Shown here one piece after another: positions 1-64,000 of a DNA stretch of 64,000 nt; positions within the stretch are counted from its first letter, which is position 1, and every line of letters begins with the position of its first letter. Under the pieces are notes generated by a model. That model saw only the letters and a list, made by a program, of their open reading frames with translations. It ran no database searches and had not been told where the DNA came from. This DNA is from an uncultured Phycisphaerales bacterium. Its GTDB lineage: Bacteria > Planctomycetota > Phycisphaerae > Tepidisphaerales > Tepidisphaeraceae. The stretch is from contig CAWJPJ010000006.1 of NCBI GenBank assembly GCA_963844715.1, positions 224,001 through 288,000 of the forward strand, written 5' to 3'. A program made the position numbers and the translations under genes.

Positions 1-851
1 TCAAAAGCAGCGCCTGCGCTTCTTTAGGAAACCCAAAGCCAAACGCCTGCTCGACCACGCGCACCATCTGCCCGTCCAGCATCTCCATCGCCGCCGGCAG
101 CAGCCCCGACGAAATCACATCCGCCACCGCCGCCGAGGCGTCTGACGACGATGCGAACAATCCGACGATCGTCCGAAACGCCGTCGGCTTAGGCGCCAAC
201 CTCACCCAAAGCGATGTAATAATCCCAAAAGTCCCCTCCGACCCGCAGATCAGTCCTGCCAAATCAATCGGCCCCGCCTCGCAAGCCCCATTCTCACCGC
301 CCGTGCGCAAGATCGACCCATCCGCCAGCACCATCTCAATCCCAAAGACATGATTCGCCGAGACAAAATCCTTGAGCGTGTGAATCCCCCCGGCGTTCGT
401 CGCCGCGTTCCCTCCAATCGTGCTGGCCCTTTGACTAGAAGGATCAGGCGCGAAAATGATATCCCGCTCCACCGGGGATCGCCGCCACCGCATCCGAAAG
501 CTGCGTATTGCGAACTCCCGCCTGAACGTGCGCCGCGCGATTCGCCAAATCGATCTTAAGAATCCGCGTCATCCGCGTGGTCGAGACAATCACCCCGTCC
601 CCAAACGCCACGCACCCACCCGCCAGCCCCGTCCCCGACCCTCTCGGCACGATAGGGCACCCATGCCGCCCCAAAACCTTCACCACCGCGCTCACCTGCT
701 CCGTCGTCGTCGGAAAAACCACCGCCGACGGCCGCGCCTTGGCGATCGTGAACCCGTCGCTCTCATAAACCAAAAGCTCATCCGCATCGCTCAGCACCGA
801 TCCCAGCGGAAGAACCCCGGCGAGCTCGTTAAAAAGAGCAACAGAAATCAT
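1..851 (-). CDS. glcD: FAD-linked oxidase, glycolate oxidase GlcD-like (runs off window start; one frameshift)
   Basis: IVPRGSGTGLAGG FAD-binding motif. Removing one base from the A4 run at 453-456 restores HFAPDPSSQRASTIGGNAATNAGG...GSEGTFG in the downstream frame. Confidence 0.8.
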
Positions 852-1525
852 GACTCCGTCGCGTCCGCAATTCGAACCGCCCGAATGAACTTCTGAATCT
901 TCTCCGGAGACTTTTTACGCTTCTCCTCCTCCACGCCGCTGCTCACATCCACCCCATAAGGCCGCAGCATCCGCACCACCTTCCCCACACTCTGTGGCCG
1001 CAATCCCCCCGCGACAATCACCGCCGGCAACCCCGCAAACGCCCCCGACTTCTTCAGCCTCAAAATCGCCTTCCAATCATTGGCAATCCCGCTCCCCCCC
1101 GGCATCCCGCTCGCCGTCTCGAGCAAAATCCCCTTCAAATTCGTCAGCTTCAGCCGCCGAATCTCCTTCTTCCAGAATTTCAAAGTCCGCGCGATGTGCC
1201 CATCCACGTGCAACGCCTTGACCACCGCACGCGGCTTAAGCGACGCCACAAACTCCGGCGTCTCATGCCCCTGAAGCTGAATCACATCAATCGGCACCTG
1301 CCGCAAAGTCTCCGCCACCTTCCGCCCATTCGCATTCACAAACAACCCCGCGACCGTCACCAACCCCGGCACTGCTCCCACAATCCGATTCGCCTGCTTC
1401 GCCGTCAAAATTCGCTTCGAAGGCCCATGCAAAACCACCCCAATCGCATCCGCCCCGGCTTCCACAGCCGCCAGCGCATCCTCAGCCCGACAAACCCCAC
1501 AAATTTTGATTCGCGTCCGACTCAT
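848..1525 (-). CDS. trpF: Phosphoribosylanthranilate isomerase
   Basis: RIKICG, QLQGHE, AGGL and GVDVSSGVE motifs; ATGA overlap with the glcD-like gene. Confidence 0.93.
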   Translation of the reverse strand: MSRTRIKICGVCRAEDALAAVEAGADAIGVVLHGPSKRILTAKQANRIVGAVPGLVTVAGLFVNANGRKVAETLRQVPIDVIQLQGHETPEFVASLKPRAVVKALHVDGHIARTLKFWKKEIRRLKLTNLKGILLETASGMPGGSGIANDWKAILRLKKSGAFAGLPAVIVAGGLRPQSVGKVVRMLRPYGVDVSSGVEEEKRKKSPEKIQKFIRAVRIADATES

Positions 1526-1554
1526 GATTTAACCCTGCCGCTCCAAACAATTCT

Positions 1555-1600
1555 CCCCTCTCCCCATGTACTCATGGGGAGAGGGCCAGGGTGAGGGGCG
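1555..1600. repeat. REP-like palindromic element, family G (CCCTCTCCC...GGGAGAGGG..GGGTGAGGGG)
   Basis: 13-bp perfect stem ccctctccccatg/catggggagaggg (1556-1585) with tact loop. Related copies at 3498-3535 and 5856-5899, degenerate copy at 30825-30871. Confidence 0.85.
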
Positions 1601-1689
1601 ATCTTGGAACGTCGAACGCCGTCCTTCACCCTAAACCCTTCCGGGAACACGGGGGAGGCATGCGGCGCCGACTTATCAATCAGCATTTC

Positions 1690-3402
1690 CTATTTCGCCA
1701 ACCGCGTAAGCTCCTCTTCCATCGCCTTCATCAGCGGCCTCAACGTCCTCTCGGAAAAATCAAACTCAATTCCCGCCGCCTCGAACAACTCCGGCAGCGG
1801 CCGCGTCCCGCCCAGCGCCAGCGCCGCCCGATATCGCTCAATCGCCGCCGCCTGATCCTGCCTCGATTTCACCCACATCTGCAACGCTCCAAGCTGCGCA
1901 ATCCCATATTCAATGTAATAAAACGGCGACCCAAACAAATGTGTCTGCCTCTGCCACATCGATTCGCGCGTCTCTTCACACCCACTCCAATCCACTTTGC
2001 TCCCGAAGCGATCCAGCAGTCCAAGCCACGTCCGTTTCCGCGCCGTCCGCGTGTGCCGCGGCGTCGTATACAGCCAATGCTGAAATGAATCGATCGTCGC
2101 CATCCAAGGCAGGAACCGGATGATCCCCTCAATCATATTCCGCCGCGCACGATTGGCCTCGGGTATGTCATAAAAAATCGAGAAATGCTGGCTCCCCAGC
2201 AATTCCATCGACATGCTCGCCACTTCGCAGAATTCCATGGGCGCCGTCCGCAGGAAAACCACATCTTCCGCCGCCGACGCCGCGAGATGATGAAACGCAT
2301 GCCCGCCCTCATGCAAAAGCGTCTCGACGTCCCGCTGCAATCCCGCCGCGTTCATGAAAATGAACGGCTTGCGCGACTCCTCCAGCGGCATCAGATACCC
2401 GCCCGGCTGCTTCCCCTTGCGGCTCTGCAAATCCAGATTCCCCGACGCTCGCAACCGATCAAATTCAAACCCCAGCGCCGGCGACAGCCGCACGAAAATC
2501 TCCCGCGTCTTGTCCAGAAAGTCGTCGATATCCGCCGCATCAAACGGCCGCAGCGGCGGCCGGCTCTTCGGATCCACCGCCGTATCCCAAGGCCGCAATT
2601 TCTCCAATCCCAAATCCAGCAACCTCTGCTGATCCAGCCGCCGAACCACCGGCACAACCGTCTCCGCGATCGCATCCGCGAACTTCAAACAATCTTCCGG
2701 CGCGTAATCAAACCGCTTCAGCGCCTTCCATTGATAGGCCCGAAAATCCACGCACGCCGCATTCCGCGCGATCTGCTGCCTCAGCGGCAGCAATCCCTCG
2801 AAGATCGTCTCAATCGCGTCCCGGTCGTTGAGCCGGCGCCGCGCCGCCGACTCCCACGCCTCGCGCCGCGTCGCCCGGTCCGGCTCCTCCTGGAACCGCG
2901 CCATCTGCTGCATCGTGTAATCCTGCCCCCGGAAATGCACCATCATCCGCCCGTTGATCTGGTCGAATTCCGTCACCCGCCGCGTCAGCTCCGTCTCGAT
3001 CGCTACGTTTTCCTCGCGGAATATTTCCACATCCGCCTGCCATTTCTTTCGCAATTCTTCAAACCGCTCCCCCATCTGGTCCGCGAAAGACGACTGCAAA
3101 TATTTCTTCTGCAACTGAAAAATCAGCGGCTTGATCTTCGGCTCGACATTCTCCACGAAATCGAGATACCGCTTCAAAACCGCCTTGTCGTCCGTATGGC
3201 AGCTCTTGTCGATGTATTTCCGGCTCCCGTATTCGTCGACAACGGCCGTCAGCTCCGAAAAATCGTCCATCCACCGCCGCAATTGCTCGACGGAATCCAC
3301 CGGCCGGAAGAGCAACCCCCGATACAACGTCTCAAGTTTCGAAAAATCCGCCACGTCCAATCCCGGCGGCACATACCGGTCCGGCGGCAAAGTTGCGGGC
3401 AT
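1690..3402 (-). CDS. pepF: M3 family oligoendopeptidase F
   Basis: HEGGH zinc motif, EFCEVASMSME third-ligand motif, PFYYIEY; 570 aa. Confidence 0.9.
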   Translation of the reverse strand: MPATLPPDRYVPPGLDVADFSKLETLYRGLLFRPVDSVEQLRRWMDDFSELTAVVDEYGSRKYIDKSCHTDDKAVLKRYLDFVENVEPKIKPLIFQLQKKYLQSSFADQMGERFEELRKKWQADVEIFREENVAIETELTRRVTEFDQINGRMMVHFRGQDYTMQQMARFQEEPDRATRREAWESAARRRLNDRDAIETIFEGLLPLRQQIARNAACVDFRAYQWKALKRFDYAPEDCLKFADAIAETVVPVVRRLDQQRLLDLGLEKLRPWDTAVDPKSRPPLRPFDAADIDDFLDKTREIFVRLSPALGFEFDRLRASGNLDLQSRKGKQPGGYLMPLEESRKPFIFMNAAGLQRDVETLLHEGGHAFHHLAASAAEDVVFLRTAPMEFCEVASMSMELLGSQHFSIFYDIPEANRARRNMIEGIIRFLPWMATIDSFQHWLYTTPRHTRTARKRTWLGLLDRFGSKVDWSGCEETRESMWQRQTHLFGSPFYYIEYGIAQLGALQMWVKSRQDQAAAIERYRAALALGGTRPLPELFEAAGIEFDFSERTLRPLMKAMEEELTRLAK

Positions 3403-3464
3403 CGCAAAGTCCTCTAAATTGGTCCACCGTGAACACTAATCGCCCCTCGCGCCGCAAGCAACCG

Positions 3465-4333
3465 ATGCGCGCACAAACGAATCGGCCTCCTAATATTCCC
3501 TCCCCATGTACTCAGGGGGAGGGCAAGGGTGGGGGTTCCTATGCTTTCGAACTTCATAACGTAGGCGTCCTGAGAGATTCCCGCTGGATCCTAAAAAATA
3601 TAAATTGGCAAGTAACCCCCGGCTCCCTCGCCGCCATCATCGGCCCCAACGGCAGCGGAAAAAGCTCCCTCGCCCGCGTCATCGCCACCCACTGGTGGCC
3701 CACCGCCGGAACCTGCTCCGTCCTAGGCGAACCCTTCGGCCAAGCCAATCTCCCCGAACTCCGCAAAACCATCCGCATGGTCCAACCCGCCGGCCCTTAC
3801 GACGCCGACAACGCCCTCACCGCCAAAGAAACCGTCCTCACCGGCTTCTTCGGAACCGTTGGGTTGTATCAACGCCGATCGCCATCCATGTTGCGTCGAG
3901 CCGCACAGTTGCTCGACCGCGTAGGCCTCGCCGCCGTCGCCAACCACTCCTACCCATCCCTAAGCAGCGGCGAAAAAGTCCGCGCCCTCATCGCCCGAGC
4001 CCTGGTCAACCTGCCTCGTCTTTTGATCTTAGACGAACCCACCGCCGGCCTGGACCTCCGCGCCCGCGAGCAAGTCCTGGCCACCATCCAATCCCTAATG
4101 CAATCCAAAAATCGCCCGACAGTCGTCCTGATCACTCACCACATCGAAGAGCTACCCCCGCTAACCCAAAACGTCCTCCTATTAGACCGAGAAAAACCCG
4201 CAGCCCAAGGCCCCAGGTCCTCAATCCAAAAATCCTGTCGAAAGTCTACGGAGTAAAAGTAGAAGTGACCCAATCCTCAGGAAGATTCTACGCCCAAGTC
4301 CACCCCAGCGCCTGGACGGAGTTGCTAAAATAA
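3465..4333 (+). CDS. ABC transporter ATP-binding protein (one frameshift near 4210)
   Basis: Walker A GPNGSGKS, LSSGE signature, LILDEPT, H-loop ITHH. C-terminus (QVLNPKILSKVYGVKVEV...) continues in another frame to TAA at 4333. Confidence 0.85.
3498..3535. repeat. Family G REP-like element inside the 5' end of the ABC ATPase ORF
   Basis: ccctccccatgtactcagggggagggcaagggtggggg shares the tgtactc core with the 1555 and 5856 copies. Confidence 0.75.
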
Positions 4334-4351
4334 CGCCCTCTCCCCGCATTT

Positions 4352-4383
4352 ACTGGCAACTGGCAACTAACAACTGGCAACTA
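4352..4383. repeat. Heptamer-period element, family A (ACTGGCAACTGGCAACTAACAACTGGCAACTA)
   Basis: Identical 32-mer at 41167-41198; 31-nt matches at 14496-14526 (reverse) and 16261-16291; degenerate copies at 15941-15961 and 17964-17995. Confidence 0.9.
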
Positions 4384-4386
4384 TTC

Positions 4387-4755
4387 TCACTTCCCATTTT
4401 TCCCCCGAAACTGCACCGCCATCTCAAACTTCCCATTGCTCAATGGCCGCGACCGAATCACTTCGCAAATCTGCGCCCCATTCGAGTGCCCGTTCCCGAT
4501 CACTTCAATTTTGCAGTTTTGCCCCACGGCCAGCGATTCCTTCAGCAGAAATGAAATCCCGCTGAACGACAAATCGCGCGTCATGATCTCGAACGTCGCA
4601 TTCGCGTTCGCTCCGTCAAGAATGGTAAGAATGGCTTTCCCCTGAACGGGTCTGCGGTTTTCGCGCCGCCGATCGCGATCCTGCAAAGATGACGGCGGAG
4701 GCGTTGGCCGCTGCCCCGATGGGGGCGGGTTAACCGGGTCTGGTAATCGGCTCAT
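4387..4755 (-). CDS. Stand-alone PilZ domain protein
   Basis: RRENR (RxxxR) and DLSFSG (DxSxxG) c-di-GMP-binding motifs; ends MAVQF. Confidence 0.85.
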
Positions 4756-4886
4756 AGGATGTTCCTAAGTTAGCAGATTGCGCGGGATGCAACTCTCCAT
4801 TTAAACCTCACCCACCGCCCGCGCCCGTCCTCCCACACCATATTTAGCGGCGATGCGCAGCACCGCGTTAACCCCCCAAGCTCCCC

Positions 4887-5831
4887 TCAATCCAAATGCA
4901 AAACAGCCTTCCCCAAAAACTCCCGCCCCATCAACTTCTGCGCAACCCCCGCCACATTCCTCCACGAATCCTCCAGCGAGATATGCGGCGTCAATTTTCC
5001 CGACGCAACAAGCCCCACAAGATTTTTCAATCCAATCGATGCCGGCTCACTCAACAGCTCATTAAAGACAATCATACCGTAAAGCGTCTTAGGACCTCCG
5101 GAATAAAATTGCTGCGTATTGATCGTCGGCTCCGCCCCCGCGGTTGTCCCAAAAATAACACAAACCCCGCGCATCCCCAGCATCCCCAGCACCTTCCCAA
5201 AATTCGCGCCCCCAACCGAATCGATGATCAGCCGATACGGACCAAACTCCGCCGCCGGCGATGGATCGTCCCCAGCCGCCACATGCTCGACGCCCAGCGA
5301 CCACGCAAACGCCTCCTTCGCCGGCGATCTCACCAACGCCACCATATTCGCTCCCGCCAATCGTCCCAATTGACAGGCAAAATCCCCCGTCCCACCCGTC
5401 GCCCCCGTTACCAATATCGGCTGATTCAGCAAAAATCCGCCCTTGTAAAGCGCATGCAAAGCCGTCAATCCCGCCACCGGCAACGTCGCCGCCTGGGCAA
5501 ACGAAACCACTTCCGGAACCTCCGCCAGCGCATTCGTCCCCGCCGCGATCACCTCCGCCCAAGCCCCCGTACTGACCAATCCCACCACCCGTGCCCCCAT
5601 CTTCGGCCCCGACCCATCCGCTGCCGCCTGCTCCACGATGCCCGCAAAATCCCATCCCGGCCGAAACCCCGCCGGCGCACTCTGCGACCGCCGAACCTCC
5701 CCCCGATTCAGCGAAATCGACTTCACCCGCACAATCGTCTGATCCCCCCGCGCCGCCGGCCACCCAACTTTCCGAACCACCAATCTCTCCGCCCGATCCG
5801 GATCCACCACCACGGCTTCAATGTCGTTCAT
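4887..5831 (-). CDS. MDR superfamily NADPH:quinone oxidoreductase-like protein
   Basis: SLNRGE, PGWDFAGIV, AATLPVAGLTA, VTGATGGTG, GKAVL. Confidence 0.85.
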   Translation of the reverse strand: MNDIEAVVVDPDRAERLVVRKVGWPAARGDQTIVRVKSISLNRGEVRRSQSAPAGFRPGWDFAGIVEQAAADGSGPKMGARVVGLVSTGAWAEVIAAGTNALAEVPEVVSFAQAATLPVAGLTALHALYKGGFLLNQPILVTGATGGTGDFACQLGRLAGANMVALVRSPAKEAFAWSLGVEHVAAGDDPSPAAEFGPYRLIIDSVGGANFGKVLGMLGMRGVCVIFGTTAGAEPTINTQQFYSGGPKTLYGMIVFNELLSEPASIGLKNLVGLVASGKLTPHISLEDSWRNVAGVAQKLMGREFLGKAVLHLD

Positions 5832-5855
5832 AACGTCTCCCAGTCCCGCTCTGGT

Positions 5856-5899
5856 CCCCTCTCCCTGTACTCGGGGAGAGGGTTAGGGTGAGGGGCGAT
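5856..5899. repeat. Family G REP-like element
   Basis: cccctctccctgtactcggggagagggttagggtgaggggcgat; hairpin plus GGGTGAGGGG tail as at 1555. Confidence 0.85.
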
Positions 5900-5940
5900 T
5901 TTTCCCTAACGTCAAAGCGTTCCCCTAATACTGAACTCTC

Positions 5941-6270
5941 CTACCATTTTTTAAAAATAACGAACACTGCCAAAGCCATGATCGCAAACCCCGCCAGATG
6001 GTTCCACCGGATCTGCTCCTTCAAATACCACACAGAAAAGAAACTGAACACCTTCAAGGTGATCACTTCCTGAATCGTCTTCAGTTGCACCGCCGAAAAT
6101 TCATACGACCCGATCCGATTCGCCGGAACCTGAAAACAATATTCCAGAAATGCGATCAACCAACTGACGATCACAACCTTCCAAAGCGGCACCTGCCGAT
6201 ATTTCAGATGCCCATACCACGCAAACGTCATGAAAATATTGGAACAAACCAGCAGGCATATGGTAGTCAT
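5941..6270 (-). CDS. DMT family small membrane protein (DUF486-like)
   Basis: SNIFMTFAWYGHLK, EYCFQVPANRIG, QLKTIQEVITL signatures; ATG at 6270. Confidence 0.88.
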   Translation of the reverse strand: MTTICLLVCSNIFMTFAWYGHLKYRQVPLWKVVIVSWLIAFLEYCFQVPANRIGSYEFSAVQLKTIQEVITLKVFSFFSVWYLKEQIRWNHLAGFAIMALAVFVIFKKW

Positions 6271-6317
6271 GCCCGATATGCTGCGCGATCGCGAAAAATC
6301 CCGCCAGAGGCAACTGC

Positions 6318-6922
6318 CTACTGGAATTTGAACCCGTTGATCTTCCAAGCCCCGTTCACTTCGATAAGGAAAACCTGTCCCGTAGCGCTACTCCCGTCGG
6401 AGAATTGGATCTTCACGAAAGAGTTCCCCGTCTTGTTTCCGTTGGCGTTCTGTATCCCCGCGATCGGGCAGGTAACCTTCTGCAAAGTCGGCTTATTCTT
6501 GAACCAGTCCAGCGCTTGCTGAAGCTGATCCGCCGTGACCGGATTCGTGCATTCGGCTGTCACGGCCGCCTGATTTGCGCCGCCAGATCCATGACAAGCT
6601 GGTCCGATGCCGTCCGTAGCGGACCCGTCACCTGCCACCACCCGATTCCCCCCAATCCCCACAACCCGAAATTGACGAAACCGAGGATCAACCCGGCGAC
6701 CGCCATCCCGCGCCCGCGCACCGCCGGGTTCTTCGTCGCGCTGATCCCGGTGATCCCGAATATGATCGCCAGCAAACCGCTCAATCCAGGAATGCAAAGC
6801 AGCAGTCCGCAAACCAGACTGGTGATTGCAAGCCCGCTCGTGCGCCAGGCCATCGGAACCGGATAAGGAGACGGCATGCCGCCCGGCGGATACCCCGCCG
6901 GTGGATAGAGTGGTTGGCTCAT
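6318..6922 (-). CDS. DUF4190-domain membrane protein (frameshift near 6580)
   Basis: TSGLAITSLVCG...GRGMAVAGLILG. The C-terminal domain (...EVNGAWKINGFKFQ) lies in another frame and aligns with the paralog next door. Confidence 0.8.
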
Positions 6923-7018
6923 CCCCCAATCATAAGTCCCCTCCCCAGGGCAACCCCCATCCACACCCCGCTCGCGCCAGCCCCATCCGCGACCGGATTC
7001 CAAACCGCATCCCAATCC

Positions 7019-7052
7019 TCCCGCGAAGCCGGTGCAACTTGTTGCACCGGAT
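7019..7052. repeat. Short hairpin repeat, family H (TCCCGCGAAGCCGGTGCAACTTGTTGCACCGGAT)
   Basis: 10-bp stem ccggtgcaac/gttgcaccgg; second copy at 13446-13479. Confidence 0.8.
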
Positions 7053-7053
7053 C

Positions 7054-7647
7054 CTAATTGAATTCAGCCCGATAAACCTGCAAGTTCACCCCGCGATAGA
7101 TCAAGCTTAAATCCGCCCTCGCCCGGCTACCATCCGCAAATTCAATCTCGCAGGACACTTTCCCGGTGGTGAATCCCGATTGATAATCGACCGAACCGTT
7201 CGATGTCCGAATCGACTTCACCGATCCGCGCTTTTTAAAGAAATCCATGTATCCCCTGATCTGATCGTCGGAGATCGATTCCACGCAGTCCCCCCTCGCG
7301 CTGATAAAGTTGCCCGCCGACAGATCCACAATCAACTGCCGCGACTCGCTCCGCATCGGCCCGGTCGTTCCCCGCCACGAATTGTAAACACATCCCCAGA
7401 ATGCCAGATTGATCACCCCAAGAACAATCCCCGCCACCGCCAGCCTGCCCCCGCGCAACGCCGATTTTCGCGTCGCCAGGATCCCTCCAATCCCCGTACC
7501 GATCGCCGCCAATCCCGTTACCGCCGGAATGCAGACAAACCCGCCCAATACCAAACTGGCGACCGCCAATCGGCTAAGCCGCTGCGAAATCACCCCCGAA
7601 TAATCCGAAGGAAGCGGATTACCGCCCGATTTTGGCGTTTGGCTCAT
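7054..7647 (-). CDS. DUF4190-domain membrane protein, tandem paralog of 6318-6922
   Basis: SRLAVASLVLG...RGGRLAVAGIVLG; TGPMRSESRQLIVDL matches TGPLRTASDQLVMDL of the neighbour. Confidence 0.8.
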   Translation of the reverse strand: MSQTPKSGGNPLPSDYSGVISQRLSRLAVASLVLGGFVCIPAVTGLAAIGTGIGGILATRKSALRGGRLAVAGIVLGVINLAFWGCVYNSWRGTTGPMRSESRQLIVDLSAGNFISARGDCVESISDDQIRGYMDFFKKRGSVKSIRTSNGSVDYQSGFTTGKVSCEIEFADGSRARADLSLIYRGVNLQVYRAEFN

Positions 7648-7686
7648 TCCTCCCATCATAAATCGCACTGTCCCCCAAATCTCGGT

Positions 7687-7714
7687 TTGACAGTTTTCAA
7701 CCGAATGGTATATA
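7687..7714 (+). promoter_or_regulatory. Sigma-70-type promoter of the aroF leader
   Basis: TTGACA (7687-7692), 16-nt spacer ending TGG, TATATA (7709-7714); extended -10 TG present. Confidence 0.75.
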
Positions 7715-7724
7715 TCCTCTTGTG

Positions 7725-7799
7725 ATGAATAAAGGTCGCCAGGGTTACCGCTATTGGTTTACGGGTTACTTTTACCCCGTTACCCATACCGCGTCCTGA
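7725..7799 (+). CDS. Aromatic amino acid attenuator leader peptide, MNKGRQGYRYWFTGYFYPVTHTAS
   Basis: Hand translation: 24 aa with 4 Tyr, 2 Phe and 1 Trp within residues 8-17, directly upstream of a terminator and the DAHP synthase gene. Confidence 0.85.
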   Translation: MNKGRQGYRYWFTGYFYPVTHTAS

Positions 7800-7830
7800 G
7801 CGACCACAACGAACAGTGGATAGAAGATAG

Positions 7831-7867
7831 AGCCTCAGGACAAAATCCTGGGGCTTTTTTTGTTTTT
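7831..7867 (+). terminator. Attenuator terminator hairpin
   Basis: agcctcagga-caaaa-tcctggggct stem (one G-U pair) then T7-g-T5. The 5' arm (ctcaggac, 7834-7841) is also complementary to gtcctgag (7793-7800). Confidence 0.9.
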
Positions 7868-7881
7868 GAAGGGAGCCCCGG

Positions 7882-8904
7882 ATGATAGTGGTAATGAAAC
7901 CTGGAGCCGACAAAAAGCAGGTCGAGCACGTAATTCATTTGGTGAGAGAAATGGGCCTTAAAGATCACGTCATCGTCGGGGAAGAACGAACCGTGGTCGC
8001 CGTCATCGGCGATGACCGTTTCAAAGATCGTTCCGTCCTCGAATCCGTCGACGGCGTGGACCGCGTCGTCCCCATCCTGGCCCCCTACAAAATGGCTTCC
8101 AAAGAAGTCAAAAAAGATCGCACCACCATTCCATTGGGCGGCAAGCTCAAGGGAACCGTTGGCGGTAAAAAAGTTGCCGTCATTGCCGGCCCATGCAGCG
8201 TGGAAAATAAATCCCAGGTCCTCGAGATCGCCCATGCCGTCAAGGAAGCCGGCGCCGTCGCCCTCCGCGGCGGGGCATTCAAGCCCAGAACGAACCCCTA
8301 TTCATTCCAGGGTCTGGCCGAAAAAGGCCTCGAATTCCTCGCCCTCGCCCGAGAAGAAACCGGCTTGGCCGTCGTCACCGAAGTTATGTCCATCGATCAG
8401 GTGGACCTCGTCGCCAAATATGCGGACGTCCTCCAGGTCGGCGCTCGCAACATGCAAAATTTCAATCTCCTCAACGCCGTGGGCGAGCAGAAAAAGCCCG
8501 TCCTATTAAAGCGAGGCATGAGCGCCACCCTCGAGGAATTTCTCCTCGCCGCCGAATACATCATGGCCAAAGGCAACGCCAACGTCATGCTCTGCGAACG
8601 CGGCATACGCACCTACGAGGAATACGTCCGCAACACCCTGGCCCTGGCCGCAGTCCCCGAACTCCACCGCGTGAGCCATCTCCCCGTCGTAGTCGATCCC
8701 AGCCAGGGCACCGGCAAAAGTTATCTCGTAGACAGCATGTGCCGAGCCGCGGTCGCCGCCGGCGCCGACGCCCTGATCATCGAAGTCCACAACGACCCCG
8801 AGCACGCCCTTACGGATGGCGCCCAATCCATCACGCCAGACCAGTTCGCGGAGACGATGCGCGCCATCCAAAAAATCGCCGCCGCCGTCGACCGCGAGGT
8901 GTAA
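7882..8904 (+). CDS. aroF: DAHP synthase, class I-beta, with N-terminal regulatory domain
   Basis: [51 protein letters not shown]-terminal regulatory domain. Confidence 0.95.
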
Positions 8905-8974
8905 TCGAACGTCAAAGTTCCCCGATAAACATTTTCTGGAACAAGAAGAGTTCGGCGTGCACGACCATTTCCGT

Positions 8975-11820
8975 CTAATACCCGTTCAAAGTATTACTCC
9001 CCAGCGCAACCGTGGAATCCGTCCCATTGTAAACGATCGCATTCGGATCCGTCGATCCGCCTTGCGGCGCGGTGAACGTATTATTGACGATCAGCGTGCT
9101 CGGATCGTCAAACACATCGATCCCGTTCAACGTCGAGATACTATTCTGTTCGACCACCAGTAGCGTGGTGCTTCCTACGCCCTGCCAGGCCAGCGTGATC
9201 CCCGTCGCCACATCGCCGATGGAGTTATTCCGCACCACATCTCCGACGAAGTCTGTGTACGCGTCATCCGAAGACGTCGCACCGCCTAGCGCTACGCCCA
9301 CCGGGCTATAGATATACGGGCCCGTTTCATCGGGCGAAAGCAGAACCTGGTTGTTCACAATCTGCTGGTAAAACGCCGGCGAATCCAACCCCGGCCACCC
9401 GCTGATCCGCACCCCCTCCGCAAGATTCTCCAGCGTGTTCCCATCCACCACGTTCTGGTACCCGGCAATGCATACGCCGGTGGAAGCCTGCGCGTTCTCG
9501 GCCATTCCCTCCACGCCCGCCATGTCCTGAAGCGTATTCTGATAGACAACACTGTGCGTCATAAAGTTGCCGATCGTGACATAGCTCGTCGAATCCGGCG
9601 TCACCGCCCAATTCCCGGCTATCGTCGCCACGATCGTATCCGTGTCCGTTGCCGCGTCATACGTCGTCGTCTCGCCGGTCACGGTCTCCGTCTGCGCCAG
9701 ACCCGTCCCGCTGGTCACGATCAGTTCCCCGCCTGTCAGCCCCGGCACGCTTCCATGCGGGGCCACCAGCGTTATCGTGTTCGCGGTTGCCGAGCTGGCG
9801 TATCCGCTATACCAAATCGCGTTATTTCCCTCGTTAAGAATCTGCTCCCCCGAGTTCCCCGGATCGACTTGTCCGAGCATCGTCGTGTTCCCCGCGATGT
9901 ACTGGTTGGTCACGTCCCCGAAATCCGTGTTGTATTCGATGAACCGCGACTGCCCAGAACCGTCGGTATTGGTCGTATCCGAATTATTCGCGTTGGCGAC
10001 GTTGCAATTCGTCACGCTCACGTCGTACGTCCCGCCCAGCACCAGTTCCTCTTCCAGGTCGTAGTTTTCGTAAAGATGATCGTTGTTGACGAACGCATCG
10101 TGCGCCACAGCAGATCGATTCCGCCGTAGACCGTGGAGTTTTCCACAGTCACGCCGGAATCACCCTGGAGTATCACCGCCCCCTCGTTGGAGGTGACCGT
10201 CACGCCGTTCAGGACGATGTTCCCGTTATTGATCGACCTGATGAGATCGTTGGCGCCGTTCCATCCGGTCGGAATCCCCGTCGAGACGGTCGCGCCCGCG
10301 TGCTCGATTGTGATCGAGTCAATTTCATTTTCGCCGCTCAGTCCCAGCGCCTGGAGCGCGCCCTGCCCAGGCACATAGGCGATCGCGCCCTGGAATTTCA
10401 ATATCGTGCCCGACTCGCTCTGGCCCAGCAGCCGCACATTTTCGCGCAGCTTCAGCTGCTCGCCGCCGCTCACCAGATAGGTTCCATCGGGGAAATAAAG
10501 CGTGAAATTCTCTGAAGGCGCCGCCGCCTGCGCCGCGTTGAGCGCATTGATCGCAGCGTCGATGGCCGCGCCCGAATCCGCGCTGCCGGTCGGGTCGGCG
10601 CCGTAGTTCACGACGTTAAACACGTTCCCCGCCGCCGTGCTCCACGAGGACGCCGCCGGCGCCATGCTCAGCACCTGCGGCGAACTACCGGACTTGACTT
10701 CCGACCACCCCTCATTCCCGCCGAGGCCGTTATTCACCCAAACATTATAAGTCGTAGTCGCCGAAACAGTCGGGAGCGTGAAGCTCACTTCATAAGGATT
10801 CACAGCGGTGACCGGCGCCCAAATGCCCGCGCTCCCGTCCGTCGGCTGGAGATAAACCCAGGACTCCGGCATCGCCGCGCCGTTCGACAAATTCGTCCCA
10901 TACACCGACATCGTCGCGCCCGAATAACTATCCACCGTCGGCGTCGCCGTCGTTGCACCCAACGATTCGCCGGGCGCGCCGATCCACCAAGCCTGCGTCT
11001 GATTCACCGCCACTGGCGCGCTCGACCCAGTTCCATTCACCGCCCACACCAGATACATCGCATTCGCCGGCAATCCCGCGGGAAGCATAATTGTCACGCC
11101 GTCCGCCGCGGAGACCTCAACCGTCGCGTCCAGATAAGTCCCGTCCGAAGCGCTCGTCTGCCCATAAACGACATACTCCGTCCCGGTATCATCAAGCCCG
11201 CTTCCGGTCAGCGTGATGCTCTGACCGGCGCCGCCCGTCAAACTCGCCGTCGCGATCACCGGCGCGCCCGCTTCCGCGGTGCCCGATTCAAGAACCGGCG
11301 TAAAATCGTTCATCCCGCTGGCGCCCCCGGGATCGGAAACCGGCGAAGAATCGCTATACCCCAACAGCGCCGCGCGAACAGTCTCCGCCGGCGCATCGGC
11401 CACGGGAGCCGGCGCGGCCACCGGCGCGGGAGAAGGCGCCGATGTGGCCGCCGGCGGAGTCGCCGCGGGAGAGTCAGTCGATCCACTCGCGGGTGTCCCC
11501 GAACTCGTCGAAGTTCCAGAAGCCGCCGGCGCGCTCGCCGTCACGGGCTCGCTAGCCGCAACCGGCGCGCTCGTCGAAACAGGCGTAGAAGCCGCGGCGG
11601 GCGCCGAGGGTGAGGTCCCCGGCGCCGATTTCGCCGCGGCTGACGTTAATTGCTGATACGCCGTCCCATTCCCCCAATCCAAAAACCAGTGATCCACCCC
11701 GCGCTGAAACGCCAGCGCCTCGGCGCTCACGCTCAACGTCGCGGTGCTCATGTACTGCCGCTGCTCCAGCGTTTCAAAAACGCCGCGACCTTGACGAGTT
11801 GCTTTTCGATTCATTCGCAT
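8975..11820 (-). CDS. Large secreted beta-helix (pectate lyase 3-like) protein with planctomycete-type N-terminal motif (frameshift near 10105)
   Basis: FETLEQRQYMS (LEPR-XLL-like), A/S/T/P linker, Ig/IPT-like segments, FNVVNYGADPTGSADS...LYFPDGTY and repeated N-rich beta-helix turns; split over ORFs 10018-12003 and 8975-10108. Confidence 0.72.
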
Positions 11821-12184
11821 CTTGATGAATACGGGTGTGGCTAAACCCCGCTTCCCACCATCTGTTTCGGGCCGCTTTACATCGGCAATAATTTTCTTCT
11901 TGCAAGAATCGACAGGTGACGATGTGAGGCCCATTCCGCCTATGCCGTCATTCGCGATTCTGTGCCGCGAATCCGCCCCAATAACGCCGTCCCCACCTAC
12001 CACAGTTCAACTCTCGCTCATCCGAGAAACCCATCCCCCCGGCATAATCGTTGCCACTTCAGGTCCAGCTTCCCCCGACCAAAATAATCACAGTACGCGC
12101 GCCGACAAAACTCCTCGCCTCTCTGTAATCCCGCTCGCACTAAAATTCTCCGCGCGCCTTCAAAACACAATTCAAAAGCATTGG

Positions 12185-12403
12185 CACAGAGCACACAGAG
12201 AAAAGATCTTGAAATAAAATGCGAAAGAACAAATACAAAAAGCATTTCTCTGTGCCCTCTGTGTCCTCTGTGCCCTCCGTGCTAATGCCGTTGAACAATC
12301 TGCGGGAACAGATCCAAACCCCTCCTCCCATCCGCGCCCATCCGTGAAATCCGCGGTTCAACTTTTTGCCTTTTCCTGGCGTCCTTGGCGCGTGGCGGTT
12401 AAA
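12185..12403. repeat. Intergenic cluster of nonamer-period repeats (families E, B, D)
   Basis: gcacagagcacacagagaaa / tttctctgtgccctctgtgtcctctgtg imperfect inverted pair; atccgcgcccatccgtgaaatccgcggtt (12330-12358); ctggcgtccttggcgcgtggcggttaaa (12376-12403). Confidence 0.8.
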
Positions 12404-12450
12404 TCCAGTATCATGATCCCTCGAAAATGTCCCCGGAAGGAAACTCACCC

Positions 12451-13441
12451 ATGACCTCTCTCGTCACTGGCGGCGCCGGATTCATCGGCTCACACGTCGC
12501 CGAGGAACTTCTCAAATCCGGCCACCAGGTCGTCATCCTTGATGATCTCTCCGGCGGCTTCCGTGAAAACGTCCCCGCCGGCGCCCGGCTTGTTCAGGCC
12601 TCGATCCTCAATACCCGCGTTTTGTCGCAGGTCTTTGCGGAAAATCATTTCGATTATGTCTTTCACCTCGCCGCTTACGCCGCCGAGGGGCTCTCCCATT
12701 TCATCCGCCGGTTCAACTACGAAAACAACGTCGTCGGCTCGATGAACCTGATCAACGAATCGGTCAAACACCAGATCAAGTGCTTCGTCTTTACCAGCTC
12801 GATCGCCGTCTACGGCCCGGCTCAAACCCCGATGCGCGAAGACATGACGCCCGCCCCTGAAGACCCCTACGGCATAGCCAAATATGCCGTCGAACTCGAC
12901 CTCCACGCCGCCAAAAACATGTTCGATCTCAACTCCATCGTCTTCCGCCCGCACAACGTCTTTGGCGAGCGCCAAAATATCGGCGACCGATACCGCAACG
13001 TCATCGGCATCTTCATGAACCAGATGATGTCCGGCCAGCCCATGACCTTCTTCGGCGACGGCTCCCAAACCCGAGCCTTCTCCTATATCGCCGACGTCGC
13101 CCCTCTCATCGCCAATTCCATCCAAAACCCCGCCGCCCAAAACCGCACCTTCAACGTCGGCGCCGACGCACCCATCTCCCTGAGCGAACTCGCCAAGCTG
13201 GTTGCTGAAGCGATGAACGCCCCCGCGCAAATCAAACACCTCGCCCCGCGCAAAGAGGTCCTCCATGCGGTGGCCGATCATTCGCAGCTAATCCAAGTCT
13301 TCCAATACCAGCCGAGATGGAACATCCATGACGGCCTAAAGCGCATGGCCGACTGGGCCAAAAAAAATCGGCCCCCGCAAACCAAGCACCTTCTCCAACA
13401 TCGAACTGCGCCAAAACCTTCCCGAAGGTTGGGAAACGTGA
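12451..13441 (+). CDS. NAD-dependent epimerase/dehydratase (extended SDR); frameshift in A8 run 13360-13367
   Basis: VTGGAGFIGSH, FTSSIAVYG, PYGIAK (YxxxK). One fewer A gives the C-terminus KKIGPRKPSTFSNIELRQNLPEGWET-stop. Confidence 0.9.
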
Positions 13442-13445
13442 TTCA

Positions 13446-13479
13446 TCCCGCGAAGCCGGTGTAGCTTGCTGCACCGGAT
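13446..13479. repeat. Family H hairpin repeat, second copy
   Basis: tcccgcgaagccggtgtagcttgctgcaccggat, just 3' of the epimerase stop. Confidence 0.8.
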
Positions 13480-13637
13480 ACACCCGTCGCCACCAACGCC
13501 AGACTGACACGATCGACCCACCTCCATTCCAGCTCATTTCCCCCTTCACGCGTTCTGATTTGATTCTGGTTTCGGGTTTCGGGCTTTGCCCGCGCCGCCC
13601 CCTCATCTAGAATCAATCGCGAAGGCTGATCCGCGCT

Positions 13638-14498
13638 ATGCTCCCAAAACTAGACGACGTCACTCTCCTCTGCATCGACACCGACCATCCCGCCGCCGGC
13701 CTGCGCGCCGTTCAACTCAGCCAGGCACAATGTCAGTTCGGTCGCACCATCTTTATAACCTCGTCGGAATTTGTGTCGCAACACGCACCCCCCCATCCGC
13801 AAACAGAATTCCGGACATTACACCCGCCCGTTGAAACGTTGACTCAAGCCGAGATTATGATGAAGCGGCTTGTCGAATTCGTTTCGACCTCCCACGTCCT
13901 GATCATCCAATGGGACGGCTACGTTCTCGATGGCCGGCGTTGGAGCTCCGACTTCCTTCAATTCGACTATATCGGCGCAGTCTGGCCCACTGGCACGCCC
14001 GGCCTCCGCGTGGGCAACGGCGGCTTCTCCCTCCGCTCCCGCCGTCTTTTGGAAGTTCTCGCTCGCCCCGAGATGACTTGCTCGGACCCCGAGGACAACG
14101 CCATATGCGTTCGGCTGCGCCCGGAGCTTGAAAAGCACGGAATCAAATTCGCCGACGAGCAAACCGCTTCCCGATTTTCTTTCGAGGCCCTCGGCGCCGA
14201 CAACCCCACCTTCGGGTTCCACGGCATATTCAACTTCTGCCGGGTCGTTTCCCCAGCCGACCTTCAATTCCTCCTCGACCAGATGCCCCCTCGCGTCCTG
14301 TCCTGCACCTCCGTTCCCGATCTGATCAAAGGCTACGCCCTCAGAAACCGCTGGCGCGAGGCGGAAATGGTCTTGCGCAAACTCGAATCCCAATTCGACG
14401 AACAAAAGGTCCTCGAAATCCTGTCGGAGATCGCCGACCACAACCTGGAACACGCCAAGGCCGCCCAGGCCGTCATTCACGCCAAAGCCAAACAGTAG
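13638..14498 (+). CDS. DUF5672-like protein (possible glycosyltransferase-related fold)
   Basis: HVLIIQWDG, FDYIGAVW, VGNGGFSLRSRRLL, PEDNAIC, FGFHG motifs. Confidence 0.8.
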   Translation: MLPKLDDVTLLCIDTDHPAAGLRAVQLSQAQCQFGRTIFITSSEFVSQHAPPHPQTEFRTLHPPVETLTQAEIMMKRLVEFVSTSHVLIIQWDGYVLDGRRWSSDFLQFDYIGAVWPTGTPGLRVGNGGFSLRSRRLLEVLARPEMTCSDPEDNAICVRLRPELEKHGIKFADEQTASRFSFEALGADNPTFGFHGIFNFCRVVSPADLQFLLDQMPPRVLSCTSVPDLIKGYALRNRWREAEMVLRKLESQFDEQKVLEILSEIADHNLEHAKAAQAVIHAKAKQ

Positions 14499-14869
14499 TT
14501 GCCAGTTGTTAGTTGCCAGTTGCCAGGAATTGTTCTTCGTGGCAAAGCCAAGCAGCCCCCGACCAGAGATTCAACCGCCAAGCCGCCAAGAACGCCAAGA
14601 TAAATTCCCGCCACAGATCGGGACCGATGAACGCAGCTAAAATGCCGCCGGCTCCTAATCTTTCTCCTTCTCTTAATCCTACTAATCTTCTTAATCTTAA
14701 TCGTAATCTTAATCCTAATCTCTCTCCTCCCAGCGTTTCCGCCTTGTTATGCCGCAGCGTCAAGCATGTCTTGCCGCGAGGAAATCTGTTGAATTATCCG
14801 CGTTCATCCGCGTTATCCGTGGTGAAAAAAGAATTTAACCGCGGATTTCGCGGATGGCGCGGATAATTC
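14496..14869. repeat. Composite repeat block 1 (families A, D, C, B)
   Basis: A heptamer 14496-14526; aaccgccaagccgccaagaacgccaag 14573-14599; TAATCT-rich tract 14651-14734; long hairpin 14791-14869. Confidence 0.88.
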
Positions 14870-15002
14870 AAAAAAAGGCCAAAACATTGCCAAGGCCGTC
14901 GATCTGGCAAGCCAAAGACCGTGACGCACCATTAGCTTTCGTCTGTTGCCGCGAGTCCGGGCGGGGTAAACTGGATCGGCAGGCACACCCGGAGGCGTCG
15001 CG

Positions 15003-15689
15003 ATGCATCCCACGGCGATGAGAAATTGCCGGCACTTCTTTGAATGCTACGGCGGATATCTGCCGCGCCCGGGGCGCCTCGTCGAGGTGGGATCGCAGGA
15101 CGTCAATGGGAGTTTACGAGAACTTTGTCCGGCGGATATGGAATACGTAGGCGTGGACTTCGCGGCCGGAAAGGGGGTGGATCTCGTTTTGAGCGATCCT
15201 TACAAATTGCCGTTTGAAAATGAGACGGTCGATGCGGTGCTGTGCAGTTCCGTGCTGGAACATTCGCAGATGTTCTGGGTGACGTTCCTGGAGATGCTGA
15301 GAATTCTCAAGCCGAGCGGGCTGATCTACATTCTAGTGCCATCGAACGGCGACGTGCATCGATATCCAGTGGACTGCTGGCGCTTTTATCCGGATAGCGG
15401 GCAAGCGCTCGTGGCCTGGGCAAAAAGGAACGGGATGAACCCCGCGCTACTCGAGTCCTATACCAGCCTCCAGGTCGACCATCAATGGAACGATTACGTA
15501 TCGGTGTTCGTAAAGGACGAGGCGGCCGCCGGTCTCTATCCGCGGCGGATTTTGCAGACCAAAACCGATTATATGAACGGCTGGATTCGCGGCGGCCGCG
15601 GGTTCTTGAACGCCGCCGCCAAGCCGGAGGACAGGTTAAGGCTCGAAGCGATTGTGAAGGCCTACATGGGCCTGATCAAACCGTCGTGA
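15003..15689 (+). CDS. Class I SAM-dependent methyltransferase
   Basis: VEVGSQDVNGS, YVGVD, SSVLEH, RILKPSG, HRYPVDCWRF. Confidence 0.85.
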   Translation: MHPTAMRNCRHFFECYGGYLPRPGRLVEVGSQDVNGSLRELCPADMEYVGVDFAAGKGVDLVLSDPYKLPFENETVDAVLCSSVLEHSQMFWVTFLEMLRILKPSGLIYILVPSNGDVHRYPVDCWRFYPDSGQALVAWAKRNGMNPALLESYTSLQVDHQWNDYVSVFVKDEAAAGLYPRRILQTKTDYMNGWIRGGRGFLNAAAKPEDRLRLEAIVKAYMGLIKPS

Positions 15690-15818
15690 AGAGCAAACGT
15701 CTCCTCAGAGCTTCGCCCGCGCCAGTTCCAATCCCCACCACAGCCCAGCAAGCCCCAACCCACAGCCAAAACTCGCGTCAAAGGCGCCCCCCAGGCTCAC
15801 AGAGACAATATGCAGACC

Positions 15819-16291
15819 GCTCCTAATCTTTCTCCTTCTCTTAATCCTACTCGTCTTCTTAATCTTAATCGTAATCTTAATCCTAATCTCTCACCTCCCA
15901 GCATGTCCGTCTTCCCCTACGCCGCCACGGCATCCAACCAGCAATTGGCAACTGGCAACTAAACGTCTTCCCATCCGATTTCCATCCGTGGCAAACCTCC
16001 CCGACTTCGCGTTTAACCGGCTTTTGCTTCCCCCAAACTCCCGCGCGTCCTGCCGGAAATAAATCCGCCGAATCATCCGCGTTCATCCGCGTTCTCCGTG
16101 GTAAACAAAAAGTATTTAACCGCGGATTTCGCGGATGCGCACGGATGAAGAGAAAACCGCCTCGGACTCATTCCGTCTCCAAGTCTCGTCGTCTCTTTGT
16201 CTCCACGAGAATTGAATTCTTATCCGCGCCATCCCCGAAATCCGTGGTAAAACCTCTTTCACTGGCAACTGGCAACTAACAACTGGCAACT
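15819..16291. repeat. Composite repeat block 2 (families C, A, B)
   Basis: 15819-15902 is an 84-bp direct repeat of 14651-14734 with 3 mismatches; family B hairpin 16073-16148; A elements at 15941 and 16261. Confidence 0.88.
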
Positions 16292-16340
16292 TCCCGCGCC
16301 AAATTTGTGCATCCCCAGAAACCACGATACAAATAGCCCC

Positions 16341-16616
16341 ATGAAATACATGCTGGCGTGGAAGATTGCTCCCGGTCACATCAAGTCCGCGGCCGAGGCG
16401 TTCCTGAAAACCGGCGGGCCGCCCCCGAAGGGACTGACCATCATTGGCCGCTGGCACGCCCCCGGCTCCGCATATGGATGGGCCGTGGTCGAGGGGAAAG
16501 AAACTTCCGTCGCCCAGCATGTCGCCGAATGGGAACACCTGCTTGAGTTTCAGATTACGCCGGTTCTCGAAGACGCCGAGGCCGCCAAAGCCCTCGCCAG
16601 CGTCTACGGAAAATAG
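16341..16616 (+). CDS. DUF3303-like small protein
   Basis: MKYMLAW...FLKTGGPPPKGLTIIGRWH...EWEHLLEFQITPVLED pattern. Confidence 0.75.
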   Translation: MKYMLAWKIAPGHIKSAAEAFLKTGGPPPKGLTIIGRWHAPGSAYGWAVVEGKETSVAQHVAEWEHLLEFQITPVLEDAEAAKALASVYGK

Positions 16617-16671
16617 CTAGAGCCGGTTGATCCGCCGGAAATTGGCCGGCGGACCTTCGAAGGGAGCGCAC

Positions 16672-17007
16672 ATGCCGAGCTATCTCTTTCAAGGCTGTTA
16701 CACGTCCGAGTCGGTCGCGGCGATGGTCGTCCAACCCGAAGACCGCACCGACGTGGTCCGAAAATTGGTCGAAAGTTTCGGCGGAAAGCTCGATGGATTC
16801 TGGCTCTCCCTCGGCGAATATGACTTCGTCGGCATCGCACAACTTCCCAATCCCGAGGCCGCGTTGGCATTGGCCATGGCCGTCGCAGCCGGCGGCGGAG
16901 TCCACAACTACAGAACCGTCCCCCTCCTCTCCTGGACCGAAGGCGTCAACGCCTTCAAAAAAGCCAGCGGCGCAAAGTATCTCCCCCCGGCAAAACACGC
17001 GAATTAA
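16672..17007 (+). CDS. GYD domain protein
   Basis: MPSYLFQGCYT...ESFGGKL...LGEYDFV; GGGAG SD upstream. Confidence 0.82.
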   Translation: MPSYLFQGCYTSESVAAMVVQPEDRTDVVRKLVESFGGKLDGFWLSLGEYDFVGIAQLPNPEAALALAMAVAAGGGVHNYRTVPLLSWTEGVNAFKKASGAKYLPPAKHAN

Positions 17008-17058
17008 TCAATCTGTCCCCCACAGCGGATAGTCCCCGAGCGCACAGAAAACGTTCAG

Positions 17059-17229
17059 CCACAGATAAAATTCCGACCGCTCCTAATCTTTCTCTTAATC
17101 CTACTCTTACTCCTAATCTTTCTCCTCCCCGCATTTGCGTCTTTCCGTAACAACCACTTAATCCGCGTTCATCCGTGTCATCCGCGGTAAAAACCAATTT
17201 AACCGCGGATTTCACGGATAGCGCGGATA
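17059..17229. repeat. Composite repeat block 3 (shortened family C plus family B hairpin)
   Basis: ccgctcctaatctttctcttaatcctact...cctcccc, then atccgcgttcatccgtgtcatccgcggt-aaaaaccaattt-aaccgcggatttcacggatagcgcggat. Confidence 0.85.
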
Positions 17230-17315
17230 AATCGAAAACGCCAAAGCCGTCGGCAAAGTCATCGATTCCAAAGCCGAAGCCGAGTGGGGCGGGACAAATG
17301 GGGTTGGGATTCCTC

Positions 17316-17669
17316 TCATCTGCATTCGCAATTCAATAATTCAATTGGAACCGACACAAACAAATCGCCGTTTTTTAATCCTCTCGATACACATAGCGCA
17401 GCCACGCGCACCGAAATAAAAATGCCCAGCCCCCCGATGGTGAGCAGTACGATCGAGGAGAACAAAACCACCTCCCCGCTCCCGCCCGCGCTCCCGACCG
17501 AAAGGGTCCCCACAAGCCCGGCTACGCCCAAGATAACAAAGGGGAGACTGAACAACCCGCTCACCACGCTCAAAAAAACCGCCATGAACCCGACCCTAGG
17601 CACGCGCTTCACGCGCCGCACCGGGCCGCGATATTCCAACACCTCAGGTTTAACCGGTTCGTCCACCAT
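17316..17669 (-). CDS. Hypothetical small membrane protein
   Basis: MVDEPVKPEVLEYRGP start followed by two long hydrophobic segments; true C-terminus uncertain. Confidence 0.5.
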   Translation of the reverse strand: MVDEPVKPEVLEYRGPVRRVKRVPRVGFMAVFLSVVSGLFSLPFVILGVAGLVGTLSVGSAGGSGEVVLFSSIVLLTIGGLGIFISVRVAALCVSRGLKNGDLFVSVPIELLNCECR

Positions 17670-17963
17670 GCCCGTTCCAACCAAGAACATCATACCCCAG
17701 CATGGAACACCCTCACCTCATCTCCCCATCCCAACCCTTCGCGCCTCCGTGCCTAATCCCCTCCGCTGTCCCCCATCTATCCCATCTCCCCCGACCCACC
17801 AATCGCTTAAAAAGTGTCAAGTTTTGTCGGCGCACGTCTCCGCGACCGAAATTTTCCGACCCCCGCGCAGCAGATTTCAAAGTAGTTTCCCCATCGCCGC
17901 AAATCCCCGCCCAAGCATCTCCCGCGCCGCCGCAATCGCGATCCATTCTCGAATTGTCAATTC

Positions 17964-17995
17964 ACTAGCAACTGGCAACTGGCAACTAGCAACTA
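17964..17995. repeat. Family A heptamer element (degenerate)
   Basis: actagcaactggcaactggcaactagcaacta, 6 nt past the stop of the minus-strand TolB-like gene. Confidence 0.8.
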
Positions 17996-18001
17996 ATTTC
18001 C

Positions 18002-19973
18002 TCACTTAATCGAAATCTTCCAAATCCCCCATTGCCCGCCGCGATTGCTTCGGAAATAGATTGCGTTTCCGCTGGGATCCCACACCGGATTATCGTCGAT
18101 GCTGCCGTTGGTGGTGACCTGAATCGGCTTGTCCGGATGCGCAAGATCGATGATCCAGATATCGGGATTTCGGTTGCGATCCTCGTCCATGCCGCGGTCG
18201 GAGACGTAGGCGATTTGGCTGCCGTCCTTGGACCAGGAGGGATCGTAGCAATCGGAATCCGGGTCGTTGGTGAGATCGGTGGGGGGGCCGCCGTGGTCGG
18301 GGATTTTATAGATTTCACGGTTGCCCGTGCGCTGGTTCACGCTGGTGAAGATGATCGAATCCTGCGCGCGGGCTGATTCGCGGCTCGGAGACGGAGATCG
18401 TCGTCAGATCGAGCCGTGGGCCACCGTCCACCGGGGCGGTGTAGAGCTGCGCATCGGCGAGGCTGTCGCTCATGACCTGATAAAACAGCCGCGGATGCGG
18501 CGAGGCGTCGATGCTCGGCCAAAGGTCCTGCTCGTCGCCGTTGGTGAGCTGTTCGATTCCTTCGCCGCCGGAGAGATTTTTCTCCCAGATCGTCAGGCGT
18601 TTGCTGGCGCGATTGGAGGAGAAGACGATGGAATTTCCGTCGGGTGTGAAGGATGGGAAAACGTCCAGGGCCTTGCCGTCGGTGAACTGCTGCACGCCGC
18701 TAGCGGTATCCGTGCTGACGGCCAGAATTTGCGAGCGGAAATTATTCGGGTCGGTCCCGCTAAGCTGGCTGAAAAGAACCATGGACCCCGTCGGGGAGAC
18801 GGAAAGCGAGCCGATGGTTGTGCCCGGTGGCGCTGAATAAAGCAGCGCCGGCGGCTCCCGGCCGGGGCCTTCGCTGATGTCTTTTTGGCCAAGGGTCTGC
18901 TGGAGTTTGGGCACCACCTGCCAGGCCCCGTCGGAATCGCGGTCCAGCGAAACCGAGAGCATCGGAACCGGGCGCGTCTTCACTTCCTTGAGGGTCACGG
19001 AATAATCCGTCCGGCCGTCATCCCAGGGGATGGGGATCGTCGCGGGATACCATTCCGTCTCGGCGGTTTTTTTGGTCACGCTCGCCGTAAAGGTGGGGAG
19101 ATCGCCCTTGTCGTCGGTGGGCGTGAAATCGAGGACTTCGGTGGGCACGCCGTTATCGCCCGGCGGAAGGACTTTCCCGTCGATGGTGACAATCGCGCCC
19201 GCCGGGTCGGTCTCGACATGAACCGTCTTTTTCTTGCTGGGGACGTCGAACTGATAATCGGTCTTGCCGTCGTCCCAGGAGATGGTTTCATCCGCCTCGT
19301 CATATCCGGGCTTGGTGAGAACCAGCTTGTGCACGACATACTGATTGGCGTCGACGTCATAGGGAAAGGCGCGGCCCTTGTCCGCCAGGGGCGTCACGCC
19401 GATCGGCTGTCCGTCGAAGCTAACACTCGCGCCGGGCGGGTTGGAGGTGATGTTCAGGTCCTTCTGCATCGGCTGAAGGTCCAGGGTGTAATCGGGCGAC
19501 GCGTCGGTCCATGTCACGGTGATTTCGCAGGGCTGAAATCCCGGCCGCGAGGCGGTGACGGTGTAGCTCGTCCAGTTGTCCTTCGCGTCCTTGGTGAATT
19601 CCATCTCGCGCGAAACTTCCGTGACGGGGTCGGGGCTTACGGGAGTGCCATTGATATCGAGGAACGCCGGAACCGGGGTGATCGTGAAGCTCAAGCGGCG
19701 CGTAAGCGGCTTGAGGACCATTTGGTAATCCGTTGAGCGATCGTCCTTGGTAAGAATCAGGGTTGATTCCTTATACCCCGGCCGGCTGGCGGTGATTCGG
19801 TGCTGGTCATCGGAGCCGTGGAATTTGAATTGTTCGGTGAGCGTTCCGACGCCTCGCGGAATGCCGTCAACGCTGAGGATGGAATCGGGGGGCGTGGGGG
19901 TGATGGTTACGGTTCGGGTGGTGGTGCACGCCGAGAGAACCATCAAGCAACCGAGGGCCAGCCATCTCTTCAT
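18002..19973 (-). CDS. Lipoprotein with PEGA repeats and TolB-like (PD40) beta-propeller (frameshift near 18361)
   Basis: LSAC lipobox; ITSNPPGASVSFDGQPIGVTP PEGA pattern; PSFTPDGNSIVFSSNR, PSWSKDGSQIAYVSDR and PVWDPSGNAIYFRSNR repeats. Confidence 0.85.
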
Positions 19974-20035
19974 GAATACGACTCCGATGCAAGGTTTAGC
20001 CGAAAACCCAATCGTTCACAAGAAATTGCCCACGT

Positions 20036-22444
20036 TCACGGCTGCAACGCCGGCGCGATCGACGGCTGCGTCGCCGCGGCCGAGGGCTCGGTGGTGACTT
20101 TGGCGCTCTTGAGCATGATCATCGCCTTCTTCAGGTTTTCCTGTGCGTTCGTGTAATTGGGATCGATACTCGAGCGCGTCCTGGAAACATTGGATCGCCA
20201 ATCGAAGCTGCGACATGTTTGTCGGCGTCGATCGGCAAATGATCCAGCCGATTTCGTTGTAAGCCGGGGCGTATCGGCCCTGGGGCGAATAGAGAGCGGC
20301 GGAAAGGAGATGGTCGTGCGCGTCCTTCAGATCGCCGAATTTCTCCAGGCACAGGCCGATGCGATATTGCGCTTCGACATTGTCCGGTTCGACGTTGAGG
20401 GAAACGTTGTAATCGACGATGGCGTCTTTGGCGAAGTCGCTGGACGCCGCTTCGTCGCCGCGCTGTTCGGCCAGACCGCCCAGGGCGAAATCGGCGTTGC
20501 CGCGCTGGAAGGCGGCCAACGCGAGCAACTGCTGGGCTTCCTCATGGGTGGTCGGATGTTTGGAGGCCGCTTTTCCGGCGTCGACCGCCTGCTGAAAATA
20601 ATCGCGCGCGGATTGGAAACGGTCGATCACGCGCTGCTCATCCGCGGTGGCGGGGCGCGTCGAGGCGGGGGATTCCGGCAGCGACTTTTGCAAGTACTCG
20701 GCATTCTTCATCTGCACCAGACCCATGTTGTAGTAAGGCAGCGGATCCGGAACCGCATCGGGAATCGCGCGCATCTGCGAGATGGCGGTGTTCAGTTCAT
20801 CCTCAGCGTGAGTCATCAGGTCCGGAACCTTCGCGTCCGGCCAGCGTGTGCGGGTGATGTCGATGCCGGCGAGTTGGCTGTGGCTCAGATAAATTGACGA
20901 CGCGGGCGAGTTGGGATTGGCAATCACGCCATCGAGCAATTTCGTCGCATCGTCGAGCTGGGCGGAAGCCAGATCGGCGGACCCCTGGGAAGCGTCGGGC
21001 TCGTTGTCGGCGGCTAGCTGCCCAGCCAGGGTGAGGTTTCGCGTGGCGTCGTTCATGTGGTCGCGCGCAGGTTATAGGCGGCCAGCCAGCTATTCGGATT
21101 CTTATCAAGCGTGTCCTGCCAGAGAAGAAGCGGATCGGAGAATACTTTCGCCCGTGCCCATGTCGTGCCACAGAGAACCAGCAGCAGGGCGGTCGCGCCA
21201 ATGCCAAGAGGTACGGCCTTCTGAGCGAAGAGCCTGGCGAGCAATGCGACGGCAATAGCGACAACGGGAATCGCCGCCAGGTATTGGAAATGATCGGCGA
21301 CGAACGAATAGCGGAAGGGATAGACGTTGAAAAAGCCCAAGGCCGGGAAGATAGCCGCGAAATAGCAGATCGCCGCGGCGAACGGCCCTCGCCCGATGGC
21401 GCGGCGGAACATCCACAGCAAGTCGATCACGATAATCGCCGCCACAAGCGGAATCCATGCGTTTGCTTCATGCGGCGATGGAATCAGGCGCGGATAATTA
21501 AAGCTCAAATCGACCGGCACAAAAAACTTGCCGAGATAGAACCAGAAATTGTGCCCCGCGATCAATAGGCGCTGCACTAATGACAGATCCCATTCTGGTC
21601 CGGTCGCCTGGATCATGCCGGTCGCGGAGACTTCGAGATGGCTGGTGATCAAACCGCCGGCCAGTCCGAGGATGAACATGGGGATCAGCCCGGCGAACGT
21701 TTTGGCGTTCAAGCGCTTCTGCCACCAGAGCACGACCAGAAGTGCGACCGGGAGCCCGCAGACGGCGGTCTTGGCGAGCAGCGCGGCCGCGAATGCGATG
21801 AGACTGACGGCGTAGGTCCCCCAGGTTTCGGGAATTTGCCAAACGGTTTGCTCGGAATCGGGATCGCGCAGCCCGGCGAAATCGAGATAGAACAAAAGCG
21901 AAGAGATCGCCAAAAGCCCGCTGAGAACGTTTTTGAGTTCGCTGACCCATGCGACGGTTTCCACTTGCATGGGATGGATGGCCCAGATGGCGGCGATCGC
22001 CCAGGCGCCGGGGAGTCGAAGTCGGCGAAGAGCGCGCCAGAGAATGATTGCCGCCGCCGCGTGGAGGAGAAGGTTCACCACGCGATATCCGAGCGCGCCA
22101 TTTTGCCAGATGTGGTGCTCGATCCACATGACGGTAAAGGTGAGCGGATAGTATTGCACCGTTCCGGGGGGAATTTCCCAGATTCGGTCCAGGCCGCCGC
22201 GGTTGAGCAGGGCGGAATTGTGCGTAACGTAGGCGTCGTCGTCCCAGATAAAACTGCCCGGGATCGAGGGCCAGAAGGAAACAAGGGTCAGAAGCGCCAT
22301 AACGCCGGCCCAAAGGCCCCAATCCCTTGCGGAAATGGGGTCGTCGGGAAAAGAGAGCACGAAAGGTTGGATTTGGGAATCCTGCCCGGCGGGGGGTTCC
22401 GATGGGGACGGGATCGCCCCCGGCGTCTGATTCGATTCGGTCAT
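20036..22444 (-). CDS. TMTC-like membrane glycosyltransferase (GT-C) with C-terminal TPR repeats (frameshifts near 21068 and 20165)
   Basis: FIWDDDAYV, YYPLTF, HPMQVETVAWVSELKN, AKT, VADHFQYL, LWQDTLDKNP, then TPR-like helices; GAGGAG SD. Confidence 0.8.
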
Positions 22445-22527
22445 GGGCTCCTCGAAAGCGCCGGAAACGGCGTGACTTTGGACGCCAAGTATGATTACAT
22501 AAACCATCTTACGGAGCAACCGGTTAT

Positions 22528-23657
22528 ATGAGCCTTCTGACCGAGCCGACCGACCTGTCCGATCCAATAAACGCCCGCATTTTATCGGTCTCGGAAGACC
22601 GGATTGCCGGTTTCACGCGCGATCCCGTAGCGGAGATCTCGCAACAAACCGGCATCGATCCGCAAACCGTGATCGGGCGAGTCCAGGCGATGATGCGCGC
22701 GGGGATTATTCGCCGTGTCCGCCAGACGCTGCTGGCGACGAATCTGGCGCGGGGGCGCTGGTGGCGTGGCTCGTTTCGCCGGAACGTTTGCAGGAAGCGT
22801 TTGACTGGATGGTGACCAATGATCCGTTCTCCGGACATGTGGTTATACGGAGCACGGATTCCCAGGTTCAAGGGAGCAAATATCGACTTTGGACGACGCT
22901 TAAGGTGCCGCAGGGTTTTTCCCTGGCACGCCACTGTGAACATCTCATCAAACAGACCGGGGCCGAGCGATTTATCGTGATGCCGGCCAAGCGATTGTTC
23001 GCGCTTGGCGTGGGGCACGTCCGGCGCAAGGGGATGGAGCCGGGAAGCAAATCGGATGAACTGGCCGAAGCGATGCAGCCCTCGGTCGTGGATTTGAGCG
23101 AATTGGAATGGCGCGTGCTGATGCCGTTGAAGCGGGAGTTTTTGCCGGAGGAGATCGGACCCGATGTCTGGTCAGGGCGCGCGGCGGAGGCGGGAGTTTC
23201 GCTGGAGGAATTTTATCGCGTGGCGGAAGGGCTGAACCGGCGCGGCGTGATTGGGCGATTCTCGACATTTCTGGAACACGTCAAACCATTGGCCGATGGG
23301 CAGCGCGTGACGCGATTCAATGCGCTCTTTCACTGGGCGGCGCCGCACGGGCGGGAGATCGAGACGGGCCGGCAAGTGGGGCGGTTTCATATACTCACGC
23401 ATGCGTATTGGCGCGAAGGCGGGCCGGATTTTAATGACGTCAACGTCATGGCCGTCGCGCACGGAACGGAAAAGGATACGGTGCTGGCGCACAAGGCGGC
23501 GATCGATAGACATCTTGGCGAAGTCGGCATTCCGATTGGCTACACCAACGTCTTCTGGGGCGGCCGGAGCGAGATCAAGCCGAGCGAGATTGCCCCGGCG
23601 GAATACCGGCAATGGTGCATTTCGCAGGGCGCCGATCCGGAATCCATGCGCGAATAA
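22528..23657 (+). CDS. Double Lrp/AsnC-fold protein, siroheme decarboxylase (AhbA/AhbB, NirDL)-like (frameshift in G run near 22752)
   Basis: Two HTH plus RAM units (GIIRRV..., GVIGRF...); THAYWR resembles the HxYxR motif; one added G joins the two ORFs (NLARGALVAW). Confidence 0.65.
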
Positions 23658-23660
23658 AAG

Positions 23661-24365
23661 ATGCCTTACCTCTACAAAGAACGTACGCGTCCGGAAAAAT
23701 GGTCGGAATATCGCCGCCGCTCGCCCCATCCCATGCTTCACGCGTTTTTTGCCATCGAGTGGACTTGCGAGTGGATTTCATTCCTGCTCGGAAAGTGGGC
23801 GGTATTGGAAGTGCTGGAATACGTTGGGACGCTCTCCATTTTGGTCGGAGTCATCGCCTACTTTGCGGAGGCGAAGGATCGGCTGGAGCAGAAACATTAC
23901 CAGGCGTGGCTGGTCATCGACGCCGCCCAGGGCAAAAGCGGGAATGGCGGACGTTTAACCGCGCTGGAAGAACTCAATACCGATGGCGTGCCGCTGGTGA
24001 ACATAGATGTCTCCGACGGCTATTTTCGAGGCATCAGCCTTCCCGGGGCGGATTTGTCGCGGTCCAAAATGAGCGGCGCGGATATGCGCGAGGCGAATCT
24101 ATCCGGGGCGAACTTGAGCGAAGCGGGCCTCGTCTACACCAATCTTCGCAACGCGAATCTGCGGAACGTAAACTTCGATTTGGCGATACTTTCCAACGCG
24201 GATCTGATGGGGGCCGACTTAGCCGGGCTTCGCAATTGGAAGTCGATCGATAAGATCGACGGGGCGAATGTTTACGGCGTGAAAAATCCACCCGACGGGT
24301 TTGTTGATTGGGCGAAATCTCAGGGGGCGGTCGAACAGCCGGACACGCCAAGTACACAACCCTGA
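23661..24365 (+). CDS. Pentapeptide-repeat membrane protein
   Basis: ADLSR/SKMSG/ADMRE/ANLSG/ANLSE repeats after a hydrophobic segment. Confidence 0.85.
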   Translation: MPYLYKERTRPEKWSEYRRRSPHPMLHAFFAIEWTCEWISFLLGKWAVLEVLEYVGTLSILVGVIAYFAEAKDRLEQKHYQAWLVIDAAQGKSGNGGRLTALEELNTDGVPLVNIDVSDGYFRGISLPGADLSRSKMSGADMREANLSGANLSEAGLVYTNLRNANLRNVNFDLAILSNADLMGADLAGLRNWKSIDKIDGANVYGVKNPPDGFVDWAKSQGAVEQPDTPSTQP

Positions 24366-24366
24366 C

Positions 24367-27300
24367 TTATTGCGATGAAAGCTGCCGGTAGTATTCGGTC
24401 AGCGGCTGGGACCACGCCGGCGGGAGTTGCCCGCGCATCACATCGTTGATCTCCTGCTGGAGCTTATCGGTCGGTTGCGGAGTTTGATCCTCTTGTACCG
24501 CAATCTGGCTCCCGAGCAGCAATCGACTCGTTTGCAGGTCGTTCAGCAGCTCATTCTGCGAGGCAAGCGCGTTGTCATATCGATTGGCCTTCAGATCGCT
24601 TTCGATCCGGCCCATCAGCAGAACGGCTTGCTCCAGCTTGAAGTTGTCGTAGCGGATCAGATTGTTTTCCAGATTAAGATGCTCAGCGGTGTTGCGGATG
24701 CCGGCCTGCTGCTGGGTGAGACGGTGTAGCTGATCATAAAGGCTTTGAGGAATGACCGGGGCGGTGCCTTGCAGTCCGGAAGCGCCTTCGCCGGCGAGTT
24801 TTCCGCCGCCGGTTGCGCCGCCGGCTGATTGGTTGCTTTTGTCCTGAACCTGGCCTTTCTGGAAAGGCGTGGGGTCGAGGCGGGTGGGCGTATCGCGGCC
24901 GCCCTTGCCCTGGTAGGTGTCGCCGACATATTCGCCTTCGCTCTTGCCGTTGCGACCCTCGGCGCTGCGGCCCTGCTGATCGTTATTTTTTGGAAGCACG
25001 TTGCCGGTGATTCCGGTGGCGGAGTTGTCGGAGATGCCGCCGTCCGCTCCGCGATGGGCCGCGCCAATGGCGGCGGCGTCACGCCAGTTGGCGTCCTGGT
25101 CGCGCATCTGATTGAACAGGTCCTGCTGATCGGCGAGCAATTTGCCCATCAAATCCTGCAAATCCTTCGGCAGGGGAGGAAGTGGCACATCCGCGCTTCC
25201 CAGCGGGTCTTCCATTTGAAAATGCATCCGATCCGGTCGATCGGCCAGCCATTTATCCAGGGAGTTCTTGATCTCCTTGCCCATCCCCATGGCCGATTCA
25301 TCGAGGGGAACGGCTAATTCCATGTCCGGGGTTTTCATGGCGTCTTTGGCGAGCTGAATTTGCTTCACGATCGGAATCAGATCCTTGACCATGTGGGCGT
25401 GAGCCATGTCTTGCGGTCCTTCGCTCGAAAATGTCGAAAGCATCTCCTGGGCGAAGGAGGCGAGATTGTCCTGCTGAAGCCGGACTTTCGAAAGCTGGTC
25501 TTTTTGCGCATCGTCGAAATTCTCCGATGGGATTTTGGCGAGCGACGCGGTTTGATCGAGGGTCTTGCGCTGGGCCTCCAGGAATTTCTTAAGGGCGTCG
25601 TCGAGATGTCGGTAGGCGTCGGCCTTGCTGAGGAGGGGTGCGTTGCCGCGCGAGGGTTCCGTCGCGGGGGGCGCGGCCGGAGTGATCATTCCCAGGAGGC
25701 TGTCCAGGGAACTGAGAATGAGGCGCTGCTGATCGGCCAGGCGGGCAATCAATGTGGTTCGCTCGCTTTCGACCGGCTCGATGATGATCGCGGCCGAGAG
25801 ATCGACGGCTTGTTGGGCGGGGTCGGCGGCCAGCATTTGAAGCGTACGCTGAACGATTTGAGTATCCGCGTCAAACTCGAACCGGGCCGCAACGTCGATC
25901 ATGCGATTGCGTAGCGCCGTTTGCCCCGCGTTGATCGACGGCATGGGCGCGGCCTGGACCACCGAATCGATATACCTCTGCTGATCGGCTCGCATGAGCG
26001 TCAAAATCTTCCGCAGCTTTTCGGCGCGAGCGGCGGAATCCGCGGTTATCCGGTCCGGAGCAGCGAAAGTGATCCGGTAGATCGACGAACGCGCGGACTG
26101 CGGACCGCCGTCGGGAATCGTCGCCCGCAGGTCGCGATTGTCGACGGCTTCGATTTGCAATTGGATGGTCGAGCCGTCGCGGCAATCTTCGTCGGGGAGA
26201 TGAACGGGAATTTGCAAATGGTATACGTTCGGTTGAGACGCGAAATCAGACGGTGCCGCTTCGGCGATGACAACTGACGGGGAATTGCCCGCGCCGAGGA
26301 GGACGCGGCCGGCCGTCAGGCCCCAATCATCTGACAAGTCGGCTTCCACCGTGAGATCATTCGTCGGCGGCAGGATCAAATTCGCGCGATCAGGCCAGAC
26401 AACATGAATCGACGGCGGCTGGTCGATCTGGGCATGAACCACTACAGGCGGCTCCGGAAGCTTGGCGATTGTTTCCCGGCCTTGCAGGATGCTTACGGAA
26501 AGGGTTTCGTCGCCGGTCAGTTTGGAAGTGACACTGCCATGACCCCCCGATGGCGGCGAGAAATCGACGCTTAGCTTTAAATCGCTCCCTTGGGGGAACG
26601 TGAACGGCCCAGCGCCATGAACGACCGACGGCAGCTGCTTCGTATAAGCGGGCGGCTGCACGAGCAAACTCATTCCCAAAAGTTGGGCCTCGGGAAGGAC
26701 GGTGACGGCGTACCATTCGCTTTGCGTCGAGCCGACTTCAACGCGATATCGCAGCGATTGATCGACGTGATCGATTTCGTGGTCGTATCGAAGCGAACTG
26801 TCGGCCAAGGAATGCTGAGCGAGCAACACCACCGGATTATTCTCAACTATCAATCGCCCCTGCGGCGGCGGAGTTCGTGGAGCGCTCGCCTTCACGACAA
26901 TTTGCAGATCCTGCCCCGCGACGAGCGTCACGTTGCCGGGTTGGACGGACAGGATTTGCACCGTTCCGACTTGGGGGATGAATCGATTCGGCGCCAGCAT
27001 CTGGTTCCAACCGTGACGAAATTCAACGCCGAACAATTGGGCGACTATGATCGCACCAAGGATCCAAATCAGCAGGTTGATCGCCAGATGCCGGAGATTC
27101 CAAAATCGCACGGCGTTTTTCAGGGGTTTGTCCTGGATGTCGTGCAGAACTTCGTCGTAGATGCGCGGGACGAATGGATTGGTTTGAAGATCGGCGGAGC
27201 GCACCAAAAGCAGTGAATTGGTGAGGCCGTTGTTGAGATCGGCGAATTTCTGTTCGATCAATCGAGCGATTTGAACCGGTCGCAAAGGCTTGAATAGCGG

Positions 27301-27543
27301 AATCGCTATCCAAAAAAGAGCGGAAAAAGCGACCCAGGCGATCCATAATCCTGCGATAACAATTACCGGCGGTCCCTGGCCAAGAAAATGGGCGGCAAAC
27401 GCCGCGGCTACCCAGGTGACATACGCCCAGGCAAGCCAGAGCATGAGCCCGCGCACGAGGAGCCGGAGGCGGTATCGCCGCCTCACCGCGCCAATCCGTG
27501 CGGCGATTGATTCATACGCGGGATAAGTGGCCGGTTCCGTCAC
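24367..27543 (-). CDS. Large membrane-anchored coiled-coil protein (DUF4175-like)
   Basis: N-terminal TM helices, LNNGLTNSL, YRVEVG, DDWGL, Q/A-rich helical region, terminal LPPAWSQPLTEYYRQL motif. Confidence 0.75.
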   Translation of the reverse strand: MTEPATYPAYESIAARIGAVRRRYRLRLLVRGLMLWLAWAYVTWVAAAFAAHFLGQGPPVIVIAGLWIAWVAFSALFWIAIPLFKPLRPVQIARLIEQKFADLNNGLTNSLLLVRSADLQTNPFVPRIYDEVLHDIQDKPLKNAVRFWNLRHLAINLLIWILGAIIVAQLFGVEFRHGWNQMLAPNRFIPQVGTVQILSVQPGNVTLVAGQDLQIVVKASAPRTPPPQGRLIVENNPVVLLAQHSLADSSLRYDHEIDHVDQSLRYRVEVGSTQSEWYAVTVLPEAQLLGMSLLVQPPAYTKQLPSVVHGAGPFTFPQGSDLKLSVDFSPPSGGHGSVTSKLTGDETLSVSILQGRETIAKLPEPPVVVHAQIDQPPSIHVVWPDRANLILPPTNDLTVEADLSDDWGLTAGRVLLGAGNSPSVVIAEAAPSDFASQPNVYHLQIPVHLPDEDCRDGSTIQLQIEAVDNRDLRATIPDGGPQSARSSIYRITFAAPDRITADSAARAEKLRKILTLMRADQQRYIDSVVQAAPMPSINAGQTALRNRMIDVAARFEFDADTQIVQRTLQMLAADPAQQAVDLSAAIIIEPVESERTTLIARLADQQRLILSSLDSLLGMITPAAPPATEPSRGNAPLLSKADAYRHLDDALKKFLEAQRKTLDQTASLAKIPSENFDDAQKDQLSKVRLQQDNLASFAQEMLSTFSSEGPQDMAHAHMVKDLIPIVKQIQLAKDAMKTPDMELAVPLDESAMGMGKEIKNSLDKWLADRPDRMHFQMEDPLGSADVPLPPLPKDLQDLMGKLLADQQDLFNQMRDQDANWRDAAAIGAAHRGADGGISDNSATGITGNVLPKNNDQQGRSAEGRNGKSEGEYVGDTYQGKGGRDTPTRLDPTPFQKGQVQDKSNQSAGGATGGGKLAGEGASGLQGTAPVIPQSLYDQLHRLTQQQAGIRNTAEHLNLENNLIRYDNFKLEQAVLLMGRIESDLKANRYDNALASQNELLNDLQTSRLLLGSQIAVQEDQTPQPTDKLQQEINDVMRGQLPPAWSQPLTEYYRQLSSQ

Positions 27544-27656
27544 GGTTAATCCAGTCTCATCATAATTATCGAGCGAATTGGGCGATAGTCGCGGACATTA
27601 TTGCGCGGTCCGCCGATCGAGTTTGACAACTCCAATTTTGGCCGGATATTACAGGC

Positions 27657-28250
27657 ATGGGAACGCTGAAGAGCTTTCAACTGGGGTATTTCATCGAACA
27701 TTTCGGGGCCAAAGTCCTGGTTGAGACGGGAACGGGCACTGGCCACAGCCTTCGATATGCCAGGACGTTTCCATTCGAGGCGATTTATTCGATCGAGATT
27801 GTGCCCGAGCAGGTGGAAAAGTTGCGGCCCCAGTTCGCGGACGATCCGCGAATTCATCTGATCGCCGGGCAAAGCACGGCAGCGCTGCAAGAGCTGATCC
27901 CGCAGATCAAAAGCAACGCGATTTTTTGGCTCGACGCGCATTTCCCCGGGGCGGACCTGGGGCTGAACCGGTACGAGGAAGCGGGCGAGGTTTCGGTCAG
28001 CCTGCCGCTGCAAAGCGAATTGGAGATGATCCGGGATATGCGGACAGGTCATCGCGACGTGATCCTCATCGACGATTTGCGGATTTACGAGCGCGACAAT
28101 TTCGAGCGCGGCAACGCCGCCGACAAGGTGCCTGGCTATGAGTGGCCGACCGATTCACGCTTCCTCTACACGACCTTCGAGAAAACCCACAAGTGCCACA
28201 GATTCCTCGAGCACGAGGGATATATCGCCCTTTTGCCGAAGGACGAGTAG
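27657..28250 (+). CDS. Hypothetical SAM-methyltransferase-like protein
   Basis: LVETGTGTG, YSIE, FWLDAH, ILIDDLR; TTGACA at 27623-27628 upstream. Confidence 0.7.
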   Translation: MGTLKSFQLGYFIEHFGAKVLVETGTGTGHSLRYARTFPFEAIYSIEIVPEQVEKLRPQFADDPRIHLIAGQSTAALQELIPQIKSNAIFWLDAHFPGADLGLNRYEEAGEVSVSLPLQSELEMIRDMRTGHRDVILIDDLRIYERDNFERGNAADKVPGYEWPTDSRFLYTTFEKTHKCHRFLEHEGYIALLPKDE

Positions 28251-28328
28251 AAGTAAAACCAGCGACGAACGGGAGCTTGCGCTGCCTTTTCGTTCATCAC
28301 CCGGCGGTCATCATTCAGCATTTTCGAT

Positions 28329-28928
28329 TCAGACGATCTTGCACGCCTCGTCGAACGGAAGTCTCTCGAAGCGCAGGCGCAACTTTTCCGGCTCGCCATA
28401 ACCCAGATTGATGAGGAAGTTGGACTTCCACCGCCCGTCGGGGAAGAACTCGGCATCGAGCTTTTCGTTGTCGAATCCGGACATCGGGCCCGCGTCCAGG
28501 CCCAGGGCGCGGGCGGCCATGATGAGATAGGCCCCCTGAAGCGTTCCATTGCGGAAGGCGTGCGTAATGGCGAATTGTTCCTTGCCGGGCTGCGTGAATG
28601 CGTCCTTCATCGCGGGCATCGGGGGAAAAAGGCGCGGGATATGTTCGTAAAATTTCAAATCGTATGCGACGATTGCGCAAACCGGCGCGGCCATGGTCTT
28701 GTCGACGTTCCCGGGCGCCAATGCGGGCTTGAGCCGTTCCTTGCCGGCGGCGGATTTTACGAAGACGACACGCATGGGCATCGTATTGGCCGAGGTGGGC
28801 CCGAGCTTGGCCAGATCGTACACCGCGCGAAGCACTTCATCCGGCACAGGCTTGTTTTGCCAGGCTATATGAGTTCGCGCTTTTCGAAAAATGGTATCGA
28901 GCCCCTCGTCGTTCAATAGCGTGCCCAT
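28329..28928 (-). CDS. Nitroreductase family, malonic semialdehyde reductase RutE/YcdI-like
   Basis: [45 protein letters not shown]. Confidence 0.88.
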
Positions 28929-29035
28929 TAAAGGTGTTCCTTTCTTTTGCGTGGCGAATCACATTAGGCGCAAGGGGCGGATGTTTCAAATCGGCGTACT
29001 TGACACCTCCCGGCCATTGCGTTGGACTTCCAATC

Positions 29036-30241
29036 ATGCCGAAGCGGGTTTTCATCACGGTGGGGGAGGCCAGCGGCGATCAGCACGCCGGAAACCTCAT
29101 CCGCGCCATGCGCGAGCTGGAACCCGATCTGATCGTCGAAGGGCTCGGCGGGGGGGAAATGGCCGCGGCGGGGGCGATCATTCACCACGACACCGTCACC
29201 AAGGCGGCCATGACCTGGAAGGCGATTTTCCGGTATCTCGATCTCGGGCAACAGCTTTTCTGGACCAAGGATTACTTTAAGCAGTATCGGCCGAACCTTC
29301 AGATCTGTATCGATTCATGGACCATGAACTGGCACTGGGCGAAGATGGCCAAGGAGATGGGGGTTCCGGTTTTGTATTACATCACGCCGCAGGTCTGGGC
29401 CAGCCGGCGCGGGCGGATCAAGAACCTGGCGCGCTTTGTGGATCGGGTCGCATGCATTCTGCCGTTTGAGGAGCAATTGTTTCGCCAGGCCGGGATGGAG
29501 GCGACGTTCGTCGGGCACCCGCTCTTCGACGCGCTTCCGACACATGAGGAGACCCATTCAAGCGCGCGGTTCCCAAATCGGCCGCCGATTGTTGCGCTGG
29601 TGCCGGGATCGCGCTCGAGCGTGGCGCGGGAGAATTTTCCGCACCTGATGGACGTTTCGCGGCGAATCACGCAGGAATTCCCCGAGGCGACTTTTGTCGT
29701 CCCGACCATGCCCGCGACGCACGCCGCTGTGCGGCAAGTGTTGGAGGCCGCGGAAGGACCCACGACCCCCAAGGGGGATTTGCTCATCGCCGGGAAATAC
29801 ACGATCGGCATGAATCAGTTCGACGAACTGGTCGGACAGAGCGATTTATGCATCACGGTTTCCGGAACGGCGACGCTTCACGCCGCCGGGCTGGGGGTGC
29901 CGATCATCGTGGTGTATCGTATCAACCCGTTTCACTGGCATCTGGTCGGCCGCTGGGTGGTCAAGACGCGAACCTATTCGCTGGTGAATCTGCTCAACCG
30001 GGGGAACCATCAGATCGTCCCGGAATATGTGCCGTGGTACGGCTCCAATTCCGTCGTCGCGGAAAAGGCTTTGGAATATCTCCGCGATCCGAAACTCCTG
30101 GATCAGCAGCGCGAGCAATTGGGGAACCTGATGCGCACGCTCAACCGCCCCGGGGCGAGCCGAAATGCGGCGAAGATCGCCACGGAGATGATGGATGCGC
30201 GGGCACTGACGCGCGTCGAAGGCGTTACAGTTCCGCGATAA
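29036..30241 (+). CDS. lpxB: Lipid-A-disaccharide synthase
   Basis: VGEASGDQH, YYITPQVWASR, ILPFE, FVGHPL, PGSR, SGTATL. Confidence 0.93.
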   Translation: MPKRVFITVGEASGDQHAGNLIRAMRELEPDLIVEGLGGGEMAAAGAIIHHDTVTKAAMTWKAIFRYLDLGQQLFWTKDYFKQYRPNLQICIDSWTMNWHWAKMAKEMGVPVLYYITPQVWASRRGRIKNLARFVDRVACILPFEEQLFRQAGMEATFVGHPLFDALPTHEETHSSARFPNRPPIVALVPGSRSSVARENFPHLMDVSRRITQEFPEATFVVPTMPATHAAVRQVLEAAEGPTTPKGDLLIAGKYTIGMNQFDELVGQSDLCITVSGTATLHAAGLGVPIIVVYRINPFHWHLVGRWVVKTRTYSLVNLLNRGNHQIVPEYVPWYGSNSVVAEKALEYLRDPKLLDQQREQLGNLMRTLNRPGASRNAAKIATEMMDARALTRVEGVTVPR

Positions 30242-33200
30242 CGCGAGGGGATAAAAAGACCAGATGAATGGCCGCCACTTTCGCCCCGGCGATGGTTTCC
30301 ATCGCGGCTCGGTAATGTTCCATTTGACCTTTATAAGTTTCCATACGCTGGCGCACGTCATCGGGCGTCAGGCGATCGGTTTTATAATCGACAATGGCGA
30401 CTTTGCCGCCGGCCTGACGAATCAGAAGATCGATCCGCCCGCGGATCATGGTCTGATCGGCCGCGTCGGCCGCGGGATCGCTTGAATAACCCATCGCGAA
30501 CGGAATTTCCCGAATGACATCGGATTGCCGGCGGGCAAGTTCCTTCGCCAGATCTGTGGAAAAGAACCACGCGAGGGCGGGGCGATCGATCAACGCGGCC
30601 TGCGCCGGCGAGAGGAATTTGCCGCGCGACCAGATCCTTGATCTGAGCCGCGATTCCCGCCTCGGAGGCGGCGGAAAAATCGCACAATTCCAGAAAACGA
30701 TGCGTCGCGGTTCCGATATCGGTCGGCTTGGGGGCAGCCACCGCCTCGAAGAAACTCGGCAGGTCAAGCTTTCGCAGCAGCCGCTCTTCCGGTCCTTCTC
30801 CCTCTAGCAGCGCCCGCGCTCTTATTCCCTCTCCCCTGTCCTCCGATAATTTCCGCAGGATGGGTGAGGGATAAACCGTCAGCAAGCACGTTGCCATTCC
30901 GCTTTGCCCTGGTGCTTACCGATTGAGCAGCGGGCACGACTGTCATCGCGGCGTGCGCATAGCTCTTACTGAATCGGCCTATGACTTGATCGGCCAGCCC
31001 ATTCGGCGACGGGGTACTGGCGAGCGGCTCCAGTTTCGCCATCGACTTCTGCCCCTCATCAAATCCCGCCTTCGTGCGGCTGGGATGCTTCCAGGTTTGC
31101 CACTCTTCCGGCTCGATCGTCGTTACGTCGAAAACGGGAGACTGCGATTGCCCGCTCATCCTCCATATCGGCCCAAGCCAAAAGATCGGCCCGCGCGCCC
31201 CCAGCACGACATCCGCCGGCAGCGCGCCGGTATGGTGCCGCCACAAATTCTCCCATTCCTCAAGCGCGGTGGCCCGGCAGGTCCCCACGCAAACCAAATG
31301 CTCCTTGGCACGCGTCATCGCGACGTAAAGCAACCGCAATTCCTCGGCGATCGTCTGCCTATGCAAACTATGCGAAACGAGAGTCGAGGAAACGGAGTCA
31401 TGGCGAATGAACCGGCGTTCGTCGACGACCTGCATCCCCAGGCCGGCGGCGCGATCCGCGAGAATTGCCCCTTGCGCATCCTTTAGGTTGTGAGCTTTTC
31501 CCAGATCAGGCAGAAATACAACCGGAAATTCCAATCCCTTGGCGCGGTGAATGCTCATGATGCGGACCACGTTTTGAGCATCCGCGGCCGGTGATGGGCG
31601 CTGAGGGTCCTGCTCTTGCCGGAGCGATTCCAAAAATCGCAGGAATCGCCCCAATCCCTGCCGAAGGAAATGACTGAACTGCGCCGCGCGATCGTGCAGG
31701 TCCAGAAGATTCGCGACGCGCTGCCGCCCGTCTTCTAGGCCGGACACATAGGCGAGATATCCCGTCTCTTGATAGATCGACCAGATCAAATCGGCGGCGG
31801 GGCGTTTGTTGGCCTGATCGCGCCAATCCTCCAACCGCGCAAAAAGCCATCGCAGATGCGCCGCCCATTCGTCGTTTTGCTCCTGGGCATATCGATAAAC
31901 CGCCTGATGGAACGGGATCTCCTCCGCCTCGTCGCGATACGCGAGGTGAATCCGCGCGAGGCACTCGTCGGGTTGGGGCACATCCGCCAGGGGACTGCGC
32001 AAAAAAGCGGCCAGGGGAATATCCTGCCGCTGATTGTCCAGAACGCGAAGGAGAGAGAGCATGTCGCGAATTTCAGCCGACTCGAAAAATCCGCCGCCGC
32101 CGTCGCTGTGAACGGGGATTCCCGCGGCCCGCAGGACTTCGGCGAAATAGTCCGCCTTAAATTTCATGGCGCGAAGCAGAATGACAATGTCGCCGAATTC
32201 GATTGGCTGCGGCGTCTGCTTGCCGGAGCCATCGGCGCGCATGACGCTCATCCGCGGCTTGCCGTCCAGGCCGCGCATCTCGCGAATGCGCTTTGCGAGC
32301 AGGAACGCCTCGTAATGCGCGCGAGTCAGTTCCGCGCCGGTATCGCCGGTGTCGGATTCGTCTTGCCCGTCGCCGGAGCGAGCGCCTTCTTTCAGGATGT
32401 GCAATTCAATCGGCGCGCCGGGGAAACAGTTTGTCGCGGGAAGTGTGGGGAAATTGCCGCGAGCCTGCAAACGCTGGGACTGGTCGTATTCGATCTCGAC
32501 GGCGCGGCGGGTCATCAGCTTTTCGAAAACAAAATTGATCGCCTCAAGAAGGGGCGCCCGGCTTCGGAAATTGTCCGGGAGATAGATCACCTCGCCGGCA
32601 GCGCCGGGTTTGGAAAACACCGCCTGACGCGAAAGAAACCGTTGCGGGTCCGACAGCCGGAAGCGAAAGATGCTCTGCTTCACGTCGCCGACGCAGAAAA
32701 GATTTCCCGGAACCTTGCGATCGGCAAGGCATTCGCGGCTCACGAGCGAGAGGATCGCATCCTGAATGTCATTGATGTCCTGATATTCATCCACCAGAAC
32801 GTGCTGGAACTGATCGTGAAACGCGCGGGCGACGGCCGTCGGTTTCCAGCCGGAGCCGGTCCAGGTTCCCAGAACCCGAAGCGTGAAACGTTCCAGGTCG
32901 GAAAAATCGAGGGCGCGTTGCTCGGTCTTCGCCGCTGCGTAATCGGTTTCGAAATCGGTGACCAACGAGAGAAACGCCTGGGCATGCGGCAGCACCTCGG
33001 CCATTCCCGCGCGCCACGATTCAGAATCGAACATCAGCAAACTCCGCAGCGATCCCTCTCGAATCTCGTCTTTGACCGCATCGAGGAGGGCCTTGGCGCC
33101 GGCTTTGCCGTCAATTGATTCAGATACGCGCGGGGCCTTGGGAATTTCAAAATCGCGAAATTCGCTGATGAGCATGTCCAGACCTTCGGAGTGGAATACT

Positions 33201-34009
33201 GTTTTCCAATGCTCGAAGGCCGCGCGCAGTTCGTCCAACTGATCGGCATACGCCTGAAGGGCGTTACCGCGCGATCGGATGGAGGCGGCGCTGTCGGAAG
33301 ATTGCCGCGACAGATCGGCCAGGGTTTGCTCGATCAACGCCAGCAGCTGCCTTCCAAGCCGGCTTTGGGCCAGGGGCACGTCGGCGGCTTGCCGGATGTC
33401 GGCCAGGGTGCGGGCCTTCCAATCTTCCGGATTGGACAGAGAGCAAAGAAGCTGATGGGTGTGGATGATCTTTTCGGACAGATGCCCGTCATCTCCCTGC
33501 CCGAAGGCGTCGACCAGGCGCGAAAAATCGCCGGTTTCGTCGGATTCGTATCGCCGCTCGAGCAGATCGGCCGCGGTTTCTGTGCGAATCAGATGGGCAT
33601 CGTCGCCGTCGAGAATTCGGAAATTGGGATCGAGCCCGACGAGATGAAAATTCTGGCGCAGGACATTCGCGCAGAAGCTGTGCACCGTGCTGATGCGGGC
33701 ATGCTCTACGAGATCGGCCTGGCGTTGGAGGCGGTCGGAAGGATTTTCCTCGAACCGCCGGCGCAGGGCCGCCTTGATTCGCGTCTTCATTTCCGCGGCC
33801 GCTGAGTCCGTGAACGTGACCACCAGAAGCCGAGCGACGTCGCAAGGCGGGTTCGCGTCGCAAACCAGATGTACGCAGCGCTGGGCAAGAACAGCGGTCT
33901 TGCCTGCCCCCGCGGCCGCACTCACCAGCAAACTCTTGCCGACGGTCGAAAACGCGTCCTTCTGCCGATCCGTCCATGGGCGCGAAGATGGATTCTGCGT
34001 TTCGCTCAT
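30225..34009 (-). CDS. addA: Helicase-nuclease subunit AddA (two frameshifts in the 3' part)
   Basis: SAAAGAGKT, DEYQD, VGDVKQSIFRFR, SIHRAKGLEF, LLYVAMTRA; nuclease motifs GTATH, GRIDL, VDYKTD, QMEHY lie in shifted frames. Confidence 0.92.
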
Positions 34010-37000
34010 TTCGAGACTCTCTCGATCATCTCCTGGCGATCCAGGCTCTCCAGGTGCTCATACCGACCCAGTCCGCGATCGAAGCGGCACACATCCTGAA
34101 GCTCACACCGAGCGCATGGTGATTGCCCGCCCAGCATGTACGGGCGGATGGAAATATTTCCGGTGAGAATTCCGTCGGCCAGCGCACCGATCTGATCCCG
34201 CGTGTGATCCAGAAGCCCGTTCAAGGCGGCTTTCTCGACCGCGTCGGACCTGCCGATATTTCCGATCCGTCCGTCCCGGGTCACGCTGACGTTCAATACC
34301 TGCGAGAGCGAGCCGGCAAACTGCTTGTCGAACCGCGTTACCGCGGCGATATCGACGATCCCGCGCGGCTTGTTTTGCAGGTGGAAGTTCGCCTCGTCGG
34401 GCGTCGGGGCCTTGGACGGGTCGTCTTGCTCGATCTCTCTGTCCAAGCCTACGGAAAACGCGGCGACGGGGGATATCTTGTCCTTTGAAATATGCCGGGC
34501 GTTCTCGCGCAGGGCGAGCAGATCGACAAGAAGCCGCAGGGTCACGCCGTGATATGCCGCGGCCGCGTGGAGCGCGCCGGTCTTGAGCCGGTAGTCGATC
34601 ACGGCCGCCAGTCCGTCGGGCGTGACATCGACGCGGTCGATTTTCCCGTGAATCAGGATTTGCTCGCCTCGCGGCGTTTGGATGTGAAGAGGCGGCATTC
34701 CGCCGGACTCGTCTCCAAAGGAAAGGTGCGCCCAGCGCGGTCGAAAATCGCCGCGCTGCGCGGCGGCGGATTGTTCGGCGGCAACGCGGCGCAGGGTCTG
34801 CGCCATACGGTCGATGAGATATCGGCTGCGCGAGGTCGGCAAAAGCAGTTCGCTGTTTAATCGTTCGGCCGCGCGCTCGATCAGGGCGGTCATCGCCTCG
34901 GGGGATTGCTGAATCTCCGCCCATGACAATTGCGATTGAATCAGCTCGCGCGTGATTTCTTTCAACACGTCGTGGTAGATATGGGAAAGATCGGATGGGC
35001 GCGTGCGGCGCTCCTGGCGGGCAATCAGGTGCAGCCCGTGCCGGGCAAAATGGCGATAGGGGCAGGCCCGGAAATCCTCAATCTGGCGAATGGGGACCTT
35101 CAAAGGCGAAGTAAATAAGCGCCCGGAGATTTCGTCGGGGAGCTTGGCTTCGTTCGTGTAGCTGAGGGATTTCCAGTGCCGGCGCGGGTGGCATCCAAAG
35201 GATCGGATTGCGGCGGCCGGCGCGCCAGCCAATCGTAAACCCTTCGCCAGGCGTCGGCGTCAGCCGGGTCTTCGTTGCGAACCCAGTGCATCAATCCGCC
35301 CAGCAATTGACGAGGCGTCGCCAGCAAGGAAAGCGGCAGCCGATCCTCGTTCGGTCCGAGTTCGATCGGGGCATGAGGGAACAATTCGCGCAAACGCAGC
35401 CAAAACGGCGAAGGCGCGACCGGCTGCCCGGGCTTCACGTGCCGCACGGAGCGCGTGAGGAGGAGGCGATCCGACGCCCGCGTGAACGCAATGTACGCGA
35501 GGAAATTCTCGTCGAGAAGCTGCCGCTGCGTGTTGGGTTCGAGATCGATTTTCTTTTGGTCCAGCGCCCGGCGATCGGAATCCGTGAAGACCGTCCCCTC
35601 GCGATTGAGCCGGGGAAATTGCCCTTCGCTAAGGCCCAGAATCGCGCACGCCTTGATCGGCGGCGTTCGCGTTCGATCGATCGACCCGACCAACACCTGA
35701 TCCACCGTCGGCGGGGCAATCGCCAGTTGCAAATCTTCGAGCGCCAGATCCAGAAGAGATTGAAAGTCCGCCAGATTCGTCGGCTGATCGCCCAGCAACT
35801 CCACCATCTCGTCAAACAGCGCGGAAATTTCGTCCCAGACGAGTTTGTGCTCGGCTTCTTCCTCAAACCGGTTACGGGCGCGAGCGCGATCCATCCATGC
35901 GGCGACGCACGCGCGGACTTTGAGGGATTCGAGCAATTTGAAAACCGCCAAGGCCATGCCGCGGATGGTTTGATTCTGCGTTTTCACCGATTGAACGAAG
36001 GGAATCAGCGGCCCGACCAATCGTTTGCGAAAGGACTCCGGCGCTGGGCGTCGATCGCTTCAGGTGAAGGTTCATCCGCGTCCTCACCCGCGCCGGCGAG
36101 CGTGCCACGGCTGAGCCGGTGTCCATAACCCGTGATCGATCCCTTGCTGAAGAACATAATTCTCCAGCTCGTCCGCCTCCTGCGGTTTCAAATCAGTCAG
36201 ATCGGTTTTAAGCAGCGCCAGAACCGCATCGCGTGGGAAATTTCCTTTGGCGACCACCAGTGCCGCGCGAATCAATCGCGGCAGGGGATGGTGTGCAGCG
36301 GTTCGACGGCGATCAATAAAGAATGGAATCCCATGTTCGTGGAAGGAGGCGTCGATAAACGAGCGGTAGTCCTCCTCCGTGCGCATCAGAACCGCAATCT
36401 CGCGATAACGCAGCCCCTCGGCCACGCGAGCTTGTATCCAGCGCGCGGCGGCATCGACCTCCGATCGGCGGTCGTCAGCTTCATTAAATTCGATCGATGA
36501 ATCAGAATCCGGTTTCCCGTCAATTTCGCGCTGCGATGATCCGCTGAAGTCGTGTTCCAGGCGCACTAAATCGGCCGTTTGAAATCGATAGAGCTTGCGA
36601 AGCGCCATTGAATCGTCAATTGCGATCTTCTGTTTTGACAGGGCGAACCAAAGACTTCGATAGGCCTCGATAGAGCGGCGCAGCGGATCGAGTTCGTGAG
36701 GGATCTTGTGGACGTCCGGAACGGACGGATGATCCGGATCGATCGTCAACGTCACAAATACGTGCCGGCATGTTTTGGCCAGGGCGGCGAGCACTTCCCT
36801 CTGGCGATGGGTGAAGTCAAAAAACGAATCGACATACACATCCGCGTCGCGCAACGACGGTGCCCGGGCGATGGAAGCCGTGGCATTGCCGAGGCGTAGA
36901 TGCGGGTCGAGGCGATCCTGGCCCAAAAATTCCGTGTAGGCTGAATAGATCAGATTGAGATCGTGAATCTTGGAATCCAGCGATGGGCTGGAGAATTTCC

Positions 37001-37433
37001 CCGAGTTTTCGTTCAGATCGGCGGCCGTGACCCCGCAGCGTTCCATTTCCGCCAGCGTCGCATCCAGTTTCGCCGCCATGCCTGGCTGGAGGGCGACCTG
37101 ATTGAAGAATTGAAGCCGCGGCTGGAGATGCCGAAGAACGTGCCCGAGAATCAACCGCCGCCCGATTTCGGAGATTTCCGCCGTCGCGGCGCCGCCGCAT
37201 TCCGTCAAAACATGCCGCCCGAGATCTTCGAACGAAAAGACCCGGCAGCGGAAATACCCAGGGAGTTTGCCGGAGCACGCCAGCTCTCGTTCTGCCTGAA
37301 AAGTCGCCTGTCGCGGCACGAGCCAGAAGATGGGTTTACCCAGAGGATCAGCCTGGCAAGCCTGAACGATTTGCTCCAGGCACCATGCTGTCTTGCCAGA
37401 CCCTGCCCGACCTAGGATGAATTTCACGCTCAT
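34006..37433 (-). CDS. addB: Helicase-nuclease subunit AddB (two or more frameshifts)
   Basis: ILGRAGSGKT, LVPRQATFQAE, YIAFTRAS, ACPYRHF, GKIDRVD and CARCELQDVCRFD Fe-S cysteines across ORFs 36084-37463, 35100-36020 and 34006-35232. Confidence 0.9.
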
Positions 37434-37496
37434 TTCCGAATCCGAACAATATCCTAACACCATACCTTTTTCGGGTCGGCGTTACAAATCGGAAAT

Positions 37497-38014
37497 TCAA
37501 AGATGAAACGGGGCGGCGATGCAAAGGATCAGGATGAACATCACCCCGCCGAATACGAATTTGGTCACGATCCCCAAAATTTCCCCTTGGCGGCCCCCAG
37601 CCCGATTTGAATGGATTCGATCGTTTGCCGCCCGTAGATCATTTCCATAATCGTCGCCCCGGCAAAGGCCCCGACGCAGATCCCGATGATGGTGCTAATG
37701 ATGGGAATCGGAACCAAACTAAGGAATATTCCCCCCAGGATTCCGCCCCCAAGTTCGCCGAATACGGCCGCCTTCCCACCTCCCGCCTTTCTTGCCGCCG
37801 CGCCTCCCCAGCCGAGATCAATGGCTTCCGCCACGGCGGACAGAACCAGCAGGGTGATCAGCGTATAGAGTCCGACAAAACGGAAATGCGTCAGGGCGGC
37901 GTAGCCGGCGGTGGCCGCCGTCATAAGCCACAGCCCCGGCAATGTAAAGGCGACCAGAACCAGACCGCCAACCAAAAAGAGGAAGAGAATCAGAAAATAG
38001 AGCCAGGGGAGCAT
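37497..38014 (-). CDS. DUF456-like membrane protein (frameshift near 37575)
   Basis: TLPGLWL, ARKAGGGK, Gly-rich TM helices; the last helix GIVTKFVFGGVMFILIL is in the adjacent frame. Confidence 0.8.
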
Positions 38015-38730
38015 TAAATGACAATCATCCGCGAAAGCCGCCAGATCGTCCATGCCATCAGCAGGAGGACGATGAACTCCAAAACCGTCAGAATGACTCT
38101 GCGCCAGTATCCCCGGCGGATTTTCCCGGCCGTGGCGCCCACGTCGGCGACGATCTTGTCTTCCGGCGGAGTCAGCGACGCATAGACGCCCGTCAGCACG
38201 GTTGCCTGGGCGTCAAACCCATCCCCGGCGATCTTTTTCAGGGCGTCCGTTGCTGCGGCGAGGTGATTCGATGCGGCCGTGATCGAACAATCCATGGCAA
38301 TCGCCAATTGCCGCAGTTCTAATCGCTCCCCCCGACTAAGCAGAAACGCCTCCCGCTGCTGCGGGGGGAGAATTCGCAAGGCCCGCACAAACGCGAGATA
38401 CGCCGGCGTCGGGCTCCCGACGTGCTGAATGAGATAATCGTTCTCCGGCCTGGGCGATGTCGCCCCGACGATTTCACGCGTGACAAGGATCGTGTGATGC
38501 AGGAACCAGTTGTCCGATTCCTGAGCCGTTTTCCATTTGGGTAGAAACTGGACGCACGAGCGCATGACGCGCTTGACGATTTTCCTGGCCGTCACGGGGC
38601 GCGTCGCCAGCGCATGAGCAACCCGGCAGACTTGCCCATATTGCACACGCAAAAGCCGGTTCAACGCCGCGGATTGCATTCCCGCCGCGGCGTGCACCAA
38701 GTCGTCTTTATCGAGCGAGTCAACCTTCAT
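38014..38730 (-). CDS. ECF sigma-factor-like protein with C-terminal transmembrane helix
   Basis: Region-4-like ALRILPPQQREAFLL...LRQLAIAMDCSITAASNHL; degenerate region 2; terminal VILTVLEFIVLLLMAWTIW helix. Confidence 0.65.
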   Translation of the reverse strand: MKVDSLDKDDLVHAAAGMQSAALNRLLRVQYGQVCRVAHALATRPVTARKIVKRVMRSCVQFLPKWKTAQESDNWFLHHTILVTREIVGATSPRPENDYLIQHVGSPTPAYLAFVRALRILPPQQREAFLLSRGERLELRQLAIAMDCSITAASNHLAAATDALKKIAGDGFDAQATVLTGVYASLTPPEDKIVADVGATAGKIRRGYWRRVILTVLEFIVLLLMAWTIWRLSRMIVI

Positions 38731-40329
38731 TCAATTGGTGGCTTGAATGCACACCGTCGCCGGTTTGATCCGGGCCACGATCTCCTCGGTCGTCATCTGG
38801 TGCATATCGGGCCCTGTGGCGGCGGGCTCTATAGAAATGTGATTCTTTGCCAGAAAAGTCCGGATATGCCCGCTGCTGATCCCGACGCCGTAGGTATCCT
38901 CGCGGTCGGATTCCGAGATCGTTTTCATCGAGACGATGGCCATGATATTCCCATATTGATCCGCGATCGGGCCGCCGCTGTTTCCGGGATTCACCTTCGC
39001 GTCGGTGAGCACGTCCGCGCCGTTGACATCGGTGTCGGCGGCCGAAGAGACGATCCCGCGCGTTACTTTGATATCCGAACCGAGACGATCGAGCAGCGGG
39101 AACCCGAGCACCACGCAATCCGCCCCATCCTGCGGGGAATCCGTCGGGCTCAGATGTGCGAAGCTGACCGGGTCCTTGGTTTTCACGCGAATCAAAGCCA
39201 GGTCCTGATCGTCGTCGATGGCCACCACCGTACCCGTTAACTGCTGACTGCCCATTACAACCAGAAGCGATTTACTTCCTTTGACGACGTGCCGGTTGGT
39301 GAGAATCAACCCGTCAGGAGTAATGAAGAACCCGCTCCCTTCCCATGCCCAATCCGGCGCCGCCGATTCATCCCCGCTGCCGGGCTGGGGCCGGGCGTCC
39401 ATCGGCGGCGGAAGAAACGTGAAGTCCCGCGTTGCGCCGGAGATGTTGTACTTTGCCGCCAGCAGATTCGACGCGTCGATCGCATCCCGAAATCGCGGCA
39501 ACGATTTCACGTACCCCGGCGCATCCTGGAGGGCGTTGACCATGTTCTGCACGATCACCTGTGAATCGCGAATCTGCACTGCCTTCTGGAAAGTATCGAG
39601 CGATTCGTCGTAATAGCTATGGAAGTAATAGACGATCGCCAAATTGTTCAGCGCCGGAATTGACTGCGGCTGAATGCGCACGGCCTCGGCGTAGTATTGC
39701 ATCGCGTCGTCGTACTGCTTTTCGTCCATCTCAATAAAGCCCATCAGAAAATTCGCCGTGAACGAATTGGGATATATTTTCAAAGCCCCTTTGAGCTTAT
39801 CGACGGATTGAAGCGTTTCATGCTGATTCCAAAGGTCCCATGCCTGATCGATGAGGTCGTTGGACTGCCGCACCATCTGCTTGAGTTGGTCCCCGCCGAT
39901 CCATCGCCCGTCGACTTTTTCCGCGTTCTCATCGGCCAAATCTTTCCAATGCTTCAACTCATCCTGAGCCAGCGATAGATCGGGGCTCGAAGGGTTGTCC
40001 TGGACAAATTCCTGCCAGATCGCAACGGCCGCCGACGGCGCCGCGGAAGCTTCGGCGCGATTGTGCGCTGCGCTGAATTCCGGAGTCGAGCCTGACGGGC
40101 GCCGGAATCGCCGGCAGCGCTGGAATCCGGCGTGTAGGACGCGACGTCCGCGGCCGCGATGAAATGCGATTGCCCGTCCGACGTCTTGACCCAATATTGC
40201 TCCCCCTGGGGGATGACGGTGCCATCGACTTCGGTGCCGTCCTTCAGCATGAGTTTCGCCGCTTGCGCAAAGCGGCGTCAGCAAGCCGACGATCGCCAGC
40301 ACGAAATAAATCAAGCGCCGCTGCGGCAT
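38731..40329 (-). CDS. Exported TPR plus trypsin-like serine protease (two compensating frameshifts near the 5' end)
   Basis: Signal peptide; TPR helices; catalytic triad motifs TNRHVV, DLALI, NPGNSGGP. Confidence 0.88.
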   Translation of the reverse strand: MPQRRLIYFVLAIVGLLTPLCASGETHAEGRHRSRWHRHPPGGAILGQDVGRAIAFHRGRGRRVLHAGFQRCRRFRRPSGSTPEFSAAHNRAEASAAPSAAVAIWQEFVQDNPSSPDLSLAQDELKHWKDLADENAEKVDGRWIGGDQLKQMVRQSNDLIDQAWDLWNQHETLQSVDKLKGALKIYPNSFTANFLMGFIEMDEKQYDDAMQYYAEAVRIQPQSIPALNNLAIVYYFHSYYDESLDTFQKAVQIRDSQVIVQNMVNALQDAPGYVKSLPRFRDAIDASNLLAAKYNISGATRDFTFLPPPMDARPQPGSGDESAAPDWAWEGSGFFITPDGLILTNRHVVKGSKSLLVVMGSQQLTGTVVAIDDDQDLALIRVKTKDPVSFAHLSPTDSPQDGADCVVLGFPLLDRLGSDIKVTRGIVSSAADTDVNGADVLTDAKVNPGNSGGPIADQYGNIMAIVSMKTISESDREDTYGVGISSGHIRTFLAKNHISIEPAATGPDMHQMTTEEIVARIKPATVCIQATN

Positions 40330-41111
40330 AGCGACTCCTTTGCCGGGTGCCCCGCGAGGCGCGGCAGAACATATTGCGTCACGCGCAATCGCTTGCCCAA
40401 GGCGTGCTCGATATGTGCCGAGAGAATCCGATTCACCGGGTCGGTCTGATGACGAGTCAGACGCGGCAGGCGATTTCGATCGGCGCTGGGAAGAATCTGT
40501 TGAATCAGTCGAAGCAGCCGAATGTCCAGACTCATCGCGTCCGGAAACGAATCACGGCATCGGGAGCAGACGATCCCGCCGCGCGCGGGGCTGAATCCGA
40601 CCACACCTCGTGAATCCGGCTCCGAAGAGCACGCAACGCAGATTCCGAGTTCCGGCAAAAAACCTGATTCGCGCAGCAGATCGAGTTGAAACGCAAGAAA
40701 CGCCTCTTCGCGCTGAGTCGTGCCCAGCAGAGGCAGCAGATTCTCCAGCGCGTCGAACACTGCCGGGTGCGGGTCACGTTCTTCGATCAGTGTGCCGAGC
40801 AATTCGCCGGCGTAGAGCGCGAGATAAAGCCCCCGGAGTTGCTTGCGCAGGCCCAGATTTCCCTCGCTGAGTTTCCATTCGGTGAGCGTGGCCAATTCGT
40901 GCGAAGCGTCGCCGGTGAAAACCGCTTGGCCGGAATCGAGTAGATCGATCCCTCCGTCAAATCGGCTGGCCCCCGCTTTGGTCCGGCGATGGGCCCCCTT
41001 GGCGATCAGCTGCAGAATCCCGTGCTCCCGGCCAAAAAGAGTGACGATCTGCGACGTCTCGCTGTACTCAGTCTTGCGCAGACAAATACAGCGGTCGGCG
41101 GCCAACGGCAT
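40311..41111 (-). CDS. recO: DNA repair protein RecO
   Basis: YSETSQIVTLF...GIL..IAKGA OB fold; CVAC...GGIVCSRC zinc finger; TATAAT 6 nt upstream of the ATG. Confidence 0.92.
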   Translation of the reverse strand: MPLAADRCICLRKTEYSETSQIVTLFGREHGILQLIAKGAHRRTKAGASRFDGGIDLLDSGQAVFTGDASHELATLTEWKLSEGNLGLRKQLRGLYLALYAGELLGTLIEERDPHPAVFDALENLLPLLGTTQREEAFLAFQLDLLRESGFLPELGICVACSSEPDSRGVVGFSPARGGIVCSRCRDSFPDAMSLDIRLLRLIQQILPSADRNRLPRLTRHQTDPVNRILSAHIEHALGKRLRVTQYVLPRLAGHPAKESLCRSGA

Positions 41112-41139
41112 GCCAACATTATAGTAGTCGGCGCCCAAG

Positions 41140-41198
41140 AGTTGCCAGTTGCTCCGATTTGCATCCACTGGCAACTGGCAACTAACAACTGGCAACTA
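41140..41198. repeat. Family A heptamer element with partial inverted copy
   Basis: 32-mer at 41167-41198 identical to 4352-4383; agttgccagttgc at 41140-41152 is its inverse. Confidence 0.88.
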
Positions 41199-41201
41199 TT
41201 C

Positions 41202-42044
41202 CTATTGCTGCATTTGGTTCAGCCGGAAGAGCTCCAACTGGTCTCCCAGCGACTGTGTGGAGGATCCGGTGTTGGTTCGGGCCAGAACCACCCGCTTGTA
41301 AAGGGCGAAAAACGCGTCCGCCGAGTCGTTGGGAATAAAATACCACTTGTCCTCAAACTTGCGGCAAATGTGATATGTCCCATCCGCCGGGCGGTCGTCG
41401 CTGCAAAGCAGCCGGCCCCGGGGAACCGGCGGCGGGACAGCCTTCGGCGGCATCGGCGTCGTCAGCTCCACCTTATAAACGGCGTTGGTTTGAAACTCCT
41501 GCGAAACCTGCACGGGTTGCGCCGGCCCGGTCGATTTCTCCCCCGGCTCGACGGGAACGGTCGTCGGCCGCGTTTCCGGCCCCGAGGTCTCTTCGCCGGT
41601 TTTGATATTGATTCCCAGGTACTGCTCGTAGGCGTCGTAAACAGTCGGGTCGCAGACCGGCTCGCCGGTCAGCGTGAGCTGGACGGTTTGATCCTGAAGG
41701 GCGCCAAACGTCGGGCCGGCCGAAATCTGGCGAAGGGGCGTTTGCGTCCCCCCGGCGATCGCGAAGGAATTGTGCGTCATTATTTGCGAATACCCGGCGG
41801 TGCCTTGCGTCAGGCTCGTGACGGTCCCGGTCATCGTGCGATAGTCCACCTCGATCACCGGAAGCCGCAACTGCGTGCGGATGAGATTATCCATCACCTC
41901 GTCCTGGTACATGTCCAGGAGCGCTTGGCGGATTCCCATCTGGTCATTCTCCAGCAGTTGCGGGCGGCAGCCGCTGAAAAGAATTGCCGCCACGGCGGCG
42001 AGGAGCCCCCATCCGAGCCCTTTTAGTTTTTCAGCGCCATTCAT
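41202..42044 (-). CDS. Hypothetical lipoprotein
   Basis: Hydrophobic signal with FSGC lipobox; long open frame with ordinary composition. Confidence 0.7.
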   Translation of the reverse strand: MNGAEKLKGLGWGLLAAVAAILFSGCRPQLLENDQMGIRQALLDMYQDEVMDNLIRTQLRLPVIEVDYRTMTGTVTSLTQGTAGYSQIMTHNSFAIAGGTQTPLRQISAGPTFGALQDQTVQLTLTGEPVCDPTVYDAYEQYLGINIKTGEETSGPETRPTTVPVEPGEKSTGPAQPVQVSQEFQTNAVYKVELTTPMPPKAVPPPVPRGRLLCSDDRPADGTYHICRKFEDKWYFIPNDSADAFFALYKRVVLARTNTGSSTQSLGDQLELFRLNQMQQ

Positions 42045-42158
42045 GAATTTGAGCCTATCGAAAAGCCTTTGGAACGTAAACAAACCGCACGATTCGCCAC
42101 AGGACGGATGGGTTTTGCAAACCCATATGGATTGCCTAAACTGCCCGGTCTATTGTCC

Positions 42159-42231
<73 letters not shown>

Positions 42232-42269
42232 ATTGCAGGCCCGGCCGCGCGAGGGGTATAAAGGAACTC

Positions 42270-43043
42270 ATGGATATCGACCTGATGGTCCTCAACGTCG
42301 GCAATTCCCGCCTGGGAATCGGCACTTTTTCAGCCGGCAGTTTGGACCATGTGACGCATGTCGCGCACGCCTCCAAAGGGGATTGGCCCGGTTTGATCAA
42401 TCGGGCCTGGGGGCGCATCTCGAGCAAACCCTCGCCGGCCGTGGCGGGCGCGTCCGTTAATCCCAATATTGACGACGAACTGGAGACACTTGTTCTAAAG
42501 CTCACCAATCGGCCCATTCAATGGGTGGGGGAGGAACTCGATTTCCCTGTGCCGGTGAAAACCGTCGAGCCAAAGAATACCGGCGTGGATCGGATATTGA
42601 ACGTCGCGGCGGCGTTCGAGCAGATGCAAAAAGCATGCGTGGTCGTCGATGCGGGGACGGCCATCACCGTCGACTGCTGCGGGGAAAAAGGGGAATTCCT
42701 CGGCGGCGCGATCGCCCCGGGCCTGGCCATGATGCTCGACGCATTGCATGAGAAAACCGCCGGCCTCCCGCGCGTGGAATTCCAAATCCCGACCGCTTCG
42801 TACGGCAACACGACGGAGTCCGCGATCTGCCAAGGGGTCTTCCATGCCATCCGAGGACTGGTGCGCGATTTCGCGGAGAATTACGCGACGGATCTCGGCA
42901 CATGGCCCGAGGTGATCGCCACCGGCGGCGATGCCCGCCTTCTTTTCGAAAACTGGGAACTCATTCACGCCATCTCGCCCGAACTCACGCTTTACGGCAT
43001 CGCCCTGGCGTACACCAACCACTACGTCAACCACCCAACGTGA
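42270..43043 (+). CDS. coaX: Type III pantothenate kinase
   Basis: NVGNS, GVDR, VVDAGTAITVD, GGAIAPG, IATGGDA. Confidence 0.92.
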   Translation: MDIDLMVLNVGNSRLGIGTFSAGSLDHVTHVAHASKGDWPGLINRAWGRISSKPSPAVAGASVNPNIDDELETLVLKLTNRPIQWVGEELDFPVPVKTVEPKNTGVDRILNVAAAFEQMQKACVVVDAGTAITVDCCGEKGEFLGGAIAPGLAMMLDALHEKTAGLPRVEFQIPTASYGNTTESAICQGVFHAIRGLVRDFAENYATDLGTWPEVIATGGDARLLFENWELIHAISPELTLYGIALAYTNHYVNHPT

Positions 43044-44053
43044 GTGAATTAAATCCAACCGCCAACGAGGCGATCCTCCTGACCGCGCCCGGCGCGGCGG
43101 CGATCGCCGTCATCCGCATCCGCGGACCGGGAGTGGGCGAATTCCTTAACAAATGCTTCTCAAAACCCGTTAGGCCGGGGCAGTGTGTGCATGGCGAATT
43201 GCGCGATGGCGATTCAGTTTTGGATGATCCGCTGATTGTGCAGGGGGCGAATTCCCGGTGGGCAGACATCAGCGTGCATGGCGGCGATTGGGTGATTCGC
43301 TCCGTGCTCGAATTAACAAAAGCCCACGGCTTTGCCGTCATCGAAGCGGCATTGCCCCTGCCGGACGCGGCGTTGGATGACGACGGCTCAGTGTTGGATC
43401 GGGAAGTCGAAGCCTATTTGCCCCTGGCTCGCACCGAATTGGCGATCCGCACATTGCTCGCCCAGCCCGAGAGCTGGAGACGGGCGCTGGCAGGTAAGCT
43501 CAACGTGACCGAGATTTTGCAGGATCGGTCACTCTGGTGGCTGCTGAACCCGCCGCAGATTGCAATCGTGGGCGAGCCGAATGTCGGGAAGTCGACGTTG
43601 GCCAATCAGCTCTTTGGGGAAAAGAGATCGATCACCGCTGACATGCCCGGAACAACTCGAGATTGGGTCGGCGATTTTGCAAACATCGGCGGATTGGCCG
43701 TGCATTTGATCGACACGCCGGGTTTGCGAGAAACCGGGGATGAAATTGAAAGAGCAGCGATCGCCGTCAGCGAGGAGAAAGTTGCCCAAAGCGATTTGAA
43801 GATTTGCGTTTTGGATGCCACGCAGCGGCCCCAGAGTGTTCCAACCGATGGGATAGTCGTGATTAACAAGATCGATCAGCCCGCCGGATGGGACATCTCC
43901 GCGGTCGACGCCGTTCAGGTTTCCGCGATCACAGGCGACGGAGTTGATCTCCTGCGAGGGCGAATTTGTGAGTGGTTTGGAATCGGCAAGCGCCCGGAAG
44001 ATTCGCCTCGCTGGTGGACGGAGAGGCAAAAAATACTCCTTGGCCAAAAATGA
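43040..44053 (+). CDS. MnmE/TrmE-like GTPase, shortened
   Basis: TAPGAAAIAVIRIRG and HGG N-terminal domain; GEPNVGKS, PGTTRD, DTPG, NKID, SA motifs; GTG start overlaps the coaX stop. Confidence 0.8.
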   Translation: MSELNPTANEAILLTAPGAAAIAVIRIRGPGVGEFLNKCFSKPVRPGQCVHGELRDGDSVLDDPLIVQGANSRWADISVHGGDWVIRSVLELTKAHGFAVIEAALPLPDAALDDDGSVLDREVEAYLPLARTELAIRTLLAQPESWRRALAGKLNVTEILQDRSLWWLLNPPQIAIVGEPNVGKSTLANQLFGEKRSITADMPGTTRDWVGDFANIGGLAVHLIDTPGLRETGDEIERAAIAVSEEKVAQSDLKICVLDATQRPQSVPTDGIVVINKIDQPAGWDISAVDAVQVSAITGDGVDLLRGRICEWFGIGKRPEDSPRWWTERQKILLGQK

Positions 44054-44086
44054 AGGGTCAATTAAAGGCGTGCGCGAACCCAACGT

Positions 44087-46152
44087 CTAATTTGCAAATC
44101 CCGCCATCCGCGCGATGTCCTGATAGGTGACCAGCAGGAACACCCCAAGGATCAACACAAGCCCCACGGTTTGCACGATGCGCTGCATCTCCGACGACAA
44201 CGGCTTGCCCTGGATTTTCTCCAGGATGAGGAGAGTGAACAATCCGCCGTCCACAATCGGGATGGGGAGGAAATTCACGACCGCCAGGTTCGCGCTAATA
44301 TTGGCCAGGAACCAGAGAAGCCACGACATTCCTCGTCCGGCAAGTTGCGCACGGCGCTGAACATGCCAATGGGGCCCATGAGATTTGTCGGGCTCACGTC
44401 CCCGGTGAACATGCGCTCAAGGGTCACGTAAAGTTCCAGGATCGCGTCGCGGGTTTCGCCGACGCCCCATTCCATCGCGATGAAGGGATTCGACGTCTTC
44501 ATCGTCCCGGCCATGGGTCTGAGCTGCAAATCGTCGGTGTAGGCGACCATCCTCGCATCCGAAACGTCCTGATCGGAAAGCTCCACGTCGGCCACGGCAG
44601 GGGCGGCGCTCCCGGATTCCGAATACGGCTCATAACTGATCTTAAACGTGTCCCCGGGACTGGCGGTCGCGATTGCGTGAATCACCTCAAACCAATTGTT
44701 GACCGGATTCCCGTTGATGGCGGTGAGCGTCGCCCAGGCCGGAATTTTCCCCGCGGCGGACGAATCCGGATTCACCTGCGCGACGACCAGATGCTGCTCG
44801 TCGTAAAGGTTGATGCCGATCCCCAATCCCACTTTCCCGTTTCCGATGCGAACGGACGGCACAATCCCGTCGAGTTGATGCGGCTCCTTTTCGCCGAGGC
44901 TGAGGACGGTCAAATCGACCGGGATTTTTTTATCGCCGGCATCGGCGATGACTTTTCGCAGTTGTTCCGGCGACGGATTGGAAACCCGGTCGCCGCCCGC
45001 TTCGATGGAAACGATAACATCGCCCGGCTTCAGCTTGTCCAGCGCCGGAGAATCATCATGGATCATGTCGACCATGGCGCGAGGGACCATCCCAAGGAAA
45101 TTCAGCGGGTCTTTCCCAAACGGGCCTTGAAGATGCGGATAAATCGACCGATGCACGATCGAGCCGTCGGCGGTCCGAATCGTCAGATCGATCGGGTTAC
45201 CCTCCGATGCGGCCAACGCCTGGTCCAGCTTCCAATATTCGTTTATCGCGACGGGCTGATTGTTGATTTGAGTGATCGTTTCCCCCGGCCCCAGGGCCAC
45301 GGTGCCCGGCATGAGGGTCTTTTTCATTTCGGAAACGTTCCAGTCCTCGTCGGCGGTTTTCGGATCGATCCCCTCCAACTGGCTCGGGGGCATGATGCCC
45401 ATGGCTAAAAGAGCCCGGGATTCATCGCCCGGCCGCGCCGGCTTGCCGTAGAGCGTTTCCTCAACACGATCCACGTGGCGGACCGCGATCGGAATCGTTT
45501 GGCCCTCCTCCGACAGTGCGACCCCCAGCGCGATCTTGGTGAAGTCGCCGATGGTCCGCTTCCCGTTGATGGAGAGAATTTCGTCCCCCGAAACCAGCGG
45601 CGTGCGGACGCCGTGCGCGTCGACAGTTTGCATCGCCGGGCTCAGCGAAATCACGCCCCCCACGCGCGCCGGCGGGACCGGATAGCCGATCAGAAAGACG
45701 ATCATGAATCCGACCGCCGCGAGGATCACGTTCATGATCACGCCGGCCGAGACAATAAGCATTCTCGCGCGGATGGATTTATTGTTGTACGCGCGTGGAT
45801 CGTCGGCGACTCCGCCGGGGCGGAGATCGTCCTGCCCCAGCATCTTCACGTACCCGCCCAGCGGGAGCCAATTGATGCGGTATTCGGTTTCCCCGATGTC
45901 CTTGGCGGTATCGGGAAAATCTTTTTTGATTTTCTCCACCTCGGAGTTGGTCGAACCCCAGCGGAAGCCTAGCCCTTTGCGAAACGAAACCAGTGCGTGC
46001 CCGAACCCCAGGGCGAACTGCTCGACTCTGACGTCGCAATATTTCGCCGCGAGGAAATGCCCCAGTTCATGGATGAAGATCACCATGCTGAAGCCGATGG
46101 CGAGGTACAGATAGTCCAGTAGAGTTGATAGGTGGGGCATGTGCTCCGTCAC
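44087..46152 (-). CDS. rseP: RIP metalloprotease RseP (M50) with PDZ domains (frameshift near 44340)
   Basis: HELGH, PLGGYVKM, AGVIMN, NFLPIPIVDGG; downstream of dxr. Confidence 0.92.
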
Positions 46153-46183
46153 TGGGGAAAAAGGCGCGGCGCGAAAGAGGCCG

Positions 46184-47356
46184 CTAAACTATGGGTGTTG
46201 ACTCCCTTTGCGTTTGAGATTGTGCCGCCTGTCGCGCCCATGCGTCGGCATCCAAAAGATCGTCCAAATCGGGTTTCGACTCCAGCCGATGCTCGGCGAT
46301 TGTACGCTCGACAATGGAACAAATCTCCCCAAAGCGGATCTTACCGGCGATAAAAGCCTCCACCGCAATCTCATTGGCGGCATTCATGACCGCCCCCATG
46401 GTACCGGCGGCTTCGGCCACTTTATAGGCGATTCGCAAGGCCGGAAAACGATCAAAGTCAGGGGGCTCAAAATGAAGCGCCGTTGCCGCCGACCAGTCCA
46501 TCCGCCGGCTGCATCCCTCGGCCCGATCCGGATAAGTCAGCGCATATTGAATCGGCGTCCGCATATCCGGTGGGGAAAGCTGCGCGATCACTGACCCGTC
46601 AACGAACTCCACCATGGAATGAATGATCGACTCGGGATGAATGACGATCTGAACCTGATCGGGTTTAAGATCGAAGAGCCAGCATGCCTCAATCAACTCG
46701 AGGGCTTTGTTGAACATTGTGGCCGAGTCGATCGTGATTTTGTTTCCCATCCGCCAGGTAGGATGATTGAGCGCGTCGTCCAGCGTCGCGTTATAAATCT
46801 TCTCCGGCTCCCATTTCCGGAACGGCCCGCCGCTGGCCGTCAGAACCACGCGGCGGACATCGGATCGTCGCCCGCAAGCCATCGCCTGGAAAATTGCCGA
46901 ATGTTCTGAATCGACTGGCAGCAGCGGCGTATTGCGCCGCCGCGCCTCGGGAATGAGCAACGACCCGGCGACGACGAGCGATTCTTTGTTCGCCAGCGCC
47001 AAAGGCTTCCCCGCCTTGACGCAAGCCAAAGCTGCGGGAAGCCCCGCCGCACCGACCACCGCCGATAGAACGATGTCCACGTCCGGCCGGTGAACCAGAT
47101 CCACCAATCCCCCAGCGCCGGCATATATCTTCGGCTCCTTGCACTGAAGATGGCTTCGAAACTCTTCCACTCGAGCCGGGTCCACGAGTGCCACGGCCTC
47201 AGGATTGAACATGCGGGTCTGATCCGCCAGCTTCTGCACCTGCCGATTCGCGCCCAAAGCCAAAGCGCGGTAGGGGGGCCCAAGATGTTGGATGACGTCG
47301 AGGGTGCTGCAGCCGATGGAGCCGGTGGACCCAAGAAGTGCGACACGCTTATTCAC
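46184..47356 (-). CDS. dxr: 1-deoxy-D-xylulose-5-phosphate reductoisomerase
   Basis: LGSTGSIG, LANKESLV, PVDSEH, LTASGGPFR, HPTWRMG, NAANE. Confidence 0.97.
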   Translation of the reverse strand: MNKRVALLGSTGSIGCSTLDVIQHLGPPYRALALGANRQVQKLADQTRMFNPEAVALVDPARVEEFRSHLQCKEPKIYAGAGGLVDLVHRPDVDIVLSAVVGAAGLPAALACVKAGKPLALANKESLVVAGSLLIPEARRRNTPLLPVDSEHSAIFQAMACGRRSDVRRVVLTASGGPFRKWEPEKIYNATLDDALNHPTWRMGNKITIDSATMFNKALELIEACWLFDLKPDQVQIVIHPESIIHSMVEFVDGSVIAQLSPPDMRTPIQYALTYPDRAEGCSRRMDWSAATALHFEPPDFDRFPALRIAYKVAEAAGTMGAVMNAANEIAVEAFIAGKIRFGEICSIVERTIAEHRLESKPDLDDLLDADAWARQAAQSQTQRESTPIV

Positions 47357-47452
47357 GGGCCAACATAATAATAACGGCGGCGGGCAAAGGATAGGCGTGT
47401 CAAATTGGGGAAGGGGTAGGGGTGAAGGTAAGCATTTATCAGACCGCCAGTG

Positions 47453-49132
47453 CTATTCAACGTAGAGATTGCGCATGGCAAATCGACGATTGTTGAACCG
47501 GCCCAGCAGAAGGTTCAGGGCCGCCATCAGAGCCAGGAAGGTAATGATTGTGACTGGCGAGCGCGCGATCGTCATGGGGATGAGGAACGCGACGACCATC
47601 AGCGGAAATATGAACATGAACAAAGCGTATTGCCTTGCCGGAACGGCTTTTTCAGCCTTGCGCGAGAACGGAAAGTCGCGAAATCGAAAAAGGGCGATCT
47701 CGAAAAGCAGCCACCCGCTCAGAAATCCATAGATGCCGAGCTTCAGCGTCTCCACCGGCGGCATGAAGAATTGAAAGACGAGCACGTAAAGGACGAGCAT
47801 TGGAACGAAGATGTAAATGGCCGCGGCTTTTTTCACCGCGCGGAGAATTAAATCCTGCTTCTGAAGTGGAGCGATTTGAAAAATCCAGCTTCCGGCGTAT
47901 TCGTCGGAATAGGGGATCAGCGCCACCAAGGCCGCGGCGCACACCGCAAACGCCATGGTCGTAAAGCAAGCGGACATCCCCGTGATTTGCGACCGATTAT
48001 CGCGGTCGAATCCCACCACCAGCAGCATCGCGAACATCGACCCGAACTGCGGGAACAATTGCATCTTGAATTTGCGGTTCCGGCGGAACATCGCACAAAT
48101 AAACGAAAAGAATGCCAGTTCCTGGGGATCGCGAACATAAAATGACAGCAACCGCGCGCGCGCACGGCGCAGCGCCCGAACCGGCGCTGACGACACGGTT
48201 TTCGACGAAGCGGTGATCATCCGGCCGAGCCGCTCGGAATAATCCAGCGAAATCGCACGAAATATGCCCGGCAGGATCAGCAGCATGACGACCAGCCCGA
48301 ACCCCGCCGAAATAAACGTCGGCAGGCTCCAGTGATGCTGGCCAATCTCGATCATGTCGGCAAACCACGTCGGCGGGAAAAGGTACCCCCACGTGTGCGA
48401 AACTATCTCGACGTGCGACCCGCTGGATCGCAGAAACAGGCGCGGAATAAGCTGGTACCCTAAAAAAAAGATGAATGAGAAAACGATCTGGCAGTAAGCC
48501 AGAACGTCCTTCAGCCGTTCATAATTGAGCCAGCGCATCAGCAGGCCATAGATGGCCACGACCGCCGCGGCGACGAACAGGTTCGCCACCACCGACACGC
48601 CCAGATAAACCAAGGGAAAATACCAAAGCGAATCGTCGCAAAAAATCCCCAAAATCGCCGGCCCCAGGTTGAGTGAAAGCCCCAGGACCAGGACATAGAA
48701 CAGGAGATTTGAAAAACGCACCGCCATGAAGGTTCGCGATGAGATCGGCCGATGCGCGAGAATCGGGAAATCATCCGGGGATATCACAACCAGCGCGAAT
48801 TCCATCAGGATCAGCATCCCCAGCATCGTCATGCAGTACCCGAGCGTGATCAGCGAATAGTAAAACGACGGAGCGGTCATGCTGATGATGATCGCAAGAA
48901 TCGAGCTGAATAGAAGATTCAGCGCGACCGCCATCTTCAGGGCGTTTTTGGTTTGGCTGGCGCCACCGCGGCTAAAAGGCCCGCTGGACCGGAAATCCAT
49001 CGTCAGCGACGCCTGAAGCAGCGTGTGGTATTGCTCGGCGTCTACGCCCACGTGCGAGAGAAGCCGTCCGAGCGCGCGTGTGAAGCGCTGGACAAGCGTC
49101 TGGCGCGGCATGATGTACGGAACGCTCGTCAT
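47453..49132 (-). CDS. ABC-2-type exporter permease
   Basis: Many TM segments, HRPISSRTFMAVR motif, coupled to an ABC ATPase gene. Confidence 0.75.
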   Translation of the reverse strand: MTSVPYIMPRQTLVQRFTRALGRLLSHVGVDAEQYHTLLQASLTMDFRSSGPFSRGGASQTKNALKMAVALNLLFSSILAIIISMTAPSFYYSLITLGYCMTMLGMLILMEFALVVISPDDFPILAHRPISSRTFMAVRFSNLLFYVLVLGLSLNLGPAILGIFCDDSLWYFPLVYLGVSVVANLFVAAAVVAIYGLLMRWLNYERLKDVLAYCQIVFSFIFFLGYQLIPRLFLRSSGSHVEIVSHTWGYLFPPTWFADMIEIGQHHWSLPTFISAGFGLVVMLLILPGIFRAISLDYSERLGRMITASSKTVSSAPVRALRRARARLLSFYVRDPQELAFFSFICAMFRRNRKFKMQLFPQFGSMFAMLLVVGFDRDNRSQITGMSACFTTMAFAVCAAALVALIPYSDEYAGSWIFQIAPLQKQDLILRAVKKAAAIYIFVPMLVLYVLVFQFFMPPVETLKLGIYGFLSGWLLFEIALFRFRDFPFSRKAEKAVPARQYALFMFIFPLMVVAFLIPMTIARSPVTIITFLALMAALNLLLGRFNNRRFAMRNLYVE

Positions 49133-49899
49133 GTTCCCGAAACCACCGCCCCAAATTCGCGGGCGACTTGCGCGACATCCGTGTCATCGGTCAATTTCTT
49201 GAACACGTCTTCCAGCGATCCCTGAGCCGTCGACAGCTTCAGCTGCTCAACCGGAGCATCAGCGATGATCTTGCCCCGATCGATGATGACGACCCGTTTG
49301 CACAATCGCTCCACAACGTCCAAAACGTGTGAGCAATAGAAAATGGTTTTTCCCTGATCAGCGAGATGCCGGAGCAGCTCTTTGAAGACCAGCATCGAAT
49401 TGGCGTCCAGCCCGCTCAGAGGCTCATCGAAGAAAAGGAGATCCGGGTTGTGGATCAGGGCGGAACTGATCAGCACCTTTTGCCGCATCCCTTTGGAGTA
49501 GCTGCCCAGCCGCTGATCCGATGCCGAAGCAAGATCGAACAATCTCAAGAATTCATTGGCCTTTTTGGCGATGAGTTTTTCGGGCATGTGATAGAGCCGC
49601 CCGACGAGCTGGAGGAATTCGAACCCGGTGAGGCTTTCGTAGATCCCCCCGGTCTCCGGGACGTAGCCGATCCGCTGCTTCAAGGCCAGCGGATTGGCCT
49701 GGGCGTCCTGCCCGTCGAACAGGACGCGCCCGGCTGTCGGCGCCAGCACGCCAATCAGCATTTTGACGGTTGTGCTCTTGCCCGCCCCGTTTGGCCCCAG
49801 ATAACCCAGTATTTCCCCGGCGTTGACCTGGAAGGAAACATTGTCCACGGCCAGAAACTCGCCGTATTTTTTAGTCAAGCCCGATGCTTCAATTTTCAT
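49129..49899 (-). CDS. ABC transporter ATP-binding protein
   Basis: GPNGAGKS, YSKGMRQK, FFDEPLSGLD, CSH. Confidence 0.93.
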   Translation of the reverse strand: MKIEASGLTKKYGEFLAVDNVSFQVNAGEILGYLGPNGAGKSTTVKMLIGVLAPTAGRVLFDGQDAQANPLALKQRIGYVPETGGIYESLTGFEFLQLVGRLYHMPEKLIAKKANEFLRLFDLASASDQRLGSYSKGMRQKVLISSALIHNPDLLFFDEPLSGLDANSMLVFKELLRHLADQGKTIFYCSHVLDVVERLCKRVVIIDRGKIIADAPVEQLKLSTAQGSLEDVFKKLTDDTDVAQVAREFGAVVSGT

Positions 49900-49977
49900 G
49901 CGGTACTTCCGGGCGTGAACTATACCGTATGGGAAGTTGCCTCTCCACGGCGTAAGATACCCTTAAGAAATCACACC

Positions 49978-51327
<1,350 letters not shown>

Positions 51328-51346
51328 ATCACTTTTTATGGATTCC

Positions 51347-51395
51347 GACCTTGCAAAACTGCAAGGTCAGGAAAGCCTCGTCTTGCACGAGTGCA
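51347..51395. promoter_or_regulatory. Tandem upstream activator sites (TGCA-N4-TGCA)
   Basis: Perfect palindrome GACCTTGCA-AAAC-TGCAAGGTC (51347-51368) and CTTGCA-CGAG-TGCACG, offset by 32 bp. Confidence 0.7.
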
Positions 51396-51468
51396 CGGTT
51401 GCGCGCATTCGGCTGCATCTCGCCGGCTGTAAGCTCATTTAAATTAACGACTTGTTTAGAACAGATGA

Positions 51469-51484
51469 TGGCACGGATCGTGCG
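51469..51484 (+). promoter_or_regulatory. Sigma-54 (-24/-12) promoter
   Basis: TGGCACGGATCGTGCG has GG-N10-GC spacing, one mismatch to TGGCACG-N4-TTGC; IHF-like AATTAACGACTTG at 51442-51454. Confidence 0.8.
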
Positions 51485-51498
51485 ATAAGGAGACCAAC

Positions 51499-53460
51499 AT
51501 GTTTGGCCTGCGGCAAAAACTCATGACCGGGTTCGGAGGGCTGCTTCTCATTCTTCTCAGCGTGAGCGTTCTGGGCATTGCTGTCAGCCAACAGCATCGC
51601 GCCGCCATGGACAAGTTCCTTTACGAAAACTGGCGCAGCGTTGAGTACGGGCAAAAGATGGTCGAGTCCCTGAACATCCTCAATGACGAAGCCCGCGCGC
51701 TTCCGAGCGACGCGACGCCTGCCACCCTTGCCGCTGCCAAGGCTGCCGCCATGCCCGCCATTCATATCTTCGATAACAACGTCGAAGCCGAAGACAACAA
51801 CATCACCCTGCCCCACGAAGATGAGATCGCCGGGCAGTTGACCCTGCTCTGGCGAGGAATAGATCTGAAATCCGGTGCGAAAGTCACCGCCGATTCTTAT
51901 CGCGATTATTACCTGAAGGTTCTCGACGAGAAGACGATGCCGGATCAGCGCACCGCGGCTCTGGCGGCGGTTGCGCGACTTTCCCCGCGGGTGAAGGCCC
52001 AGCGCAGGGCGTGATCGATTTGAACCTGGAAAACATGACGCCCGTGGAAGGGCGCATCAAGGCGATGGCGGACGACGCCAGCAACTTGATGCTCGTCCTG
52101 GCGGGTGTTGGCACCGGCCTGGCCGTCCTGTTCACGATGATGATGGCCCGTTCGATCCTCGAGCCGGTCAAGGCATTGACCAAATCCGCCCAGCAGATTG
52201 AGCAGGGAAATCTCGACCTGGTCGTCCAGGTGAAATCCCACGATGAGTTGAGCAAATTGGCCGAGGCTTTCAATTCCATGGCCGCGAAGCTGCGCGAGTA
52301 CCGGCGCACCAGCCGGGCCAAGTTCGCGCGGACCCAGCAATCAACGCAAAACGCCATCAACAGCCTCCCCGATGCCGTAGCGATCGTCGCTCCCGACGGC
52401 AATGTCGAAATGGCGAACACCGCCGCGCAAAAACTGTTCGGCCTGCGCGCCGACGCCCTTGTAACGGATCAGCGCGCTCCCTGGCTGGTGAGTCTTTTCA
52501 ATAAGACAGCCGCTGATCTGCGCCCCGTCCAGCCCCGCGATTACGCCTCGGCGGTTCAGGTCCTGGACGAAAAGGGCGGCGAGAAATTCTTCCTGCCTCA
52601 TTCCGTGCCGGTTCTGGACGAAGAGGGAAATCTGTCCGGCGTGACGGTAGTTCTGGCCGACGTGACCAACCTTCGCCGCCTCGACGAAATGAAGAGCGGC
52701 ATGCTCTCGGTCGTAAGCCACGAGCTGAAGACCCCGCTGACCAGCATCCGCATGGGCGTCCATCTTCTGCTGGAAGAGCGGCTAGGTTCGCTCACGACGG
52801 CGCAAAACGACATTCTCACGGCCGTCCGCGAGGACAGCGATCGGCTCCATCGCATCGTCGAAAACCTTCTGGACATGGGCCGCATCGAATCGGGCCGGGA
52901 GATGATGGAACTCAGGCCCGAACCCGCGGAAAAAATCGTCACGGATGCCACCGAGCCGTTACTGACGGCGTTTCACGACAAGGGCGTATCCCTGACCACG
53001 CAGTTGCCCGATGTTTTGCCCGCCGTTCTCGTCGACGACACGCGGATCGGGCACGTTTTTTCCAACTTGCTCGGAAATGCCCTGAAGTTCACGCCGCCGG
53101 GCGGGCAAGTGACCATTTCCGCCGAGGCCCAGCCGGACGGGTTTGTGCCGCTTTACCGTCGCCGATACGGGCAAGGGAATTCCCCAGCAGTTCCAAGGCA
53201 AGATTTTCGAGCGATTCTTCCGGGTTCCCGGGCAAGGTTCTCAATCCGGCGCGGGAATGGGACTGGCGATCGCCCGGGAAATCGTCGAAGCGCACGGCGG
53301 AGCCGTCGGCGTTGAAAGCATGGAGGGCGAAGGCAGCAAATTCAGTTTCACATTGAAAGGCGCGGATTTGGCGAAGATCGGGCGCCCTCGCAATCCTACG
53401 CGCAGGAGGTCGGATCAACATGAGCAATCAACCCCCCCGAGTTTTAATCGTGGACGATGA
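51499..53460 (+). CDS. Membrane sensor histidine kinase (TM-sensor-TM-HAMP-PAS-HisKA-HATPase; frameshifts near 52005 and 53148)
   Basis: DELSKLAEAFNSM HAMP, NSLPDAV PAS, VSHELKTPL, NLLGNALKF, DTGKG, GAGMGL. Confidence 0.9.
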
Positions 53461-54172
53461 GACGAACATCCGCCTCATGCTTCGCACGGCGCTACAGACC
53501 TTGCAATATGAAATTCACGAAGCGGGCAATGGCCGCGAGGCTTTGGACACGGTCGCAAAATGGTCGCCCGACGTCATGATTCTCGATCTGTCGATGCCCG
53601 TACTCGATGGGATGGGCGTCTTGCAGGAATTGAAGCCCGTTCGCATCGAGCGCAAACCCAGGATCGTCGTCCTGACTGCCTACGGGTCGATTCCAGCCGC
53701 CGTTCGCGCAACGCGCTCTGGGCGCGATCGACTTTCTCGAAAAGCCGGTCTCTCCCGACGAGGTTCGCGAAAGCGTCGAATCGGCCCTTACGGAGCCGAT
53801 GCCGCTGGTCGCCACGGAGCCCTCGGACGATCCGCTCTCGGGCGGCTACGCCGGCGTTCTCATGCGGGCGCGAAAGCGCTGCGCATGGCCCAATACGCCG
53901 ACGCCGAAACGCTTCTGATGAAAGCCGCCGACTTATCTCACAAGGATGCGCCCTACTACAACCTCCTGGGCGTCTTGTACGAAGCGCAGCGGCAGTGGCG
54001 TCTGGCGGCGCGCTTCTACAACAAGGCGATCGCCGTCAACAGCCGCTATGACCCCGCCCAGCGAAATCTTTGGAGATTGCAGGAACTGAAGCGTGCCGGC
54101 AAAACGCGCGAGCCCGCTGTCCTCGGCGATGAGCCCGACGTGATGTTCGCAAAATTGCCCGGAGAATTTTGA
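53420..54172 (+). CDS. Response regulator with C-terminal TPR, no DNA-binding domain (two compensating frameshifts)
   Basis: IVDDE, ILDLSMP, LTAYG; GAIDFLEKP is in the shifted frame; APYYNLLGVLYE...YNKAIAVNSRYDPAQRNL TPR. Confidence 0.85.
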   Translation: MSNQPPRVLIVDDETNIRLMLRTALQTLQYEIHEAGNGREALDTVAKWSPDVMILDLSMPVLDGMGVLQELKPVRIERKPRIVVLTAYGSIPAAVRATRSGRDRLSRKAGLSRRGSRKRRIGPYGADAAGRHGALGRSALGRLRRRSHAGAKALRMAQYADAETLLMKAADLSHKDAPYYNLLGVLYEAQRQWRLAARFYNKAIAVNSRYDPAQRNLWRLQELKRAGKTREPAVLGDEPDVMFAKLPGEF

Positions 54173-54174
54173 TC

Positions 54175-54261
54175 ATGGCAACCGACTTGATTTATGTCCT
54201 TGTACCCATCGCGTTCTTTCTTCTTGCCACCGCGTACCTCTACGCGTGCGGAGGACTTTGA
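54175..54261 (+). CDS. Small hydrophobic peptide upstream of kdpF (MATDLIYVLVPIAFFLLATAYLYACGGL)
   Basis: Hand translation: 28 aa single TM helix, 2 nt after the RR stop and 3 nt before kdpF. Confidence 0.7.
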   Translation: MATDLIYVLVPIAFFLLATAYLYACGGL

Positions 54262-54264
54262 TTT

Positions 54265-54354
54265 ATGACGGCTGAAAATGTCATCGTCGGCCTGATCTGC
54301 ATGGCCCTCATGGCCTATCTATTCGTCGCGCTCATTCGTCCCGAGAAATTCTAA
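54265..54354 (+). CDS. kdpF: K+-transporting ATPase subunit F
   Basis: MTAENVIVGLICMALMAYLFVALIRPEKF; hallmark YL..AL..PEKF end; GGAGG SD. Confidence 0.92.
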   Translation: MTAENVIVGLICMALMAYLFVALIRPEKF

Positions 54355-54390
54355 CCCGCGCCCGGCGCGCTATACACAAGAGAGTGAAAA

Positions 54391-56166
54391 ATGACGGCTG
54401 TTGGATGGTTTCAACTCATTTTGTACGTCGCGATCCTGCTGGCGATCACCAAGCCGCTGGGCGTGTTCCTGGTTCAAGTTCTTGATCCCGCCGGCAAGAC
54501 ATTCCTCGACCGACTGCTCAAGCCGATCGAGAAATTCTTCTACGCGATCCTCCGCGTCGATCCGCACCAGGAGCAGACGTGGCAGCAGTACGGCGTCTCG
54601 ATGCTGATTTTCAGCCTTGTCTCGCTCCTCTTCACATATGGCATTCTGCCGCCTCCAGGCGCATCTCCCGTTTCATCACAGCCTCGACCCCGTACAAAAC
54701 CAGACGACGCTCACGCCCGATCTGGCGTTCAACACCGCGGCCAGCTTCACCACCAACACCAACTGGCAGAACTACGGCGGCGAAAGCACGATGACCTATT
54801 TCTCCCAGATGGTCGCGCTCGCCTCGCATAATTTCTGGTCCGCAGCCATCGGCATTGCCATCGCGGCCGTCATCGTCCGCGGCATCTCCCGCGACCGCGG
54901 CTCAACCGTCGGAAATTTCTGGGCCGATCTCATTCGGCTCAATCTCTATCTCCTGATTCCAATTTGCATCGTCTACGCCCTCTTCCTGATCTCACAGGGG
55001 ATCATTCAAAATTTTCATCCCTATGTGCAGGTGCCGACCCTGGAGCAGCCTTCCAGCGCTCAGATCATTCCCATGGGCCCCGTGGCCTCGCAAATCGCCA
55101 TCAAAATGCTCGGCACCAACGGCGGTGGTTATTTCAATTCCAACGCGTCATTCACCTTCGAGAATCCCACCCCCCTGAGCAACTTCGTGCAGATGCTCTC
55201 CATCTTCGCGATCCCCAGCGCCCTCACCTATTACCTCGGACGAATGGTCAAGAATCAGGCGCATGGCTGGGCCGTCTGGGCCGCGATGGCGATTCTCTTT
55301 GTGGCCGGGTTCACGGTCTGCTATTGGGCCGAAGCGCGCGGCAATCCTATGATGGATAAGGCCGGTGTTCAGGCCGGCGACGGAAACATGGAAGGCAAGG
55401 AAGTGCGGTTCGGCATCGTCAATTCCGCGCTCTTCGCCACGATTACCACAGACGCCTCCTGCGGCGCCGTCAACGCCATGCACGAAAGCTTCACCCCGCT
55501 CGGCGGTATGATTCCCATGATCAACATCCAGCTCGGCGAGATCGTCTTTGGCGGCGTCGGCGCCGGCCTGTATGGCATGCTCGTCTTCGTCGTCCTGGCG
55601 ATCTTCATCGCCGGCCTCATGGTCGGCCGCACGCCGGAGTATCTCGGCAAGAAAATCGAATCCTACGACGTAAAGATGGCATCCCTGGCGGTTCTCATTC
55701 TGATATTCGATATTCTCGGCTTCACCGCCTGGTCATCCGTCAGCTCCTGGGGCGGAGGCACCCCCGCCGGTCCCGGAAACGTGCCCGGCTCCAACGCCAC
55801 CCAATTGAACAACATCGGTCCCCATGGTTTCAGCGAGCTGCTCTATGCCTATAGCTCCTGCACCGGCAACAACGGCAGCGCCTTCGCCGGCCTGAGCGGC
55901 AACACGCCCTGGCTGAACACAACCCTGGCGATCGCGATGCTCTTGGGCCGTTTCATCATGATGGTCCCGATCCTGGCCATGGCTGGAAATCTCGCCAAGA
56001 AAAATTGATCCCCATCAGCGCTGGGACTTTCCCGGTATGGGGCGGGACGTTTGTCCTGCTCCTGGTGGGCACGATCCTCATCGTCGGTGCTCTGACGTTC
56101 TTTCCGGCTCTCAGTCTCGGCCCGGTCGTCGAACACTTTCTGATGATCAATGGTCAAACGTTCTAA
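54391..56166 (+). CDS. kdpA: K+-transporting ATPase subunit A (frameshifts near 54648 and 56003)
   Basis: [28 protein letters not shown] filter motifs; the C-terminus [17 protein letters not shown] is in a third frame. Confidence 0.95.
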
Positions 56167-56187
56167 GCCGCCAACAGGAGGTCTGGC

Positions 56188-56574
56188 ATGGAAATCACAC
56201 GATATTACGCAAATTTGTGTGCAACTCTGGACGCCAAAGCGCCGCCCGAGCCGCACATGATCTTCAGCGATTGGACCCTCTTCGGCATGTTCGCCGTGGG
56301 ACTGATCCTCTTCTGCTACCCCCACGAAAACCATCGACGCGATGTGGCGCTGGTCGGCGCGATCGGCGGGTTGATGGCGGCGGTCTATGCGGTCGCGACC
56401 CCCGCCTGGCCCATGTCCGGCGTGGCCGTCGTCTGGGCCGTCGCGTCATTCTTTCGTTGGCGAAAACAAGTTGCCCGACACGCATTCACCGGCTCTAAAC
56501 GCAAACGCGGATCAATCGCCGGAGGTGTCGATGGTGAATCCCGCTTCGGCCGAACGTTTGGTCCGTTGAATTAG
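56188..56574 (+). CDS. Hypothetical membrane protein (about 3 TM) between kdpA and kdpB
   Basis: AGGAGG SD; three hydrophobic segments then a basic tail; fills the kdpA-kdpB gap. Confidence 0.7.
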
Positions 56575-56582
56575 AGGAAAAT

Positions 56583-58658
<2,076 letters not shown>

Positions 58659-58675
58659 TTGTCTGGAGCAATCCA

Positions 58676-59332
58676 ATGAACCCCCAACCCCCTGTTCAAC
58701 GAAGTGCCATCGCGGAGATTCTGGTCCAGACCTGGATCAGCATCGTCGCAACCATCGCGACCGCCATTCTGTGCTGCGGCGTTTATCCCCTGATCGTCTG
58801 GGGCCTGGGCCAGACCATCTTTCCAAAACAGGCCAACGGCTCGCTCGTCACCAATAGCGCCGGAACCGTCGTCGGCTCAAGACTGATCGGGCAAACTTTC
58901 ACGCTCCCGAAATATTTCCACCCGCGCCCCTCCGCCGCGGGAAATGGCTACGACCCCACGCAAACCGGCGGCACGAACCTGGGCCCCACCAGCGACAAGC
59001 TCTTCAACGGCGTCCACAACCAGTCCAACCCGGCCAATAATTTTGACGGCGTCGTCGATCTCGTCAAAGCCTATCGCGCCGAAAATAATCTCGCCGCCGA
59101 CGCCCCCGTTCCCGCGGATGCTGTGACGCGGTCCGCAAGCGGTTGCGACCCTCACATTTCCCTCGCCAATGCCCTGCTACAGGCTCCGCGCGTCGCCAAG
59201 GCCAGGAATCTGCTCCTCGATCAAGTCAAAACCGTCATCGACCAGAACACCGAAGGCCCCGATTTAGGCTTCCTGGGCGAGAAAGGCGTCAATGTTTTGA
59301 CTTTGAATCTCGCTTTGGACGAAATGAAGTAG
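58676..59332 (+). CDS. kdpC: K+-transporting ATPase subunit C
   Basis: QANGSL, GSRLIGQ, YFHPRPSAAG, VTRSASGCDPHIS, VNVLTLNLALD. Confidence 0.96.
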   Translation: MNPQPPVQRSAIAEILVQTWISIVATIATAILCCGVYPLIVWGLGQTIFPKQANGSLVTNSAGTVVGSRLIGQTFTLPKYFHPRPSAAGNGYDPTQTGGTNLGPTSDKLFNGVHNQSNPANNFDGVVDLVKAYRAENNLAADAPVPADAVTRSASGCDPHISLANALLQAPRVAKARNLLLDQVKTVIDQNTEGPDLGFLGEKGVNVLTLNLALDEMK

Positions 59333-59351
59333 GAGGTTGCGAGCCAATTCA

Positions 59352-61040
59352 ATGGCCGACGATCGCGCAACAACCTTTCTTCAGATGATCCGCAAGTCGC
59401 AGCGCGGGCGTCTGAAAATCTATCTCGGCTATGGACCAGGCGTCGGCAAGACATTCCAGATGCTCCAGGAGGGGCACCGGCTCAAAGCCGACGGCATCGA
59501 CGTCGTCGTCGGCTATGTCGAAACCCACGGCCGCGCCGAAACCCAAAAGCTCGTCGAGGGCCTCGAGGTCGTCCCGCGCCGCAAGATGGAATATCGCGGG
59601 ATCACCATCGACGAAATGGATATCGACGCCATCCTGGCTCGCAAGCCGCAGGTGGTGCTCGTCGATGAATTGGCGCATACGAACGCCCCCGACAGCCGCA
59701 ACCCCAAGCGCTATCAGGATGTCCAGGAACTGCTCGCCGCCGGAATCCACGTCATCTCGACGCTTAACGTTCAGCATCTGGAAAGCCTTTACAACACGGT
59801 CGAGAAGCTGCTCGGCGTAAAAGTCCGCGAGCGCTTGCCCGACGCCGTGCTGGCCGAGGCGGATCAGGTCGTGAATATCGACCTCGCCGCCGAGGATTTG
59901 CAGCGCCGTCTCCGTGAGGGAAAAGTTTATCCCATGGATCGCGCCAAGTCCGCCCTGGAAAACTTCTTCACCAATTCCAATCTCGAGCATCTGCGCGAAT
60001 TGACGCTCCGTGAGGTCGCGTCGCAGTTAGACTTCCGCCGCCGCGAAAAGAAAGCCGCGGGCCAGGAAGCGGCAGCGGGGTCCGATCAAATCATGGTCTG
60101 CCTTTCGTCCGGCGGACCGAACAGCGCCAAGCTGTTGCGTTATGGCTCGCGACTCGCCGGGCGACTCAATCGCAACTGGTACGCCGTCTATGTGCAGACC
60201 CCCAGCGAGGAGCCGACCGTCATCGATGCCCGCATCCAGCGCCTCCTCGCCGACACGCTGACTTTGGCCAATCAACTCGGCGCCACCGTCTTTACGTTCA
60301 AAGGCCACGACGTGGCGGACACGATTCTGCGTTTCGCGCGCGAATATCGCGTCGGAAACATACTCATCGGCCGCCCCGGCCCCCAAACCTTGTGGAAGCG
60401 GATTCTCAATAAGCGCAGCATTGCTGAGGAATTGATCCGGCGCGGCAGCGGCGTGAACGTGATCGTCGTGGACGTGGCCACCGAATCGCTTCCTGAATCC
60501 GAAACAAAAGAAGACATGGGCCCGCCGCAGCATTCTCCCGCCGCCGTTGCCGCCGCCAAGGCCGCCGGCGCTGGAAAAAACGGCAAGACCATCGGCAGTC
60601 AGCTCTCCCCCGATCGCATCCTCATCTGGGAGGACCCCGTAACCAAGGACGACGTCTTCAAGCGCATCTCCATGGCCTTCACGGGCGGCGAGATGACCGC
60701 CGCCGATCGCATCGCCGCCAAACTCAGCGAACGCGAGCGCATCGGCTCCACATTCCTCAACGAAGGCGTCGCCCTCCCGCACGCGCGTATCGAGGATGTA
60801 AAAGAGCCGAAAATCGTCATGGGCGTCACTCACGGCGGCGTGCTCGACGCGCCCACCAAGGAACCCATCGAGGTCGTCTTCGCCCTTCTTTCCCCCACCA
60901 ACGGCGCAACTTCCCACCTCCAGGTTCTCGCCAAAGCGGGCCGCCTTTTCCAGGACCGCGAACTCCGCCGAAGACTCGCCAAAGCCAAAACCCCCCAGGA
61001 TGTCCTGGCGGAACTGGACGCCGCCGAATCTAATGCTTAA
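59352..61040 (+). CDS. kdpD: KdpD N-terminal sensor plus USP domain fused to a PTS EIIA (Fru/Ntr-type) domain; no TM or kinase domain
   Basis: RGRLKIYLGYGPGVGKT, VDELAHTN, LNVQHLESL, LRELTLR; USP region; RERIGSTFLNEGVALPHAR and HLQVLAK EIIA motifs. Confidence 0.88.
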   Translation: MADDRATTFLQMIRKSQRGRLKIYLGYGPGVGKTFQMLQEGHRLKADGIDVVVGYVETHGRAETQKLVEGLEVVPRRKMEYRGITIDEMDIDAILARKPQVVLVDELAHTNAPDSRNPKRYQDVQELLAAGIHVISTLNVQHLESLYNTVEKLLGVKVRERLPDAVLAEADQVVNIDLAAEDLQRRLREGKVYPMDRAKSALENFFTNSNLEHLRELTLREVASQLDFRRREKKAAGQEAAAGSDQIMVCLSSGGPNSAKLLRYGSRLAGRLNRNWYAVYVQTPSEEPTVIDARIQRLLADTLTLANQLGATVFTFKGHDVADTILRFAREYRVGNILIGRPGPQTLWKRILNKRSIAEELIRRGSGVNVIVVDVATESLPESETKEDMGPPQHSPAAVAAAKAAGAGKNGKTIGSQLSPDRILIWEDPVTKDDVFKRISMAFTGGEMTAADRIAAKLSERERIGSTFLNEGVALPHARIEDVKEPKIVMGVTHGGVLDAPTKEPIEVVFALLSPTNGATSHLQVLAKAGRLFQDRELRRRLAKAKTPQDVLAELDAAESNA

Positions 61041-61273
61041 ATGCAACGCGGAGACACAGAGACGCAGAGTTGAAAACCGGCCGCGGCGGGACAACCGCAG
61101 AGAAGTTCGCTTTGCATTTGTTTTTATCCGCGCCCATCCGCGAAATCCGCGGTTAAATTCTTTTTTACCGCGGATTTCGCGGATGGGCGCGGATGAATTC
61201 GAGATCAGTGTTGTGAGTTCATTTGTTTTCTCCGCGTCTTCCTCTGCGTCTCGGCGTCTCTGCGGTTGCATTT
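61039..61273. repeat. Nested inverted repeats
   Basis: Inner perfect 28-bp IR 61126-61153/61167-61194 (family B) inside an imperfect outer IR 61039-61069/61242-61273. Confidence 0.88.
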
Positions 61274-61283
61274 GAGTTTTATC

Positions 61284-62525
61284 ATGCACAACCATCAGCC
61301 GATTTTGGATTGGATCGCCGGCGAGCAGGATCGCATGTTGAGCGAACTGATCGATTGGTGCAACATCAACACCGGCACCGGGAACGTCGCGGGAACGGAC
61401 TCGCTTTTGGAGCGCGTTCTCGACTATGCCGGACCGCTGGGCGAGACGTTCGATTATTTGGAACCGTCGCCCGCAAAGAAAGTGGATCGAACCGGAAACC
61501 TGATCGAGATTCAATTGGGCCGGGTTCTATCCCTGGTAAAGCACCGCGAAGGAACGCGCCGGGTATTGCTCTGCATTCACTCCGACACGGTCTATCCGCC
61601 CGATCATCCATTCCAAAAGGCGGCGATCTCTTCCGATGGAACCCTTCGTGGTCCCGGCGCGGCCGATGCCAAGGGCGGCCTGATCGTCATGCTCACCGCC
61701 CTCCAGGCCTTCGAGCGAAGTCCATTCGCCCAAAACATCTCGTGGCAAGTCCTGATCAATTCCGACGAAGAGATCGGCTCCCCCTCCTCCGCGTCCGCTT
61801 TGGAAGTACTGGCCAAACAAAATGACATCGGCCTGCTCTTCGAACCCGCCCTCAGCGACGGCGGCCTCGCCGACCGCCGCAAAGGCTCCGGTAACTTCAC
61901 CATTGTCGTTCGCGGCAGAAGCGCCCACGCCGGCAGAGATTTCGACGCCGGCAGAAACGCCGTCCTCGCCGCCGCCGAATTGATCGTCGGTTTGCACGAT
62001 CTGAACAAGTCCATCCCCGGCGTCATCGTAAACGTCGGCGCAATCGAAGGCGGCAACTCCCCCAACGTCGTCCCCGACTTGGCGATCTGCCGCGTCAACG
62101 TCCGAACCAGCGAACCCGACGATGAAGGCCGATTGACCGCCGCCATGAACCGCCTCATCGAACAAACCAATCAGCGCGATGGAATCGAAGCGAAGTTAAT
62201 GGGCGCATTTCACTCCCCGCCAAAAATTCCCACCGCCGCCGGGACGGCTTTGTTGAAAGCCACGGTCTGGTGCGGAAAGGAACTGGGCTTGAATCTAACC
62301 ACGCCGCCGGTAGGCGGCTCATGCGATGGCAACCGCCTCGCTGCTGCGGGTCTCCCCAACGTCGACACCCTGGGCGTCCGAGGCGGCAAAACCCACAGCC
62401 CCGAAGAATTCATGGTGCCCAGGAGTTTGACGGAACGAGCGCAGTTGACCGCGCTACTCTTGATGAAACTGGCGGCGGGAGAAATCCCCTGGCCCGCGGA
62501 AACCCGAAACCAGAAACCAGAATGA
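61284..62525 (+). CDS. M20 family metallohydrolase
   Basis: HSDTVY, GPGAADAKGG, DEEIGS, FEP, GRSAHAG, GSCDGN, HSPEE. Confidence 0.88.
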   Translation: MHNHQPILDWIAGEQDRMLSELIDWCNINTGTGNVAGTDSLLERVLDYAGPLGETFDYLEPSPAKKVDRTGNLIEIQLGRVLSLVKHREGTRRVLLCIHSDTVYPPDHPFQKAAISSDGTLRGPGAADAKGGLIVMLTALQAFERSPFAQNISWQVLINSDEEIGSPSSASALEVLAKQNDIGLLFEPALSDGGLADRRKGSGNFTIVVRGRSAHAGRDFDAGRNAVLAAAELIVGLHDLNKSIPGVIVNVGAIEGGNSPNVVPDLAICRVNVRTSEPDDEGRLTAAMNRLIEQTNQRDGIEAKLMGAFHSPPKIPTAAGTALLKATVWCGKELGLNLTTPPVGGSCDGNRLAAAGLPNVDTLGVRGGKTHSPEEFMVPRSLTERAQLTALLLMKLAAGEIPWPAETRNQKPE

Positions 62526-62621
62526 CGAATCAAGCCCGAATGCCCGAATGGACGAACGGTCCTTTCGCTCATTCGGTCATTCGGGTTTGATTCTGGTTTC
62601 TGATTTCGGGTTTCTGGTTTC
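62499..62621. repeat. Heptamer-period inverted repeat, family F (GAAACCA/GAATGAC units)
   Basis: gaaacccgaaaccagaaaccagaatgacgaatcaagcccgaatgcccgaatg paired with cattcggtcattcgggtttgattctggtttctgatttcgggtttctggtttc; partial copy at 13558-13587. Confidence 0.85.
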
Positions 62622-62664
62622 CCACCCATATGCCTGTTCGCGAGAAAGGCCTTAGAATAGGTCC

Positions 62665-63697
62665 ATGGTCCTCGTCCGTCCCGCCTCCATCGGTGATCTC
62701 GACGAACTTCTCGCCCTCGCCGCCTCGGCCGGCGTTGGCCTCACCACTCTGCCCAACGATCGCGAACTGCTCAAAAAAAGAATCCTCAAATCCCAGCGCA
62801 GCATGGAGACCATCTCTGATCGTCCCGGCGGCGAAAGCTATCTCCTTGTCATGCAGGACGTCCCCGGCAACAAAATCATTGGCGCCAGCGGCATCGTCTC
62901 CAAGGTGGGTGGGTTCGAGCCGTTTTACGCTTATCGTTTGGAGACCCAGATTTTCGATTTCAAGCCGCTGAAGGTCCACAAGGAGATTCAGGTCCTGCAT
63001 CTTGTCCGCGAGCACGACGGTCCCGCTGAGGTTGGCAGCCTTTTCCTTGCCGTCGATTACCGAAAAAAAGATTTCGGCCGCTTCCTCCAGCTCGTCCGAT
63101 TCCTCTTCGTCGCCGAACACCCGGATGCGTTTGAATCGACGATCGTCTCCGAACTTCGCGGCGTCATCGACGACAAGGGCTTCTCCCCCTTCTGGGACGC
63201 CGTCGGCAAGCATTTCTTCGAAATCGACTTTCCGAGGGCCGATCATCTCAGCGTCGTCAACAAGAAATTCATCGCCGATCTGATGCCCACGTATCCGATT
63301 TATGTGCCGCTCCTGGCGGCGGGGGCGCAAAAAGTCATCGGCCAAGTTCACGAATCCAGCCGCCCAGCGATGAAAAATCTTCAGGCCGAGGGATTCAAGT
63401 TCAACGGCATGGTCGACATCTTCGACGCCGGCCCGTGCATAAGCTGCCAGCGCGACGACATCCGCACGGTGAAGGAAAGCGCCGTCGCGACGGTCGATTC
63501 GTTCTCCGAGAAAATCGAATCCCCCACATTCATGATCGGAACGAGCGGCGCCGATTTCCGCGCCACGATCGCACCGGTGGAGCGTTTATCCCAGGATTCA
63601 GTTCGCCTGACGCCCGCGACGGCCGAAACCCTGAAGCTCTCCCGGGGCGATCGCGTCCGCATCGCGCTGCTGAGACCAGCCGAGGAGAAATCGTCGA
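62665..63697 (+). CDS. astA: Arginine N-succinyltransferase (absent from ORF track because the frame stays open to the window end)
   Basis: Hand translation: MVLVRPA...GLTTLP, ESYLLVM, PFYAYR, EVGSLFL, SELRG, SPFWDAVG, LMPTYPIYV, VDIFDAGP. Confidence 0.92.
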
Positions 63698-64000
63698 GCG
63701 CCACCGACCCCAATCTCATCGGCGATCGCTGGCTCCCCAGCAAAGGTCCGGAGATCGATTCCGCCGGCGCCGTCGCAGCCGCGGCAAAAGCCTTCCCGGA
63801 CTGGTCCGCTCTGCCCCTTGAGGCTCGCCAAAAGGTTCTCCAGGCGATGGCAGATCAATATCGCGCCCAAAAGGACAAAATCGCCGAGACGATTTGCCGC
63901 GAGACGGGCAAACCCAAATGGGAGTCCCTCGCGGAAGTCGACGCCATGATCGCGAAAGTCGCGATTTCCATCGACGCCTACCACGACCGCTGCGCCGTCA
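63693..64000 (+). CDS. astD: Succinylglutamate semialdehyde dehydrogenase, 5' part (in frame with astA as sequenced)
   Basis: IGDRW...AAAKAFPDWSAL...ICRETGKPKWESLAEVDAMIAKVAISIDAY matches the AstD-type aldehyde dehydrogenase N-terminus. Confidence 0.82.

What the first reader, a model, noticed from the sequence alone, without database searches (positions are those of the whole stretch)
7687..7881. Unannotated Tyr/Phe/Trp-sensing attenuator upstream of DAHP synthase
Seen: a promoter, then the 24-aa ORF MNKGRQGYRYWFTGYFYPVTHTAS (7 aromatic residues in a 10-codon stretch, all three types), then an intrinsic terminator before aroF. GTCCTGAG (7793-7800), which overlaps the leader stop codon, is the exact complement of CTCAGGAC in the terminator 5' arm. 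Established: this is the geometry of trpL/pheL-type attenuation, where stalling at control codons frees the antiterminator and a ribosome at the stop masks it. Inference: one leader integrates all three end products at the first shikimate step. I do not know of a described case in this lineage.
Basis: partly seen in the sequence, partly recalled or inferred. Interest (0 to 1): 0.85.

Follow-up and report, generated by a model that had tools for sequence, protein, structure and literature searches.

The report
Leaderless three-amino-acid attenuator before aroF
A 25-codon mini-gene packed with phenylalanine, tyrosine and tryptophan codons, tied to a refoldable transcription stop signal, sits before the first enzyme of aromatic amino-acid synthesis in this likely planctomycete and most relatives examined, and likely switches that enzyme on when any of the three runs short: a textbook kind of switch, in a version I did not find described.

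Summary
Real and conserved. The ORF (7 aromatic codons in 10), the 8-nt antiterminator match and the terminator before a type Iβ DAHP synthase are as described. In 45 of 46 same-family loci (own genome included) aroF has such a leader; all 44 tallied contain Phe and Trp, 43 Tyr. Terminator and antiterminator both show compensatory changes. It also occurs in 15 of 35 loci from other classes of the phylum. Controls: the aroF paralogue (1 of 19) and trpE (0 of 27) lack it, while leuA and cimA carry matching Leu- and Ile-rich leaders. New points: the start codon lies 6-12 nt behind the -10 box without a Shine-Dalgarno site (likely leaderless; probably GTG 7722), and the leader ORF can fold a protector hairpin. 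Most likely a classical ribosome-stalling transcription attenuator; translation and starvation response are untested. Attenuation of DAHP synthase is known (C. glutamicum aroR, Phe-responsive, Tyr-blind; Acholeplasma uORFC-13-1); the retained Trp codon and this phylum were not found in print. The scan noted similar leaders before on other DNA (36 notes, one planctomycete).

The parts
7687..7692 (+). -35 box TTGACA (predicted promoter)
   Evidence: sequence; TTGAC near-invariant in 41 relatives; not called by the consensus scan
7706..7714 (+). extended -10 region TG-G-TATATA, 16-nt spacer (predicted)
7722..7799 (+). leader ORF, 25 codons from GTG 7722 (24 from ATG 7725); start 7 (or 10) nt after the -10 box, no SD; likely leaderless
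7746..7775 (+). control codons Y-R-Y-W-F-T-G-Y-F-Y (4 Tyr, 2 Phe, 1 Trp)
7734..7744 (+). segment 1: pairs with 7794-7805 in the predicted protector (anti-antiterminator / possible pause) hairpin
   Evidence: per-sequence hairpin in relatives, register not conserved
7761..7780 (+). small hairpin over the G-Y-F-Y-P codons, the only register-conserved helix inside the ORF
7793..7801 (+). segment 2: antiterminator 5' strand, overlapping the stop codon TGA 7797-7799
7832..7841 (+). segment 3: shared strand (terminator 5' arm or antiterminator 3' strand)
7846..7854 (+). segment 4: terminator 3' arm
7855..7867 (+). terminator U tract (12 of 13 T)
7870..7875 (+). Shine-Dalgarno site of aroF (AGGGAG)
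   Evidence: SD-like motif before aroF in 41 of 41 family loci, before the leader in 0 of 41
7882..8904 (+). aroF, type Iβ DAHP synthase with N-terminal regulatory (ACT-like) domain, 340 aa; next ORF is on the opposite strand

Best explanation
An aromatic-codon mini-gene, an antiterminator strand on its stop codon and an intrinsic terminator precede DAHP synthase, and likely form a ribosome-read transcription attenuator that would let aroF be transcribed when charged tRNA for Phe, Tyr or Trp runs short. Inferred steps: transcription starts at or just before GTG 7722 and a ribosome initiates without an SD site. With amino acids plentiful it reaches TGA 7797 and covers segment 2, so 3:4 forms and RNA polymerase stops at the U tract (about 140-nt RNA). 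When it stalls at any aromatic codon, 8 or more codons before the stop, it melts the protector and leaves segment 2 free to capture segment 3 as it emerges, before segment 4 is made; the terminator is pre-empted. The switch would be kinetic, since on the finished RNA the terminator wins. Phe likely weighs most (most codons); the single Trp codon likely matters because trpE has no leader of its own here. Enzyme feedback through the ACT-like domain would act on top.
For: Leader at 45 of 46 family loci (44 of 45), 14 of 17 in family f5, 4 of 6 in f7, 15 of 35 loci in other classes, each with a terminator. Core columns swap among F/Y/W: positions -13, -10, -9 from the stop are aromatic in 34 of 34 stop-anchored leaders, two of which were chosen on that basis. 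Stop-to-terminator spacing 26-35 nt in 39 of 41. Terminator 97.6% paired, 4 compensatory pairs; antiterminator 89.7% paired, 3 compensatory pairs, 0-2 of 500 shuffles reach these; three-way change in L017. Other families have different terminator sequences with matching stop-proximal strands. Constrained folding: antiterminator probability 1.0 with the ribosome at any aromatic codon, 0 at the stop; above 0.5 in 37 of 41 relatives at stall, median 0.01 at stop. Trp missing from 0 of 44 leaders against 10.1 expected if aromatics were interchangeable; 7 leaders carry it only at a shifted position. Controls: paralogue 1 of 19, trpE 0 of 27. A strict genome scan gave 3 hits: aroF, leuA (Leu-rich), cimA (Ile-rich). 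TrpR and TRAP not found in the 85%-complete genome.
Against: No translation, transcription-start or termination data. In C. glutamicum the aroR leader has a Tyr codon yet does not respond to Tyr, so codon presence does not prove sensing; 30 of 44 leaders have just one Trp codon. On the full-length RNA the terminator wins even at stall in 37 of 41; the window's own antiterminator is only 8-9 bp. Covariation within the family rests on few events among related genomes; outside f1/f7/f11/f14 the cognate-versus-noncognate duplex test was weak (median z -0.9 for f5, -0.5 for the rest). The protector has no conserved register and without a ribosome the antiterminator wins in 31 of 41 nascent-RNA folds, so the 'untranslated = off' state is unsupported. 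The leader is missing at many loci (f2 1 of 11, f13 0 of 7, f18 0 of 6; possibly because aroF sits inside operons there).
Confidence: 0.62

Rival explanations
1. Same attenuator, but in practice a Phe (or Phe plus Tyr) sensor like C. glutamicum aroR; the Trp codon is kept for RNA structure or inheritance.
For: Phe is 173 of 321 aromatic codons in the family leaders; aroR responds to Phe only; mostly one Trp codon; L102 and L245 leaders are Tyr/Phe-heavy and L245 has no Trp.
Against: Trp present in 44 of 44 family leaders and 81 of 83 leaders overall, at shifting positions; trpE has no Trp leader in 27 loci; a one-Trp leader is reported before trpS in Streptomyces.
Confidence: 0.27
2. The nascent peptide itself arrests the ribosome in response to a free aromatic amino acid or other ligand (TnaC-like; features recalled), and codon decoding speed is secondary.
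For: A motif F-G-F-W-F-x-G-Y-F-Y-P with conserved Gly and Pro holds across the family.
Against: The Gly and Pro codons form a conserved RNA hairpin; the motif is not kept in other families, which keep only aromatic richness; arrest by excess product would give the wrong sign for a biosynthetic gene with this geometry.
Confidence: 0.05
3. The terminator is switched by a protein or small ligand, or simply leaks, and the ORF is incidental or makes a small functional peptide.
For: The region folds stably without a ribosome (z -2.9; ORF region median z -2.4).
Against: Frame, start position, stop position and aromatic identity are conserved while third positions vary; cognate codons also lead leuA and cimA; no Rfam family matches; TRAP not found.
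Confidence: 0.05
4. Chance arrangement of sequence.
For: One terminator-like site is expected by chance in the region and the promoter scan was blank.
Confidence: 0.01

Closest known systems
Corynebacterium glutamicum aroR-aroF attenuator (Mentz 2013, PMC4046766, passages; Neshat 2014 not read, seen as summarised in PMC11802643 and PMC7356990 passages)
   Same: Short leader with mixed aromatic codons controls transcription of DAHP synthase by ribosome stalling.
   Different: aroR has Phe-Tyr-Phe and responds to Phe but not Tyr; this leader has 7 aromatic codons including a retained Trp, in another phylum, before a type Iβ enzyme. Sequence homology not tested.
uORFC-13-1 motif, Acholeplasma aroF (Brewer 2021, PMC8632094, passages)
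   Same: Predicted uORF plus intrinsic terminator directly before aroF.
   Different: Has an RBS and is described with Phe codons only; untested; here no SD, three amino acids, an identified antiterminator.
E. coli trpL / pheL and multi-input thrL / ilvGL attenuators (trpL, pheL from PMC11802643 passages; thrL, ilvGL recalled)
   Same: Four-segment logic: stall frees the antiterminator, ribosome at the stop permits termination; several amino acids read by one leader.
   Different: They control terminal branches and use SD-led leaders; no Rfam leader family matches here.
Leaderless leader peptides of Actinobacteria (S. lividans trpL1, trpL2, leuL, ilvL, PMC8079986 passages; C. diphtheriae ilvB leader, PMC5784534 passage)
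   Same: Leader ORF starts at the transcription start; a single-Trp leader exists (trpL2).
   Different: Those starts were mapped by RNA-seq; none of the passages lists an aroF leader; here leaderless is inferred from spacing.

Membership tests
classical ribosome-mediated transcription attenuator (trpL/pheL type) | short leader ORF enriched in codons for the pathway's products, conserved | tested here: met
classical ribosome-mediated transcription attenuator (trpL/pheL type) | intrinsic terminator between leader and gene | tested here: met
classical ribosome-mediated transcription attenuator (trpL/pheL type) | mutually exclusive antiterminator sharing the terminator 5' arm | tested here: met
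   weaker outside the family
classical ribosome-mediated transcription attenuator (trpL/pheL type) | geometry: stall at control codons frees, ribosome at stop masks, the antiterminator strand | tested here: met
   constrained folding only; needs kinetic control
classical ribosome-mediated transcription attenuator (trpL/pheL type) | 1:2 protector / pause hairpin | tested here: inconclusive
   forms in 40 of 41 single folds and ORF z median -2.4, but no conserved register
classical ribosome-mediated transcription attenuator (trpL/pheL type) | downstream gene belongs to the cognate pathway | tested here: met
classical ribosome-mediated transcription attenuator (trpL/pheL type) | leader is translated | not testable with these tools
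   indirect only: frame conservation, start spacing
classical ribosome-mediated transcription attenuator (trpL/pheL type) | termination responds to starvation for each amino acid | not testable with these tools
   needs experiment
Rfam leader, T-box or riboswitch families | match to a covariance model | tested here: not met
   window: nothing near a gathering score; 10 further loci: only a tRNA
C. glutamicum aroR-aroF | sequence homology of the leader | not tested
   aroR sequence not fetched; codon content differs
uORFC-13-1 (Acholeplasma) | RBS before the uORF | tested here: not met
   0 of 41 family leaders have an SD-like motif; motif described
TnaC-type arrest peptide (features recalled) | peptide sequence conserved across lineages, Pro next to the stop | tested here: not met
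   Pro lies 7 codons before the stop; other families keep only aromatic richness

The most novel reading that the evidence does not exclude
Planctomycetes use one leaderless mini-gene as an OR-gate for all three aromatic aminoacyl-tRNAs at the pathway's entry step, with Trp control moved from trpE to aroF and no TrpR or TRAP; it is part of a lineage-wide set of leaderless attenuators (aroF, leuA, cimA) and perhaps of an old control module of type Iβ DAHP synthases spread over many phyla and uncatalogued.
Probability: 0.5. Interest if true: 0.55.

Novelty: new variant of a known kind. Interest (0 to 1): 0.42.

Why it matters
It gives a testable answer to how a branched pathway's first step is controlled at the transcription level in bacteria that seem to lack TrpR, TRAP and T-boxes. 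It extends classical attenuation, which needs tight transcription-translation coupling, to Planctomycetota, and supplies a new RNA family and unannotated small ORFs for annotation. A three-input leader would let one ask directly how a single Trp codon is weighed against several Phe and Tyr codons. The mechanism itself is textbook, which caps the surprise.

Tried and rejected
Promoter consensus scan: blank. Rfam: no family. No second copy of the leader in the genome. First terminator finder was faulty and printed 'noterm' everywhere; redone. Pair probabilities for terminator and protector used wrong indices (printed 0); only its structures and antiterminator values are used; redone. RNAalifold found only the terminator, no consensus protector. 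A loose genome scan for other attenuators was too noisy to use and its output was cut. The cross-family cognate duplex test is confounded by arm length and shared GCCC starts. Ile at enzyme position 31 does not track the leader within the class. Earlier-notes look-up for look-alike stretches: none. Paper searches on TmaDAH7PS residues did not give the role of residue 31.

Full report
Observation. The window shows TTGACA 7687-7692, TATATA 7709-7714, an ORF from GTG 7722 (or ATG 7725) to TGA 7799, a terminator at 7829-7867 and a 340-aa gene at 7882-8904. Codons 7746-7775 hold 4 Tyr, 2 Phe and 1 Trp in 10. Of 49,887 small-ORF ends in the genome, 2 reach that density. GTCCTGAG 7793-7800 is the exact complement of 7834-7841; 3 of 5000 shuffles of the upstream 107 nt give such a match. 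The promoter scan did not call the promoter and the single terminator hit equals chance expectation, so those two rest on conservation. The gene is a DAHP synthase (PRK08673 above cut-off), aligning full-length, N-terminal domain included, to PDB 1rzm/3pg9 (that these are T. maritima entries is recalled; its Tyr-binding ACT domain is described in PMC5493349, passage). The named records with the closest aroF (74-87%) are labelled Tepidisphaeraceae, Tepidisphaerales or Phycisphaerales, so the host is likely a phycisphaeran planctomycete.

Conservation. I searched 41 relatives, 251 class genomes and 201 phylum genomes with aroF and read upstream DNA for part of the matches: 53 loci returned, 60 more, 40 and 20, picked by score and family spread, not by the leader. 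In the own family, 44 of 45 loci with at least 250 nt upstream have a small ORF with 5 or more aromatic codons in 10 (2 more loci were too short); with L262 it is 45 of 46, own genome included. Other families of the class: f5 14 of 17, f7 4 of 6, f11 1 of 1, f14 1 of 3, f24 1 of 1 (no terminator), f2 1 of 11 (no terminator), 0 in f3, f4, f8, f9, f10, f13, f16, f18, f19 (27 loci), plus 2 of 3. Other classes: 15 of 35 loci, all with a terminator (L220 short and L238 unmatched were dropped). Among 59 named loci outside this class, a Calditrichaceae and an Anaerolineales locus show the same design. Kin are not independent, so these are tallies, not tests.

Controls. The second DAHP-synthase paralogue has such a leader at 1 of 19 loci; trpE has a Trp-rich ORF with terminator at 0 of 27. 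A strict scan of the genome for (leaderless or aromatic-rich) small ORF plus perfect terminator returned 3 hits: aroF, a Leu-rich leader before leuA and an Ile-rich leader before cimA. Those are conserved too: cimA 21 of 27 with terminator, leuA 19 Leu-rich of 28 passing both filters, the other 8 misses still showing Leu-rich ORFs and one hit being non-Leu. Cognate codons before three first-step enzymes is the strongest sign that these ORFs are read as supply sensors.

Leaderless start. In 39 of 41 family loci the first in-frame ATG/GTG lies 6-12 nt after the best -10 box; an SD-like motif precedes 0 of 41 leaders and 41 of 41 aroF starts. Genome-wide, long ORFs start 6-10 nt after such promoters 8.8 times per position against 2.3 further away (641 motifs). 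So leaderless or near-leaderless initiation is likely, and GTG 7722 (7 nt) is the better start; unmapped.

RNA switch. On alignment A1 (41 of the 44 family leaders; L134, L137, L141 left out because the strict finder missed their bulged or weak terminators) the terminator is 97.6% paired with 4 compensatory pairs and the antiterminator 89.7% with 3, against at most 59% and 43% for slid controls. L017 changes all three strands together; L114 and L115 swap the outer pair. Many relatives extend the antiterminator to 11-13 bp; the window has 8-9. Other families use unrelated terminator stems with matching stop-proximal strands; a cognate-versus-noncognate duplex test was clear for f1 (31 of 43 in the best 5%) and f7 (3 of 4), weak for f5 (4 of 13) and the rest (4 of 21). 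With the ribosome modelled as a block to 12 nt past the A site, the antiterminator forms on the nascent RNA at every aromatic codon and not at the stop; in relatives 37 of 41 exceed 0.5 at stall and the median at the stop is 0.01. Against: once the 3' arm exists the terminator wins even at stall in 37 of 41, so the choice must be kinetic, as is accepted for trp (recalled). The ORF folds back on itself (7734-7744 with 7794-7805; median z -2.4 against dinucleotide shuffles, -2.3 against synonymous recoding), but only a small hairpin over the G-Y-F-Y-P codons keeps its register, and without a ribosome the antiterminator still wins in 31 of 41 equilibrium folds. The protector or pause role is therefore open.

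Which amino acids? Family leaders hold 173 Phe, 89 Tyr, 59 Trp codons; all 44 have Phe and Trp, 43 Tyr. If aromatics were interchangeable about 10 would lack Trp (minimum 4 in 5000 permutations; ignores kinship); 7 leaders carry Trp only outside its usual place. Over all 83 leaders with a terminator, 81 have Trp and 78 all three. trpE has no leader, aroF has no conserved downstream gene in the family, and TrpR and TRAP were not found in this 85%-complete genome; the TyrR-type HTH gave one hit below cut-off. This favours a real Trp input. Against it, 30 of 44 have one Trp codon only, and C. glutamicum aroR ignores its Tyr codon.

Mechanism. Shown: anatomy, conservation, covariation, context. 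Predicted: folding states. Inferred: transcription start, translation, stalling, coupling, response to each amino acid. I put about 0.9 on ribosome-dependent attenuation by aromatic tRNA charging, split 0.62 three-input and 0.27 Phe-dominated.

Prior art. Attenuation of DAHP synthase is published for C. glutamicum (PMC4046766, PMC11802643, PMC7356990: passages; Neshat 2014 itself not read), proposed for Acholeplasma (PMC8632094 passages) and listed for Shewanella aroF (PMC2659441 passages); a terminator before a Pelobacter DAHP synthase is tabulated without annotation in the supplement of PMC2965389 (main text had no hit; only the first places of each term seen). Leaderless leader peptides are known in Actinobacteria. 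Passages of PMC4833913, PMC12125101, PMC1173090 and PMC11109978 gave no planctomycete case. Ten searches of the open library showed no Phe/Tyr/Trp leader before DAHP synthase and no attenuator in Phycisphaerae; most hits were seen as listings only. Subscription papers (Vitreschak 2004, Lopatovskaya 2010) and the supplement of PMC11109978 were not seen and may bear on this; the PMC8632094 supplement had no hit. Earlier notes of this scan report 36 similar findings in at least 35 genomes, one a planctomycete; they are unchecked, and my reading was set before I saw them.

Verdict. A genuine, conserved element that works like trpL/pheL and passes every membership test I could run for the classical attenuator class except the inconclusive protector; not a member of any Rfam family. 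New variant of a known kind; interest 0.42.

Noticed in passing
G000:C4:243507 (-) = L199/L321; G000:C6:628305 (+) = L200/L263: Leaderless Leu-rich leader before leuA and Ile-rich leader before cimA (citramalate synthase), each with terminator about 30-38 nt after the stop; conserved in the family (cimA 21 of 27, leuA 19 of 28). An Ile attenuator on cimA may itself be little described (not searched).
   Followed up: partly
L194 (G000:C6:892939 +): trpE starts about 10 nt after its own TTGACA-17-TAACCT promoter: likely a leaderless gene with no room for an attenuator.
   Followed up: partly
window 7882-7995 (aroF residues 29-38): Residue 31 is Ile in all 46 family orthologues but Ser in 17 of 19 paralogues and in PDB 1rzm. 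Ser31 is recalled as the Tyr-hydroxyl contact, so the leader-controlled enzyme may be Phe-selective; unverified.
   Followed up: partly
G000:C6:642547-643601; C4 leuA; C6 cimA; L195: The aroF paralogue, leuA, cimA and a pabB-like gene are split by frameshifts in this genome, while relatives are intact; probably assembly indels.
   Followed up: no
L102, L099, L245: Aromatic-rich leader plus terminator before DAHP synthase in a Calditrichaceae and an Anaerolineales record, and before one paralogue (no Trp).
   Followed up: partly
L022, L024, L028, L175 upstream of aroF: Families f2 and f9 show short ORFs ending in Trp/Tyr-rich stretches but no clear intrinsic terminator: a possible translation-level or Rho-dependent variant.
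   Followed up: no
L019, L020, L026 between terminator and aroF: In f5 and f11 the terminator lies 150-400 nt before aroF and a second small ORF can sit in between.
   Followed up: no
G000:C6:952626-956065: Array of 24 tRNA genes in 3.4 kb.
   Followed up: no
window 7054-7668 (-) and 6560-7015 (-): Two divergent, similar-looking small membrane-protein ORFs upstream; the first has no NCBIfam hit above cut-off.
   Followed up: no
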